A stretch of 49,821 nucleotides of DNA, from assembly GCA_046760505.1 (NCBI GenBank), contig JBHIEG010000014.1, positions 1-49,821 on the forward strand. The letters are read 5' to 3'. The notes beneath the pieces were generated by a model that saw only the letters and a program-made list of their open reading frames with translations, was not told the origin of the DNA and made no database searches. Shown here piece by piece: positions 1 to 49,821 of the stretch. A program made the translations under genes and the position numbers. Every line of letters begins with the position of its first letter. Position 1 is the first letter of the stretch. This stretch comes from Candidatus Hydrothermarchaeota archaeon. Lineage in GTDB: Archaea > CAYFZR01.

Positions 1-9
1 AGAAGGTCG

Positions 10-101
10 TGGTGGGGCCGCCGAGATTTGAACTCGAGTCCAGTGGCTTTCCGCTCGAAGTCCCGAACCACCGAGGATGGACCAAACTACCCCACGGCCC
101 C
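10..101 (-). tRNA. tRNA-Pro(CGG) with 14-nt intron at canonical 37/38 and encoded CCA
   Basis: Reverse complement reads GGGGCCG TG GGGTAGTTTGGTCCATCCT C GGTGG TT CGG G [ACTTCGAGCGGAAA] G CCACT GGAC TCGAG TTCAAAT CTCGG CGGCCCC A CCA; the acceptor, anticodon and T stems all pair. Confidence 0.97.
48..61 (-). other. tRNA intron forming a bulge-helix-bulge motif
   Basis: Exon TTCG (32-35) pairs with intron CGGA; 3-nt bulges GG/A and AA/G; inner CT-TCG-AG mini-hairpin. Confidence 0.92.
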
Positions 102-121
102 AGTAACAAATAGATTCAAAG

Positions 122-130
122 AATATATAA
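122..130. promoter_or_regulatory. Shared TATA element between the tRNA and ORF 154
   Basis: AATATATAA lies about 20-25 nt from both the tRNA 5' end (101, -) and ATG 154 (+). Confidence 0.6.
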
Positions 131-153
131 GTTATTGAGTTTAACATCTGAAT

Positions 154-429
154 ATGGACATTCAAGAGTTATACAACCTTCTTCAAGGCCTTCCCGGAAA
201 GCTGATTCTTGCAGGAGTACTCATAAATCTAGCCGGACAGTATTTTAAGAAAGGAATAATTGAGGGCATCGGTGGTTTAATTGTCCTAGTTCCAATCTCT
301 TACATTTTTTACCTTTATGTGATATCCGTAAAGAAAATAACCATGTGGGTAATGGTGCTATTTCCACTAGGTACACTCTTAATATGCATCATAGGGTACT
401 TTAGCCTGAGGAGACTTCTCTTTCCATGA
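154..429 (+). CDS. Small hypothetical membrane protein (about 3 TM)
   Basis: 91 aa, three hydrophobic segments, TATA upstream; 3' end overlaps the convergent gene by 29 nt. Confidence 0.7.
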   Translation: MDIQELYNLLQGLPGKLILAGVLINLAGQYFKKGIIEGIGGLIVLVPISYIFYLYVISVKKITMWVMVLFPLGTLLICIIGYFSLRRLLFP

Positions 430-1954
430 GATTTTTGAGGTAAAAAGATTCATTTGCTTCAAGCAGGCCTTTTATATCATCTTTAGATATTACGACATCA
501 AATATCAAAAATCCTCGCTTGTTCAGATCATAAAGAGCATTATCTATTATTTTCTCTCTAAATAACTTATTAAGCATTTTATTTTCAATGTTTACAAGGA
601 TTTCCTTTCTTTTCTCCTCCAATTTCTTCTTACTGGCCTCCAGTATTTCGATTTCATCCCCGATGGTATTTTTATTCTCAAGATATTCAGTGAAATCTAT
701 TCCCCTGTTTTCAAAGGTTTCTTCTAGTTTGACCAATTCTTTTCTTTTTGATACTATTTTCCGGTCTATTTCGTTTATTTTCTTGGATAATTCTTGATAT
801 TCCTTTATCACATCGTTACTTGAGCCCATCAAAAGATTGGAAAGAGATTCGTATAAAAGTATCTGATTTGACATTGTGGTTATAGATGTTTCTATTGGAT
901 CTTTTCCAACGATATTCGCTACCTTGTATCCGTACCACTTGAGTAAATTGGCAGCATCCTTATCAACGCCAAATAGACATATTTTTCTTGTGTTCAAGTC
1001 TCTCAAGAATTTGTAGTCCTCACTTCCAAGTTTATTTTCTCTGAGCAATACCATCATTCCCAATTCTCCACTGAGTGCAGTTCCAGTTAGAGGTTTGTCG
1101 TCGATATCAACTACCATTATTCTCATATCTTTTTTTGACATGTAATCTCTTATCAGCATCTCACTAGTCTCAAAGGGAGATTTTGGAGGGTATCTTTCTA
1201 CACGCATCCCTAACTTAATCAAATCTGTTTCAGCATCTTCCATAGCATTTTCTGGTCCGCCCACTAAAATCACGCGCTTAACACCTAGTTTCAAAAGGGT
1301 TTTTCTAGTTTCATGGTCGAGAGGTCTTGAAGAATATACTATGATTTTATTTTTCCTCTCTGAAACTTGGTCTCTTGAGAATTTTCCGAGTTCTCTTCCT
1401 GTTGTTACATCATATAACGTTACAGTTCCGTCCTTGTACCTCCTAGAAATCTTGTGAGGATCAAGTTCAACTGATCTTAGAGGTCTTACATAGATCAAGG
1501 GAACGCCGAGTTTTGATGCAAGAGAGGATGCAACCAAGGAATCTGCATAACTATCTCCAAAACTCATCACAACTGTCTCAGATCCCCTGGTCCAGAATTT
1601 TAAAGCTACCTTTTGGGCTGTTTCGAATCTTGTGGGCCCCCAAATTCTTTCTACACTCACATACTTCTTGAGTTCTTCCTCGATTTTTTCAGAAACAGCA
1701 ACAGGTCCGCCTATAATGAATAATTTCTCTGGCTTTACCTGTTGCAATGCATAAATCAGCCTCCAATCTAAGAAGTTATTTGGCGTTACCAAAATTGGAG
1801 AAGATGAGAATACAGATGCGGGAGATCCTACCAATGCATCTGCAAATGGATCTTCGGTTACCAGTATTATGTTTTGGGAGGTTGAAAGAATTGGCATGAG
1901 AACAAAAATGATTGTAGCAACGATGAAAGGTGGTTTAATTTTTATCAAAGTCAC
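401..1954 (-). CDS. Secreted cell-wall-binding repeat 2 (CWB2)-type protein with C-terminal coiled coil
   Basis: Signal peptide; repeated FADALVGS..PILVT / YADSLVAS..PLIYV, IIGGPVAVS, RIWGPTRFETA motifs typical of CW_binding_2; GTG start preceded by GAGGT. Confidence 0.85.
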   Translation of the reverse strand: MTLIKIKPPFIVATIIFVLMPILSTSQNIILVTEDPFADALVGSPASVFSSSPILVTPNNFLDWRLIYALQQVKPEKLFIIGGPVAVSEKIEEELKKYVSVERIWGPTRFETAQKVALKFWTRGSETVVMSFGDSYADSLVASSLASKLGVPLIYVRPLRSVELDPHKISRRYKDGTVTLYDVTTGRELGKFSRDQVSERKNKIIVYSSRPLDHETRKTLLKLGVKRVILVGGPENAMEDAETDLIKLGMRVERYPPKSPFETSEMLIRDYMSKKDMRIMVVDIDDKPLTGTALSGELGMMVLLRENKLGSEDYKFLRDLNTRKICLFGVDKDAANLLKWYGYKVANIVGKDPIETSITTMSNQILLYESLSNLLMGSSNDVIKEYQELSKKINEIDRKIVSKRKELVKLEETFENRGIDFTEYLENKNTIGDEIEILEASKKKLEEKRKEILVNIENKMLNKLFREKIIDNALYDLNKRGFLIFDVVISKDDIKGLLEANESFYLKNLMEREVSSG

Positions 1955-1985
1955 CTACCTCTTTTATGGATTATTGGATCTATTC

Positions 1986-3131
1986 CTACTCCTTATCTCT
2001 ATCTTCATTTTCATTCCTTTTGAAGAGATCTGAAAGGTATATCAAATTGGTCTTTCCCCATCTTTTCTTGCGAATTAACCCTCTAACCTCTAATTCTGCT
2101 ATCAATCTGCTGAGTTTAGCCTTGGAAAAACCAGTTGTTTCCTGCAGATCTTTTTGTGTTATTTCTTTTTTCTTCATGATCTCTTCCATAACTATCTTTT
2201 CATCCCCTTTCAGCAGAGCAAGTGTAACGCTTGGTTCTCCTCTTTCGATTTTGCTTCTCAACTCCTCTATTATAGACTCTTTTTCTTTCAACTCTTCTTT
2301 CAGGAGCTTTATTTCTTCGTTTTCCTTTAGATAACTTCTACTCTCTCTTCTAAGCAGGTCTTTTACCTGTCCTATGTGGTAGTCCAGCTCTGTTCTTAAC
2401 TGTATGAATCTGCCATGATAGGTAAACAAGAAGCCAAGTAAGAACAAGAGAACAAAACCAAGTACCACGTATAAATAAAATGGAGTCCCTGTTTCGGTTG
2501 GTAAAGGCTTTGTGGAGCTGAATATAACGAAAGCGTTTACGTTCTCCGTGTTGCTCAAGTTCTTCCAGTTCCATACAAGCACGCTTCTGTAGGTATCTGT
2601 GTCTATGTACATTTGGTCGGGAGTTGGATTGAAGGGTGGTGGAGCGTTTTCAGTTAGTGCCCCGAACATGAGCATCTCCCTTGGGAATAGGACAGTAAGT
2701 CTCATTGAATCTATTTCGGTTTCTGGTGTATAACTGAACCTGAATATGAAGTTCTCTCCAAGTTTCCCAATCAACCCCCTCGCCTTGAATTTCATGGATA
2801 ATCTAACCAGTTCACCTTTTTTAATAGGAGAGTCAAAATGAAACGTGATTATTGAACTCCATTCACCAGTTGATACACTGAATCTCGAGATTTTTTTAGA
2901 TGTTTTCTCTAAGGTTAGATCTGAGATTATGTTGGGGATTGAATAGTTGATTTGCTCCATGGGTGTATTACCGGTGTTCATAATGGCAAGATTTACTTCT
3001 TCTCTTACCGTTCCATTCTTGTCAACGTCTGCAAGAATGTTGCACTCGGTAATTTTGTACTCATACGTCAGTGCTACTTGACAGATAATAATCAGCATAA
3101 ATAGGTAGAATCGTTTCATCTTTGAACACAT
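1986..3131 (-). CDS. Membrane-anchored protein: exported beta domain, TM, coiled coil, C-terminal winged HTH (COG2512-like)
   Basis: Signal peptide, single TM (FYLYVVLGFVLLFLLGFLF), C-terminal ITQKDLQETTGFSKAKLSRLIAELEVRGLIRKKRWGKTNLI; start may be ATG 3119. Confidence 0.85.
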   Translation of the reverse strand: MCSKMKRFYLFMLIIICQVALTYEYKITECNILADVDKNGTVREEVNLAIMNTGNTPMEQINYSIPNIISDLTLEKTSKKISRFSVSTGEWSSIITFHFDSPIKKGELVRLSMKFKARGLIGKLGENFIFRFSYTPETEIDSMRLTVLFPREMLMFGALTENAPPPFNPTPDQMYIDTDTYRSVLVWNWKNLSNTENVNAFVIFSSTKPLPTETGTPFYLYVVLGFVLLFLLGFLFTYHGRFIQLRTELDYHIGQVKDLLRRESRSYLKENEEIKLLKEELKEKESIIEELRSKIERGEPSVTLALLKGDEKIVMEEIMKKKEITQKDLQETTGFSKAKLSRLIAELEVRGLIRKKRWGKTNLIYLSDLFKRNENEDRDKE

Positions 3132-3174
3132 AGAAAATTCAGTATCTTATTACTATAAAAAACCCTCGCCTGTG

Positions 3175-3209
3175 AAACGAAAACGATATAACTCCGACGA
3201 ATGACGAAT
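3175..3209 (+). repeat. Short direct repeats AAACGA x2 and GACGAAT x2 around a TATA-like element
   Basis: AAACGA at 3175-3180 and 3181-3186; GACGAAT at 3196-3202 and 3203-3209. Confidence 0.6.
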
Positions 3210-3222
3210 ATATGGTGGTTAC

Positions 3223-3930
3223 ATGATGAGCAGCATTGCTGAAAAATTGGCGAAAGAAATGGCAGGTGAGATAACTCTATCTAGCGAGCCTGGAAAAACT
3301 TTAAAAAAATGGAGAGAGATATTTGGAATAACCCAAACCGACCTTGCCAGATACCTAGAGACTCATCCTTCAGTTATAAGCGATTATGAAAGCGGTAGGA
3401 GAAAATCACCAGGAGCATCTGTAATAAAAAAGATTGTAACTGCCCTGATAGAAATAGATGATAGAAGAGGAGGGGAGATAACAAAGGCTTTTGAGCCTTT
3501 GTTGATCGGGGAAGTAAAAACCGAGGCGATCATAGATATAAGAGAATTCAGCATTCCGGTAAAGGGCTTTGAAGTCTTGGAAGCAACAGAAGGGGAATTA
3601 CTCGTAAACAGGGATCAATTATCAAGGGAAATATATGGGTACACCGTAATCAACAGTTTAAAGGCTATCCTAGAATTCTCTTCAGAAGAATTCATAAGAT
3701 TGTACGGATGGACGAATAGGAGAGCCCTTATTTTTACCAAGGTTACTGCTGGAAGATCTCCAATGATAGCTATAAGAGTATCTCCAATGAAGCCAGGCAT
3801 GGTTGTACTCCATGGCGTAGAGAAGATGGACGAACTTGGATTAAGAATAGCGGAGATAGAGAAGATACCTTTGATCATATCTCGATTACCCCTGGATGAG
3901 CTAGTCAATAAACTCAGGCAGATTGGGTGA
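3223..3930 (+). CDS. Conserved archaeal XRE-HTH transcriptional regulator (COG1709-like)
   Basis: LKKWREIFGITQTDLA..PSVISDYESGRRKSPG HTH; C-terminal IFTKVTAGRSPMIAIRV motif. Confidence 0.9.
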   Translation: MMSSIAEKLAKEMAGEITLSSEPGKTLKKWREIFGITQTDLARYLETHPSVISDYESGRRKSPGASVIKKIVTALIEIDDRRGGEITKAFEPLLIGEVKTEAIIDIREFSIPVKGFEVLEATEGELLVNRDQLSREIYGYTVINSLKAILEFSSEEFIRLYGWTNRRALIFTKVTAGRSPMIAIRVSPMKPGMVVLHGVEKMDELGLRIAEIEKIPLIISRLPLDELVNKLRQIG

Positions 3931-5147
3931 AGGAATTGGACCACCTTAAAATGTTGAAGGAAGGGAAAATAAAGACCCATGAACTGGAAAAGTTTGTATC
4001 TCCTAGTGAAGCAATCAGCATTAGAAGAAAATATCTTGAAGACACATTGAATGTAGATCTTACAGATATTGGTAGTTTTATAATAGATCCTGAAATTGCT
4101 TCTCGTTATAACATTGAGCATATGATAGGGGCCATACAGGTTCCTCTAGGGATAGCAGGACCCGTAAGAATAAACGGAGATTATGCAAAGGGAGAATTCT
4201 ATCTACCTTTGGCAACGACAGAAGGAGCATTAGTCGCTTCTGTAAACAGAGGTTGCAGCATAATTAATGCTTCTGGCGGCTCCTATACAAAAATTCTTGA
4301 GGACAAAATGACTAGGGCCCCTGTTTTTCAGGCTAAAAACATTCATGAGGCTATTAAATTTAAGGAATGGATATACAGAAACTTTGAGAAATTAAAGGAG
4401 GAGGCAGAGAGCACAACAAGGCACGGAGAACTAAAAGACGTGCGTGCATGGTTGGTCGGGAGGACTGTTTTTCTAAGGTTTTCATTTGACACAAAGGATG
4501 CCATGGGAATGAACATGGTAACCATTGCTACGGATAAGTGCGTTGATTTCGTTGAAAAAAATTTCCCAATCAAATGTATATCTCTCTCTGGAAATCTCTG
4601 TGTTGACAAAAAACCATCAGCCCTAAATCTAATCCTCGGAAGAGGTAAAACAATCATAGCAGAGACATTTATTCCTGAAGAAACGATTAAGGATGGACTA
4701 AATACTTCTTCTAATTTGTTGGTAGAGGTAAACTATAGAAAAAACCTCATAGGTTCTAGTCTGGCATCTTCTTATGGGTTCAACGCACACTTTGCCAATA
4801 TCATTGCGGCCATGTTTCTGGCAACAGGGCAGGACATCGCTCAGGTTGTTGAGGGCAGCCACGGTTTTACTCTCGTTGAAAAAGAGGAAAAAGGAGTTTA
4901 TTTTTCTGTTACGCTGCCGGCGCTAGAAGTAGGCACGGTGGGAGGAGGTACTAGATTAGAGACTCAGAGAAACTCCCTGAAGATACTCGGAATAAAGGAA
5001 GGATCCGCAGGTAAAAATGCTAAAAAATTAGCAGAAATAATTGCTACCGGAGTATTGGCAGGAGAGATATCGTTAATTGGAGCATTAGCTGCAAAAGAAC
5101 TTGCTAGCTCTCACAAGCATTTTGCGAGAAGAGTAGAGGAGGGATAG
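3927..5147 (+). CDS. hmgA: Hydroxymethylglutaryl-CoA reductase (NADPH, class I)
   Basis: PLATTEGALVAS, DAMGMNM, GNLCVDKK, GQDIAQ, GTVGGGT motifs. Confidence 0.98.
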   Translation: MKELDHLKMLKEGKIKTHELEKFVSPSEAISIRRKYLEDTLNVDLTDIGSFIIDPEIASRYNIEHMIGAIQVPLGIAGPVRINGDYAKGEFYLPLATTEGALVASVNRGCSIINASGGSYTKILEDKMTRAPVFQAKNIHEAIKFKEWIYRNFEKLKEEAESTTRHGELKDVRAWLVGRTVFLRFSFDTKDAMGMNMVTIATDKCVDFVEKNFPIKCISLSGNLCVDKKPSALNLILGRGKTIIAETFIPEETIKDGLNTSSNLLVEVNYRKNLIGSSLASSYGFNAHFANIIAAMFLATGQDIAQVVEGSHGFTLVEKEEKGVYFSVTLPALEVGTVGGGTRLETQRNSLKILGIKEGSAGKNAKKLAEIIATGVLAGEISLIGALAAKELASSHKHFARRVEEG

Positions 5148-5148
5148 A

Positions 5149-6093
5149 ATGGAAGTATGCGACTTATTAATTATAGGAGGAGGTCCAGCAGGATTGACTG
5201 CAGCGATATATGGAGTCAGAGGCGAACTTGAAACGATAGTTTTGGAATCAGAAATACCTGGTGGACAAATGAATCTTAGCGGGAAGATAGAGAATTATCC
5301 TGGCTTTGAATCAATAACAGGGTATGAACTATCTTTAAAGATAAAAAAACACGCAGAAAGTTGTGGAGCCGTGATTAAATCTCCTGAAATGGCAACAGAA
5401 ATTAACTTTGAGGACAATTACATAATCGTAAAGAGTGAAAAAGAAGATTACAAAGCAAAGTCTTCCATAATTGCATCGGGGGTTAGACCAAAGGAACTGG
5501 GAGTTCCTGGAGAGAAGTCTCTTGTGGGAAGAGGCGTGAGTTATTGTACAGTGTGCGATGCGCCTTTCTTCAAGGATAAGAAGGTTGTTGTGGTAGGGAG
5601 GAGCATGCCAGCTGTTTTGGGCGCTCTTACATTGGAAAAGATAGCATCTGAGGTCAAATTATTGGTAAATGGGGAAAAACTCTTGGCAACAGCCGGGGAA
5701 TCTCTGATGACAAGATGGCTTGAAAGAAGCAGTGTGAAAACCCTTTGGAACACTGAGGTAAAAGAGATCTTGGGAGATACCCATGTTGAGGGCGTTTTAG
5801 TCAAGGATAAGGAAAAGGAATACATAATTGAAACAGATGGAGTATTCATACAATCTGGAAAGGTCCCAAACAGCGAAATAGCCAGGAAAGCAGGTATAAA
5901 GGTTGATAGGAAGGGATTCATATTGGTCGATGAGCATATGAGAACAAATAAGAAGGGAGTTTTTGCATGCGGCGATGTTACAGGAGGTGTTATGCAGTTA
6001 ACCGTTGCCATGGGTGAGGCAACCATAGCGGCTATAAATGCATACAACTACTGCTGCGAGTTCAACAGGAAGGTGCTTGGAAAACCATGCTAA
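5149..6093 (+). CDS. trxB: Thioredoxin-disulfide reductase
   Basis: IIGGGPAGLTAA, IENYPGF, GRGVSYCTVCD, TNKKGVFACGD. Confidence 0.9.
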   Translation: MEVCDLLIIGGGPAGLTAAIYGVRGELETIVLESEIPGGQMNLSGKIENYPGFESITGYELSLKIKKHAESCGAVIKSPEMATEINFEDNYIIVKSEKEDYKAKSSIIASGVRPKELGVPGEKSLVGRGVSYCTVCDAPFFKDKKVVVVGRSMPAVLGALTLEKIASEVKLLVNGEKLLATAGESLMTRWLERSSVKTLWNTEVKEILGDTHVEGVLVKDKEKEYIIETDGVFIQSGKVPNSEIARKAGIKVDRKGFILVDEHMRTNKKGVFACGDVTGGVMQLTVAMGEATIAAINAYNYCCEFNRKVLGKPC

Positions 6094-6992
6094 AAAATTT
6101 TTTATCTGCAATACTTTTGTTATCAATTCTGCCGGCATTCTGTTTAGAAGAACCTGAATTTAGCAGACCAGTCGTTGCATCCGTAAATTCGACTTTAGAG
6201 ATAATTTTTTTGGATGAAAGTACAGTTTTTGTCAGGGAGACAGACTACTTCTTTTACATCCATGGAAAGGACAACGAGACAATTATTTCATACAAAATAC
6301 CGATGAAAACCAATATGGTAAGACTTTATGCAAATAGAGACGTAAGAAAGGAGATAGATTATGAAATAAGAAATTCAGAGATAAAATTCTCGTTAGAAAA
6401 TTTTAAGAAAGGTGAATCTAGGACCGTCACATTAGAATACGTATACAAAATTAATCCTGAAATAAAAGATGCATTCTTCCTTTTCTTCAATCTGGGAAAG
6501 TATTACTCGAGTAGAATACTTATCCCTCCCTTAAACAAGCAGAGATTTTCCATAATAACTTTCATAAGATTGCCTCCAGATAACCAACCAAAGATCAAAG
6601 AGAATTCGATCCATGTGGATGATACTTGGTACCTGCACTACAAGATAGGGGGCATAAACGAAAATTCATTTGATTACGTGATGGTAGAGTACGGCAATTT
6701 TAATCTCATTGAGAAGAAAAAAAGAGAAACTTACCTGTATTTGATGATATTTTCGCTTTTCACCATATTTTTCATTACTTTCTATTACTATAAGTTTAAG
6801 GGAGCGTATGAGGAAGACGTTCCTGTACTTCGAGCCAGATATAGGGCAATCGAATCAAAAATGAAAAGACTTGAAGAAGAGTTCAGATCCAATAGGATAC
6901 CCCGGAATATGTACGAAAAAAGAAGAAAGGAGATAGAAAGAGAATTAAAGAATATAGAAAATAAAATGAGGAGAAAAAATGAAAATAACTAA
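6087..6992 (+). CDS. Exported beta-rich protein with TM anchor and C-terminal SHOCT-like helical tail
   Basis: Signal peptide, TM near aa 215-235, tail KRLEEEFRSNRIPRNMYEKRRKEIE. Confidence 0.75.
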   Translation: MLKNFLSAILLLSILPAFCLEEPEFSRPVVASVNSTLEIIFLDESTVFVRETDYFFYIHGKDNETIISYKIPMKTNMVRLYANRDVRKEIDYEIRNSEIKFSLENFKKGESRTVTLEYVYKINPEIKDAFFLFFNLGKYYSSRILIPPLNKQRFSIITFIRLPPDNQPKIKENSIHVDDTWYLHYKIGGINENSFDYVMVEYGNFNLIEKKKRETYLYLMIFSLFTIFFITFYYYKFKGAYEEDVPVLRARYRAIESKMKRLEEEFRSNRIPRNMYEKRRKEIERELKNIENKMRRKNENN

Positions 6993-7848
6993 TTTATCCA
7001 AAATTATTTTATTTTCGATCATTTTATCCATTTTATTTCCATCTCTGACTTCTTTCGCACTTGAGAATCAATCTAATCTAATCTATCCTCAGGTCAATCT
7101 TAAGATGGACAGGAAGATAACAGTTGTTGATGAAAAAGTTATTACCGAAGAGAAAGTAAGAATGAAAAACACTGGATTGGAGGATATAGAGGGCAGGTAC
7201 TGGACATTTTCTTTGAACAGCGAGGATGTAAAGATTTATGATTCAATTGGGGAGTTACCAACGAGGAGAAATGTGGGAAAAGAAGGAATAGATATTATTT
7301 GCACATTTAGATATCCATTGAAGCATAATGACACATATACGTATACAATCAAAGAGACTAGAAGAGACATATTGGTCACATCTAAGGAATTAAAAAATTA
7401 CATAGAATCCCTCAAGAATAAATATGAGAAAGGGGAGATATCTGAAGAAGTTTACAAAAATCTCACAGGACAATACGAAGAAATTTTAAAACATGAGAAT
7501 GCGTGGATTCTCTATAACTGGATATCTACCATATATCCTTTTCCCACCTATGATGTTACCACCAAAATAATATTGCCCAAAGAAGCAATCGTTCTGAGTG
7601 TGAATCCGAAACCACAGGAAGTAAAAAAAGAGGATGGGAGAATTGTTATAACTTATAAGAGAGATTACATACCTCCAGGACAAAATCCACCGATTAAAAT
7701 AGTTTTCAAGGCGCCTTTAAGTTTAAGTATCGCAGGGAGAGTTTCTTCTCTAAAGTTCAATCTCTATTTTATTCTTTCATTATTTCTTATCGCTGGAGTA
7801 ATTTTTTATTTCATTCACAAAAAAAGAATGTTTGGAGGAAAAGAGTAA
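6979..7848 (+). CDS. Exported beta-rich protein with internal SHOCT-like insert and C-terminal TM
   Basis: Signal peptide, insert LKNKYEKGEISEEVYKNL, C-terminal TM plus basic tail. Confidence 0.75.
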   Translation: MKITNLSKIILFSIILSILFPSLTSFALENQSNLIYPQVNLKMDRKITVVDEKVITEEKVRMKNTGLEDIEGRYWTFSLNSEDVKIYDSIGELPTRRNVGKEGIDIICTFRYPLKHNDTYTYTIKETRRDILVTSKELKNYIESLKNKYEKGEISEEVYKNLTGQYEEILKHENAWILYNWISTIYPFPTYDVTTKIILPKEAIVLSVNPKPQEVKKEDGRIVITYKRDYIPPGQNPPIKIVFKAPLSLSIAGRVSSLKFNLYFILSLFLIAGVIFYFIHKKRMFGGKE

Positions 7849-7858
7849 TTTTTAAATA

Positions 7859-8446
7859 CTAGGCGGAAAAATGGAATATCAATTCCCTTGTTATTCCCCA
7901 AGAGAGCAGGAAAATCAGCCATATGAGACCGTATCCGATGAATTCTATTATAATCGTTAAAAAAACCCGATATGGAATCCCCTGCCTTCTTGTTTGCGAT
8001 CTTATCCTTTTTATTGGGTTTCTTGTATGTAGATGTACTCTGATCATCAGGGCAATGGTTAAGATAAACAGTGTGAGGAAAACTAGGCTCTCTTTCATGT
8101 AAGCGATTTCCAATGCATTTATTAACCCTTTAAATTTTGGTGAAACAGTTTGCAATGAAAGAAAGGTCTCATACCCTTTTAACAATCCTATTCCAGCGAA
8201 AACTGCAATTATATATCCAAAATATCCAATCAAGGATCCAATCAGGGATGTTATGTAGAATTCACCCTCCTTATTCTCTATGAATTTTGTAACTTTTATT
8301 TTTTCACCGAACACGGTGGACACTATCAGAAGTAAACTTGCTATCACACATACGGTATATCCACCGATTGCAAGTGGAGCAGAAATGCCGTGAAGGATAC
8401 CAAAAACCTTGTAGTAATCAGGAAGATCTGGAGGATATAATACCAT
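7859..8446 (-). CDS. 4-TM protein, probable degenerate CcsA/CcmC-like (cytochrome c assembly superfamily)
   Basis: LHGISAPLAIGGY, MKESLVFLTLFILTIALMIR and C-terminal FHF parallel the CcsA pattern, but no WWD motif; 4 nt downstream of ccmF-C. Confidence 0.55.
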   Translation of the reverse strand: MVLYPPDLPDYYKVFGILHGISAPLAIGGYTVCVIASLLLIVSTVFGEKIKVTKFIENKEGEFYITSLIGSLIGYFGYIIAVFAGIGLLKGYETFLSLQTVSPKFKGLINALEIAYMKESLVFLTLFILTIALMIRVHLHTRNPIKRIRSQTRRQGIPYRVFLTIIIEFIGYGLIWLIFLLSWGITRELIFHFSA

Positions 8447-8450
8447 GCAA

Positions 8451-9455
8451 TCACCTTGCTAATTTTTTCTCTACAACATTCAATTCTTTTTTATACTTAT
8501 TTGATAATTCTTCATATTTTTCTCTGCTTATTTTTTTCTCATCCATCAGTATTTTTATTTCTTTCAATAAACTTTCGAGTTCTGTTTTCCTTAACAAGTA
8601 GTCGATCTCGATTTTTTCCTCTTTCGGCGTTCTAAAAGACATGAACGCACCAATTATATAAAAAAATACTCCAATCCAGATAAAATTAACAAAAGGTATC
8701 ATTTTAATCTTTATTGGAGCGTATACTTTTTCGTGAAAAGAGGTGGTGCCCTGAAATATGATATGAATATCCATGGAAAGGCTTCTATAAATAAGAGTAT
8801 GAGTTAGATAACCCCAGTTTGGTATTCTGTAGTTTATCAGTTCTGCAATGCCTTTTTTCACTAATTTTTCGCGGTTGAATATTTCTACGTACGCCTTTTC
8901 AGTAACCAGTGAAGGAGTGATTTTCTTATCAAATCTATCAACTTTTATGGAGTAACCATCTATCTCAATAGATCTCCCTTCAAAGAAGTTTTGTTCAATT
9001 TCTTTTGTTAGTGTAGTGCTTAAAACAGCGCCTAGGAGTATAAGAACAGTACCAGTATGAATCAGTTGAAACCCATAGCTTCTTACGGTTTTGTCTAGGT
9101 CTCCTGAGTAGGTTCTGAAGAACCTTATCCCAAGACTCATGAGAGCAAAGATTAGAATTATATACGAGGCATTTTCCAAGGGATTGCCTAGGTTTATTAT
9201 TTTTGATCCGACAATAGATATGAAGAGACCAGAGGTTGCTAGTGCTATAGAATATTTCCAATTGATTGAACCAACAGTTAAACAGACGATCATGCAAAGA
9301 ATCAAAAGATATGTGTAGGGTAATGTAGCCCTATTGAACCAATTAGGCTCTTCGGGATGCATAAAAATCCCATAGAGTGATACGGCAGTTAAGATGATAA
9401 ACGATCCGATTGCCAGGCCGAATGTAGACAAACTTATATCTTTTTTGGTTTCCAT
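8451..9455 (-). CDS. ccmF: Cytochrome c biogenesis protein CcmF, C-terminal half
   Basis: YGFQLIHTGTVLILLG (TM-His2 region), exported beta domain, PFVNFIWIG; extra SHOCT-like tail. Confidence 0.85.
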   Translation of the reverse strand: METKKDISLSTFGLAIGSFIILTAVSLYGIFMHPEEPNWFNRATLPYTYLLILCMIVCLTVGSINWKYSIALATSGLFISIVGSKIINLGNPLENASYIILIFALMSLGIRFFRTYSGDLDKTVRSYGFQLIHTGTVLILLGAVLSTTLTKEIEQNFFEGRSIEIDGYSIKVDRFDKKITPSLVTEKAYVEIFNREKLVKKGIAELINYRIPNWGYLTHTLIYRSLSMDIHIIFQGTTSFHEKVYAPIKIKMIPFVNFIWIGVFFYIIGAFMSFRTPKEEKIEIDYLLRKTELESLLKEIKILMDEKKISREKYEELSNKYKKELNVVEKKLAR

Positions 9456-9503
9456 GTTTGACTCAAGAATACTCCGGGTTAAAAGGTTTATGGAGTCTCC
9501 GAT
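9456..9503. promoter_or_regulatory. 48-bp bidirectional promoter region for the two ccmF halves
   Basis: Central TTAAAA (9479-9484) flanked by inverted ACTCC (9471-9475) / GGAGT (9492-9496). Confidence 0.5.
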
Positions 9504-10475
9504 ATGCCACTTGTAGCAACTATGCTGATTCTTGCGTCTTCAATCGCATTATTCCTAGGTTGTTTTTCGGGTTTAACCTATGTATCTAAGGAAAAAGAGG
9601 ATTTAAAAACATTATCAAATTTTCTAGGTCTGATATCATTTTTTCTTGTTACTTCTTTATCTATATTACTTTTTTATTATTTTTTCACAGACAACTTTGG
9701 GATACTCTATGTTTACAAGTACTCTAGCGCTGATCTAAAGTGGTATTATAAATTATCTGCCTTTTGGGCAGGAAAAGAGGGAACGATTCTACTTTGGATC
9801 TGGTTTATCCTTTTATTTTACGTTTTTCTGCTCAGGATAGAATCTAAAAACGAATTTGTTTACTGGACAACGAAAGTATTAATCCTTATGGTCGCTTTAA
9901 TTTTTATTCTAGCGATGAAGAAGTACAGCGATCCGTTTCAACAAATTTTTCCTGAACCAAAATCAGGTTATGGTTTAAATCCATTACTTAAGGATCCTTG
10001 GATGATAATACATCCACCAATCACATTTTTAGGATACGCTGCCTCAACAGTTCCTTTTGCTGCGAGTATTTCTCACCTTATATTCGTCTTGAGAGGATTA
10101 ATTGGAGGAGAAAAGATCGATGATTCAAACACAGACTGGGAAGAAATCGCTAGACCTTTCGCAAGATGGGGGTGGCTTTTCCTGTCTTTAGGAATAGCCA
10201 TTGGGGGTTTTTGGTCCTATAAGGTACTTGGATGGGGAGGTTTCTGGGCTTGGGACCCGGTAGAAACAGCTTCCTTAGTTCCTTGGTTGATTTGGTCTGG
10301 ATATTTACACTCATCCACCTTACTTCGAAGTATGAAGATGAGAGGAGATGAGAGTACAAGGATATTGAATCCTTTATCCATGTTTCTTGCAGTTCTTTGT
10401 TTTGTATTGGTTATTTTCGCAACTCTTGCAACGAGAAGTGGTTTGTTTAGAGATATCTCTCCTCATTCATTTTGA
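9504..10475 (+). CDS. ccmF: Cytochrome c biogenesis protein CcmF, N-terminal half
   Basis: WAGKEGTILLW, GLNPLL..IHPP, WWD motif WSYKVLGWGGFWAWDPVETASLVPW, YLHS; ends at RSG..SPHSF. Confidence 0.95.
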   Translation: MPLVATMLILASSIALFLGCFSGLTYVSKEKEDLKTLSNFLGLISFFLVTSLSILLFYYFFTDNFGILYVYKYSSADLKWYYKLSAFWAGKEGTILLWIWFILLFYVFLLRIESKNEFVYWTTKVLILMVALIFILAMKKYSDPFQQIFPEPKSGYGLNPLLKDPWMIIHPPITFLGYAASTVPFAASISHLIFVLRGLIGGEKIDDSNTDWEEIARPFARWGWLFLSLGIAIGGFWSYKVLGWGGFWAWDPVETASLVPWLIWSGYLHSSTLLRSMKMRGDESTRILNPLSMFLAVLCFVLVIFATLATRSGLFRDISPHSF

Positions 10476-10476
10476 T

Positions 10477-11463
10477 TTACCATCTCTCGTAATAGTCCTC
10501 TATCCTTATCGTATCCTCAGGATGCGGAGTAGATACTTCGTGAATAATGAGATTTTCGCTCGCAAATATAGAGTGGGGGACATTAGGTTTTATTCTTACC
10601 GTATCGTTTGTTCCAAAGTATTCCTTTCTATCTTCAAACTCCACGAATCCAGAGCCCCTTACTATGTATAAGGTCTCATCTTTTTTCTTGTGATAATGGA
10701 AACTTGTTTTATAATCTTCTTTTATAAATATCTCTTTTGTAAGGTATTTTTCGGTACTTATAAGTATTTTTTCATATCCCCAAGGCTTATCAACTCTGTT
10801 CGCATATTCTTTTCTTACTTCCTCGAGTTCTTTACTTGTATCAATTGCCATCCAGAATACGTCCTCTGAATAATATCCAAGTTGTCTATTCTTGGCCAAC
10901 AAAGGAAATACCGTCTTTTCTATATCTCCAGACTCAAAATCATTTAGATCTAATCCTTTAATGAAGTATACTCCTCCATTGATATAGTAATCAAGCATTG
11001 GCTTCTCTCTAAATGACTTTATGTATGTGTCTCCCAATTCTACTATGCCATAGGGACTCCTCATTCGCGTTACATACATTGTTACAGGATAATCTAAAGA
11101 AATGGAGTAATCAATCATCTTTTTAATGTTTAAATCGCATACAACATCTCCGTTTCTAACAAGTATGGGTTCATCCACGTCTGCTAGACCTTCCCTTATT
11201 GCGTTCAGTGTGCCTCTAGGAGTATCTTCTACGTAGTATTCTATTTTCAGGCCCTTGTAATTAGAGCCGAATCTCTCCTCAATTTTTTCGCTTAAGTGTC
11301 CTGCAAGCATTCTTACTCTTTCTATCCCTGCGCTCTTTAGATCAAACAACTGCTTGTCCAGGATAGTATAGTTATCCTTAAGTTCGATCAAAGGTTTCGG
11401 AATCTCATCTGTTAGAGGCTTCAATCTCTTTCCATAGCCGCCACATAAAATAGCACCGATCAT
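10477..11463 (-). CDS. NDP-sugar pyrophosphorylase with C-terminal cupin (mannose-1-P guanylyltransferase/PMI-like)
   Basis: [18 protein letters not shown]; C-terminal [14 protein letters not shown] cupin. Confidence 0.9.
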
Positions 11464-11512
11464 GTTTTTAAAGAGTTGAAAATATGGATTTAACTGTTTT
11501 GGTCATACCGGT

Positions 11513-12139
11513 CTAATCAATGTGTCTTAGTAACTCCCTCATATCTTCTATTTTCACATCCGCAATTTCATCTAACTCCTTAACTTTTGAGTTGTAAGCG
11601 ATAGAGATTCCCGCCTCCTTTAGCATTTCTATATCATTCAAATGGTCGCCCACTGCTATCGCATTTTTTGTATCTATACCTAATTTCTTACAAATCTCCT
11701 TAAAAACCTTTAATTTTCCTAAAGGACCAGGAACATTTAGTTTATAGTCTTTAAACTTGTTTTCATCGTTAAATATAATCTCAGTGCAGAAAACGTAGTC
11801 AAAGCCTAATCTTTCCCCCACTTCATTCGCTATTAAGCATGGAGCCTCTGATATCATGACGATTTTTATATTCCTTTTCTTTAATTCATTTATAACAAAT
11901 TCAACGTGAGAATTAAGTTTATAGTCCTTCAGAGCCTCTTTTAATCCTTCCTTTTTCACTTCTTTTTCTATCCAGTGTTTTTTATCTTTCTCTTTCAGTT
12001 CGAAATACGTTATTTCTTTGTTTATGTACGCGTTTACATATTCCTTTGTTAATCCGAGACTCTCTCTTATTCTATTCCAACTATTCTCCCACTCTATAAG
12101 GGTGCCGTCAAGGTCGAAAACGATTAGCTTTATGTTCAT
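11513..12139 (-). CDS. HAD-IB phosphatase, phosphoserine phosphatase-like
   Basis: FDLDGTL, MIS, K, AVGDHLND motifs. Confidence 0.85.
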   Translation of the reverse strand: MNIKLIVFDLDGTLIEWENSWNRIRESLGLTKEYVNAYINKEITYFELKEKDKKHWIEKEVKKEGLKEALKDYKLNSHVEFVINELKKRNIKIVMISEAPCLIANEVGERLGFDYVFCTEIIFNDENKFKDYKLNVPGPLGKLKVFKEICKKLGIDTKNAIAVGDHLNDIEMLKEAGISIAYNSKVKELDEIADVKIEDMRELLRHID

Positions 12140-12197
12140 GTCCTTAAAAAGGGAAAAACCTTTTATATTTATTCTCCTTTCTTAAGAAAGAAGTCTG

Positions 12198-12410
12198 ATG
12201 AAATCGGAGTTAAGGGTATTGGAGTTACTGAAAAAATACGAGGAAATGGATAAGGTATCAGTAGGAAAGAAGTTAAGAATACCACCAAAAACAATAGAAT
12301 TAGTCTTAGACCATTTAGAAAAGGAAGAATTAATTTCTTCTGAAAAGGATAAAATCAAGATAACAAAAAAAGGAATAGAGAAATTAAACGAATACAAAAG
12401 CTACAGGTAG
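12198..12410 (+). CDS. Small winged-HTH protein
   Basis: 70 aa; LDHLEKEELI..IKITKKG wHTH pattern; TTTTATAT upstream. Confidence 0.65.
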   Translation: MKSELRVLELLKKYEEMDKVSVGKKLRIPPKTIELVLDHLEKEELISSEKDKIKITKKGIEKLNEYKSYR

Positions 12411-12486
12411 AGGAGAAACAAATCGCTAATAAATCAAAGAACAATTGAGGATGTTTTTTAATTTCCTTTCTTCAATGGATGAGAAC

Positions 12487-12729
12487 CTATGTTATTGACG
12501 GAACTATTATCATTGTGGTTGTTTTTACTACCTCATCCATAGATCTGATTTTTGTTTCTATGATGAAATCAAGCATCTTAATGTCCTTTGCTACAACCTT
12601 GGCTATAATATCGTAATCCCCATAGACTTCGTCAGCGCTAACTACCTCATTCAATTTGATCAAATCGTTTTTGACCTTCGAGGTTTGACCTGCTTCTGTA
12701 TTGATCAGTACGTAAGCGCTTATTTCCAA
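12487..12729 (-). CDS. Stand-alone Lrp/AsnC ligand-binding (RAM) domain protein
   Basis: AYVLIN..VYGDYDIIAKV..IRS..VVKTTTMI; TTG start with GAGGTGA SD. Confidence 0.9.
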   Translation of the reverse strand: MEISAYVLINTEAGQTSKVKNDLIKLNEVVSADEVYGDYDIIAKVVAKDIKMLDFIIETKIRSMDEVVKTTTMIIVPSIT

Positions 12730-12738
12730 CTTATCACC

Positions 12739-13611
12739 TCATTTAACTATCTTTGAAATTTCTATCTCCAAAATGTCACAGGCACCTCTGTTTTTCAACT
12801 CAGGAATGAGTTTATTGACGTCTTTTTTACTCACGACAGTCTCCACTGCATAGTAATTTGTCTTGTAGAGTTTTGATATGGTGGGCTTTTTCATGGCAGG
12901 AAGAATGCTGATTACGTTATCCAATTTATCTTCTGGGACGTTCATTGTCAAAAGTACCTTCCCTCTGGCTTCTATGACTCCTAAAAGCAACGTCTTAATC
13001 TCTTCTATTGCCTTTCTCTTTTTTGGATCTTTCCAACTTTCTTTGTTTGCTATAAGCTTCGTCGAAGATTCTAGAAGAGTGCCTACTATTTTCAATCCAT
13101 TTTTTCTTAGTGTAGCACCTGTTTCAGTTAGATCAACAACAACATCCATTAGTTCTGGTACTTTAGCCTCAGTAGCCCCATATGAAAAGAATATCTTAAT
13201 TGGTATACCCAGTTTTTCAAAAAATCCCTTGGTTATATTCGGATATTCGGTTGTAACTCTGCTGTAAGGAGCAATCTTGGTTACATCATCTATTTCGCTC
13301 TCTTCTGGTACCGCCGCTACTATCCTTACCTTTCCGAAACCTTGCTTGCTGTAAGCGAGATCAGCGACCTCAACAACATCTGATCCAGTCTCGACTATCC
13401 AGTCGTATCCGGAGATTCCTATATCAAAGTATCCTTCTTCTACGTACTTGGGTATTTCCTGAGGTCTAAGTATTTTTACGCTGCTAATTCTCTCATCTTC
13501 TATTTTTGGATTGTACTCCCTGTCAGTTTTTTTGATTTCTAGATCTGCCTTTTTGAAGAGCAGAAGGGTTTGCTCTTCTAAGCTTCCCTTTGGCAATGCA
13601 ATTCTAAGCAT
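12739..13611 (-). CDS. hisG: ATP phosphoribosyltransferase (long form)
   Basis: IALPKGSL, RPQEIP, GATEAK, DLTETGATLRKNGL, C-terminal regulatory domain. Confidence 0.97.
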   Translation of the reverse strand: MLRIALPKGSLEEQTLLLFKKADLEIKKTDREYNPKIEDERISSVKILRPQEIPKYVEEGYFDIGISGYDWIVETGSDVVEVADLAYSKQGFGKVRIVAAVPEESEIDDVTKIAPYSRVTTEYPNITKGFFEKLGIPIKIFFSYGATEAKVPELMDVVVDLTETGATLRKNGLKIVGTLLESSTKLIANKESWKDPKKRKAIEEIKTLLLGVIEARGKVLLTMNVPEDKLDNVISILPAMKKPTISKLYKTNYYAVETVVSKKDVNKLIPELKNRGACDILEIEISKIVK

Positions 13612-13670
13612 GATTTCACATAATTTTGGTAAGATAAATTATTTTCGCCTGTTGATTAAATAACTGTAAG

Positions 13671-13695
13671 TAATATTTTTTAGGGAAAAATATTA
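13671..13695. promoter_or_regulatory. Perfect inverted repeat in the hisG / homocysteine-gene divergent region
   Basis: TAATATTTTT-TAGGG-AAAAATATTA. Confidence 0.45.
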
Positions 13696-13730
13696 ATATT
13701 AATAATATTATGATATCTGCTTCTGGAGGT

Positions 13731-15227
13731 ATGTTTGTGAAGAGCATAGAAGAGATTAATGAAAGGATAAAAAAGGGCGAAGCAGTAGTTGTCACTGCTG
13801 AAGAAATGATAGATATAGTGGAAGATAAAGGAGTAAAAGAAGCAGCTAAAGAAGTAGACGTCGTAACAACAGGTACATTTGGAATGATGTGCAGTTCGGG
13901 AGTATTCTTTAACTTTGGTCATGCAGATCCTCCAATAAAGATGACAAGAGTTTGGATGAATAACGTTGAGGCTTATACCGGTGTAGCAGCAGTAGATGCT
14001 TATCTAGGGGTTACACAGATTAGCACTGATAGAGGGATAGAGTATGGGGGCGCGCATGTTATAGAAGATCTTTTAAATGGGAAAGAAATAGAACTTAGAG
14101 CAGAAGCATACGGCACCGATTGTTATCCAAGAAAGGTATTAGAAACGATGATTTCTTTAGAAGAGGTAAATCAGGCGGTAATGGTAAATCCAAGAAACGC
14201 CTATCAAAAATACGTTGCCGCTACAAACTCTACTGATGAAAAACTCTATACATACATGGGCGTTCTCCTGCCCAACTATGGTAACGTCACCTACTCCGGA
14301 GCTGGACAGTTAGCCCCTCTTCCAAATGATCCGAATTACGAAACGATTGGAATAGGAACCAGAATATTTCTTGGAGGAGCAGTAGGTTATATAATAGGAG
14401 AGGGAACCCAGCACAATCCTCAGAACTTTTTGGGAACTTTGATGGTCAGAGGAAACCTGAAAGAAATGAGCACAGATTTTTTAAAAGCCGCAGTAATGGA
14501 GAAATACGGTCCAACATTGTTTGTTGGGCTAGGAATTCCTATACCAATAATTAACGAGAATTTAGCAGAAAAAACAGCCATCAGAGACTCTGATATAAAT
14601 GTAAATGTCCTGGATTATGGAGTTCCAAGAAGAGATAGGCCTGTTGTAAAAGAAACGAACTACGAGGAACTTAAAAAGGGCACCATAGAGATAAATGGAA
14701 GAGAAGTAAAAACATCACCTCTCTCAAGCTATAGGAAGGCGAGAATAATAGCTGAAGAGCTAAAGTCATGGATAGAAAATAAAAAATTCTTAATTTCACT
14801 TCCTGCAGAAAGATTGCCTACTAAAAGACTTTTTAAGCCTATGGCAATCAAGAAACCACTTCCCACCGTTAGAAATGTCATGAGAAAGGAGTTTGTGATG
14901 TGTACGCCTCAAAACGATATAAAGGAAGTCGCAAGGATAATAGTAGAGAAGGGTTTTGATCACATACCAGTGGTAGAAGAAGGAAACAAACTGGTTGGAG
15001 TAGTTACATCTTGGGATATAGCAAATGCCGTAGCTAGTGACAAAAAGAGCCTCTCTGACATTATGACAACCAAGGTTATTACTGCTAGGGAAGAAGAATC
15101 CATAGATGTGGTGGCGAGAAGGTTGAGTCGACATGACATTTCAGGAGCCCCGGTAGTAGATCCACAAAACAGAGTTATTGGGATAATTACAACCGATGAT
15201 ATCGCAAGATGGCTGGGGGTAATTTGA
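13731..15227 (+). CDS. Aspartate-semialdehyde sulfurtransferase (MA1821-type homocysteine biosynthesis; DUF39 + CBS pair)
   Basis: KSIEEINERI..VDVVTTGTFG, NPRNAYQ, TYSGAG; C-terminal tandem CBS; ATG 13731 after GGAGGT. Confidence 0.95.
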   Translation: MFVKSIEEINERIKKGEAVVVTAEEMIDIVEDKGVKEAAKEVDVVTTGTFGMMCSSGVFFNFGHADPPIKMTRVWMNNVEAYTGVAAVDAYLGVTQISTDRGIEYGGAHVIEDLLNGKEIELRAEAYGTDCYPRKVLETMISLEEVNQAVMVNPRNAYQKYVAATNSTDEKLYTYMGVLLPNYGNVTYSGAGQLAPLPNDPNYETIGIGTRIFLGGAVGYIIGEGTQHNPQNFLGTLMVRGNLKEMSTDFLKAAVMEKYGPTLFVGLGIPIPIINENLAEKTAIRDSDINVNVLDYGVPRRDRPVVKETNYEELKKGTIEINGREVKTSPLSSYRKARIIAEELKSWIENKKFLISLPAERLPTKRLFKPMAIKKPLPTVRNVMRKEFVMCTPQNDIKEVARIIVEKGFDHIPVVEEGNKLVGVVTSWDIANAVASDKKSLSDIMTTKVITAREEESIDVVARRLSRHDISGAPVVDPQNRVIGIITTDDIARWLGVI

Positions 15228-15625
15228 TGAAAGTTTACCTGTATTTCCCACCAAGAGTAGTTGGCGAGCCCATAATATCTTCAGTAATTATCGAAACCGG
15301 AAAACGGATAAACATACTTAGAGCGGATATAAATTCTAGTCACGGGGAGATTGTGGCAGACATAGAGGGCAGGGAAGATGAGGTTAATGAAATTATAGAG
15401 AAACTCAGGGATAGAGGTGTTGAGGTTAGCGTCTTAGAAAGAGTAATCGAAAAGGACGATGATATATGTGTTGATTGTGGAGCATGCATTTCTTTATGCC
15501 CAGTTAATGCAATATACATAGATAAGGAGTGGAAAGTTGTTGTAGAGGGGGATAAATGTATAGGATGTAAGACATGCGTGGATGCCTGTCCTGTTAGGGC
15601 AATAAGCATGACAGAGGCGTATTAG
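15227..15625 (+). CDS. NIL-domain 2[4Fe-4S] ferredoxin (MA1822-type partner)
   Basis: NIL motif, CVDCGACISLCP and CIGCKTCVDACP; TGATG coupling to the upstream gene. Confidence 0.95.
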   Translation: MKVYLYFPPRVVGEPIISSVIIETGKRINILRADINSSHGEIVADIEGREDEVNEIIEKLRDRGVEVSVLERVIEKDDDICVDCGACISLCPVNAIYIDKEWKVVVEGDKCIGCKTCVDACPVRAISMTEAY

Positions 15626-15627
15626 AG

Positions 15628-16128
15628 TTATTGCTTAATCCTGACGATCAGTTCCTTTCTTTTTACCGGAACCAATTTTTTTATCTCTACCTTTGAATCC
15701 TTGTTCAATTCGAATTTATCCATTCCTATGTCTGGAGTCTTTCCATCAACCTCGTATATATAAAAACCTTCTTCCCCTTCGATAGAGGCTAAAAATTCCC
15801 TATCTCCAACTTTTCTCAGTTTGATGCCGGAAACCTTCCTTAATGCATCTAAAACACTTGTACCTTTGGGAACCTCCACGTGAACGGACTCTGCGAACAT
15901 ATCAAGGGCCTGGTACTGCTTGCTCAAGTTAGCTCTGATGACATGACTTCTTCCAAATTTCTTTCTTTCCACCAGACCAGCCTTTTCTAGTACATCTACA
16001 TGTTTAGCCGCAACTGGAACAGATATACCGATCTCGTTTGCTAATCCAGTAATATGCATTTCTTTCCTTGCTAAGATACCCAGCATCTTCCTTCTGGTTT
16101 CGTTACTTAAGGCCTTGAGCAAATTCAT
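15628..16128 (-). CDS. ArsR-family HTH fused to a transcobalamin-like (DUF4430-type) beta-grasp domain
   Basis: LKALSNETRRKML..ITGLANEIGISVPVAAKHVDVLEKAGLV; C-half GTSVLDAL..FLASIEG..FYIYEVDG..IGMDKFEL; ATG 16128 after GAAGGTG. Confidence 0.8.
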   Translation of the reverse strand: MNLLKALSNETRRKMLGILARKEMHITGLANEIGISVPVAAKHVDVLEKAGLVERKKFGRSHVIRANLSKQYQALDMFAESVHVEVPKGTSVLDALRKVSGIKLRKVGDREFLASIEGEEGFYIYEVDGKTPDIGMDKFELNKDSKVEIKKLVPVKRKELIVRIKQ

Positions 16129-16214
16129 GCCTACACCTTCCGTTACCCTTTCTAACAACTTTGAGGAAATCCAGATATGTTATGGGAATTACTAATAAAT
16201 ATTATCTGTTTCAG

Positions 16215-16224
16215 TATATATAAA
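16215..16224 (+). promoter_or_regulatory. TATA box of the cbi operon
   Basis: TATATATAAA about 20-35 nt upstream of cbiM. Confidence 0.65.
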
Positions 16225-16245
16225 TACAGGGATTTGTAGAAGAGT

Positions 16246-16923
16246 TTGGGGATCAAACTGCACATATCAGATGGTATTCTATCACCGGTATGGGTATTAA
16301 TTTGGTTTTCGGTAGCGTTTCTCTTTGTTGCAATTGGCATAACCCATATAAGGAAAAAAACAAAGGAAAACCCATCGTACATGCCCATGTTGGCTCTCAT
16401 GGGAGCCTCAATTTTCGTGATTTCTGTTTGGCACATACCTGTACCTGTGACAGGCTCATGCTCGCACCCAATAGGCACACCTATGAGCGCGATTATAGTT
16501 GGCCCTTTTCAAACTGTTGTTTTAAGCTTTATAGCCTTGTTCTTCCATATTTTCTTGGGTCACGGTGGACTGACCACCTTGGGGGCTAACACGTTTTCGA
16601 TGGGCATCGTTGGAACTTTCACAGGATATTTAACCTATAAAGCCTTTAGAAAACTTGGTGCATCTATCTGGCTATCCGCTGGTATAGCCGGATTCATTGG
16701 AGACGTGCTAACGTACATTACCACTGCATTTGAATTAGCCATATCATTGCACCCTGAATCCTTCATGTATTACTGGAAAATATTCAGCATAGGTTTTGTG
16801 CCTACTCAGATCCCCCTTGCTTTATTAGAGTTTGCTTTTACCAGTGCAGTTATGAGATACGTCTCCGATTTGAGACCGGAATTCTTGATAGAAAAGGAGA
16901 TATTGGAGGTAAATTATGAATGA
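16246..16923 (+). CDS. cbiM: Cobalt ECF transporter substrate-binding subunit
   Basis: HISDGIL N-terminus, GSCSHPIG, HGGLTTLGAN, PTQIPLA; start is TTG 16246 or CTG 16258. Confidence 0.95.
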   Translation: MGIKLHISDGILSPVWVLIWFSVAFLFVAIGITHIRKKTKENPSYMPMLALMGASIFVISVWHIPVPVTGSCSHPIGTPMSAIIVGPFQTVVLSFIALFFHIFLGHGGLTTLGANTFSMGIVGTFTGYLTYKAFRKLGASIWLSAGIAGFIGDVLTYITTAFELAISLHPESFMYYWKIFSIGFVPTQIPLALLEFAFTSAVMRYVSDLRPEFLIEKEILEVNYE

Positions 16924-17197
16924 TTCTTTTGTCTTAAAGGTACTTCTGCTAATGGTATTAAGCGTCCTAGGTATCATAGTATCCGCCTACTATGGCTCTA
17001 AGGTAGGAGAGTTGCAGGGTACAGATGCATTGGTGGAGGATTTGGCCATGAAGTCGGCCGGAAAAAAAGCAGTCACCTTGATAGAACTCAATGAAACAGG
17101 CGAGTATATAGGATTCACTCTAGTCGGGATAGTAAGTGGATTTACAGTGGGGTACCTTATACCCAGCCTATTCCCCCAAAAAATTAAAAAAGGTTAA
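16916..17197 (+). CDS. cbiN: Cobalt transport accessory protein, CbiN-like
   Basis: Two TMs flanking a GTD-containing loop; lies between cbiM and cbiQ. Confidence 0.75.
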   Translation: MNDSFVLKVLLLMVLSVLGIIVSAYYGSKVGELQGTDALVEDLAMKSAGKKAVTLIELNETGEYIGFTLVGIVSGFTVGYLIPSLFPQKIKKG

Positions 17198-17198
17198 A

Positions 17199-17312
17199 AT
17201 GCTACCCGAATGGTTATCTGGAGATGTTCTAACAGGAATAGGGACTACGATTGGATTCTTCGTTTTTTTAGTGATAGGAAGGGAACTAAGGTTGAGAAAA
17301 ATGAGGAGATAA
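17199..17312 (+). CDS. 37-aa single-TM protein, not in the ORF track
   Basis: MLPEWLSGDVLTGIGTTIGFFVFLVIGRELRLRKMRR; 1 nt from the cbiN stop and 1 nt from the cbiQ start. Confidence 0.75.
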   Translation: MLPEWLSGDVLTGIGTTIGFFVFLVIGRELRLRKMRR

Positions 17313-17313
17313 G

Positions 17314-18072
17314 ATGTATGAATTGAGATTTTCATATGTAGAGGGAGACTCCATCCTTCATAGGCTGGAGGAGCGCGTAAAAACCATATGTGCTTTTACC
17401 ATTATCTTAGGCATAACCCTGCTTAAGAATTTTTATACCGTTTTCTCAATACTCGTAATCTCGTTTCTCTTAATGATTTATGTGAAAGCACCCGTATCAG
17501 TTATTTTGAAAAGATTTCGCTATCCTTTTTTTATTGCATCATTCATTATGCTAATACAGTTCTTTACCTATGGATCCAGTGAATTGGTGACTCTGGGCTT
17601 TTTAAGGATTTATGAAGAAGGTCTTTCATTCGGCATACTTCTTTTCCTTCGGATAATGGCAGCAGTCTCTGTTCTTAACCTTTTGATATTGGTAACTCCT
17701 GTTAATAAAATTTTAGGCTCTCTTAAATGGTTTAGGGTTCCAAAGATATTATTAGACATATCAATGCTAATGTTGAGGTATATATTTGTCCTTTCTGAAG
17801 AAAGCACGAGAATATATTATGCACAGCAGTCTAGAGGTGGATACACAGGTAACTACAGGAAAAAGATAGAAAATTTTGGTGTTTTAGGAGGCATGGTTAT
17901 ACTTAGATCGCTAGATAGAGTCACGAATGTCTACAAGGCGATGATTTCGAGAGGATACAACGAAAACATAGGATATTATTCCGAGAGCAATCTATCAAAA
18001 AGAGATCTCCTTTTAGGTATTTCGATCGTTCTTTTGATGATTTTTTTCGTTACACTAGAATATACTCTATAG
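17314..18072 (+). CDS. cbiQ: Cobalt ECF transporter T component
   Basis: SILHRLE, MLRYIFVL, AQQSRG, AMISRGY. Confidence 0.95.
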   Translation: MYELRFSYVEGDSILHRLEERVKTICAFTIILGITLLKNFYTVFSILVISFLLMIYVKAPVSVILKRFRYPFFIASFIMLIQFFTYGSSELVTLGFLRIYEEGLSFGILLFLRIMAAVSVLNLLILVTPVNKILGSLKWFRVPKILLDISMLMLRYIFVLSEESTRIYYAQQSRGGYTGNYRKKIENFGVLGGMVILRSLDRVTNVYKAMISRGYNENIGYYSESNLSKRDLLLGISIVLLMIFFVTLEYTL

Positions 18073-18083
18073 AAAGTGATGAT

Positions 18084-18896
18084 ATGATTCGAGTTAATAA
18101 CATATCCTACAGGTACCCTGACGGAACCCAAGCATTGAAGAATGTTAGTATTTATGCAGAAAAAGGAGAATGCATTGCCATTCTCGGCCCAAATGGCTCC
18201 GGAAAGACTACACTACTACATCACTTAAATGGTCTTTTGTCTCCCATATCTGGTGAGATTTATATAAATGGGGAAAGAATAGAGGGCAAAAATCTAGATA
18301 AAATAAGGAGAAAGGTTGGTTTACTGTTCCAGAATCCCGATGATCAGTTGTTTGCTCCAACAGTAAGAGAGGACGTTGCATTTGGTCCAAAGAATCTGGA
18401 ACTAGAAAGAGATGAAATAAAAAAAAGGGTTGAAAAGAGTTTAAGGCTTGTCCACATTGAACATCTTGGAAACAAGCCAATAAATAGTTTAAGCTATGGA
18501 GAAAAGAAAAGAGTTGCTATAGCAGGAGTTTTAGCAATGAATCCTGATATTCTTGTTTTTGACGAGCCTATCTCTGCTTTAGACCCAGTAATGTCTTCCG
18601 AAATGATAGAATTGATCTTAAAGTTGAAGAAAGAGTTGAAAGTTACTTTGGTAATAGCTACCCATGACGTAGATTTCGTTCCGCTGTGTGCTGATCGCAT
18701 ATATGTATTGAACAAAGGTGAAATAGTGGCTGAAGGTACTCCAAAGGAAGTTTTCAGAAACAAAGAAGTAATTACTCACTGTGGTCTAAGACTTCCAATT
18801 ATATCTCAACTCTTTGAATCAATTAACAGTGGAGAAATTCCTTTAACCATAGAAGAAGCAAAAAATTTGCTAAGGGATATGAAATGGAAGGCATAG
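18084..18896 (+). CDS. cbiO: Cobalt ECF transporter ATPase
   Basis: GPNGSGKT, FQNPDDQLF, LSYGEKKRVAIAG. Confidence 0.95.
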   Translation: MIRVNNISYRYPDGTQALKNVSIYAEKGECIAILGPNGSGKTTLLHHLNGLLSPISGEIYINGERIEGKNLDKIRRKVGLLFQNPDDQLFAPTVREDVAFGPKNLELERDEIKKRVEKSLRLVHIEHLGNKPINSLSYGEKKRVAIAGVLAMNPDILVFDEPISALDPVMSSEMIELILKLKKELKVTLVIATHDVDFVPLCADRIYVLNKGEIVAEGTPKEVFRNKEVITHCGLRLPIISQLFESINSGEIPLTIEEAKNLLRDMKWKA

Positions 18897-19270
18897 TAAT
18901 CGTTGCTCATGGTAGTAGAGTTCCTGAGAGCAAGAATGTCTATGAAGAGATAGCAAAGAAGGTGAGAAATAAAATCAATGCTGAGGTAGAAATCGGATAC
19001 ATGACTCATCTAAAACCAACTCCTGTGGAGGCAATTAACTCACTCGTAGAGAGGGGTTTTAAGAAAATAGTGGTGATTCCCTTGTTCATTTCTCCCGGCA
19101 TTCATGTTATTGAAGATATTCCGAATTTAATCGGCATATCCGATGAAGAGAAATTAAAGTTACCAGGAGACGTGGAAATTTATTATGAAAGGAACATCGG
19201 AGATGATGATAGACTGGTTGAAATTCTGGTTGATAGAGCTAAAGAGGGATTAAATGCGCTCAAAAGATAA
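18884..19270 (+). CDS. cbiX: Sirohydrochlorin cobaltochelatase, short archaeal form
   Basis: HGSR, PLFISPGIHVIEDIP; 128 aa; cbi operon context. Confidence 0.9.
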   Translation: MEGIVIVAHGSRVPESKNVYEEIAKKVRNKINAEVEIGYMTHLKPTPVEAINSLVERGFKKIVVIPLFISPGIHVIEDIPNLIGISDEEKLKLPGDVEIYYERNIGDDDRLVEILVDRAKEGLNALKR

Positions 19271-19883
19271 AATAGAAGGAGATAAAATAGAAGAAGAAAG
19301 TCTGAAAATAATCAGAAACAAGCTTGATGGTTTCCCCTATCCTGAGAGGGAGGTTATAGCTAGAGCAATTCATGCCACCGCTGATTTTGATTTCGCCAAT
19401 CTGTTAATTTTCAAGAATGATCCTATAAAAAAGGGCGTTAAAATGATAAGAGAAGGTAAAGATGTGGTTACAGATGTTAACATGGTAAGATCAGGCATAA
19501 ATCACAGATCTTTATCTAAATTCGGCGGTAACGTTAAGTGTTTTATAGACGATGAAAATGTTTTTAGACTTTCAGAAAAAGAGGGTATTACCAGATCTTC
19601 CGCATCCTTTCGCCTTTTCAAGGAAGAAATAGAGGATACCATAGTAGTTGTTGGAATCGCCCCCACCGCTATATTTGAACTATGCGATCTAATTGAAGAA
19701 GGGATCAAGCCAGGAATCATTATTGCTACTGCTTTAGGTTTTGTCGGAGCTAAAGAATCAAAAGAAAAAATCTTAGAGTACGATATCCCGAGTATAGTAG
19801 TCAGGGGACATAAAGGAGGAAGCCCAGTAGCAGTAGCGATAGCAAACTCATTAATTAGACTTGCTGAATCAGGCTGGCAGTAA
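19254..19883 (+). CDS. cbiC: Cobalt-precorrin-8 methylmutase
   Basis: IEEESL, RAIHATADF, GFVGAKESK, GHKGGS. Confidence 0.95.
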   Translation: MRSKDKIEGDKIEEESLKIIRNKLDGFPYPEREVIARAIHATADFDFANLLIFKNDPIKKGVKMIREGKDVVTDVNMVRSGINHRSLSKFGGNVKCFIDDENVFRLSEKEGITRSSASFRLFKEEIEDTIVVVGIAPTAIFELCDLIEEGIKPGIIIATALGFVGAKESKEKILEYDIPSIVVRGHKGGSPVAVAIANSLIRLAESGWQ

Positions 19884-19884
19884 A

Positions 19885-21006
19885 ATGATTAAATATATTG
19901 AGAAAAATGGACAATTGTTGAGAATGGGTTTTACAACGGGCACGTGCGCCGCTGCAGCAGCAAAAGCAGCTGTTAAAATGCTTTTCTCCGGAAGGGAAAT
20001 AAAGAAAGTAGAAATAACTCTGCCCATAAATGAGAAGGTTGAGCTGGATATAGTGGATTTTAGAATGAATGATGAAGAAGTCTCTTGCTGCATAAAAAAA
20101 GATGCAGGAGACGATCCTGATGTAACAGATGGAGCTAAGATATGTGCTAAGGCTAAAAAATCTGGCTTTAATGGAATAAAGATTAAGGGCGGTGATGGAG
20201 TAGGAAGAGTAACGAAGAAAGGATTGCCGGTAAAAGTTGGGGAATGCGCTATAAATCCAGTACCTAGGGAAATGATTGTGAAAGGAGTAAGAGAAGTATT
20301 GCCAAAGAATGAAGGAGTTGAGATAGAGATTTTTGTTCCGGGTGGGAAGGAGTTGGCTAAAAAAACAATGAACGAAAAACTTGGAATCATAGGTGGAATC
20401 TCAATACTGGGTACCACAGGCATTGTTGAGCCTAAATCTTTAGATGCCTTCAAAAATTCATTGACCTTACAGATAGATGTTGCAAACTCAGCCGGAATAA
20501 AAGAGGTGGTTTTGACCCCTGGAAGGTTTGGTGAGAAAAGAGCGATGAGAAAAGGCATTCCAGAGGATGCCATCGTACAGACAGGTAACTTCATAGGTTT
20601 TATGCTAAAGGAATGCGTTAGAAAAGGGATGAAAAAAGGTCTTTTGTTCGGACACATAGGCAAGTTGGTTAAGGTCTCAGCAGGGATATTCGATACTCAT
20701 AGTAGTGTAGCGGATGCCAGAATGGAGACTATGGCTGCTTATGCATCGTTGTGTGGAGCAAGCAGGGATATTGTTAACGATATACTAAACTCAAATACCA
20801 CGGAAACCGCCTTGGATATTCTCAAACAAAATGGATTGACTCAAGTCTTCGATATTTTGGCTGAAAGAGCAAGCCTCAGAGCCATGGATTACGTGGATGG
20901 AGAGATGAAGATAGGTACTATCATGATATCAAAGGAAGGTATCGTGGTTGGTAGCGACAAAAATGCAGGAAGATCGAAATGGGCAAAATATTTGTTGTGG
21001 GAGTAG
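19885..21006 (+). CDS. cbiD: Cobalt-precorrin-5B C1-methyltransferase
   Basis: GFTTGTCAAAAA, KDAGDDPDVT, GGISILGTTGIV, GHIGKLVK. Confidence 0.97.
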   Translation: MIKYIEKNGQLLRMGFTTGTCAAAAAKAAVKMLFSGREIKKVEITLPINEKVELDIVDFRMNDEEVSCCIKKDAGDDPDVTDGAKICAKAKKSGFNGIKIKGGDGVGRVTKKGLPVKVGECAINPVPREMIVKGVREVLPKNEGVEIEIFVPGGKELAKKTMNEKLGIIGGISILGTTGIVEPKSLDAFKNSLTLQIDVANSAGIKEVVLTPGRFGEKRAMRKGIPEDAIVQTGNFIGFMLKECVRKGMKKGLLFGHIGKLVKVSAGIFDTHSSVADARMETMAAYASLCGASRDIVNDILNSNTTETALDILKQNGLTQVFDILAERASLRAMDYVDGEMKIGTIMISKEGIVVGSDKNAGRSKWAKYLLWE

Positions 21007-21590
21007 GTCCCGGGTCAGATGAGTTCTTGACTCCCTGTGCAAGAAAAATAATAGATAAGGCAGACATCTTAGTTGGTGGGAATAAAATACTGTCTTCATT
21101 TAAGAATAAGAGAAAAAAGGTAATAGATAAGGATCTTGAAGAAATCATAGGATTTATAGGTGAACATAAAGAAAAGAATATCGCAGTCTTAACTTCTGGA
21201 GATCCTGGTTTTTACAGCATCCTCGCATTGATTTTGAAAAAATTTCCGAAAGAAGAAATCGAAGTGATCCCGGGCATAAGCTCTATGCAGCTCTGCTTTG
21301 CAAAAATAAAAGAAATTTGGCATGATGCAAAGTTTATCAGTTTACATGGGAGAAATATGGATATATTGGTTGAAGAAATAAAAGATCATCCTAAGATAGC
21401 CATCCTGACAGACCCATCTAATCCTCCCAACAAGATTGCAGAACTATTAATTCAGAACAATATACCATGCGAAAAAATTGCGGTATGTGAGAATTTATCT
21501 TTATCTTCAGAAAAAGTCATTCTAACAAGCGTTGAGGAGGTTTTCAGAAAAAAATTTTCAGGAAACTGTGTTGTGGTGATATTCAGATGA
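20979..21590 (+). CDS. cbiE: Cobalt-precorrin-7 C5-methyltransferase
   Basis: VVGVGPG, SGDPGFY, IPGISSMQ, SLHGR, ENLS. Confidence 0.93.
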   Translation: MGKIFVVGVGPGSDEFLTPCARKIIDKADILVGGNKILSSFKNKRKKVIDKDLEEIIGFIGEHKEKNIAVLTSGDPGFYSILALILKKFPKEEIEVIPGISSMQLCFAKIKEIWHDAKFISLHGRNMDILVEEIKDHPKIAILTDPSNPPNKIAELLIQNNIPCEKIAVCENLSLSSEKVILTSVEEVFRKKFSGNCVVVIFR

Positions 21591-22180
21591 AATGGAAATT
21601 CGTTGTTCCGGGAATACCAGAGGAATACTTCATATCGGAAGGAAATTCAATGACAAAGGAAGAGATAAGAACGATAACCCTCTCCAAGTCAAGGATCAAA
21701 GAAGAAAGCACGGTCTACGATATAGGCGCAGGAAACGGATGTATATCCATTGAGGCTGCGTTGTTGGCAAAGAGAGGGAAGATTTTTTCAATCGAAAAAA
21801 AACCAAGCAGAATAGAGATAATTAAAGCGAACGCTAAGAGATTTAATGTAAAGAATATGGAGGTTATAGAGGGAGAAGCTCCATATGCCTTAGAAAATTT
21901 ACCTGAAGCTGACAGGATAATAATAGGTGGAACAGGGGGGAAACTGAGAGAAATTTTATTCAAATGTAATGAAAAGCTGAAGGACGAAGGAATCGTAGTA
22001 ATAAATGCGGTAACGATAGATACATTAAAAGATGCGGTTTCATCCTTGGAAGATCTAAAATTTAACTTCAATATCACACAGGTTTCTATAAATAGAGCCG
22101 AAAAAATAGGTAAAAATAAAATAATGAAGGCATTGAATCCTGTTTGGATTATTGATGCCAGAAAGGAGGAAAAAGATTGA
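21587..22180 (+). CDS. cbiT: Cobalt-precorrin-6B C15-methyltransferase (decarboxylating)
   Basis: MTKEEIR, DIGAGNG, IIGGTGG, ALNPV. Confidence 0.95.
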   Translation: MKWKFVVPGIPEEYFISEGNSMTKEEIRTITLSKSRIKEESTVYDIGAGNGCISIEAALLAKRGKIFSIEKKPSRIEIIKANAKRFNVKNMEVIEGEAPYALENLPEADRIIIGGTGGKLREILFKCNEKLKDEGIVVINAVTIDTLKDAVSSLEDLKFNFNITQVSINRAEKIGKNKIMKALNPVWIIDARKEEKD

Positions 22181-22881
22181 GACTCGGAAAATTATACGGT
22201 ATTGGAGTAGGCCCAGGGGATCCTGAACTCATAACTATGAAGGCCATTAAAATTTTAAAAGAGGTTGATGTGGTTTTAACTCCTAAATCAGGAGAGAATA
22301 AAGATAGCATGGCATTCTCTATCGTGAAAAAAATATTAAGTAAGGATTTCAAAATCATAGATCCTGTTTTTCCAATGATTAAAGATGAAGAGATCCTTGA
22401 AAAACACTGGAATAATACTGTGGACTTGATCTTTTCTGAACTAAAGGAAGGAAAGAACGTTGCATTCATAACAATTGGAGATCCATTGTTTTACAGTACA
22501 TATTCATACGTAGTAAGAAAAATGAAAGAAAGGTATCCAGAGGTAGAAATAGAGACCGTTCCGGGTATAACTTCTCTTTCGGCATGTTTAGCCGAATTGA
22601 ACATTCCTTTAGGAGAGAAAGATGAGAGAATAGGCATATTTCCTGCCAGTTATGGCTTAGAGAAGTTAGAAGAACTTGCTAATATATTTGATTCCCTAGT
22701 ACTGATGAAGGTATCTAAAAATTTTGACGAGATAGTAAGGACATTAGAAAAAACAGGTCTCAAAAATAAGTCAATATTTGTTAGCAGATGCGGTAGTGAA
22801 GACTTTGTCTCATCCGACCTCGACTCTATGGTTGGTAAGGAAATAGATTACTTCTCTATGATAATAATAAAAGGAAAATAA
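22177..22881 (+). CDS. cbiL: Cobalt-factor II C20-methyltransferase
   Basis: LYGIGVGPGDPELIT, FPM, GDPLFYSTY, VLMK. Confidence 0.95.
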   Translation: MRLGKLYGIGVGPGDPELITMKAIKILKEVDVVLTPKSGENKDSMAFSIVKKILSKDFKIIDPVFPMIKDEEILEKHWNNTVDLIFSELKEGKNVAFITIGDPLFYSTYSYVVRKMKERYPEVEIETVPGITSLSACLAELNIPLGEKDERIGIFPASYGLEKLEELANIFDSLVLMKVSKNFDEIVRTLEKTGLKNKSIFVSRCGSEDFVSSDLDSMVGKEIDYFSMIIIKGK

Positions 22882-22897
22882 AATAAAAGGGATAGGG

Positions 22898-23650
22898 ATG
22901 AAGGTTTATTTTATCGGCGCAGGCCCGGGAGATCCTGATCTCTTAACAATCAAGGCTAAAAAGGTCATTGAGGAATCAGACGTAATAATATATGCTGGCT
23001 CATTGATAAATCCGGAGATACTTAAGTACGCAAAAAAAGATGCGGATTTATTTGATAGTTCTGGCATGACGCTTGAAGAAATAAAAGAAGTTATCTATGA
23101 AGCTGTAAATAATAAAAAAACGGTTGCTAGGATACACAGTGGAGATCCAAGTATATACGGTGCAATTCAAGAACAGATTGACTTCTTGGAAGAAAAAAAA
23201 ATTGAGTTTGAAATCATCCCTGGAGTGAGTTCTTTTCTTTCCGCAGCAGCTTCTTTAAAAAGAGAGTACACAATCCCAGAGGTCTCCCAAACACTTATTA
23301 TAACAAGAATTTCAGGAAGGACAAAAGTTCCTGAAAAAGAAAGTTTGAGGGAACTATCGAGACATAAAGCGAGCATGTGCATCTTTCTAAGTGCCCATAT
23401 GATTGACGAAGTGGTAAATGAACTCATAAATTTCTACGATGAAAATACTCCAGTTGCGGTAGTTTATAAGGCTTCTTTACCAGATGAAAAGATAGTCCAT
23501 GGTAACTTAGGAAATATAGCAGAAAAGGTAAAAAATGAGCGTATAGAAAGAAAGGCATTGATTTTGGTTGGAGATTTTTTAATGTCTAAGGGAAAGAGAT
23601 CAAAACTCTATGATAAAGATTTTACCCACAGTTTCAGGGATAATAAATGA
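22898..23650 (+). CDS. cbiF: Cobalt-precorrin-4 C11-methyltransferase
   Basis: GAGPGDPDL, YAGSL, RIHSGDPSIYGAIQEQ, SKLYD..FTH. Confidence 0.97.
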   Translation: MKVYFIGAGPGDPDLLTIKAKKVIEESDVIIYAGSLINPEILKYAKKDADLFDSSGMTLEEIKEVIYEAVNNKKTVARIHSGDPSIYGAIQEQIDFLEEKKIEFEIIPGVSSFLSAAASLKREYTIPEVSQTLIITRISGRTKVPEKESLRELSRHKASMCIFLSAHMIDEVVNELINFYDENTPVAVVYKASLPDEKIVHGNLGNIAEKVKNERIERKALILVGDFLMSKGKRSKLYDKDFTHSFRDNK

Positions 23651-25452
23651 AAATAGCCATTATAACCCTTACAAAAGATGGCATGGATCTTGGGAGGAAA
23701 ATATCTAAGGCATTGAGAGAACATGAAACGAATTTATTTGTAAACAAGAGATTCCAAAATGATGAAGCAAGAGCCATTGAGACTCCACTTAGCGAATTTT
23801 TAGGGAAAATTTTCCCGGATTATGATGCTCTGGTTTTCGTTATGGCACTGGGAATCGTTGTAAGAGTGATTTCAAACCATATAAAAAATAAAAGGACAGA
23901 TCCCTCTATAGTGGTGGTTGATGAAAAAGGTCAGTTCGCCATAAGTCTCCTGTCTGGGCATCATGGGGCAAATGAACTTGCAAGATTGATAGCTAAGAGA
24001 ATTAATGCCAAAGAAGTAATTACAACTGCTTCGGAGATTAAAAAAAAGCCATCTGTAGAATCAATTGCAAAAAGGTTTAATCTAGTAGCTTCTGATGTGA
24101 AGGATTCAAAGCTTGTAAATTCATCGATTTTAAACGATGAAATGGTAGGAATATTTACAGAATTTGAAATAGACCTTGATTTATCTGAAAACATTGTTTT
24201 AAATGATTTAACAGACTTAGAATCAAAAAAAGACAATTTTGAGTCCTTTATATTTATAACAAATAAAGCAATAGAAAAATTAGATAAACTAGAAAAACCA
24301 CTCGTAATTCTAAGGCCTAGGAACCTTTTGGCTGGAATCGGGTTTAAGAAAGGGACCAGTAAAGAAGATATACTGGAAGCAATAAGGTACTCTTTCCTAA
24401 AAGCAGGACTCAGCATCGAAAGTTTGAAGGCTATAGCGACACTAGATTTTAAAGCGAATGAAGATTGTATCCTCGAAGCTGCGAGAGAATTAAACACTCA
24501 TGTCTTGGGAATCAGTATAGAGGAAGTTAAAAGAGTTGAGAGAAATTATGAAATCTCTGAGCATGTAAGAGAAAAAATTGGAGTGGGAGCCGTAAGTGAG
24601 CCAATTGCAGTAATTGCCGGAAATAACGCAAATTTGATCCAAAGAAAAGTTAAATTTAAAGGAGTTACGGTAGCAATTGCAGAGGAGAAAATAATGGAGA
24701 AAGGAACCATATTTCTAGTGGGAATCGGCCCGGGAAGCAAAGATCATATGACCTTTAGAGCGTATGATGCCATAAAGGGCGCAGACGTTGTAATAGGTTA
24801 TGATAGATATTTGGAATTAATCAAGGATTTAACATCAGGAAAAGAAGTTATTTCAAAAGGTATGAGAAAAGAGGTTGAGAGAGCAAAAATCGCTGTTGAT
24901 AAAGCTTTGATGGGTAAAAAAGTTGTTCTTGTGAGCGGAGGAGATCCAGGGATATATGGAATGGCTAGCGTTTTATTTGAATACTTAGAAGAAAGGAGCA
25001 TTGATCTTCACGTTGAAGTAGTTCCCGGAGTAACAGCTGCAATTGCTGCATCAGCATGTTTAGGCTCTCCTTTAAGCCATGATTTTGCCGTAATAAGTTT
25101 AAGCGATTTCTTGACCCCGTGGAAAATTATTGAAAAAAGGTTGGAAAGCGCTGCCAAGGCAGATTTTATAATTGTTCTATATAATCCGAAAAGTAAAGAA
25201 AGAGAATGGCAAATTGAAAGAGCAATTAATATCTTAATGAAATATAAAAAACCTGAAACTCCAGTAGGAATTGTAAAAAAAGCAATGAGAGAGAATGAAG
25301 AGATTAAAATAACAACATTGAAAGAAATGTTAACTCATGAAATTGATATGCAAACCACGATCATCATAGGCAATTCAGAAACATTCGCATTCAATGATAG
25401 GATTATAACGCCAAGAGGTTATCGCTCAAAATACGATTTTAAGAGTAAATAA
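23647..25452 (+). CDS. cbiGH: Fused CbiG (cobalt-precorrin-5A hydrolase) and CbiH (C17-methyltransferase)
   Basis: N-half MALGIVVR, DP, LLSGHHGAN, VITTAS, AVSE; C-half GIGPG, SGGDPGIYGMA, HDFAVISLSD, YNPKS, TPRGY. Confidence 0.95.
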   Translation: MKIAIITLTKDGMDLGRKISKALREHETNLFVNKRFQNDEARAIETPLSEFLGKIFPDYDALVFVMALGIVVRVISNHIKNKRTDPSIVVVDEKGQFAISLLSGHHGANELARLIAKRINAKEVITTASEIKKKPSVESIAKRFNLVASDVKDSKLVNSSILNDEMVGIFTEFEIDLDLSENIVLNDLTDLESKKDNFESFIFITNKAIEKLDKLEKPLVILRPRNLLAGIGFKKGTSKEDILEAIRYSFLKAGLSIESLKAIATLDFKANEDCILEAARELNTHVLGISIEEVKRVERNYEISEHVREKIGVGAVSEPIAVIAGNNANLIQRKVKFKGVTVAIAEEKIMEKGTIFLVGIGPGSKDHMTFRAYDAIKGADVVIGYDRYLELIKDLTSGKEVISKGMRKEVERAKIAVDKALMGKKVVLVSGGDPGIYGMASVLFEYLEERSIDLHVEVVPGVTAAIAASACLGSPLSHDFAVISLSDFLTPWKIIEKRLESAAKADFIIVLYNPKSKEREWQIERAINILMKYKKPETPVGIVKKAMRENEEIKITTLKEMLTHEIDMQTTIIIGNSETFAFNDRIITPRGYRSKYDFKSK

Positions 25453-25576
25453 ACTTTATAACGTCAACAAATTTTAATAGAGCAAATCCAGAGTATTATA
25501 ATTCGCGTGCCATAATCATGTCTCATAATTGCAAGTGACAAAAAGAGTCAAAGGTTTTCAATAGATTTGGAGATTA

Positions 25577-26218
25577 CTATTTTTTCAAATTCAGATGCTT
25601 TATTGTTGGAACTAGATCTTCGATATCATCTAGGAAAATGTCCGCATTTTTAATGACATTGATGTTTTCTGTGTTTACGGCAATTCCATAGGCACATCTT
25701 TTGAAAAGAGGAATTCCATTTGTTCCATCATCTACATGTATGACTTCATTATAAGAAACACCCTTATCTTTGACCATTCTTTCAAAAAGTTCTGTTTTTG
25801 TTGTTATATCAATATTAAATAATATTCCGTTAACAAAATTGCTTTTTGTTCCGCAATAGACGTCTACTTCTAAATCTTTCGTCACGTGATTCACGTATAG
25901 ATCAAAACCTCCGGTAACAATGGCAACATCTAAATTTAGATCTTTTAATGTATTTATGGCATTATAAAATTTACCATCTAATTCTATATCGTTTATTATA
26001 TCTAAAAAAATATCCTTTTTGACTCCGTGCCATAGACCGTAACTTTTTTTCATAAATTCGTATTCAGACAGGGTTCCAGAATTGTATTTATTCACAAGAC
26101 TTTTTATTTCTTCAGTTTTTCCGATTTTTTCATCTACACGGCTGTAGAAGATTTCCCAACTGTTTTTTATCAGCGTACCATCTAAATCGAGCGATATTAA
26201 TTTTATGTCAGAATTCAT
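25577..26218 (-). CDS. HAD-IB phosphatase (SerB-like) with atypical motif IV
   Basis: LDLDGTL, VTGGF, K, VDDGTNG. Confidence 0.8.
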   Translation of the reverse strand: MNSDIKLISLDLDGTLIKNSWEIFYSRVDEKIGKTEEIKSLVNKYNSGTLSEYEFMKKSYGLWHGVKKDIFLDIINDIELDGKFYNAINTLKDLNLDVAIVTGGFDLYVNHVTKDLEVDVYCGTKSNFVNGILFNIDITTKTELFERMVKDKGVSYNEVIHVDDGTNGIPLFKRCAYGIAVNTENINVIKNADIFLDDIEDLVPTIKHLNLKK

Positions 26219-26259
26219 GAAAACGTGTTTAATGTATTCGCCTATATATTTTTTCAGGT

Positions 26260-26511
26260 GTGAATGCCATGATACTAGAGGAAGAACTCAGGTATGAGAT
26301 AGATAAGTGGCTAAACAAAGCTGAATCTCTGATTCCAAGGATTAGGCCACTAGAAAGCAAAGGAAAGGATTTCCTAACAAACATAAATGCGTACATAAAG
26401 GATTCAAGATATTTTCTGGAAAAGAAAGATCTTATAAGATCTTTTGAGGCAATTATCTGGGCTTGGGCTTGGTGCGAGATAGGAAAGGAGATAGGCATCC
26501 TGGATTACTGA
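26260..26511 (+). CDS. DUF357-family protein
   Basis: AYIKDSRYFLEK.D..SFEAIIWAWAW..G pattern; start may be ATG 26269. Confidence 0.85.
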   Translation: MNAMILEEELRYEIDKWLNKAESLIPRIRPLESKGKDFLTNINAYIKDSRYFLEKKDLIRSFEAIIWAWAWCEIGKEIGILDY

Positions 26512-26512
26512 T

Positions 26513-28612
26513 TTAGATGCGAAAACTTTTTATTTTTTCGTGTAGTTTCTTCTCATCCACCATAGGTTTGGTAAACTCGGTTATTATCGAAATATTTTCT
26601 ACTTCCACATGACCGTTTGATACATTTCTGATAAGATTCACTATATCTGTTGGCGTTAGAGTATCTTGAGCGTCTACGATTATACCATCTTTTATTGCAC
26701 TGACTCCATCTATTCCAATATATCGCATCAAACCTTTTGAAATCTCTTCAGAGACAGCATGAGGATGCATTTCTCCTATGAACTTCAACTTAACATCGTA
26801 AGATATGATTCTCTTCTCTGTCTGATAGCCCAGTCTCCTCGGATCTGCCCCGATTTTCCCTAGAGTAATGACAATATGTCTTTCAATGGCCTTCAATAGA
26901 ATATCTTTAGTTATCACATCTTTTCCCTCAGAAATCCTTATTCCCTGAGATATCTGGGCCAGATCTCTGGCATGAGCAAATGAAGGTTTTACTCTAGGGT
27001 CCTGATAGAGTTTTTCTAAGACCTCTTCGCAGTTTTCTTCCAATTTTTCTCCGAGCCTTACTAGATTATTCTTGAATACTTTTATGACATGCTCTACAGG
27101 AGGGTAACTCAAGTAAATATAACAGGGAGCCCTTCGCAAATGAGCCTCATCGAATATAGCTATGTTTAAGTTAGTCGAGAATATGGGAATGAAAGTTGTG
27201 AAGAGCACCACAGGAGTGCCGCCTACATAGATTATGTCTCTCCGATTTTCCATGGGTACGATCAACCTGTTCAGTATGGCGTCATGACTATCCATCTGCC
27301 TGCCTAGGTCATCTATAAGTAAAACTCCTCCATGCGCCTTCACTTGAGGAGGACTTTCATAAACACCTTCATTTTCGTTGAATCTTCCTTCTAATCTACT
27401 TACTGATAATTCTGCTCCGGTAAAAACAAAGGGTGCGTATATTTTTACCCATCTAGGATCTTCTGGTTGCTCCTCTCTGGGGCATGGTACGTGAAAGTCG
27501 GAGTCGAATATCTTGATCACACGCTCTCCTACCAAAATATTTTTTGGTATCAACATTGGAGGTAGTACTTTTGATATTTTGCTGCTTATGAATGTCTTTC
27601 CGGTGCCAGGAGGTCCGCAGATAAACATGCCTTCCCCTGTAGATAGAGATTCTAGGATTATTTTTTTCGCGTAGTCTAATCCTATTACTTCCTCAAAGGC
27701 TTTTTCAAAAACACTCTTCGAAATCTTTATGGGAAACCTTTTCTGGGACAATTCCTCAGTAATTCGGTAGTAATCCTTATAGGGCACTGGAGCCACACCT
27801 ACGAACGGATCTAAGGTCTCTAACATTTTTGCTCTTTCTCTTCCTTTTTCCGTAGGTATGTATCTTAAATCAGAGAACATCATTGCTCCTGTTCCGATGT
27901 ATTCCACCATTACTCTCTCTTCTAGATCACGGATTATTTCTTCAACTATGTTCACGTGAAGTCCTGTGGTCGCTATTATGTCTTTTACCAAAATTGGACC
28001 TCTTTGATTTATTATTTTGAGTATAAGGGCTTCAATAAATTCTTTAGGCAATTTTGTCTCGCTAACTGTCTTTGGTTGTTCGATTCTCTTTATTATTTCC
28101 AAGAGTTTTTTATTTAACATTTCTATGGTTACGATTGGCTCTCTGTAATCCTCTAAGAGACTCTCTACAAATGTTTCTCCTGGCTCGGTGATTCTATATT
28201 TCTTCAATAATTCTTCCCTAGATATTGGGGATTTTGATTCTTCAATGACTTCGTAATCGCTTTCTTCACCCTTGGTCTCTTCAACCAATAAGTCTTTTCT
28301 TGCAGCAATAACAATCGAAATGGTGGTATCTTTATCTGCCTCTAAGTTTCCCACGCTTCTACTTTGAAATCCCATGTAAAGGAGTTTTTTTCTGAAATCA
28401 ACCTTAATTTCTTCTATAGTGCTACTTCCTTTCTTTATATCTTCAACTTTTTGCTCTATTATTGTAAAATCATTAAAGGACATGTTTTTGGAATCTAAAA
28501 AAGCAGTTAGAGCCTTTAAAGAATCATCCTTTTTGCTACCCTTGGTAATACAGTATGCTATTGCCACGTTTTCGTCTTCGTCAATTCCGTAAAGAACAAG
28601 GGTATCTTTCAT
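26513..28612 (-). CDS. AAA+ ATPase of unknown function with wHTH and extra N-/C-terminal domains
   Basis: GVAPVP, Walker A GPPGTGKT, PQVKAHGG, Walker B LLIDDLGRQ, FSTNL, EAHLRR. Confidence 0.88.
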   Translation of the reverse strand: MKDTLVLYGIDEDENVAIAYCITKGSKKDDSLKALTAFLDSKNMSFNDFTIIEQKVEDIKKGSSTIEEIKVDFRKKLLYMGFQSRSVGNLEADKDTTISIVIAARKDLLVEETKGEESDYEVIEESKSPISREELLKKYRITEPGETFVESLLEDYREPIVTIEMLNKKLLEIIKRIEQPKTVSETKLPKEFIEALILKIINQRGPILVKDIIATTGLHVNIVEEIIRDLEERVMVEYIGTGAMMFSDLRYIPTEKGRERAKMLETLDPFVGVAPVPYKDYYRITEELSQKRFPIKISKSVFEKAFEEVIGLDYAKKIILESLSTGEGMFICGPPGTGKTFISSKISKVLPPMLIPKNILVGERVIKIFDSDFHVPCPREEQPEDPRWVKIYAPFVFTGAELSVSRLEGRFNENEGVYESPPQVKAHGGVLLIDDLGRQMDSHDAILNRLIVPMENRRDIIYVGGTPVVLFTTFIPIFSTNLNIAIFDEAHLRRAPCYIYLSYPPVEHVIKVFKNNLVRLGEKLEENCEEVLEKLYQDPRVKPSFAHARDLAQISQGIRISEGKDVITKDILLKAIERHIVITLGKIGADPRRLGYQTEKRIISYDVKLKFIGEMHPHAVSEEISKGLMRYIGIDGVSAIKDGIIVDAQDTLTPTDIVNLIRNVSNGHVEVENISIITEFTKPMVDEKKLHEKIKSFRI

Positions 28613-28713
28613 AAAAACATATCTCGCCTTCTTGGTAGATATAACTTATGCCAAGATAGATATTTAATGGAAAAAGATTAACTCTTGGATAGGAAATAGG
28701 AAAGGTTGATTGC

Positions 28714-29142
28714 ATGCGCGTGATGGCAACAGGGGTATTCGATATAATACATCCTGGACACATATACTATCTTGAAGAAGCAAAAAAACTTGGTGACGAG
28801 TTGATTGTGATTGTCGCCAGGGACAAAACGGTTAGAAATAGGAAAAGAGAGCCTGTTATAGAAGAAAAACAGAGATTAGAGGTTGTAAAAGCATTAAAAC
28901 CCGTCGATGAAGCCTTTCTAGGCTCAGAGAAAGATATATTCGATTCTGTTAAAAAAATAAGACCAGATATAATAGCATTGGGTCCAAATCAGGATGTTAA
29001 TGAGGAATGGTTAAAGAAGGAGTTGAAAAAAAGAGGTTTTGATAATATCAGGATAGAAAGGATTAAAAAAATGAAAGTTTCTCGTCTGAACAGTTCTCAT
29101 CTTATAATAGAGGAAATATTAAAAAAATATAAGGGAGTTTAG
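28714..29142 (+). CDS. ribL: Archaeal FAD synthase
   Basis: [23 protein letters not shown]; adjacent to ribH/ribC. Confidence 0.9.
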
Positions 29143-29558
29143 CCCCCTTCTATCTCTTTCACTCTCTTCACCATTTTAACCGCTGATTCAACCGCTCTCT
29201 TTGCATATTTAACTCTTTCATGCGCTTGGAGCCTGCTCATGCCGGGTCCAGAGATTCCTAAGGTAACCGGCTTACCAAACTCTACGGAAAGATCTGTTAT
29301 TTTCCTAGCACAGTGCTGGATGACAATTTCATCGTGTTCGGTTTCTCCTTCTATAACCGCTCCAAGGGTTACAACCGCCTCTATGTCTGGTCTTTCCAGC
29401 ATTTTTTTAACTGCCAAAGGTATATCGAAGGTACCTGGAACCTTTATTATTTTTACTATTTCAGCATCTAGAAATGCAGCATGCTCTTTTGCGAGTTCTA
29501 TCATTGCATACACAATATCATAGTTGAACTCTGCTGCGACAATTCCAAGTTTTACCAC
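29139..29558 (-). CDS. ribH: 6,7-dimethyl-8-ribityllumazine synthase
   Basis: [34 protein letters not shown]. Confidence 0.97.
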
Positions 29559-29569
29559 ATAAAAACCTC

Positions 29570-30912
<1,343 letters not shown>

Positions 30913-30921
30913 TTATCTTTT

Positions 30922-31320
30922 TTAGCCTCCTTCAACGTCTAACCAAAAGAAGAGTTTTTCACCGTTAATAAGTATGTCCACCCTCCCTGAGTAGTATCCT
31001 CTTCCGGTATATTCTACTTTTGCCTCTTCATTAGGATTTACCTTGATGCTCTCATTTTTTAGTAGCAATGAGTGCGTGTTGTTTGATAGGTATATCGAGT
31101 ATACATAGACATTTTCTTTTTTTTCATGATTTTCTATTGTAAATGTGAAAGAGAAATTCGACCCACTCATGATTGTGGTTTTAGGATAGTCATCAAGGTG
31201 ATATGCACTAAACTCTTCTTCTCCAGGCATCTTTGTTATTGCAAGTCCAATGATAATTACTATCGCGAGAATTAAAAACATAGAAAAAATCGTCTCTTCT
31301 GATAAATCTAGTTTCTTCAT
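30922..31320 (-). CDS. Membrane-anchored DUF1616-like protein
   Basis: One TM then EEFS.Y..DYP, ENHE..Y, LFFWLDV. Confidence 0.65.
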   Translation of the reverse strand: MKKLDLSEETIFSMFLILAIVIIIGLAITKMPGEEEFSAYHLDDYPKTTIMSGSNFSFTFTIENHEKKENVYVYSIYLSNNTHSLLLKNESIKVNPNEEAKVEYTGRGYYSGRVDILINGEKLFFWLDVEGG

Positions 31321-32465
31321 TGAAGATAGACCTCTTCCACTGCTGAAACGCCGCTTCCAGGTTCTATATCTAAGCCAGATTCCTTCAGAATAAGTTCAAG
31401 CGCTCCTATTGTTTGAAGTATGTCTGATATTTGAACAGTTCCCATGTGTCCGATTCTGAATATCTTGCCCTTTAGATGGTCTTGACCTCCAGCAACTTCT
31501 ATGCCGTATTTCTCTCTCATCTTTCCTCTTAACTCAGAGTCTGTTATACCTTCTGGGATATTGATAGCCGTAACCGTGTTGGAAGCATACTTCTGATTTG
31601 CAAATAAGGATAAACCAAGGGCTCTTATTCCTGCTCTTACTGCCTTTGCAATCTTTTCATGCCTTTTTATGCGTTTTTCCAATCCCTCTTCCAAAACCAT
31701 TTTCAAAGCCTCGTTCAAAGCATAAAAAAGCGGTATTGCTGGAGTATAAGGTGTTTGGGGAGGATTCCTGTTGAAATACTCTTTGCATTGCCTTAAACTA
31801 AGGTAATAAGTGCGAGCCTCCACGTTATCTATCACTTCCCACGCCTTTTCACTCACCGCAATTGGCGAAATACCCGGTGGAGCCGCTAGATCTTTTTGAG
31901 AACCGTTTACACATATATCTACGTTGTATTTGTCCGTATAGAATTCGTCAGCACTCAACGCGGATATGGTGTCCACTATGAAGAGTGCATCATAATCTTT
32001 AACTATATCTCCAATTTCTTTGACAGGATTCTTTGTTGCCGTAGATGTCTCGTTGAATACTAAAGTAACTGCCTTTGTATCCGGGTTTTCTTCCAATTTT
32101 CTCTTTATATCATCGGGATTGATGGGCTGTCCCCACTCTGCTGAGACCTCTATGGGATTCCCACCGAATGTTTCCACTATTTTCTTAAATCTTTGACCAA
32201 ATTTTCCTGAGATCGCGCAGAGTACTTTATCGCCTGGCTCGATTATATTTGCAATGGCAGCTTCCATTCCTGCGGTTCCTGAGCCGGTGAGAAGAAAAAC
32301 ATCATTTTCCGTTCTAAAAACAGTCTTCATCATTTCACATGTCTCGGTCAGGATTTTTCCGAATGCTTGGCTTCTATGGTTTATTATTGGTCTCATCATA
32401 GCCCGTAAAACTCTGGGATCAACGTTCGTAGGTCCAGGTATCATCAAAAGCCTTCTTTCATACAT
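31317..32465 (-). CDS. Class V PLP aminotransferase (alanine-glyoxylate / archaeal phosphoserine aminotransferase family)
   Basis: LLMIPGPT, SGTAGMEAA, NETST, GSQKDLAAPPG, QTPYTP, FRIGHMG; ATG 32465 after AGGTGA. Confidence 0.93.
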   Translation of the reverse strand: MYERRLLMIPGPTNVDPRVLRAMMRPIINHRSQAFGKILTETCEMMKTVFRTENDVFLLTGSGTAGMEAAIANIIEPGDKVLCAISGKFGQRFKKIVETFGGNPIEVSAEWGQPINPDDIKRKLEENPDTKAVTLVFNETSTATKNPVKEIGDIVKDYDALFIVDTISALSADEFYTDKYNVDICVNGSQKDLAAPPGISPIAVSEKAWEVIDNVEARTYYLSLRQCKEYFNRNPPQTPYTPAIPLFYALNEALKMVLEEGLEKRIKRHEKIAKAVRAGIRALGLSLFANQKYASNTVTAINIPEGITDSELRGKMREKYGIEVAGGQDHLKGKIFRIGHMGTVQISDILQTIGALELILKESGLDIEPGSGVSAVEEVYLQ

Positions 32466-32469
32466 AAAA

Positions 32470-32955
32470 TCACCTAAAAACAGATGTATGTATTCTTTTA
32501 GCAATATGCAATATTTCATTGGATATATCGTTAAGTCTAACTGTATCAAAATCAGGATTCTCGAATTCCTTTTTTATTTCCTTCATTTCATTTACTAATG
32601 TCTTTAATAAAGGATTTAAGGATCTCTCTGAAGCTCCTTCAGCAGCATACTTTATACAGGCCCTTTGAACGGTGTTCTTTGCTAGTTCAATGCTTTCCAA
32701 GAGAAGCTGATACTTTTCTTCGCTAGAGAATCTCTTTCCAGCATCCTTTAACTCATCAAGAACTGAGTCCATGGAGTAGAAGAGTTCGATGTTTTTGAAA
32801 AAGAAAGCTTCCCTAAGGAAGTATAGTCCAATAAGTGCTATGAAGAAACCCCATATCCAAAGGTAAACGGTTATCCCGTATATGGCGGATAGGAAAAAAA
32901 TAAATGCTATGATGAAAGATACTATTCCCATAGTAGTTCTAATGTCCGCTCTCAA
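32470..32955 (-). CDS. Hypothetical protein, two N-terminal TMs plus helical domain
   Basis: 161-aa ORF packed between ilvC and the aminotransferase, co-oriented. Confidence 0.7.
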   Translation of the reverse strand: MRADIRTTMGIVSFIIAFIFFLSAIYGITVYLWIWGFFIALIGLYFLREAFFFKNIELFYSMDSVLDELKDAGKRFSSEEKYQLLLESIELAKNTVQRACIKYAAEGASERSLNPLLKTLVNEMKEIKKEFENPDFDTVRLNDISNEILHIAKRIHTSVFR

Positions 32956-33007
32956 TTTTTGCCCCTATATTTCTCTGAGTAATTTCCAATAAAAAGTTTT
33001 CTGGGAG

Positions 33008-33997
33008 TTAGCCTGGCTTTTGCATCATTTCCCTTAACTTCTTACCTATCTTTTCGATGAGAAGTTCTTCTTCCTTTTTTCTTAATGAGTTAAGTACCGG
33101 AGCATTCGCCTTATTTTCTAGGACCCATTCTTTAGCGAAAGCACCGCTTCTAATTTCTTCTAGGGTTTTTCGCATCATTGCCTTTACATCATCGTTGAAA
33201 ATACGTTTTCCTCTGGTCAACCCCCCGTATTCAGCAGTATTGGACACATTTCTCCACATGTGGCAAAGACCGCCCTCGTAGATTAAGTCTACTATCAGTT
33301 TTAACTCGTGAAGTGTTTCAAAGTAGCATACCTCTGGTTGATATCCTGCCTCGACTAATACCTCAAAAGATGCCTTTATCATCTCTGTAACTCCTCCGCA
33401 AAGGTCCATTTGTTCTCCAAATAGGTCTGTCTCGGTTTCTTCTTCAAAAGTTGTTTCGATAACTCCCACTCTCGTAGTTCCCAAGGCTTTTGCCATTGCT
33501 AAAGCTCTTTGCATGGCTCTTCCTGTGTAATCTTGTTTTACGGCTACAAGAGATGGAACTCCATAACCTTCTTCGTAGGTACTCCTCAGCATCCTTCCGG
33601 GAGCCTTTGGCGCCACCATGATTACATCAACAAACTCCGGGGGAACTATCTGATTAAAGCATATGTTAAATCCATGAGAAAACCCTAGAGCATTGCCTTC
33701 TTCTAATTTATCGCGAATGTAAGCATTGTAGACCGCAGGTTGGGTTTCGTCTGGGATAAGGATTTGAATTATGTCTGCCCTCTCTACCGCTTCTGGTATG
33801 GGGTATACATCAAATCCCTCCTTCTTCGCTATTTCCCATGATTTACCTCCCTCTCTTAATCCAAGGATAACTTTAAGTCCAGAATCTCTGTAGTTTAACG
33901 ATTGAGCCCTTCCCTGACTTCCGTATCCAATCACCGCTATGGTTTCATCCTTGATGGCATCTAAACTTGCATCTTTTTCGTAGTATATTTTAGCCAA
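33008..33997 (-). CDS. ilvC: Ketol-acid reductoisomerase
   Basis: [36 protein letters not shown]. Confidence 0.98.
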
Positions 33998-34000
33998 CTA

Positions 34001-34504
34001 CTACACCTCCTCAATTAGTCTTGCACCTCGAGTTATTGATGTTATTCCTGTTCTTACCAACTCTCTAATTCCAAAAGGTTTCATCATATCTAGAAATGCT
34101 TTTATTTTATCAGGATCGCCAGTTATCTCTATTGTAAGGGTCTCTGGGCCGACATCCACGACACTGGCTCTGAATATGTTGGCATATTGAATGATTTCCG
34201 ACCTTATCGCCCCAGTAGGAGCATGAATCTTTGCAAGTGCAAGTTCTCTGACTACGCACTCATCGGGATTCATTTCACTCACCTTTATGACTTCCACAAG
34301 TTTCTCCAATTGTTTCCTGACCTGTTCAAGCACCTTCTCGTCTCCGCTGGTTACAAGTGTTATTCTTGAGAATCCTTCCTTCTCGCAGGGGCCTACCGCA
34401 ATACTATCGATATTAAATGCTCTTTGTCTGAATAATCCAGATACCCTTTGCATAACGCCTGGTTTATCCTCTACCAAAACGCTTAACATATGTTTCTCGG
34501 TCAT
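34001..34504 (-). CDS. ilvN: Acetolactate synthase small subunit
   Basis: LSVLVEDKPGVMQRVSGLF..FNIDS, RELAL, ELVRTG; start ATG 34504. Confidence 0.97.
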   Translation of the reverse strand: MTEKHMLSVLVEDKPGVMQRVSGLFRQRAFNIDSIAVGPCEKEGFSRITLVTSGDEKVLEQVRKQLEKLVEVIKVSEMNPDECVVRELALAKIHAPTGAIRSEIIQYANIFRASVVDVGPETLTIEITGDPDKIKAFLDMMKPFGIRELVRTGITSITRGARLIEEV

Positions 34505-34509
34505 TTTCC

Positions 34510-36192
34510 TCACCCGATCATTTCGGTCATTTTTGCCCCAGGAGGTATCATCGGGAACACACACTCGTCTCTGTCTACTATAACGTTTATGACAGTAGGC
34601 TTTCCTGAGTCAAATGCTTCTTTTAGTGCCGGAGCAACTTCTCCTGGTCTTTCTACAAGTTCTCCCCTAGCTCCAAATGCCTCAGCTAGTTTTACGAAGT
34701 CTGGCTGTGCACGGAAGTCAACTGCAGAGTATCTCTTATCGAAAAAGAGCATCTGCCATTGTCTTACCATCCCTAAAGCCCTGTTGTCAAGGATGAGGAC
34801 TACTACAGGAATATTGTTCTCTACTACGGTAGCGAGATCCTGACATACCATAAGAAAGCTTCCATCACCTGCTATGTCCACTACGTTTGACTCAGGACGT
34901 GCTACTTTAGCACCCATTGCCGCAGGAAATCCAAAACCCATAGTCCCTAAGCCACCTGAACTTATGAATGTTCTTATTTTATTCCTTGTCAGATAATGAC
35001 CAGCCCACATCTGACACTGGCCTACTTCCGTGGTGACTATGTCATCTTCACCGAGAACTTCCATAACCTCCTTCATGACCTGCTGGGGCTTTAGAGGTAT
35101 TGCATCAGGATAATCATATTTTGGCGGGAATTCTTTCTTCCATTGTTCTATTTTTTCTATCCATGCTGTTTTTTTCTTCAACGCCATTTTTTCCAATATT
35201 TTTATTAAATCTTGAAGGACTAAGCGTGCATCTCCAACGATTGGAACATCAACAGGTACGTTTTTGCCTATTTCAGCAGGGTCTATGTCTATATGTATTT
35301 TCTTGGATTCTGTGGAGAAATAGGCTACAGCTCCAGTAGATCTATCTGAGAATCTTGTTCCAACTCCTAGCAATACATCTGCCTCTGATACAGCAAAATT
35401 GGATGGTTTTCTACCATGCATGCCTACTAATCCTAAAACTAAAGGATGACTTTCTGGTACGCAGGATTTACCCATTAAAGGAGTTATTATTGGTGCTCCT
35501 AACATTTCTGCTAATTGTATAAGTTCCTTTGTAGCGTTAGAGTGGACTGCACCACCACCAGCCATTATTACAGGCCTTTCAGCATTTGCCAACAATTCTG
35601 CTGCCTTTTTTATCTGGGCGAAGTTTCCCTTAAGAGTAGGCTTGTATCCGGGCAGTTCTATTCTTTCTGGGAAATCCATTTCTGCTTCTGCCTGAATCAC
35701 ATCTCTTGGGAAGTCGATATGTACAGGTCCAGGTCTACCACTCTTTGCTATCTGAAAAGCTGCTTTTATGGTGTAAGGTATATCTCTTGGATCTGTGAGC
35801 CTGAAATTATGTTTCGTTATTGGCATGGTAATGCCGGTTGCATCTATTTCTTGAAACGCATCTTTTCCTATCAAAGGTCTTACTACGTTGCCAGTAATTG
35901 CCACGATTGGGCTAGAGTCCATGTATGCGGTCGCAATCCCGGTTGTTAGGTTAGTGGCTCCAGGTCCAGAAGTCGCTATACATACACCAACTTCTCCACT
36001 AGCTCGAGCATAACCATCTGCTGCATGAGCAGCACATTGCTCGTGCCTTACCAAAATATGCCTTATATCTGTTTCATCGTAAATCGCATCGTAAAGCTCT
36101 ATAACTGCTCCTCCGGGGAGCCCAAATGCCACTTTGACGCCTTCTCTTTTTAATCCCTCAATAATAGCCTTGCCTCCTCTCATCACCACCAT
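34510..36192 (-). CDS. ilvB: Acetolactate synthase large subunit
   Basis: RHEQ, TSGPGATN, DAFQE, GMHG, SGGLGTMG, GDGSF, MVRQWQ. Confidence 0.98.
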   Translation of the reverse strand: MVVMRGGKAIIEGLKREGVKVAFGLPGGAVIELYDAIYDETDIRHILVRHEQCAAHAADGYARASGEVGVCIATSGPGATNLTTGIATAYMDSSPIVAITGNVVRPLIGKDAFQEIDATGITMPITKHNFRLTDPRDIPYTIKAAFQIAKSGRPGPVHIDFPRDVIQAEAEMDFPERIELPGYKPTLKGNFAQIKKAAELLANAERPVIMAGGGAVHSNATKELIQLAEMLGAPIITPLMGKSCVPESHPLVLGLVGMHGRKPSNFAVSEADVLLGVGTRFSDRSTGAVAYFSTESKKIHIDIDPAEIGKNVPVDVPIVGDARLVLQDLIKILEKMALKKKTAWIEKIEQWKKEFPPKYDYPDAIPLKPQQVMKEVMEVLGEDDIVTTEVGQCQMWAGHYLTRNKIRTFISSGGLGTMGFGFPAAMGAKVARPESNVVDIAGDGSFLMVCQDLATVVENNIPVVVLILDNRALGMVRQWQMLFFDKRYSAVDFRAQPDFVKLAEAFGARGELVERPGEVAPALKEAFDSGKPTVINVIVDRDECVFPMIPPGAKMTEMIG

Positions 36193-36195
36193 TTT

Positions 36196-37815
36196 TTATC
36201 CTCCAATGTATTTTGCTAATACTCCTTTTTTGAACTTAGATTCAGGAGGTTTCCAGTGTGATAACCTCTCTTTTATTTCTTCAGCGTCTATTAATAGATT
36301 GAGCACTCTATTTGGAATATCTATCTCAATGATGTCATCGTTTTTTACAATCGCAATCGGTCCCCCATCCATTGCCTCTGGCATTACATGACCTATGCAT
36401 GGTCCTCTTGTGCCGCCGGAGAATCTACCATCGGTTATCAAAGCAACAGAGTCGTCTAGTTCTTCTCCGGAAATTACCGATGTTACAGCAAGCATCTCTC
36501 TCATTCCTGGCCCGCCTTTGGGGCCTTCATATCTTATAATGATCACGTCTCCTCTTTCGATTTTTCCGTCTAAGACAGCCTTTACCGCATCTTCTTCACA
36601 ATCAAAAACCCTTGCAGGTCCTTTATGGGACAATATTTTCTCGTTCACTGCTGTTTGTTTTACAACACTTCCTTTAGGGGCAAGAGATCCCTTTAAAACC
36701 GCAATACCTCCTTCAGGATGTACAGGATTGTCCATTGGGCGAATAACATCTGGGTTGTATATCTTTGCCTCCTCTATAATTTCTTTGAGAAATTTCCCAG
36801 AAACCGTCATGCATTCTAAATTCATTAGATCAGAAAGAGATCTCATCACTCCAGGAATTCCGCCGGCATAATGAAGATCTTCCATGAAATTAGGTCCGCC
36901 AGGTCTCATATCGCATATGTGAGGTGTAATTCTTGCTAACTCGTCGAACAACTCTATTGAGATATCTAACCCCAGTTCTTTCGCTATGGCTGTTATGTGT
37001 AAAACGGTATTGGTGGATCCACCAAGAGCTAAGTCTACAAGGATGGCATTCTCAATCGCATCGAATGTCATGATCTGAGACGGAGTTATATTTGCCTCCA
37101 ACAATTCTAAGATGCGGATACCAGTTTCTTTGGCTATTCTGAGCCTTTGAGACGAATTTGCTAAGGCAGTGCCGGAATAGGGTAAACTCATGCCCAAAGC
37201 CTCAGTTATACATGCCATAGAATTCGCGGTAAACAACCCTGCGCAAGATCCGTAGCTTGGACATGCACTATTTTCTATTTCTAGTAATCTTTTTTCATCA
37301 ATTTTTCCGATTTTAAACTCTCCAATTGCTTCGAAACACGAAATTAGATCTATTTTTCTTCCATTTATGATTCCTGCCTCCATAGGACCTCCTGTGATTA
37401 CTATGCTTGGTATATCGATTCTTGCACAAGCCATCAGGTGTCCGGGAATGATCTTATCGCAAGAAGGTATCATTACCATTGCATCGAATCTATGTGCCTC
37501 TATCATCACTTCTATTGAGTCCGCTATCAGATCTCTGGAAGGCAGAGAGTACTTCATACCCACATGTCCCATTGCGATTCCGTCACATACTCCAATTGTG
37601 TTGAATTCAAATGGAACTCCTCCAGCGATGCGAATTCCAGTTTTAACCGCGTCTGATATTTTCTGTAAGTGAACATGCCCTGGTACGATTTCGTTCCAAG
37701 AGTTGACGACCGCTATAAAAGGCTTGCTCATTTCTTCATCAGTAATGCCCAATGCCTTGAGCAGGGATCTGTGGGGTGCTCTTTCAAACCCTTCTTTGAT
37801 TTCAAGACTTCTCAT
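36196..37815 (-). CDS. ilvD: Dihydroxy-acid dehydratase
   Basis: [39 protein letters not shown]. Confidence 0.98.
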
Positions 37816-37845
37816 TATTTTACCTCTTCTAACCTTATTTTTTCA

Positions 37846-37877
37846 CTTTAATTTATTCAGTCTTTAATTTATTTAGT
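37846..37877. repeat. Tandem 16-bp repeat between leuA and ilvD
   Basis: CTTTAATTTATTCAGT / CTTTAATTTATTTAGT (1 mismatch). Confidence 0.7.
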
Positions 37878-37882
37878 CTATT

Positions 37883-39442
37883 TTATTTGCTCTCCAAGTT
37901 GCCTCTTTTTCTGAGAAGCATGAGTCTGTTTATTCCCTCTATCATCGCATCAACGCTTGCCATTACTATATCTTCTCTTGCACCTTTTGCAGACGCTATA
38001 TTCCCTTTATCATCTTCTACTTTGATCATTACCTCTGCTATTGCATCTGATCCTCCGGTAATTGCTTTTAATCTATATTCATTCAATTTAATAAATTCTG
38101 CACCGATAGCACTTCTAATAGCTTTAATAGCAGCATCTACCGGTCCTACTCCGGTTTCTGAGGCTATTTTTTCTTTTCCTTCGAATAAAAGCCTTACACT
38201 AGCGGTAGGAATCATCTGACTGCCGGTCATTACTGATAAATCTCTCATCTCTACTGTTCTCTTTTCTTTGGCTATTTCTCCTATTACTGTCTCTGCAATT
38301 GTTCTCAAGTCTACATCTGTAACTTTTTTACCCTTATCACCGACTTCTTTTACTCTGTTTACAATTTCTTTAAGTTGTTCTTTGGTAACGGAAATACCAA
38401 GATCGCTAAGCCATTTCTCTACAGAATGAGTACCGGTGTGCTTTCCTAAGACAATCTCTCTCCTGTGTCCAACCATTTCTGGTGTGATAGGTTCGTATGT
38501 GAAGGATTTTCCAAGTACACCATGAACATGTATTCCAGATTCATGGGCAAAGGCGTTCTCCCCTACTATTGGAGTACAAGGAGGCAGGTATATTCCAGTA
38601 AGCATCTCCACCAGTTCAGATGTCTCAACTAAGTATCGCAGGTTTATTTTGGTCTTAACATCGTAGAGCGCATAGAGAGATGTTACCACCTCTTCTAAAG
38701 ATGCATTTCCAGCTCTCTCTCCAAGACCGTTCACGCAAACATGCACCTCTTCACATCCTGCCTCAACAGCTGACAATGAATTGGCTGTAGCAAGCCCAAA
38801 GTCGTTGTGACAGTGCACAGCTATAGGAATGTCCACCGTGTTTTTTATCTCGCTTATGAGGTAGTACATCGCCCTAGGGGTTATCACACCAACCGTATCA
38901 GGAACATCTATTCTATCTGCTCCAGCCTCTTGTACAGCCAAGAAAACTTCTTTTAAGAATGAAACCTCTGTCCTAGTTGCATCTTCAGCTGAAAATTCAA
39001 CCGTTACTCCATGAGATTTGGCATATTCAACAGCCCATATTGCCTGTTCTTTTGCTTCTTCTCTCGTCATTTTTAATTTGTGTTCTAAATGTAAGTCTGA
39101 AGTCGCAACAAATGTATGTATGGCATCTACATCGCATGCTAATGCTGTGTCTATGTCTTTTTTGTCTACTCTTGCCAGTGCGATTATCTCGCTGTCCAAC
39201 CCTTCTTTCGCTATAAGTTTAACTGCTTCCTTCTCTCCCTTTGAAGTGATGGGCATACCAGCCTCTATCGTATCAACACCGAGTTTGTCTAACTGCCTTG
39301 CGATCGTTAACTTATCTTCTACAGTTAAAGAAACTCCAGGGGTTTGTTCTCCGTCTCTTAAGGTTGTATCAAAAATCCTAACTTCTTTAGGTAAATCTTT
39401 CGGTCTCACCACATCCATGAGTTCACTAACATAGAACGCCAT
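37883..39442 (-). CDS. leuA: 2-isopropylmalate synthase
   Basis: DTTLRDGEQ, IHTFVATS, VPDTVG, HCHNDFG, HESGIH, GPVDA; IHTF and VPDT favour LeuA over CimA. Confidence 0.9.
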   Translation of the reverse strand: MAFYVSELMDVVRPKDLPKEVRIFDTTLRDGEQTPGVSLTVEDKLTIARQLDKLGVDTIEAGMPITSKGEKEAVKLIAKEGLDSEIIALARVDKKDIDTALACDVDAIHTFVATSDLHLEHKLKMTREEAKEQAIWAVEYAKSHGVTVEFSAEDATRTEVSFLKEVFLAVQEAGADRIDVPDTVGVITPRAMYYLISEIKNTVDIPIAVHCHNDFGLATANSLSAVEAGCEEVHVCVNGLGERAGNASLEEVVTSLYALYDVKTKINLRYLVETSELVEMLTGIYLPPCTPIVGENAFAHESGIHVHGVLGKSFTYEPITPEMVGHRREIVLGKHTGTHSVEKWLSDLGISVTKEQLKEIVNRVKEVGDKGKKVTDVDLRTIAETVIGEIAKEKRTVEMRDLSVMTGSQMIPTASVRLLFEGKEKIASETGVGPVDAAIKAIRSAIGAEFIKLNEYRLKAITGGSDAIAEVMIKVEDDKGNIASAKGAREDIVMASVDAMIEGINRLMLLRKRGNLESK

Positions 39443-39561
39443 CCCTCTTCATTAAATACACCTCTTAAATGTACCTCTTAACTATTTGCCCAACTTTCTT
39501 ATAATCTTTTTGTGGAAACCCTTTTAAACTTAGAGATAAATTCAAGAGGAGGGGAATTCCG

Positions 39562-40818
39562 ATGAAAGGGACAATTTCAGAAAAAATACTTGCACGGGCC
39601 AGTAATAAAAAGGAAGTTTCTCCGGGGGATATAGTAGTAGCAGAAGTAGACATTGTCATGATAAACGACATAACTGGTCCACCTGCAATAAATGCATTTA
39701 GGAGTATTGGGAAACCGATTTGGGACAGGAACAAAATTGTCATGGTTATCGATCATATTGTACCTCCCTCTAGCGAACATGCTGCCAGACTGCATAGAGA
39801 AATGAAGAATTTTGCCAGAGAAGAAGAGATACCACATTACTATGATTCTGCCGGAATATGTCATCAGATATTGCCGGAAAAAGGACATGTTGCTCCAGGA
39901 AATTTGATCGTGGGAGCAGACTCTCATACATGCACCTATGGAGCCTTTGGTGCTTTTGCAACAGGTATAGGGTCTACTGAAGCTGCAGCAGTATTTGCAA
40001 CCGGTAAAATTTGGTTAAGGGTACCGGAAACCATAGAAATTAAGATAGAAGGGACTTTAAAAGATATGGTAACACCTAAAGACGTAATCCTTAATATATT
40101 GGGCGAAATAAAGGCTGATGGAGCCTCTTACAAAGCCATAGAATTTAGAGGGAATACAGTAAAGGATATGAGCATATCTGGAAGAATGACTCTCTGCAAT
40201 ATGGCGGTGGAAATGGGCGCTAAGGTAGGGCTTATAGAACCAGATAAAAAGACAGAGGAGTTTTTAAAAGACAGAAATGTAGAATTTAAGCACATCAAGA
40301 GCGAAGGAAAGTACGAACAAACTTATAATTTTGAGGTCTCAGACTTAGAACCTCAGGTAGCGAAACCCCATAGGGTAGATGATGTAACAAGCGTTTCCGA
40401 AGTGGAGGGCATGGAAATAGATCAAGGTTTTATAGGAACGTGTACAAATGGGAGATTGGAAGATTTAAAGCAAGCAGCAATGATATTAAAAAATCAAAAG
40501 GTAGATGAAAATTGCAGGCTTATAGTCATACCGGCTTCGATAGAAGTTTATAATCAGGCTTTAAACCAAGGATTGATAAACATATTCTTGAAATCAGGCG
40601 CTATTGTTTGTCACCCGAATTGTGGACCCTGCTTGGGCAGCCATGAAGGTGTTTTATCGGAAGGAGAAGTATGTATATCGTCTTCAAACAGAAATTTCCC
40701 TGGAAGAATGGGAAGTAGAGAGGCAAAGATTTATCTTGCCTCGCCTGTAACCGTTGCAGCATCCGCAATAAAAGGGAAGATAACAGATCCCAGAGAGATG
40801 TATTCTAGGGGTATTTGA
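39562..40818 (+). CDS. leuC: 3-isopropylmalate dehydratase large subunit
   Basis: DH, GICHQ, GADSHTCT, GTCTNGR, CGPCLG, NRNFPGRMG. Confidence 0.93.
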   Translation: MKGTISEKILARASNKKEVSPGDIVVAEVDIVMINDITGPPAINAFRSIGKPIWDRNKIVMVIDHIVPPSSEHAARLHREMKNFAREEEIPHYYDSAGICHQILPEKGHVAPGNLIVGADSHTCTYGAFGAFATGIGSTEAAAVFATGKIWLRVPETIEIKIEGTLKDMVTPKDVILNILGEIKADGASYKAIEFRGNTVKDMSISGRMTLCNMAVEMGAKVGLIEPDKKTEEFLKDRNVEFKHIKSEGKYEQTYNFEVSDLEPQVAKPHRVDDVTSVSEVEGMEIDQGFIGTCTNGRLEDLKQAAMILKNQKVDENCRLIVIPASIEVYNQALNQGLINIFLKSGAIVCHPNCGPCLGSHEGVLSEGEVCISSSNRNFPGRMGSREAKIYLASPVTVAASAIKGKITDPREMYSRGI

Positions 40819-41301
40819 ATGGGTAAAGCCTTTAAGTTTGGTAATAATATAGATACAGATCAAATCATACCTGGAAAATATCTCGTAATCCAAGATCCCA
40901 AAGAACTGGCTAAACATGTCATGGAAGGTGCAGATCCTGATTTTGCCAAGAAAATGAGGGAAGGAGACATCATAGTAGCAGGAAAAAACTTTGGATGTGG
41001 TTCTAGCAGAGAACATGCCCCCATGGCATTGAAACAAAGCGGAATAAAATGTGTCGTGGCAGAGAGTTTTGCAAGAATATTCTACAGAAACTCAATCAAC
41101 ATAGGATTCCCTATACTTGAACTTAAAGAAGCCTCCAATCTTATAGAGGAGGGAGATATCCTTGAAATAGATCTTAATAAGGGGGAGATAAGAAATATTT
41201 CGAGAAATGAGGTGTATCATGCCAATCCAATTCCAAAATTTATCATAGATATTATCGAGTCAGGAGGGCTGTTGGAGTACATAAAGAAGATGAGGGATTA
41301 A
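40819..41301 (+). CDS. leuD: 3-isopropylmalate dehydratase small subunit
   Basis: [28 protein letters not shown]. Confidence 0.93.
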
Positions 41302-41302
41302 A

Positions 41303-42439
41303 ATGGGCAGTTATAAGATAGCCGTAATACCCGGAGATGGAATTGGACCAGAAGTAATAAGAGAAGGAATAAAGGTTCTAAATGCGGTAGAGGAGGTAGA
41401 AAATTTAAACTTTCACTTCATAGAGTTTCCTTATGGAGCGGATCATTACTTAGAAACCGGGGAATTACTTCCAGAAGATGGACTAAAGGAGATTGAAAGG
41501 ACAGACGCCATATATCTTGGTGCTTTAGGAGATCCAAGGATAAAGCCGGGAATACTTGAACAAGGGATATTGCTTAAGATGAGATTTTATTTTGATCAGT
41601 TCGTAAACCTCAGACCTGTAAAGTTATATCCAAATGTTCCATGTCCCCTGAGAGGCAAGGGGTATGGAGACATTGACTTTTACGTTGTGAGAGAAAATAC
41701 AGAAGATTTCTATGTAGGTATTGGCTCAAGATTCAAGGGAAAAAAGGATAAGAAAGAATTAGAAGTTCTTAGAGAGTTATATAATATAAAATTCAATGTT
41801 GAGGTAGATTCAGACAGAGATGAGGAGATAGCATACCAGATAGGTTTGACGAGCAGATCTGGTGCCGAAAGGGTAATTAGATACGCATTTGAACTCGCAA
41901 AAAGGAAAAATAAAAGTAGGGTAACTTCGGTGGATAAGGCAAATGTATTGACCGAGATATATGGTCTTTGGAGAGAGGTATTCGAAGAGGTTGCAAAAGA
42001 TTATCCTGATATCGAGTATGAATTCTCATTCGTGGATGCCATAACCATGTGGTTCGTGAAGAATCCAGAGTGGTATCAGGTTGTGGTTACTCCAAACATG
42101 TTCGGGGACATCATTACAGATTTAGGCGCAATGATTCAAGGAGGCTTAGGTCTTGCACCAGGCGGAAACATAAGCATAAATAAGGTTTCAATGTTCGAGC
42201 CAATTCACGGTAGTGCACCTAAATACAAGGGCAGGAACGTTTCCAATCCTCTTGCAACTATCTTAGCAGGACAGATGATGCTGGAAGAACTTGGAGAGGA
42301 AAGATCTGCAAATTTAATCGAAAGATCAGTCATTAAGGTTCTGAGTGAGGGAAAAACATTGACTTACGATCTCGGAGGGAAATCAAAGACCTCTGAAGTG
42401 GGTGATGAAGTGGCGAGAGTAATAAAGGCCCTATCTTAG
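41303..42439 (+). CDS. leuB: 3-isopropylmalate dehydrogenase
   Basis: [40 protein letters not shown]. Confidence 0.9.
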
Positions 42440-42528
42440 AATTTTCACATTAGAAACATATATTCATGCATTTTTTTCTTTCGAAAACAGAAAATTTAAT
42501 ACTCAAACAACTAGCAATTATTGTTACC

Positions 42529-44898
42529 ATGATGAAAAGAATAACCATAGGATTAGAAGGAATGACATGCGCATCCTGTGCTGTCACAATAGAAAATGCC
42601 TTAAGTAAGTTAGATGGAGTTTCTGAGGTTAGTGTAAATTTAGCGGCAGAAAAAGCTTCAATTAAGTATGATTCAGACATTATCGGAGTAGATGAGATCC
42701 TCGAAAAAATAAGGGAAGTAGGTTATGAAGTTAGAATTGAGAGGGCGACATTTCCAATCAAGGGAATGACATGCGCATCTTGTGCTTTGACAATAGAAGA
42801 AGGACTGCGAAACTTCGAAGGCGTTTTGTCTGCAGGTGTAAATTTAGCCGCAGAAAAGGCCAATGTAGAGTATTTACACGAACAGGTTAATTTGAGAGAT
42901 CTGAAAAAGATAGTTGAGGATTTGGGCTATGAGGCGCCAGAATTACCTGAGGATATTGAAAAAGAAGCCAGAGAAAAAGAAATTACCAGACAAAAAAATC
43001 TTCTCATATTTGGGACTTCTCTAACCGTACCGATATTTCTGATTAGCGTACTTTTAAGTACAGAAACTTTCCCAGCTAAACATTACCTCCTCTTTGCCTT
43101 GGCAACCCCTGTTCAGGCAATCCTAGGTTATCAGTTTTACAGGGTCTCTTTTAGGGTCTTAAGGCATGGAAGAGCTAACATGGATGTCCTAATTGCAATG
43201 GGTACTTCTGCGGCGTATTTTTACAGTTTGGCAACCACTTTTATAATTCCTGGGGAAGTATACTACGATACCGCCGCAGTAATCCTTACATTAATCACTC
43301 TAGGCAGATACCTTGAAGCAGTTGCGAAAGGTAAGACTTCTGAGGCAATAAAGAGGCTTATGGGTTTACAGGCTAAAACTGCCACGGTCATTAGAGACGG
43401 TAAAGAAATGAACGTTCCTGTAGAGGATGTAGTAGTTGGAGACATCATAGTAGTTAAACCAGGGGAGAAGATACCTGTCGATGGTGTAGTAAGAGAAGGA
43501 CATTCAAGCGTTGACGAATCTATGCTAACTGGAGAGAGCATTCCTGTTGAAAAAAACGTTGGTGACGAGGTGATTGGAGGGACAATTAACAAAACAGGGC
43601 TACTTAAATTCGAGGCGACCAAGATAGGTAAAGACACAGCTCTAGCACAAATAATCAAACTGGTAGAGGAAGCACAAGGATCTAAAGCACCAATACAAAG
43701 ACTTGCGGATAAAGTAGCTGGAATTTTTGTTCCTTCCGTTATAATTATAGCACTATTCACGTTCTCTTTCTGGTATATTTTTGGTACTGGCCCTGAACGC
43801 TTCACACCTGCTCTTCTCAATATGGTAGCAGTTCTGGTAATAGCCTGTCCATGCGCCTTAGGTCTTGCTACTCCCACTGCAATAATGGTTGGAACAGGAA
43901 AGGGAGCAGAATACGGAATTCTGGTCAAAGGTGGAGAAAGCCTAGAAAGGGCTCATAAAATTGATACAATAGTCTTCGATAAGACAGGAACTCTAACAAA
44001 AGGAAAACCAGAAGTTACAGACATTTTTTGTGCAGATGGATATAAAGAAGAAGAAATCTTAAAACTTGCTGCGATCGCTGAAAAAGGCTCGGAACATCCT
44101 TTAGGAGAAGCAATAGTTTCAAAGGCAAATGAAAAAGAACTTGAAGTTCCAGATCCCGAGAACTTCGAGGCGATACCTGGACAAGGTGTAAAAGCAAACT
44201 TCAATGGATATGAGATATTGCTAGGGAACCGTAGATTGCTGGAAAATAACGGAATTGATTTTGAATTTTTAAACGAAAAAATAGAAAATCTCGAAGAGGA
44301 AGGAAAGACAGTGATGACTATTGCAATAAACGGAAACTTAGTGGGGGTAATCGCTGTTGCAGACACCCTCAAGGAAAAATCAAAGGAAGCGGTAAAGGAA
44401 CTTCAGGGGATGGGTATTGAGGTGGTTATGCTTACAGGTGATAACGAAAGGACTGCAAAGGCAATAGCAAAACAGGTAAATATCAATCGGGTTTTAGCAG
44501 AGGTCTTACCAGAAGAAAAAACCAATGAAATCAAGAGACTTCAGAATGAAGGAAGGATTGTTGGCATGGTAGGAGATGGGATAAACGATGCTCCTGCTTT
44601 GGCGCAAGCGGATATTGGCATAGCAATTGGAACTGGCACTGACATTGCTATGGAAGCATCTGATATCACCCTAATGACCGAAGACTTAAGAGGAGTAGTA
44701 AACGGAATAAACCTTAGTAAGAGAACGATGCGAACGATAAAACAAAACCTCTTCTGGGCATTTTTCTACAATACAATAGGGATCCCTGTGGCAGCTTCAG
44801 GTTTTTTAAATCCCATGATAGCGGCTGGAGCAATGGCATTCAGCTCGGTTTCTGTTGTTTCAAACTCATTGCGTTTGAGAAGATACAAACTAGAATGA
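42529..44898 (+). CDS. copA: Copper-translocating P1B-type ATPase
   Basis: Two GMTCASC HMA domains, TGES, CPC, DKTGT, SEHP, GDGIND, YN and MxxSS. Confidence 0.97.
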
Positions 44899-44907
44899 GG
44901 TGGTTTA

Positions 44908-45051
44908 ATGGCAATAGACCCCATATGTAAGATGGAGGTAGATGAAAGTACCGCGAAGTATGTTAGTGAATATAAAGGGAAAAAATATTATTTCTGTGCA
45001 AAAGGGTGCAAGGTCAAGTTTGATAAGGATCCAGAAAAATATGCAACCTGA
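44908..45051 (+). CDS. YHS/TRASH-domain small metal-binding protein, not in the ORF track
   Basis: MAIDPICKMEVDESTAKYVSEYKGKKYYFCAKGCKVKFDKDPEKYAT; SD GAGGTGG. Confidence 0.93.
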   Translation: MAIDPICKMEVDESTAKYVSEYKGKKYYFCAKGCKVKFDKDPEKYAT

Positions 45052-45078
45052 TTTTTAGCATCTAAAATGCTTAAAAAA
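45052..45078 (+). terminator. Possible terminator after the cop genes
   Basis: T-run and imperfect inverted repeat TTTTTAGCAT-CTAAA-ATGCTTAAAAA immediately after the stop. Confidence 0.35.
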
Positions 45079-45286
45079 TAACGCACCCTTAATTTTTTAT
45101 TGAAGCGCCAATAATACAAAATAATTATTTTTTTCACTTTTGATAAAAAATGGAAAAAACTTTTCGAAATGCGAAACCGTAGGAATCTTTTAAATATTTA
45201 AGTAATCAGATGTATTCAGGGAGAATATCTAAATTTCTCTTCCATAAACCCTCCGAACATTTTAGCTTCCAAAATTGGTGAATAAA

Positions 45287-45553
45287 ATGAAACTTGCTCG
45301 TCTAATTCATTTGGTTGTGGATGATTTTAATGATCTGAAGCAATTCAATCTCGCATGCAATCTCATAGGATTATTGTCGGAGAGAAAAGAGATGAGTGTG
45401 GATGAAATCTCAAGGGAACTTAAGGTTAATCTGGGTGATTTGGAAGATATATTAAAGAAGTTGATAAAAAAAGGATTGATTAAATCATCAGCAAATGATA
45501 TTGCCTTACTGATCACTCAGGAATCAAACGATATGATGTTGGATACTATCTAA
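45287..45553 (+). CDS. Small winged-HTH protein
   Basis: MSVDEISRELKV..LEDILKKLIKKGLI; ATG 45287 after GGTGA. Confidence 0.65.
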   Translation: MKLARLIHLVVDDFNDLKQFNLACNLIGLLSERKEMSVDEISRELKVNLGDLEDILKKLIKKGLIKSSANDIALLITQESNDMMLDTI

Positions 45554-45698
45554 TTTGCTAACCTATTATAGGAGTACTCACAATCAAAATAACAATCTAT
45601 CGTTACATCATAGATAATAGTTTGACGATAAATGATTGTATGATAAATGCTCTTTATATAGTGATGGTTATTATGGTAATATGTAAGATTCTCACGCA

Positions 45699-45728
45699 AT
45701 AATTTAATTATCTATAATTTAATTATCT
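45699..45728. repeat. Perfect tandem 15-bp repeat, each unit internally palindromic
   Basis: ATAATTTAATTATCT x2 (45699-45713, 45714-45728). Confidence 0.85.
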
Positions 45729-45833
45729 GAGAGCAAATAGTGTGAGAGGCCCGGTGTTCAGTTGAATCCTTATTTAAGTTCAAAAATTTGCATGTATAAA
45801 CTTTTTATATTTTTCCGTTGTATTCCTAAGGTA

Positions 45834-46514
45834 ATGCCTCGTTTAGCCTATCCCCCACTGGTAATTCCTTTCATCATAATATTTTTCATCCTATTATCTT
45901 TGGTTTTGCTACTAGTTCAGATAGGTATCTTTGGCATCGCCTTTACAAAACTTGGTTTCGATCCCAGAGTTATTTTATCACTTTTGTTCCTCTCTTTGTT
46001 CGGAAGTTTTGTAAATATTCCAATAAAAAGGCTAGAATCAGAGCGTCCTATGATCTCAGGTGAAATCGTTGATTTTTTTGGAATGAAATACGTAATACCG
46101 GTAGTGAGAAGAAAAACTGCAACAATAATTGCCATAAACTTTGGAGGCGGAATAATACCTCTTCTTGTCTCAATTTATTTGATGAGCAAGGTACAACACA
46201 TAGAAAGAGTATTACTCGCGGTATTCATACTCGCCATAATGATAAACAGGATGGCAAGACCAGTGAGGGGAGTCGGTATTGCAGTCCCAGCATTGATTCC
46301 TCCTCTTTTAGCCGCAACCATTGCATATATTTTATCTCCCTTTGAGGCGCCAGCTGTTGCCTATATTTCCGGAACTCTGGGCAGCCTGTTAGGCGCTGAT
46401 ATACTCAATATAAATAAGGTTAAGGACCTAGGAGCTCCTGTTGCATCTATAGGTGGAGCGGGCACATTTGATGGAATATTTCTGACTGGAATAATAGCCG
46501 TACTTCTTACTTAG
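45834..46514 (+). CDS. DUF1614-family membrane protein
   Basis: GSFVNIPI, AINFGGGIIP, ARPVRGVGI, GADILN, SIGGAGTFDGIFLTG; likely start ATG 45834. Confidence 0.9.
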   Translation: MPRLAYPPLVIPFIIIFFILLSLVLLLVQIGIFGIAFTKLGFDPRVILSLLFLSLFGSFVNIPIKRLESERPMISGEIVDFFGMKYVIPVVRRKTATIIAINFGGGIIPLLVSIYLMSKVQHIERVLLAVFILAIMINRMARPVRGVGIAVPALIPPLLAATIAYILSPFEAPAVAYISGTLGSLLGADILNINKVKDLGAPVASIGGAGTFDGIFLTGIIAVLLT

Positions 46515-46551
46515 GTTTACTCCAAGTTTTTATTTTATATCCTTTTTATTT

Positions 46552-47600
46552 TTATATCCATTTTTTTCTCCTAAAATAGAGTAACATCGAGATGCCTATG
46601 GCAAGCATAATGAGCCAAACTAAGGGATAGCCCAAACGCCATTCAAGTTCTGGCATATATTCAAAATTCATCCCATATACGCCCGCTAAAAAAGTCATAG
46701 GAATGAATATCGTGGCAATAATCGTTAAAACTTTCATAACTTCATTCATCATATTGCTGATACTAGAAAGGTACACATCGAGCATTCCGGAAATCATATC
46801 TCTAAGCGACTCCAATGTATCAATAACTTGGATCGTATGATCGTAAACATCTCTTAGATATATACGTGTAGATTCATGAATAAGCGCTGATTCTCCTCTT
46901 TCCAATCCATTAACTACTTCTCTTAAGGGCCAGAAAGACTTGCGCAAGAATATCATGTCCCTTTTTAAATTGTGGATGATTTGCAAGGTCTCTGGTGTGG
47001 GATTTTTCACCAACTCTTCTTCTATATCTTCTATTTTTTCTCCAAGTTTCTCAAGTATTATGAAGTAACTGTCGACAATTGCATCTATTAAGGCATATGC
47101 GAGGTAGTCAGAACCCATTTTTCTGATTCGACCTTTTCCGCTTCTAATTCTTTCTCTCACCTGATTAAAAATATCTCTCTCACTTTCTTGAAATGATATA
47201 ACGAAATTTGGACCGAGAATTAAACTAACCTGCTGGGTATCTATTTCATTCTCTTTTTCATCATAGTAGAACATCTTTAAAACTATGAAGATATACTCCT
47301 CAAAGTCCTCAATTTTGGGTCGTTGTTCAGTGTTCAATATATCTTCAAGTATAAGAGGATGTAAGTTGAAATTTTCTCCGATTTTTTCAATAACATCAAT
47401 CTGATGAATTCCATCTATGTTTATCCATCTTACAGTTGCTTTGCCTTTTAATGGAAAGCATTCATCAACATTCTTTGCTACTTTCTCTTGGAAATAAACC
47501 TCACCGTAATCTATTATTGTAATCTTTACCTTCTCAGTTTTTCTCTCTCCTATATGAATTAAAGTTCCGGGAGGAAGCCAACTTTTTTCTCTCTGGGCAT
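46552..47600 (-). CDS. corA: Magnesium/cobalt transporter CorA, with an apparent 1-nt frameshift near the 5' end
   Basis: LPPGTL, HPLILEDI..QRPK, YLRDVYDH, YGMNF.YMPEL; SD-preceded ATG 47600 is out of frame with the body (track start TTG 47673). Confidence 0.9.
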
Positions 47601-47706
47601 AAAATTCCCTCCAGAGGGTTGCAAGGTAATTTAATATAAAAAGTATAAAATCTATTGCGTGGAAAAAGTCCAAAGTTTTAAATAGAATTGATACATCCCA
47701 AGCGAT

Positions 47707-48447
47707 ATGGTTTACGGAGAATATGAATTAGAGAGCAGGGAACTAGAATTAAATGATCAGATCATCCGGGTAGAAAAAGTAGGAGAAGGATCCTTTACTT
47801 ACAGGAGAATATACTTAGAAGAAGAACAGAAAAAAGTTTTAGTAGATTCTCATGAAGGAAGAATTGGTATCTATCCAATTCCTCCTGTGTTCATACCTCA
47901 AAGAATATCTGATCATGTCGAACTTGTATTCGATTCTAGTATTCTATTGGGACCTAACGAATCCAGGGATGTTTTTTTCTTTATGCCCATTGAAATAGGA
48001 ATATTTTTGATTGAAAAAAATTCTCTAAGCCTAATAGATTCTTTCAATTTTGAAAAAGTTAAATATGCTTTATACGGTCCAGCTGAGAATGGAATAATAT
48101 GTAGGTACTACAAAACATCTCCCTCATACAAAAAACCAGAAGCAGACCCTTTTAAATATGCTATCGTAAGCCTTAAAGCAAACAATAAAACAAATAACTG
48201 GATAAGCATAAGTAGACTGGTTCTTCCTGCTCTAGATTTGGTCTTCTATTATAGCGAGAATTCAGTATTCCTTGGGAAGAGTACGATGGAAATAGTGAGT
48301 GATCAAGTTGCCAAAACAGATTGCACCGAGAAACCACCTTTAAAAGATCTAAAAAAGGCTTTAAGTATGCGAGATTTGGAAAAAAAGAAAATACCCGGCG
48401 CTAAAATGTTAGAAAAAACGAAGTTCATCATGGAGTGGGGATATTGA
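47707..48447 (+). CDS. DUF432-family protein
   Basis: MVYGEY start, PIEIG, KYALYG..GIICRY; upstream of mscS, as is usual for this family. Confidence 0.85.
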   Translation: MVYGEYELESRELELNDQIIRVEKVGEGSFTYRRIYLEEEQKKVLVDSHEGRIGIYPIPPVFIPQRISDHVELVFDSSILLGPNESRDVFFFMPIEIGIFLIEKNSLSLIDSFNFEKVKYALYGPAENGIICRYYKTSPSYKKPEADPFKYAIVSLKANNKTNNWISISRLVLPALDLVFYYSENSVFLGKSTMEIVSDQVAKTDCTEKPPLKDLKKALSMRDLEKKKIPGAKMLEKTKFIMEWGY

Positions 48448-49277
48448 TAGATGTCTTATCCTATAAGGTTTGGGGAGAAGCAACGCTTCTAGATCTCCTG
48501 ATAGTTGCAGTACTGATGTTTTTCGCTTTAATAATTGCAAGCATGGTTAGATCAACTCTTAGAAGATCCTTAAAGCATGTTTACCCTCCCTCAACACTCT
48601 CTGTATTGGAGAAGATCACCTACTATGGAATCCTCTCAATCGCCTTTTTAGCAGCCCTAACTCAGCTTGGAGTGAATTTTACAGGCTTAGTAATTGCTGG
48701 TGGTTTTCTTGGAATAATAATTGGTTTTGCCAGCCAGACTGTAGTAAGCAACTTGATTTCCGGGATATTTTTATTCATCGATAAGCCGTTCAAGATAGGT
48801 GAAGCAGTTGACATTGGAGGGGTATCGGGAGTTGTTACCGATATTTCGATTTTCTCAACAAAAATTAGAACTTGGGATGGTATTTACGTTAGATTGGCTA
48901 ATGAGAAGGTTTTTTCGTCTGAGATACATAATTTTCACGCACATGTTGTTAGAAGATTTAGTTACATAGTAGGGATAAGATACGCTGATGATGCAGATAA
49001 AGCGATTGAAATCATAAAAAAAGTTATAGAAGAGCATCCTCTTGCTCTAGCAGAGCCTGAACCAGTTGTTTTTGTGGATGAATTGGCGGATAATAGCGTA
49101 AACATTCGAGTTAATATTTGGGCTCCTTCTAAACAATGGTACACGGTTAAAATGGAGTTACTCTGGAAAATCAAAAGAGCACTCGAAGAAGAGGGAATAC
49201 AGATTCCATTTCCGCAGAGAGTAATATGGTATGGGAAAGAGAACCCAAAGGGGGACTCGGATTCACCAGATGCTTAA
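48435..49277 (+). CDS. mscS: Small-conductance mechanosensitive channel
   Basis: GIIIGFASQTVVSNLISG, PFKIG, G.V.DI, IQIPFPQR. Confidence 0.95.
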   Translation: MGILIDVLSYKVWGEATLLDLLIVAVLMFFALIIASMVRSTLRRSLKHVYPPSTLSVLEKITYYGILSIAFLAALTQLGVNFTGLVIAGGFLGIIIGFASQTVVSNLISGIFLFIDKPFKIGEAVDIGGVSGVVTDISIFSTKIRTWDGIYVRLANEKVFSSEIHNFHAHVVRRFSYIVGIRYADDADKAIEIIKKVIEEHPLALAEPEPVVFVDELADNSVNIRVNIWAPSKQWYTVKMELLWKIKRALEEEGIQIPFPQRVIWYGKENPKGDSDSPDA

Positions 49278-49293
49278 GATCAAAAGACCCGTC

Positions 49294-49821
49294 TCAACCC
49301 AATTCTGGAACAAAGATCTCAGGCATCTTTCTCTTATGGTCTGACTTTCTTATCATTTCTTTAACATTATCAACGTCTTTTTCTTCGATTTTCTCTAATT
49401 TTTCTTCTTCTATAGCCTTTAAAATTCTGTCTAGATTCTCATAGGTTATACCTAACTCTTCTTCATCTGTCTGCCCTTCCCACAGTCCTGCTGAAGGTGG
49501 CTTCTCTATGATTTCTCCTGGAATTTCTAGTACTTTTGCCAGTTTTCTTACTTGAGTCTTGTATAACCCTCCTAAGGGCAATAGATCTACTCCTCCGTCT
49601 CCATATTTCGTGAAGTATCCTACCATAAGTTCGCTTTTGTTACCGGATCCGCAAACCAGATAATCGTACACACTGGCAAAATAATAAAGAGTAATCATTC
49701 TTAATCTTGGCTTGAGATTTGATTTTGCTATTAAATCATCTTCAGGCAAGATTTCTAAGAATTTATCGTATAAAGGAGTTAAATCTATCCTTTCTGTTCT
49801 TATATCAAATTTTTCCGCTAC
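49294..49821 (-). CDS. nadE: NH3-dependent NAD+ synthetase (5' end lies outside the window)
   Basis: NLKPRLRM, GNKSE..GYFTKYGDG, KPPSAGLWEGQTDEEELG, HKR; frame stays open to 49821. Confidence 0.96.
   Translation of the reverse strand, partial: VAEKFDIRTERIDLTPLYDKFLEILPEDDLIAKSNLKPRLRMITLYYFASVYDYLVCGSGNKSELMVGYFTKYGDGGVDLLPLGGLYKTQVRKLAKVLEIPGEIIEKPPSAGLWEGQTDEEELGITYENLDRILKAIEEEKLEKIEEKDVDNVKEMIRKSDHKRKMPEIFVPELG

Follow-up and report, generated by a model that had tools for sequence, protein, structure and literature searches.

Here, the question was examined of whether two genes that lie head to head in the genome of an uncultured hydrothermal-vent archaeon encode the two subunits of a single, working CcmF-type cytochrome c synthetase. 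The genome is a MAG of 142 contigs with an estimated contamination of 5.67%, and the whole stretch analysed, referred to as the window, comprises 49,821 nucleotides of contig C14. Within it, an open reading frame on the forward strand (positions 9504 to 10475, 323 aa; the N-half) and another on the reverse strand (8451 to 9455, 334 aa; the C-half) diverge from ATG start codons that point apart across an intergenic region of 48 bp (9456 to 9503). An earlier, sequence-only reading had described a CcmF cut into two such genes, with this spacing and with a start codon for each, and the list of open reading frames agrees with it exactly. It is probable, on the evidence set out below, that the two proteins are subunits of one working enzyme.

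The family identity proposed for each half was borne out by profile searches. The Pfam model Cytochrom_C_asm (PF01578) matched the N-half at E 5.3e-35 (121.4 bits, cut-off 29.9), and CcmF_C (PF16327) matched the C-half at E 1.1e-12 (48.3 bits, cut-off 28.7). In NCBIfam, the N-half corresponds to positions 9-301 of 631 in TIGR03145 and the C-half to positions 337-573 of 578 in TIGR00353, indicating that the two are complementary pieces of one CcmF/NrfE model; since each is a half, both score beneath the cut-offs set for the whole protein. Where CcmF/NrfE is defined as one polypeptide of ~15 helices, two genes on opposite strands are found here. In an alignment with L015, a fused relative that is 48% identical, the N-half corresponds to residues 53-300 and residues 40-261 of the C-half to 378-585, and the stretch of L015 matched by neither half contains a single hydrophobic helix as well as a basic loop. 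The N-half is 37% identical to the genome's own full-length CcmF (residues 6-294), matched 6zmq_A in a sequence search of the PDB at E 5.5e-29, and is 78% identical to its orthologue in a sister species. Its nearest relatives outside the genus share 44-48% identity, and P0154, a protein of a third lineage recovered from a Logan contig, shares 44% by BLASTP and 46% in the alignment.

The C-half is 75% identical in the sister species and strongly diverged beyond the genus, its closest outside relatives sharing ~30% identity. A phmmer search of the PDB with this protein did not find CcmF, the sole result being an MIT-like match to the tail at chance level, and a word-indexed search gave nothing beyond the C-half and its sister orthologue. 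When the C-half was modelled with AlphaFold2 (mean pLDDT 80.7), the T. thermophilus CcmF structure 6ZMQ was the model's sole Foldseek match at E <= 0.001 (E 2.7e-09, TM-score by query 0.55, 280 columns). DSSP assignment of the model places an outside beta domain between the fifth and the sixth membrane helix, with a helical tail in the cytoplasm after the sixth. The tail (residues 278-334; 8454 to 8624, reverse strand) comprises a pair of long helices that follow the final membrane helix (278-305 and 311-333, pLDDT 81-96) with the motif K-I-S-x-E-K-Y-E-E-L. No Pfam family matched residues 276-334 at E values up to 10, one chance-level row excepted. A tail resembling it terminates the fused relative P0003, and BLASTP matches to a 376-aa protein encoded upstream of the full-length ccmF (E 4e-04 and 8e-06) were limited to the helical tail or to the membrane-helix-plus-tail part. 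A SHOCT domain common to the K-I-S-x-E-x-Y tail and to neighbouring proteins of 301 and 289 aa was considered and rejected, the best value for PF09851 being E 0.12 (289-aa protein).

In E. coli CcmF, H173 and H303 are presumably the external haem ligands and H261 and H491 those of the b-haem, and the retention of equivalents of all four, as claimed in the sequence-only reading, was upheld. The translated N-half runs in the order N-terminal helices, P-His1, WWD domain, TM-His1 and P-His2, with the motifs MIIHPPITF, GWGGFWAWDPVETASLVPW and SGYLHSS and a C-terminus of ...DISPHSF followed by the stop. Most columns of the WWD core (G243-W261; 10230 to 10286, forward strand) are invariant in 20 N-half-type proteins, and the three histidines are invariant across 20 such proteins (alignment A5). 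H170 of IHPP (10011 to 10013, forward strand), the equivalent of P-His1, pairs with HPP of the genome's full-length CcmF and with HP of 6ZMQ; H269 of YLHS (10308 to 10310, forward strand), equivalent to TM-His1, pairs with FLH in both of these; and H321 of SPHSF (10464 to 10466, forward strand), equivalent to P-His2, pairs with SVHAF in the full-length CcmF and in L015. H321 is the third-last residue of the protein, the stop codon falling two residues past P-His2, and the same ...ISPHSF ending is present in the sister-species N-half and in P0154. The C-half translation carries YGFQLIHTGTVLILLGAV, and H133 of QLIHTG (9057 to 9059, reverse strand), the TM-His2 equivalent, is invariant in 13 C-half-type rows (alignment A1), one of which (P0008) proved to be a fragment of a fused protein. 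This residue pairs with YLVHFS of the full-length CcmF and with HLIHLG of L015.

The concern that the junction between the two genes might be misassembled can be set aside. Single contigs spanned it in four of four runs, covering at least 7800-11319 at word depths of 21-36 and free of joints, alternative joints and loose ends; the runs represent four samples of one study, which may include the source sample. In the sister species, assembled independently and the sole other species of the phylum compared, the N-half and C-half are again head to head, with a 47-bp gap and the same neighbours, and both reading frames are open in both species of the genus. Misassembly is excluded and the junction is real. 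Values of dN/dS between the two species (0.15 for the N-half, 0.11 for the C-half) place both genes under purifying selection. Surveys of related loci, seeded with N-half alignment A4, and of related genomes found the divergent layout only in the sister species and nowhere outside this genus, in keeping with the earlier remark that it was not known elsewhere, and the portion of the literature on divergently transcribed ccmF that was available contained no split ccmF. Across the surveys, the two CcmF halves are arranged together in an operon on one strand, divergently, or at unlinked positions, and one locus in an archaeal MAG (L133) carries an N-half-type gene but lacks a C-half over 3.5 kb to either side.

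The intergenic region is identical to that of the sister species in 39 of 50 aligned columns, including the whole of two blocks (9456-9466 and 9478-9495), the second of which contains TTAAAA as well as GGAG 8 nt before the ATG of the N-half. A sigma-70 scan of the region returned 2 sites against 1.5 expected, with a bacterial model that is not meaningful for an archaeon, and no Rfam family was found within the whole window. With both starts on these 48 bp, the region would have to carry, or be overlapped by, both promoters, and the two genes may be co-expressed. A search for RNA runs that contain the locus found none. The 'one tiny bidirectional promoter' of the sequence-only reading was an overstatement, a shared promoter being suggested by the two perfectly conserved blocks, the one feature that speaks for it.

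A membrane protein of 195 aa and of unassigned family is encoded on the strand of the C-half, 4 bp past the end of that gene (7859 to 8446, reverse strand), and is the probable operon partner of the C-half; that it belongs to the CcmF system is uncertain. The gene holds the same position in the sister species (dN/dS 0.09), and just two of 401 archaeal genomes encode the protein, each of them belonging to this genus. Pfam gave no match and NCBIfam nothing of note, Atlas provided weak leads (feature scores of 0.82 or less; a DUF4149-like model, TM 0.61), and the protein is unrelated to the C-half profile and to the 194-aa protein of contig C2 described below. Neither a cytochrome gene nor ccmH adjoins the split pair in the window, and the sole CxxCH frame on contig C14 (65 aa, 10672-10866) overlaps a sugar nucleotidyltransferase gene of the opposite strand.

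The absence of ccmA, ccmB, ccmE and a CxxCH protein, as previously noted, thus holds for the window but not for the genome, and the locus is not the orphan that it appeared to be. Contig C18 encodes CcmE (76.1 bits), CcmC (122 bits), part of CcmB (29.5 bits) and an adjoining ABC ATPase that was assigned as CcmA-like by reading of its sequence, in place of a library scan. Contig C20 has CcmH and a second CcmF, full-length and intact. Contig C2 bears a third WWD gene pair, which encodes a protein of 309 aa that ends in ...GVHTYA and one of 194 aa with a matching His helix and without the outside domain, giving three CcmF-type gene sets in total. At least 14 multihaem cytochrome frames, each with 4-13 CxxCH, are present, and the genome thus holds both CcmABCE and c-type cytochromes to mature, as befits System I. 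Some of the multihaem frames have additional CX3CH, CX4CH or C-x-CH sites, and CxxCK was found in none of the 15 multihaem-type frames inspected. The GC contents of contigs C14, C18, C20 and C2 are uniform (38.0-38.8%), and the sister genome also has the CcmF-type genes found on C14, C20 and C2 as well as the ccmC found on C18; both observations speak against contamination of the MAG.

In a tree of the N-domain, the split pair falls with Methanosarcinales enzymes in one 20-row clade (SH-aLRT 99), together with relatives from ccmABCEF operons that lack an adjoining ccmH, L015 among them. The genome's own full-length CcmF clusters with sequences from Archaeoglobus and Desulfovibrionaceae. The fissions seen here and in the Methanosarcina type may be independent, since fused forms fall between the two split clades and the tree does not settle how these branch. 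As to the latter, the accessible text of PMC9084895 confirms the split CcmF of Methanosarcina that had been noted earlier: in M. acetivorans, for which M. barkeri Fusaro served in that work as a Ccm-free expression host, CcmF1 (MA3305) is the C-terminal segment and CcmF2 (MA3304) the N-terminal segment, and both act in cytochrome c maturation. A CcmF split between P-His2 and TM-His2 is already known from Methanosarcina. The likeness extends to an N-half with the WWD domain and P-His residues, a C-half with the CcmF_C domain and the TM-His2 motif, the lack of an adjoining ccmH and the location of ccmABC and ccmE at other loci. However, the Methanosarcina genes form a same-strand operon whereas the vent pair diverges. 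In a Methanosarcinaceae-like family (f42), the C-half precedes the N-half on one strand in all four genomes checked, as is also the case at a Methanolobus MAG locus (L116). In genome G122 of that family the halves overlap by 4 bp, the C-half has the His motif too, and the N-half (349 aa) continues for ~45 residues with a hydrophobic helix, so keeping the transmembrane helix after P-His2 that the vent N-half lacks.

Bacterial CcmF, as represented by the E. coli protein and T. thermophilus 6ZMQ, shares with the vent proteins the domain order, the WWD domain, P-His1 and P-His2, TM-His1 and TM-His2, and the outside beta domain. It is, according to the available part of PMC10746174, one polypeptide with 15 transmembrane domains that requires CcmH, whereas the vent enzyme is made of two chains with one helix fewer in total, its C-half ends in a cytoplasmic tail of helices, and no ccmH adjoins its genes. 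ANME and Ferroglobus are likewise multihaem-rich archaea with multiple CcmF paralogues, some of them split. In the accessible text of PMC9012536, 'CcmF3' is the larger gene of a split CcmF, the cytochrome clusters are accompanied by a gene for a signal peptidase and by a membrane protein that has a Trp-rich loop but no annotation, and no mention of a head-to-head CcmF was found. The third gene pair, on contig C2, resembles this setting. In plant mitochondria, CcmF is likewise encoded in separate pieces, two or three in number (ccmFN, or N1 and N2, and ccmFC), which are thought to assemble; the genes are organellar and dispersed, with other break points and no common promoter. Repeated, independent fissions of ccmF in plant mitochondria are described in the part of PMC7139807 available. 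Finally, dedicated CcmF homologues are reported, in the accessible portions of PMC6976685 and PMC9012536, in the form of NrfE, for the CxxCK of NrfA, and the lyase for Shewanella SirA. These resemble the present case in that a second CcmF-type enzyme stands next to a general one in a cytochrome-rich organism, but each is a single chain, is encoded next to its substrate and its thiol-redox partners, and acts on an odd motif that is known. No such trait was seen here.

In the arrangement that we propose, the N-half would provide the active site, consisting of the WWD haem platform and the outside ligands H170 and H321, together with one transmembrane b-haem ligand, H269. The C-half would add H133 as the second ligand of that haem, along with the outside beta domain and six helices in the membrane. 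Since all four histidines are kept, the b-haem ligands are divided one per chain, and the haem would be gripped between two polypeptides joined in the membrane. That much of the sequence-only reading stands; bridging of the haem is not, though, special to the divergent layout, as it would follow from a split of CcmF anywhere between P-His2 and TM-His2. The break falls two residues past P-His2, and the transmembrane helix that follows in fused relatives has been deleted. Loss of that helix would keep the topology consistent, as the N-half would end on the extracellular side, its P-His2 carried by a free tail, and the C-half would begin on the inner side. One inversion of a single gene could have turned a same-strand pair into the divergent layout. 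The split pair would most likely partner the genome's CcmABCE, in parallel with the full-length CcmF-CcmH, and the two enzymes may share substrates, those proposed for the split pair being the organism's many multihaem cytochromes. Prediction of the complex from both alignments with haem gave ipSAE 0.86 in three of three runs, against 0.00 for the best of three controls, with partner pLDDT of at least 82 and contact agreement of at least 87%, the haem lying outside the score. The pass mark applied is reached by 116 of 157 solved complexes and by 2 of 215 mismatched pairs. The heterodimer envisaged at the outset is thus supported as a model, although the pass may reflect memory of the solved family structure, PDB 6ZMQ.

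Other explanations of the locus deserve consideration beside the two-subunit enzyme. A MAG in 142 contigs is fragmented enough for the layout to be suspected as an artefact of assembly or binning, such as an inverted join at 9456-9503, but recovery of the junction in single contigs of all four runs, even with the source sample possibly among them, and the like arrangement in a different, independently assembled species leave this a negligible prospect. Nor does it seem credible, beyond a very slight chance, that the pair is a decaying remnant made redundant by the CcmF-CcmH operon on C20. An intact second CcmF and the missing transmembrane helix would fit such decay, which was already disfavoured, yet the frames are open in two species with proteins 75-78% identical and dN/dS of 0.11-0.15, the four histidines and the WWD motif are all retained, and P0154, from a third lineage, has the same ...ISPHSF end.

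More substantial is the suggestion that the N-half alone is a working haem enzyme, the C-half, together with the 195-aa protein, having drifted to an accessory or other role outside any obligate complex. The WWD domain and both P-His residues are all on the N-half, the two genes are transcribed apart in opposite directions, the identity of the C-half to its nearest outside relatives is much the lower of the two, and locus L133 has an N-half-type gene without a nearby C-half. Furthermore, a faint holo-cytochrome (MmcA) band persists in M. acetivorans after deletion of the C-segment gene, as recorded in the accessible text of PMC9084895, indicating that a C-half can be partly dispensable. Set against this are the adjacency and layout kept across two species, the invariance of TM-His2, a dN/dS for the C-half as low as that of the N-half, its retained CcmF fold and a complex model that beats its controls, and we regard independence of the N-half as rather improbable. 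A further explanation, which concerns role only and leaves the two-chain structure as proposed, is that the split pair serves as a dedicated, NrfE- or SirE-like lyase, acting on one odd haem site or a very large cytochrome, with the full-length CcmF-CcmH as the general enzyme. The three CcmF-type gene sets, the extra CX3CH, CX4CH or C-x-CH sites and the ties of ANME CcmF paralogues to particular multihaem cytochromes (PMC9012536, part of the text) all lend it some weight. On the other hand, the window has no cytochrome gene, CxxCK is missing from the inspected frames, and it is the pair that clusters with L015, the ccmABCEF-operon CcmF, and Methanosarcinales, while the full-length copy clusters elsewhere; a dedicated role is thus doubtful, albeit the least remote of these alternatives.

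The layout behind the preferred reading, that of a two-subunit CcmF, is genuine and conserved, yet it is a modest rearrangement of a split already found in other archaea and in plant mitochondria. What is new is the divergent layout, confined to this genus in the surveys, and a break two residues past P-His2 with the loss of one helix; the locus also illustrates the plastic gene order of split membrane enzymes in archaea. Of the steps in System I maturation of cytochrome c, that of CcmF is the least understood, the questions being what the transmembrane b-haem does and how P-His2 passes haem on, and a split enzyme with b-haem ligands on separate chains and P-His2 on a free tail would be useful for both questions. 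Indeed, these same features would make it a ready-made construct with which to probe the b-haem site and the need for the helix, the two chains being open to separate expression and mutation. Beyond these points the finding is descriptive and the known picture of archaeal cytochrome c maturation is unchanged. A bolder view, which we hold tentatively and consider unlikely, is that the vent lineage has its own set of two-chain haem lyases, in which a ligand-switching P-His2 would sit on a free extracellular tail, the b-haem would be clamped between separately made chains whose ratio is set by one 48-bp bidirectional and largely leaderless promoter, and the pair on contig C2 would be a minimal CcmF dedicated to adjoining multihaem cytochromes. 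If true, such lineage-specific two-chain lyases would reveal the portions of CcmF that haem attachment truly requires.

The sequence-only reading had CcmF divided here between two genes that point away from each other, and that description proved right in every detail. Both open reading frames are intact and begin with ATG: the N-half gene (9504-10475, + strand) encodes 323 aa and the C-half gene (8451-9455, - strand) 334 aa, with divergent starts separated by 48 bp (9456-9503). The N-half has the motif IHPP (H170), the tryptophan-rich GWGGFWAWDPVETASLVPW, YLHS (H269) and a C-terminal ...SPHSF (H321) followed at once by the stop codon, and the C-half contains QLIHTG (H133). The Pfam search matched Cytochrom_C_asm to the N-half (E 5.3e-35) and CcmF_C to the C-half (E 1.1e-12), both above the curated cut-offs, and the NCBIfam CcmF/NrfE models are covered in complementary fashion (N-half, 9-301 of 631; C-half, 337-573 of 578). 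By sequence, the N-half matches the solved Thermus thermophilus CcmF in the PDB (6zmq_A, E 5.5e-29) and the C-half does not. Modelled with AlphaFold2 (pLDDT 80.7), the C-half comprises five membrane helices, a beta domain, one further membrane helix and a pair of long helices on the cytoplasmic side, and a Foldseek search with this model returned the same structure, 6ZMQ, as the sole significant PDB match (E 2.7e-09).

The retention of all four haem-associated histidines, also claimed from the motifs, was confirmed by alignment. H170, H269 and H321 are invariant among 20 N-half-type proteins, and H133 is invariant in 13 C-half-type rows, one of which (P0008) was later recognised as a fused-protein fragment; the same residues align with their equivalents in the full-length CcmF of this genome and in the nearest fused relative, L015. 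By the published scheme the four are P-His1, TM-His1, P-His2 and TM-His2. In PMC10746174, the two TM-His residues are described as ligands of a stable transmembrane b-haem, whereas the P-His residues, with the WWD domain, carry the haem due for attachment. Since TM-His1 lies in the N-half and TM-His2 in the C-half, the predicted b-haem ligands fall one on each chain.

The position of the break was defined against L015, a 603-aa open frame (597 aa counted from ATG), to which the N-half aligns over residues 53-300, and residues 40-261 of the C-half over 378-585. With the first C-half helix placed, one hydrophobic helix and a basic loop immediately after P-His2 of L015 are absent from the window pair. 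The result would be topologically tidy, the N-half C-terminus lying outside with P-His2 two residues from the free end and the C-half N-terminus lying inside. Because P-His2 sits on a flexible loop thought to perform ligand switching, according to PMC10746174, a free P-His2 tail is plausible as a working variant. An identical ...ISPHSF ending was found in a more distant protein of 299 aa (P0154; 44% identical by BLASTP, 46% in the alignment), which groups with the window N-half in the N-domain tree (SH-aLRT 93).

Logan contigs uphold the junction in all four runs with the stretch, a single contig covering 7800-11500 whole in three runs and 7800-11319 in the fourth, with no joints, loose ends or indels reported over 7800-11500; these runs are four samples from a single hydrothermal-vent study, and the source sample may be among them. 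More telling than the spanning contigs is the independent assembly of the one other species of the phylum among the genomes searched, which has the halves head-to-head across a 47-bp gap, and matching flanks: the sugar nucleotidyltransferase gene on the N-half side, and the genes for the 195-aa membrane protein and the helical-motif protein on the C-half side. Protein identity between the species is 78% for the N-half, 75% for the C-half and 81% for the 195-aa protein, with dN/dS values of 0.15, 0.11 and 0.09, respectively. The split pair are working genes, neither artefact nor relic.

The 195-aa protein (7859-8446, - strand), predicted to have four membrane helices and belonging to no known family, is encoded 4 bp downstream of the C-half gene and occurs in 2 of the 401 archaeal genomes searched, both of the window's genus; by both measures it is better conserved between the two species than the CcmF halves.

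How unusual the layout is was addressed by surveys of archaeal genomes and metagenomes. PF16327 matched at E <= 0.001 in 44 of 401 archaeal genomes, the window's own included, and short CcmF_C frames (317-362 aa) over the cut-off were confined to seven genomes of a Methanosarcinaceae-like family and two of the window's genus; one further short frame, truncated at the end of its contig, fell below the cut-off. In all four genomes of that family checked, both genes are on one strand with the C-half gene immediately before the N-half gene, and in one (G122) they overlap by 4 bp; this order agrees with the published M. acetivorans ccmF1-ccmF2 operon (PMC9084895). Among the metagenome loci most like the N-half (the best 80 of 582 confirmed), N and C matches share a single open frame in 73, six are cut by a contig end, one, from a contig of 1,489 bases, terminates at a stop codon, and none has a C-half on the opposite strand. 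The 45 species-representative loci include 34 fused forms, six cut by the locus or contig end, the divergent sister species, a Methanolobus MAG with C then N on the same strand, one apparently frameshifted gene and one 563-aa frame without a C-half match. The remaining locus of the 45, from a Methanobacteriota archaeon MAG (L133, 3393-4523, + strand), has a 376-aa N-half-type gene that keeps the helix after P-His2; the 3.5 kb to each side contain no recognisable C-half, and it would represent an unlinked or C-less form. HMMER searches with the C-half returned both stand-alone and fused relatives at ~30% identity, and one stand-alone C-half-type family is annotated in Methanocellales. PMC9012536 mentions several CcmF paralogues, and another split form, in ANME and Ferroglobus. 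From these results CcmF fission is recurrent and its gene order plastic; the head-to-head form, which is one single-gene inversion from either same-strand order, was seen solely in the window's genus in these surveys.

The intergenic region is identical to that of the sister species in 39 of 50 aligned columns, no more than in coding DNA. Two blocks are perfectly conserved: 9456-9466, adjoining the C-half start, and 9478-9495, which contains TTAAAA, centred ~26 and ~22 nt from the ATG codons of the C-half and N-half, respectively, and GGAG, 8 nt before the N-half ATG. Archaeal TATA boxes are centred ~26 nt upstream of the start site, and leaderless mRNAs are common. The spacing would fit a leaderless C-half transcript and a near-leaderless or Shine-Dalgarno-led N-half transcript from an overlapping promoter.

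Prediction of the heterodimer (both alignments, haem included unscored) gave an ipSAE of 0.86 in three of three runs, compared with 0.00 for the best of three controls, with partner pLDDT of at least 82 and contact agreement of at least 87%; at the mark applied, 116 of 157 solved complexes pass, as do 2 of 215 mismatched pairs. In the predicted interface the H269 helix packs on two membrane helices of the C-half, the first and the last. Because the structure of a single-chain CcmF has been solved, this result may reflect memorisation by the predictor, and it shows likeness to CcmF rather than proof that these two copies bind.

No ccmA/B/E gene or CxxCH protein had been noticed in the window, but when the whole genome is considered the locus is not isolated. 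Contig C18 of the same genome encodes an ABC ATPase, CcmB, CcmC and a CcmE with the C-x-x-x-Y motif, the usual archaeal form. A Cys-rich 127-aa ORF (start M-I-C-K-N-C-G-A-C-C; about 3264-3719, - strand), with no Pfam family, is inserted between ccmB and ccmC of this ccmA-B-C-E cluster. Contig C20 encodes a full-length 634-aa CcmF with CcmH directly after it and, directly upstream, a 376-aa membrane protein (locus L002, 2356-3486, - strand). It combines a signal or anchor helix with a beta-rich outside part, a membrane helix and, in the cytoplasm, a helical tail bearing G-x-I-S-E-E-x-Y-E-x-L. Two similarly built proteins are encoded beside the split ccmF (6087-6992 and 6979-7848, + strand); BLASTP similarity to the 376-aa protein (E 4e-04 and 8e-06) is confined to the helical tail or membrane helix plus tail, and none of the three has a Pfam family at threshold. 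They could be a lineage-specific cytochrome-maturation accessory, or the likeness could be coincidence. Genes for an HTH_3 regulator, HMG-CoA reductase and a thioredoxin-reductase-like flavoprotein with C-x-x-C (3223-6093, + strand) lead directly into the two window proteins.

A third WWD protein, of 309 aa (PF01578, E 2.1e-19), is encoded on contig C2 (locus L005, 1489-2418, - strand), followed by an overlapping gene for a 194-aa membrane protein (912-1496, - strand). The 309-aa protein ends ...GVHTYA, three residues past a His, like the window N-half, and the G-L-L-H-L-G helix of the 194-aa protein gives a weak alignment to the TM-His2 helix in the C-half profile (hhalign, 37% probability, E 3.6e-4). 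The two may represent a minimal split CcmF-like pair, encoded on one strand and lacking the outside domain. A signal-peptidase-like gene adjoins the pair, with frames for multihaem cytochromes at a distance of 3-6 kb (C2, 74884-77263). The sister genome has the same pair (309+192 aa, locus L143), the same four WWD genes and the same 378aa-ccmF-ccmH operon.

At least 14 frames of the window's genome have 4-13 CxxCH motifs; CxxCK is absent from all 15 multihaem-type frames inspected, in which CX3CH, CX4CH or C-x-CH sites are merely scattered. The genomes of the phylum's two species among those searched are each about 2.1 Mb at 38% GC. The many multihaem cytochromes of the window's genome (one frame reaches 13 CxxCH) and its three CcmF-type gene sets suggest a metal- or electrode-respiring vent archaeon from a barely sampled lineage.

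In a quick maximum-likelihood N-domain tree of 33 rows, the window pair falls in a well-supported clade (SH-aLRT 99) with Methanosarcinales/Methanocellales split forms and fused forms including L015, whose gene sits in a ccmA-B-C-E-F operon; the full-length CcmF of the same genome lies in the other half of the tree, among Archaeoglobus and Desulfovibrionaceae sequences. The split pair is therefore read as the archaeal-type CcmF of the lineage, acting alongside a CcmFH-type enzyme; relatives of the pair function with no ccmH next to them. We know of no other genome in which a split CcmF occurs together with full-length CcmFH and what may be a third, minimal pair.

The locus is a real, conserved and selected two-gene CcmF with its predicted b-haem ligands on separate chains. 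The division of ligands foreseen in the sequence-only reading stands, but is not special, being shared with the known Methanosarcina-type split; what is new is the divergent layout, together with a break that directly follows P-His2 and costs one helix. The split pair would be of use mainly as a natural construct with which the roles of the b-haem and P-His2 could be tested.
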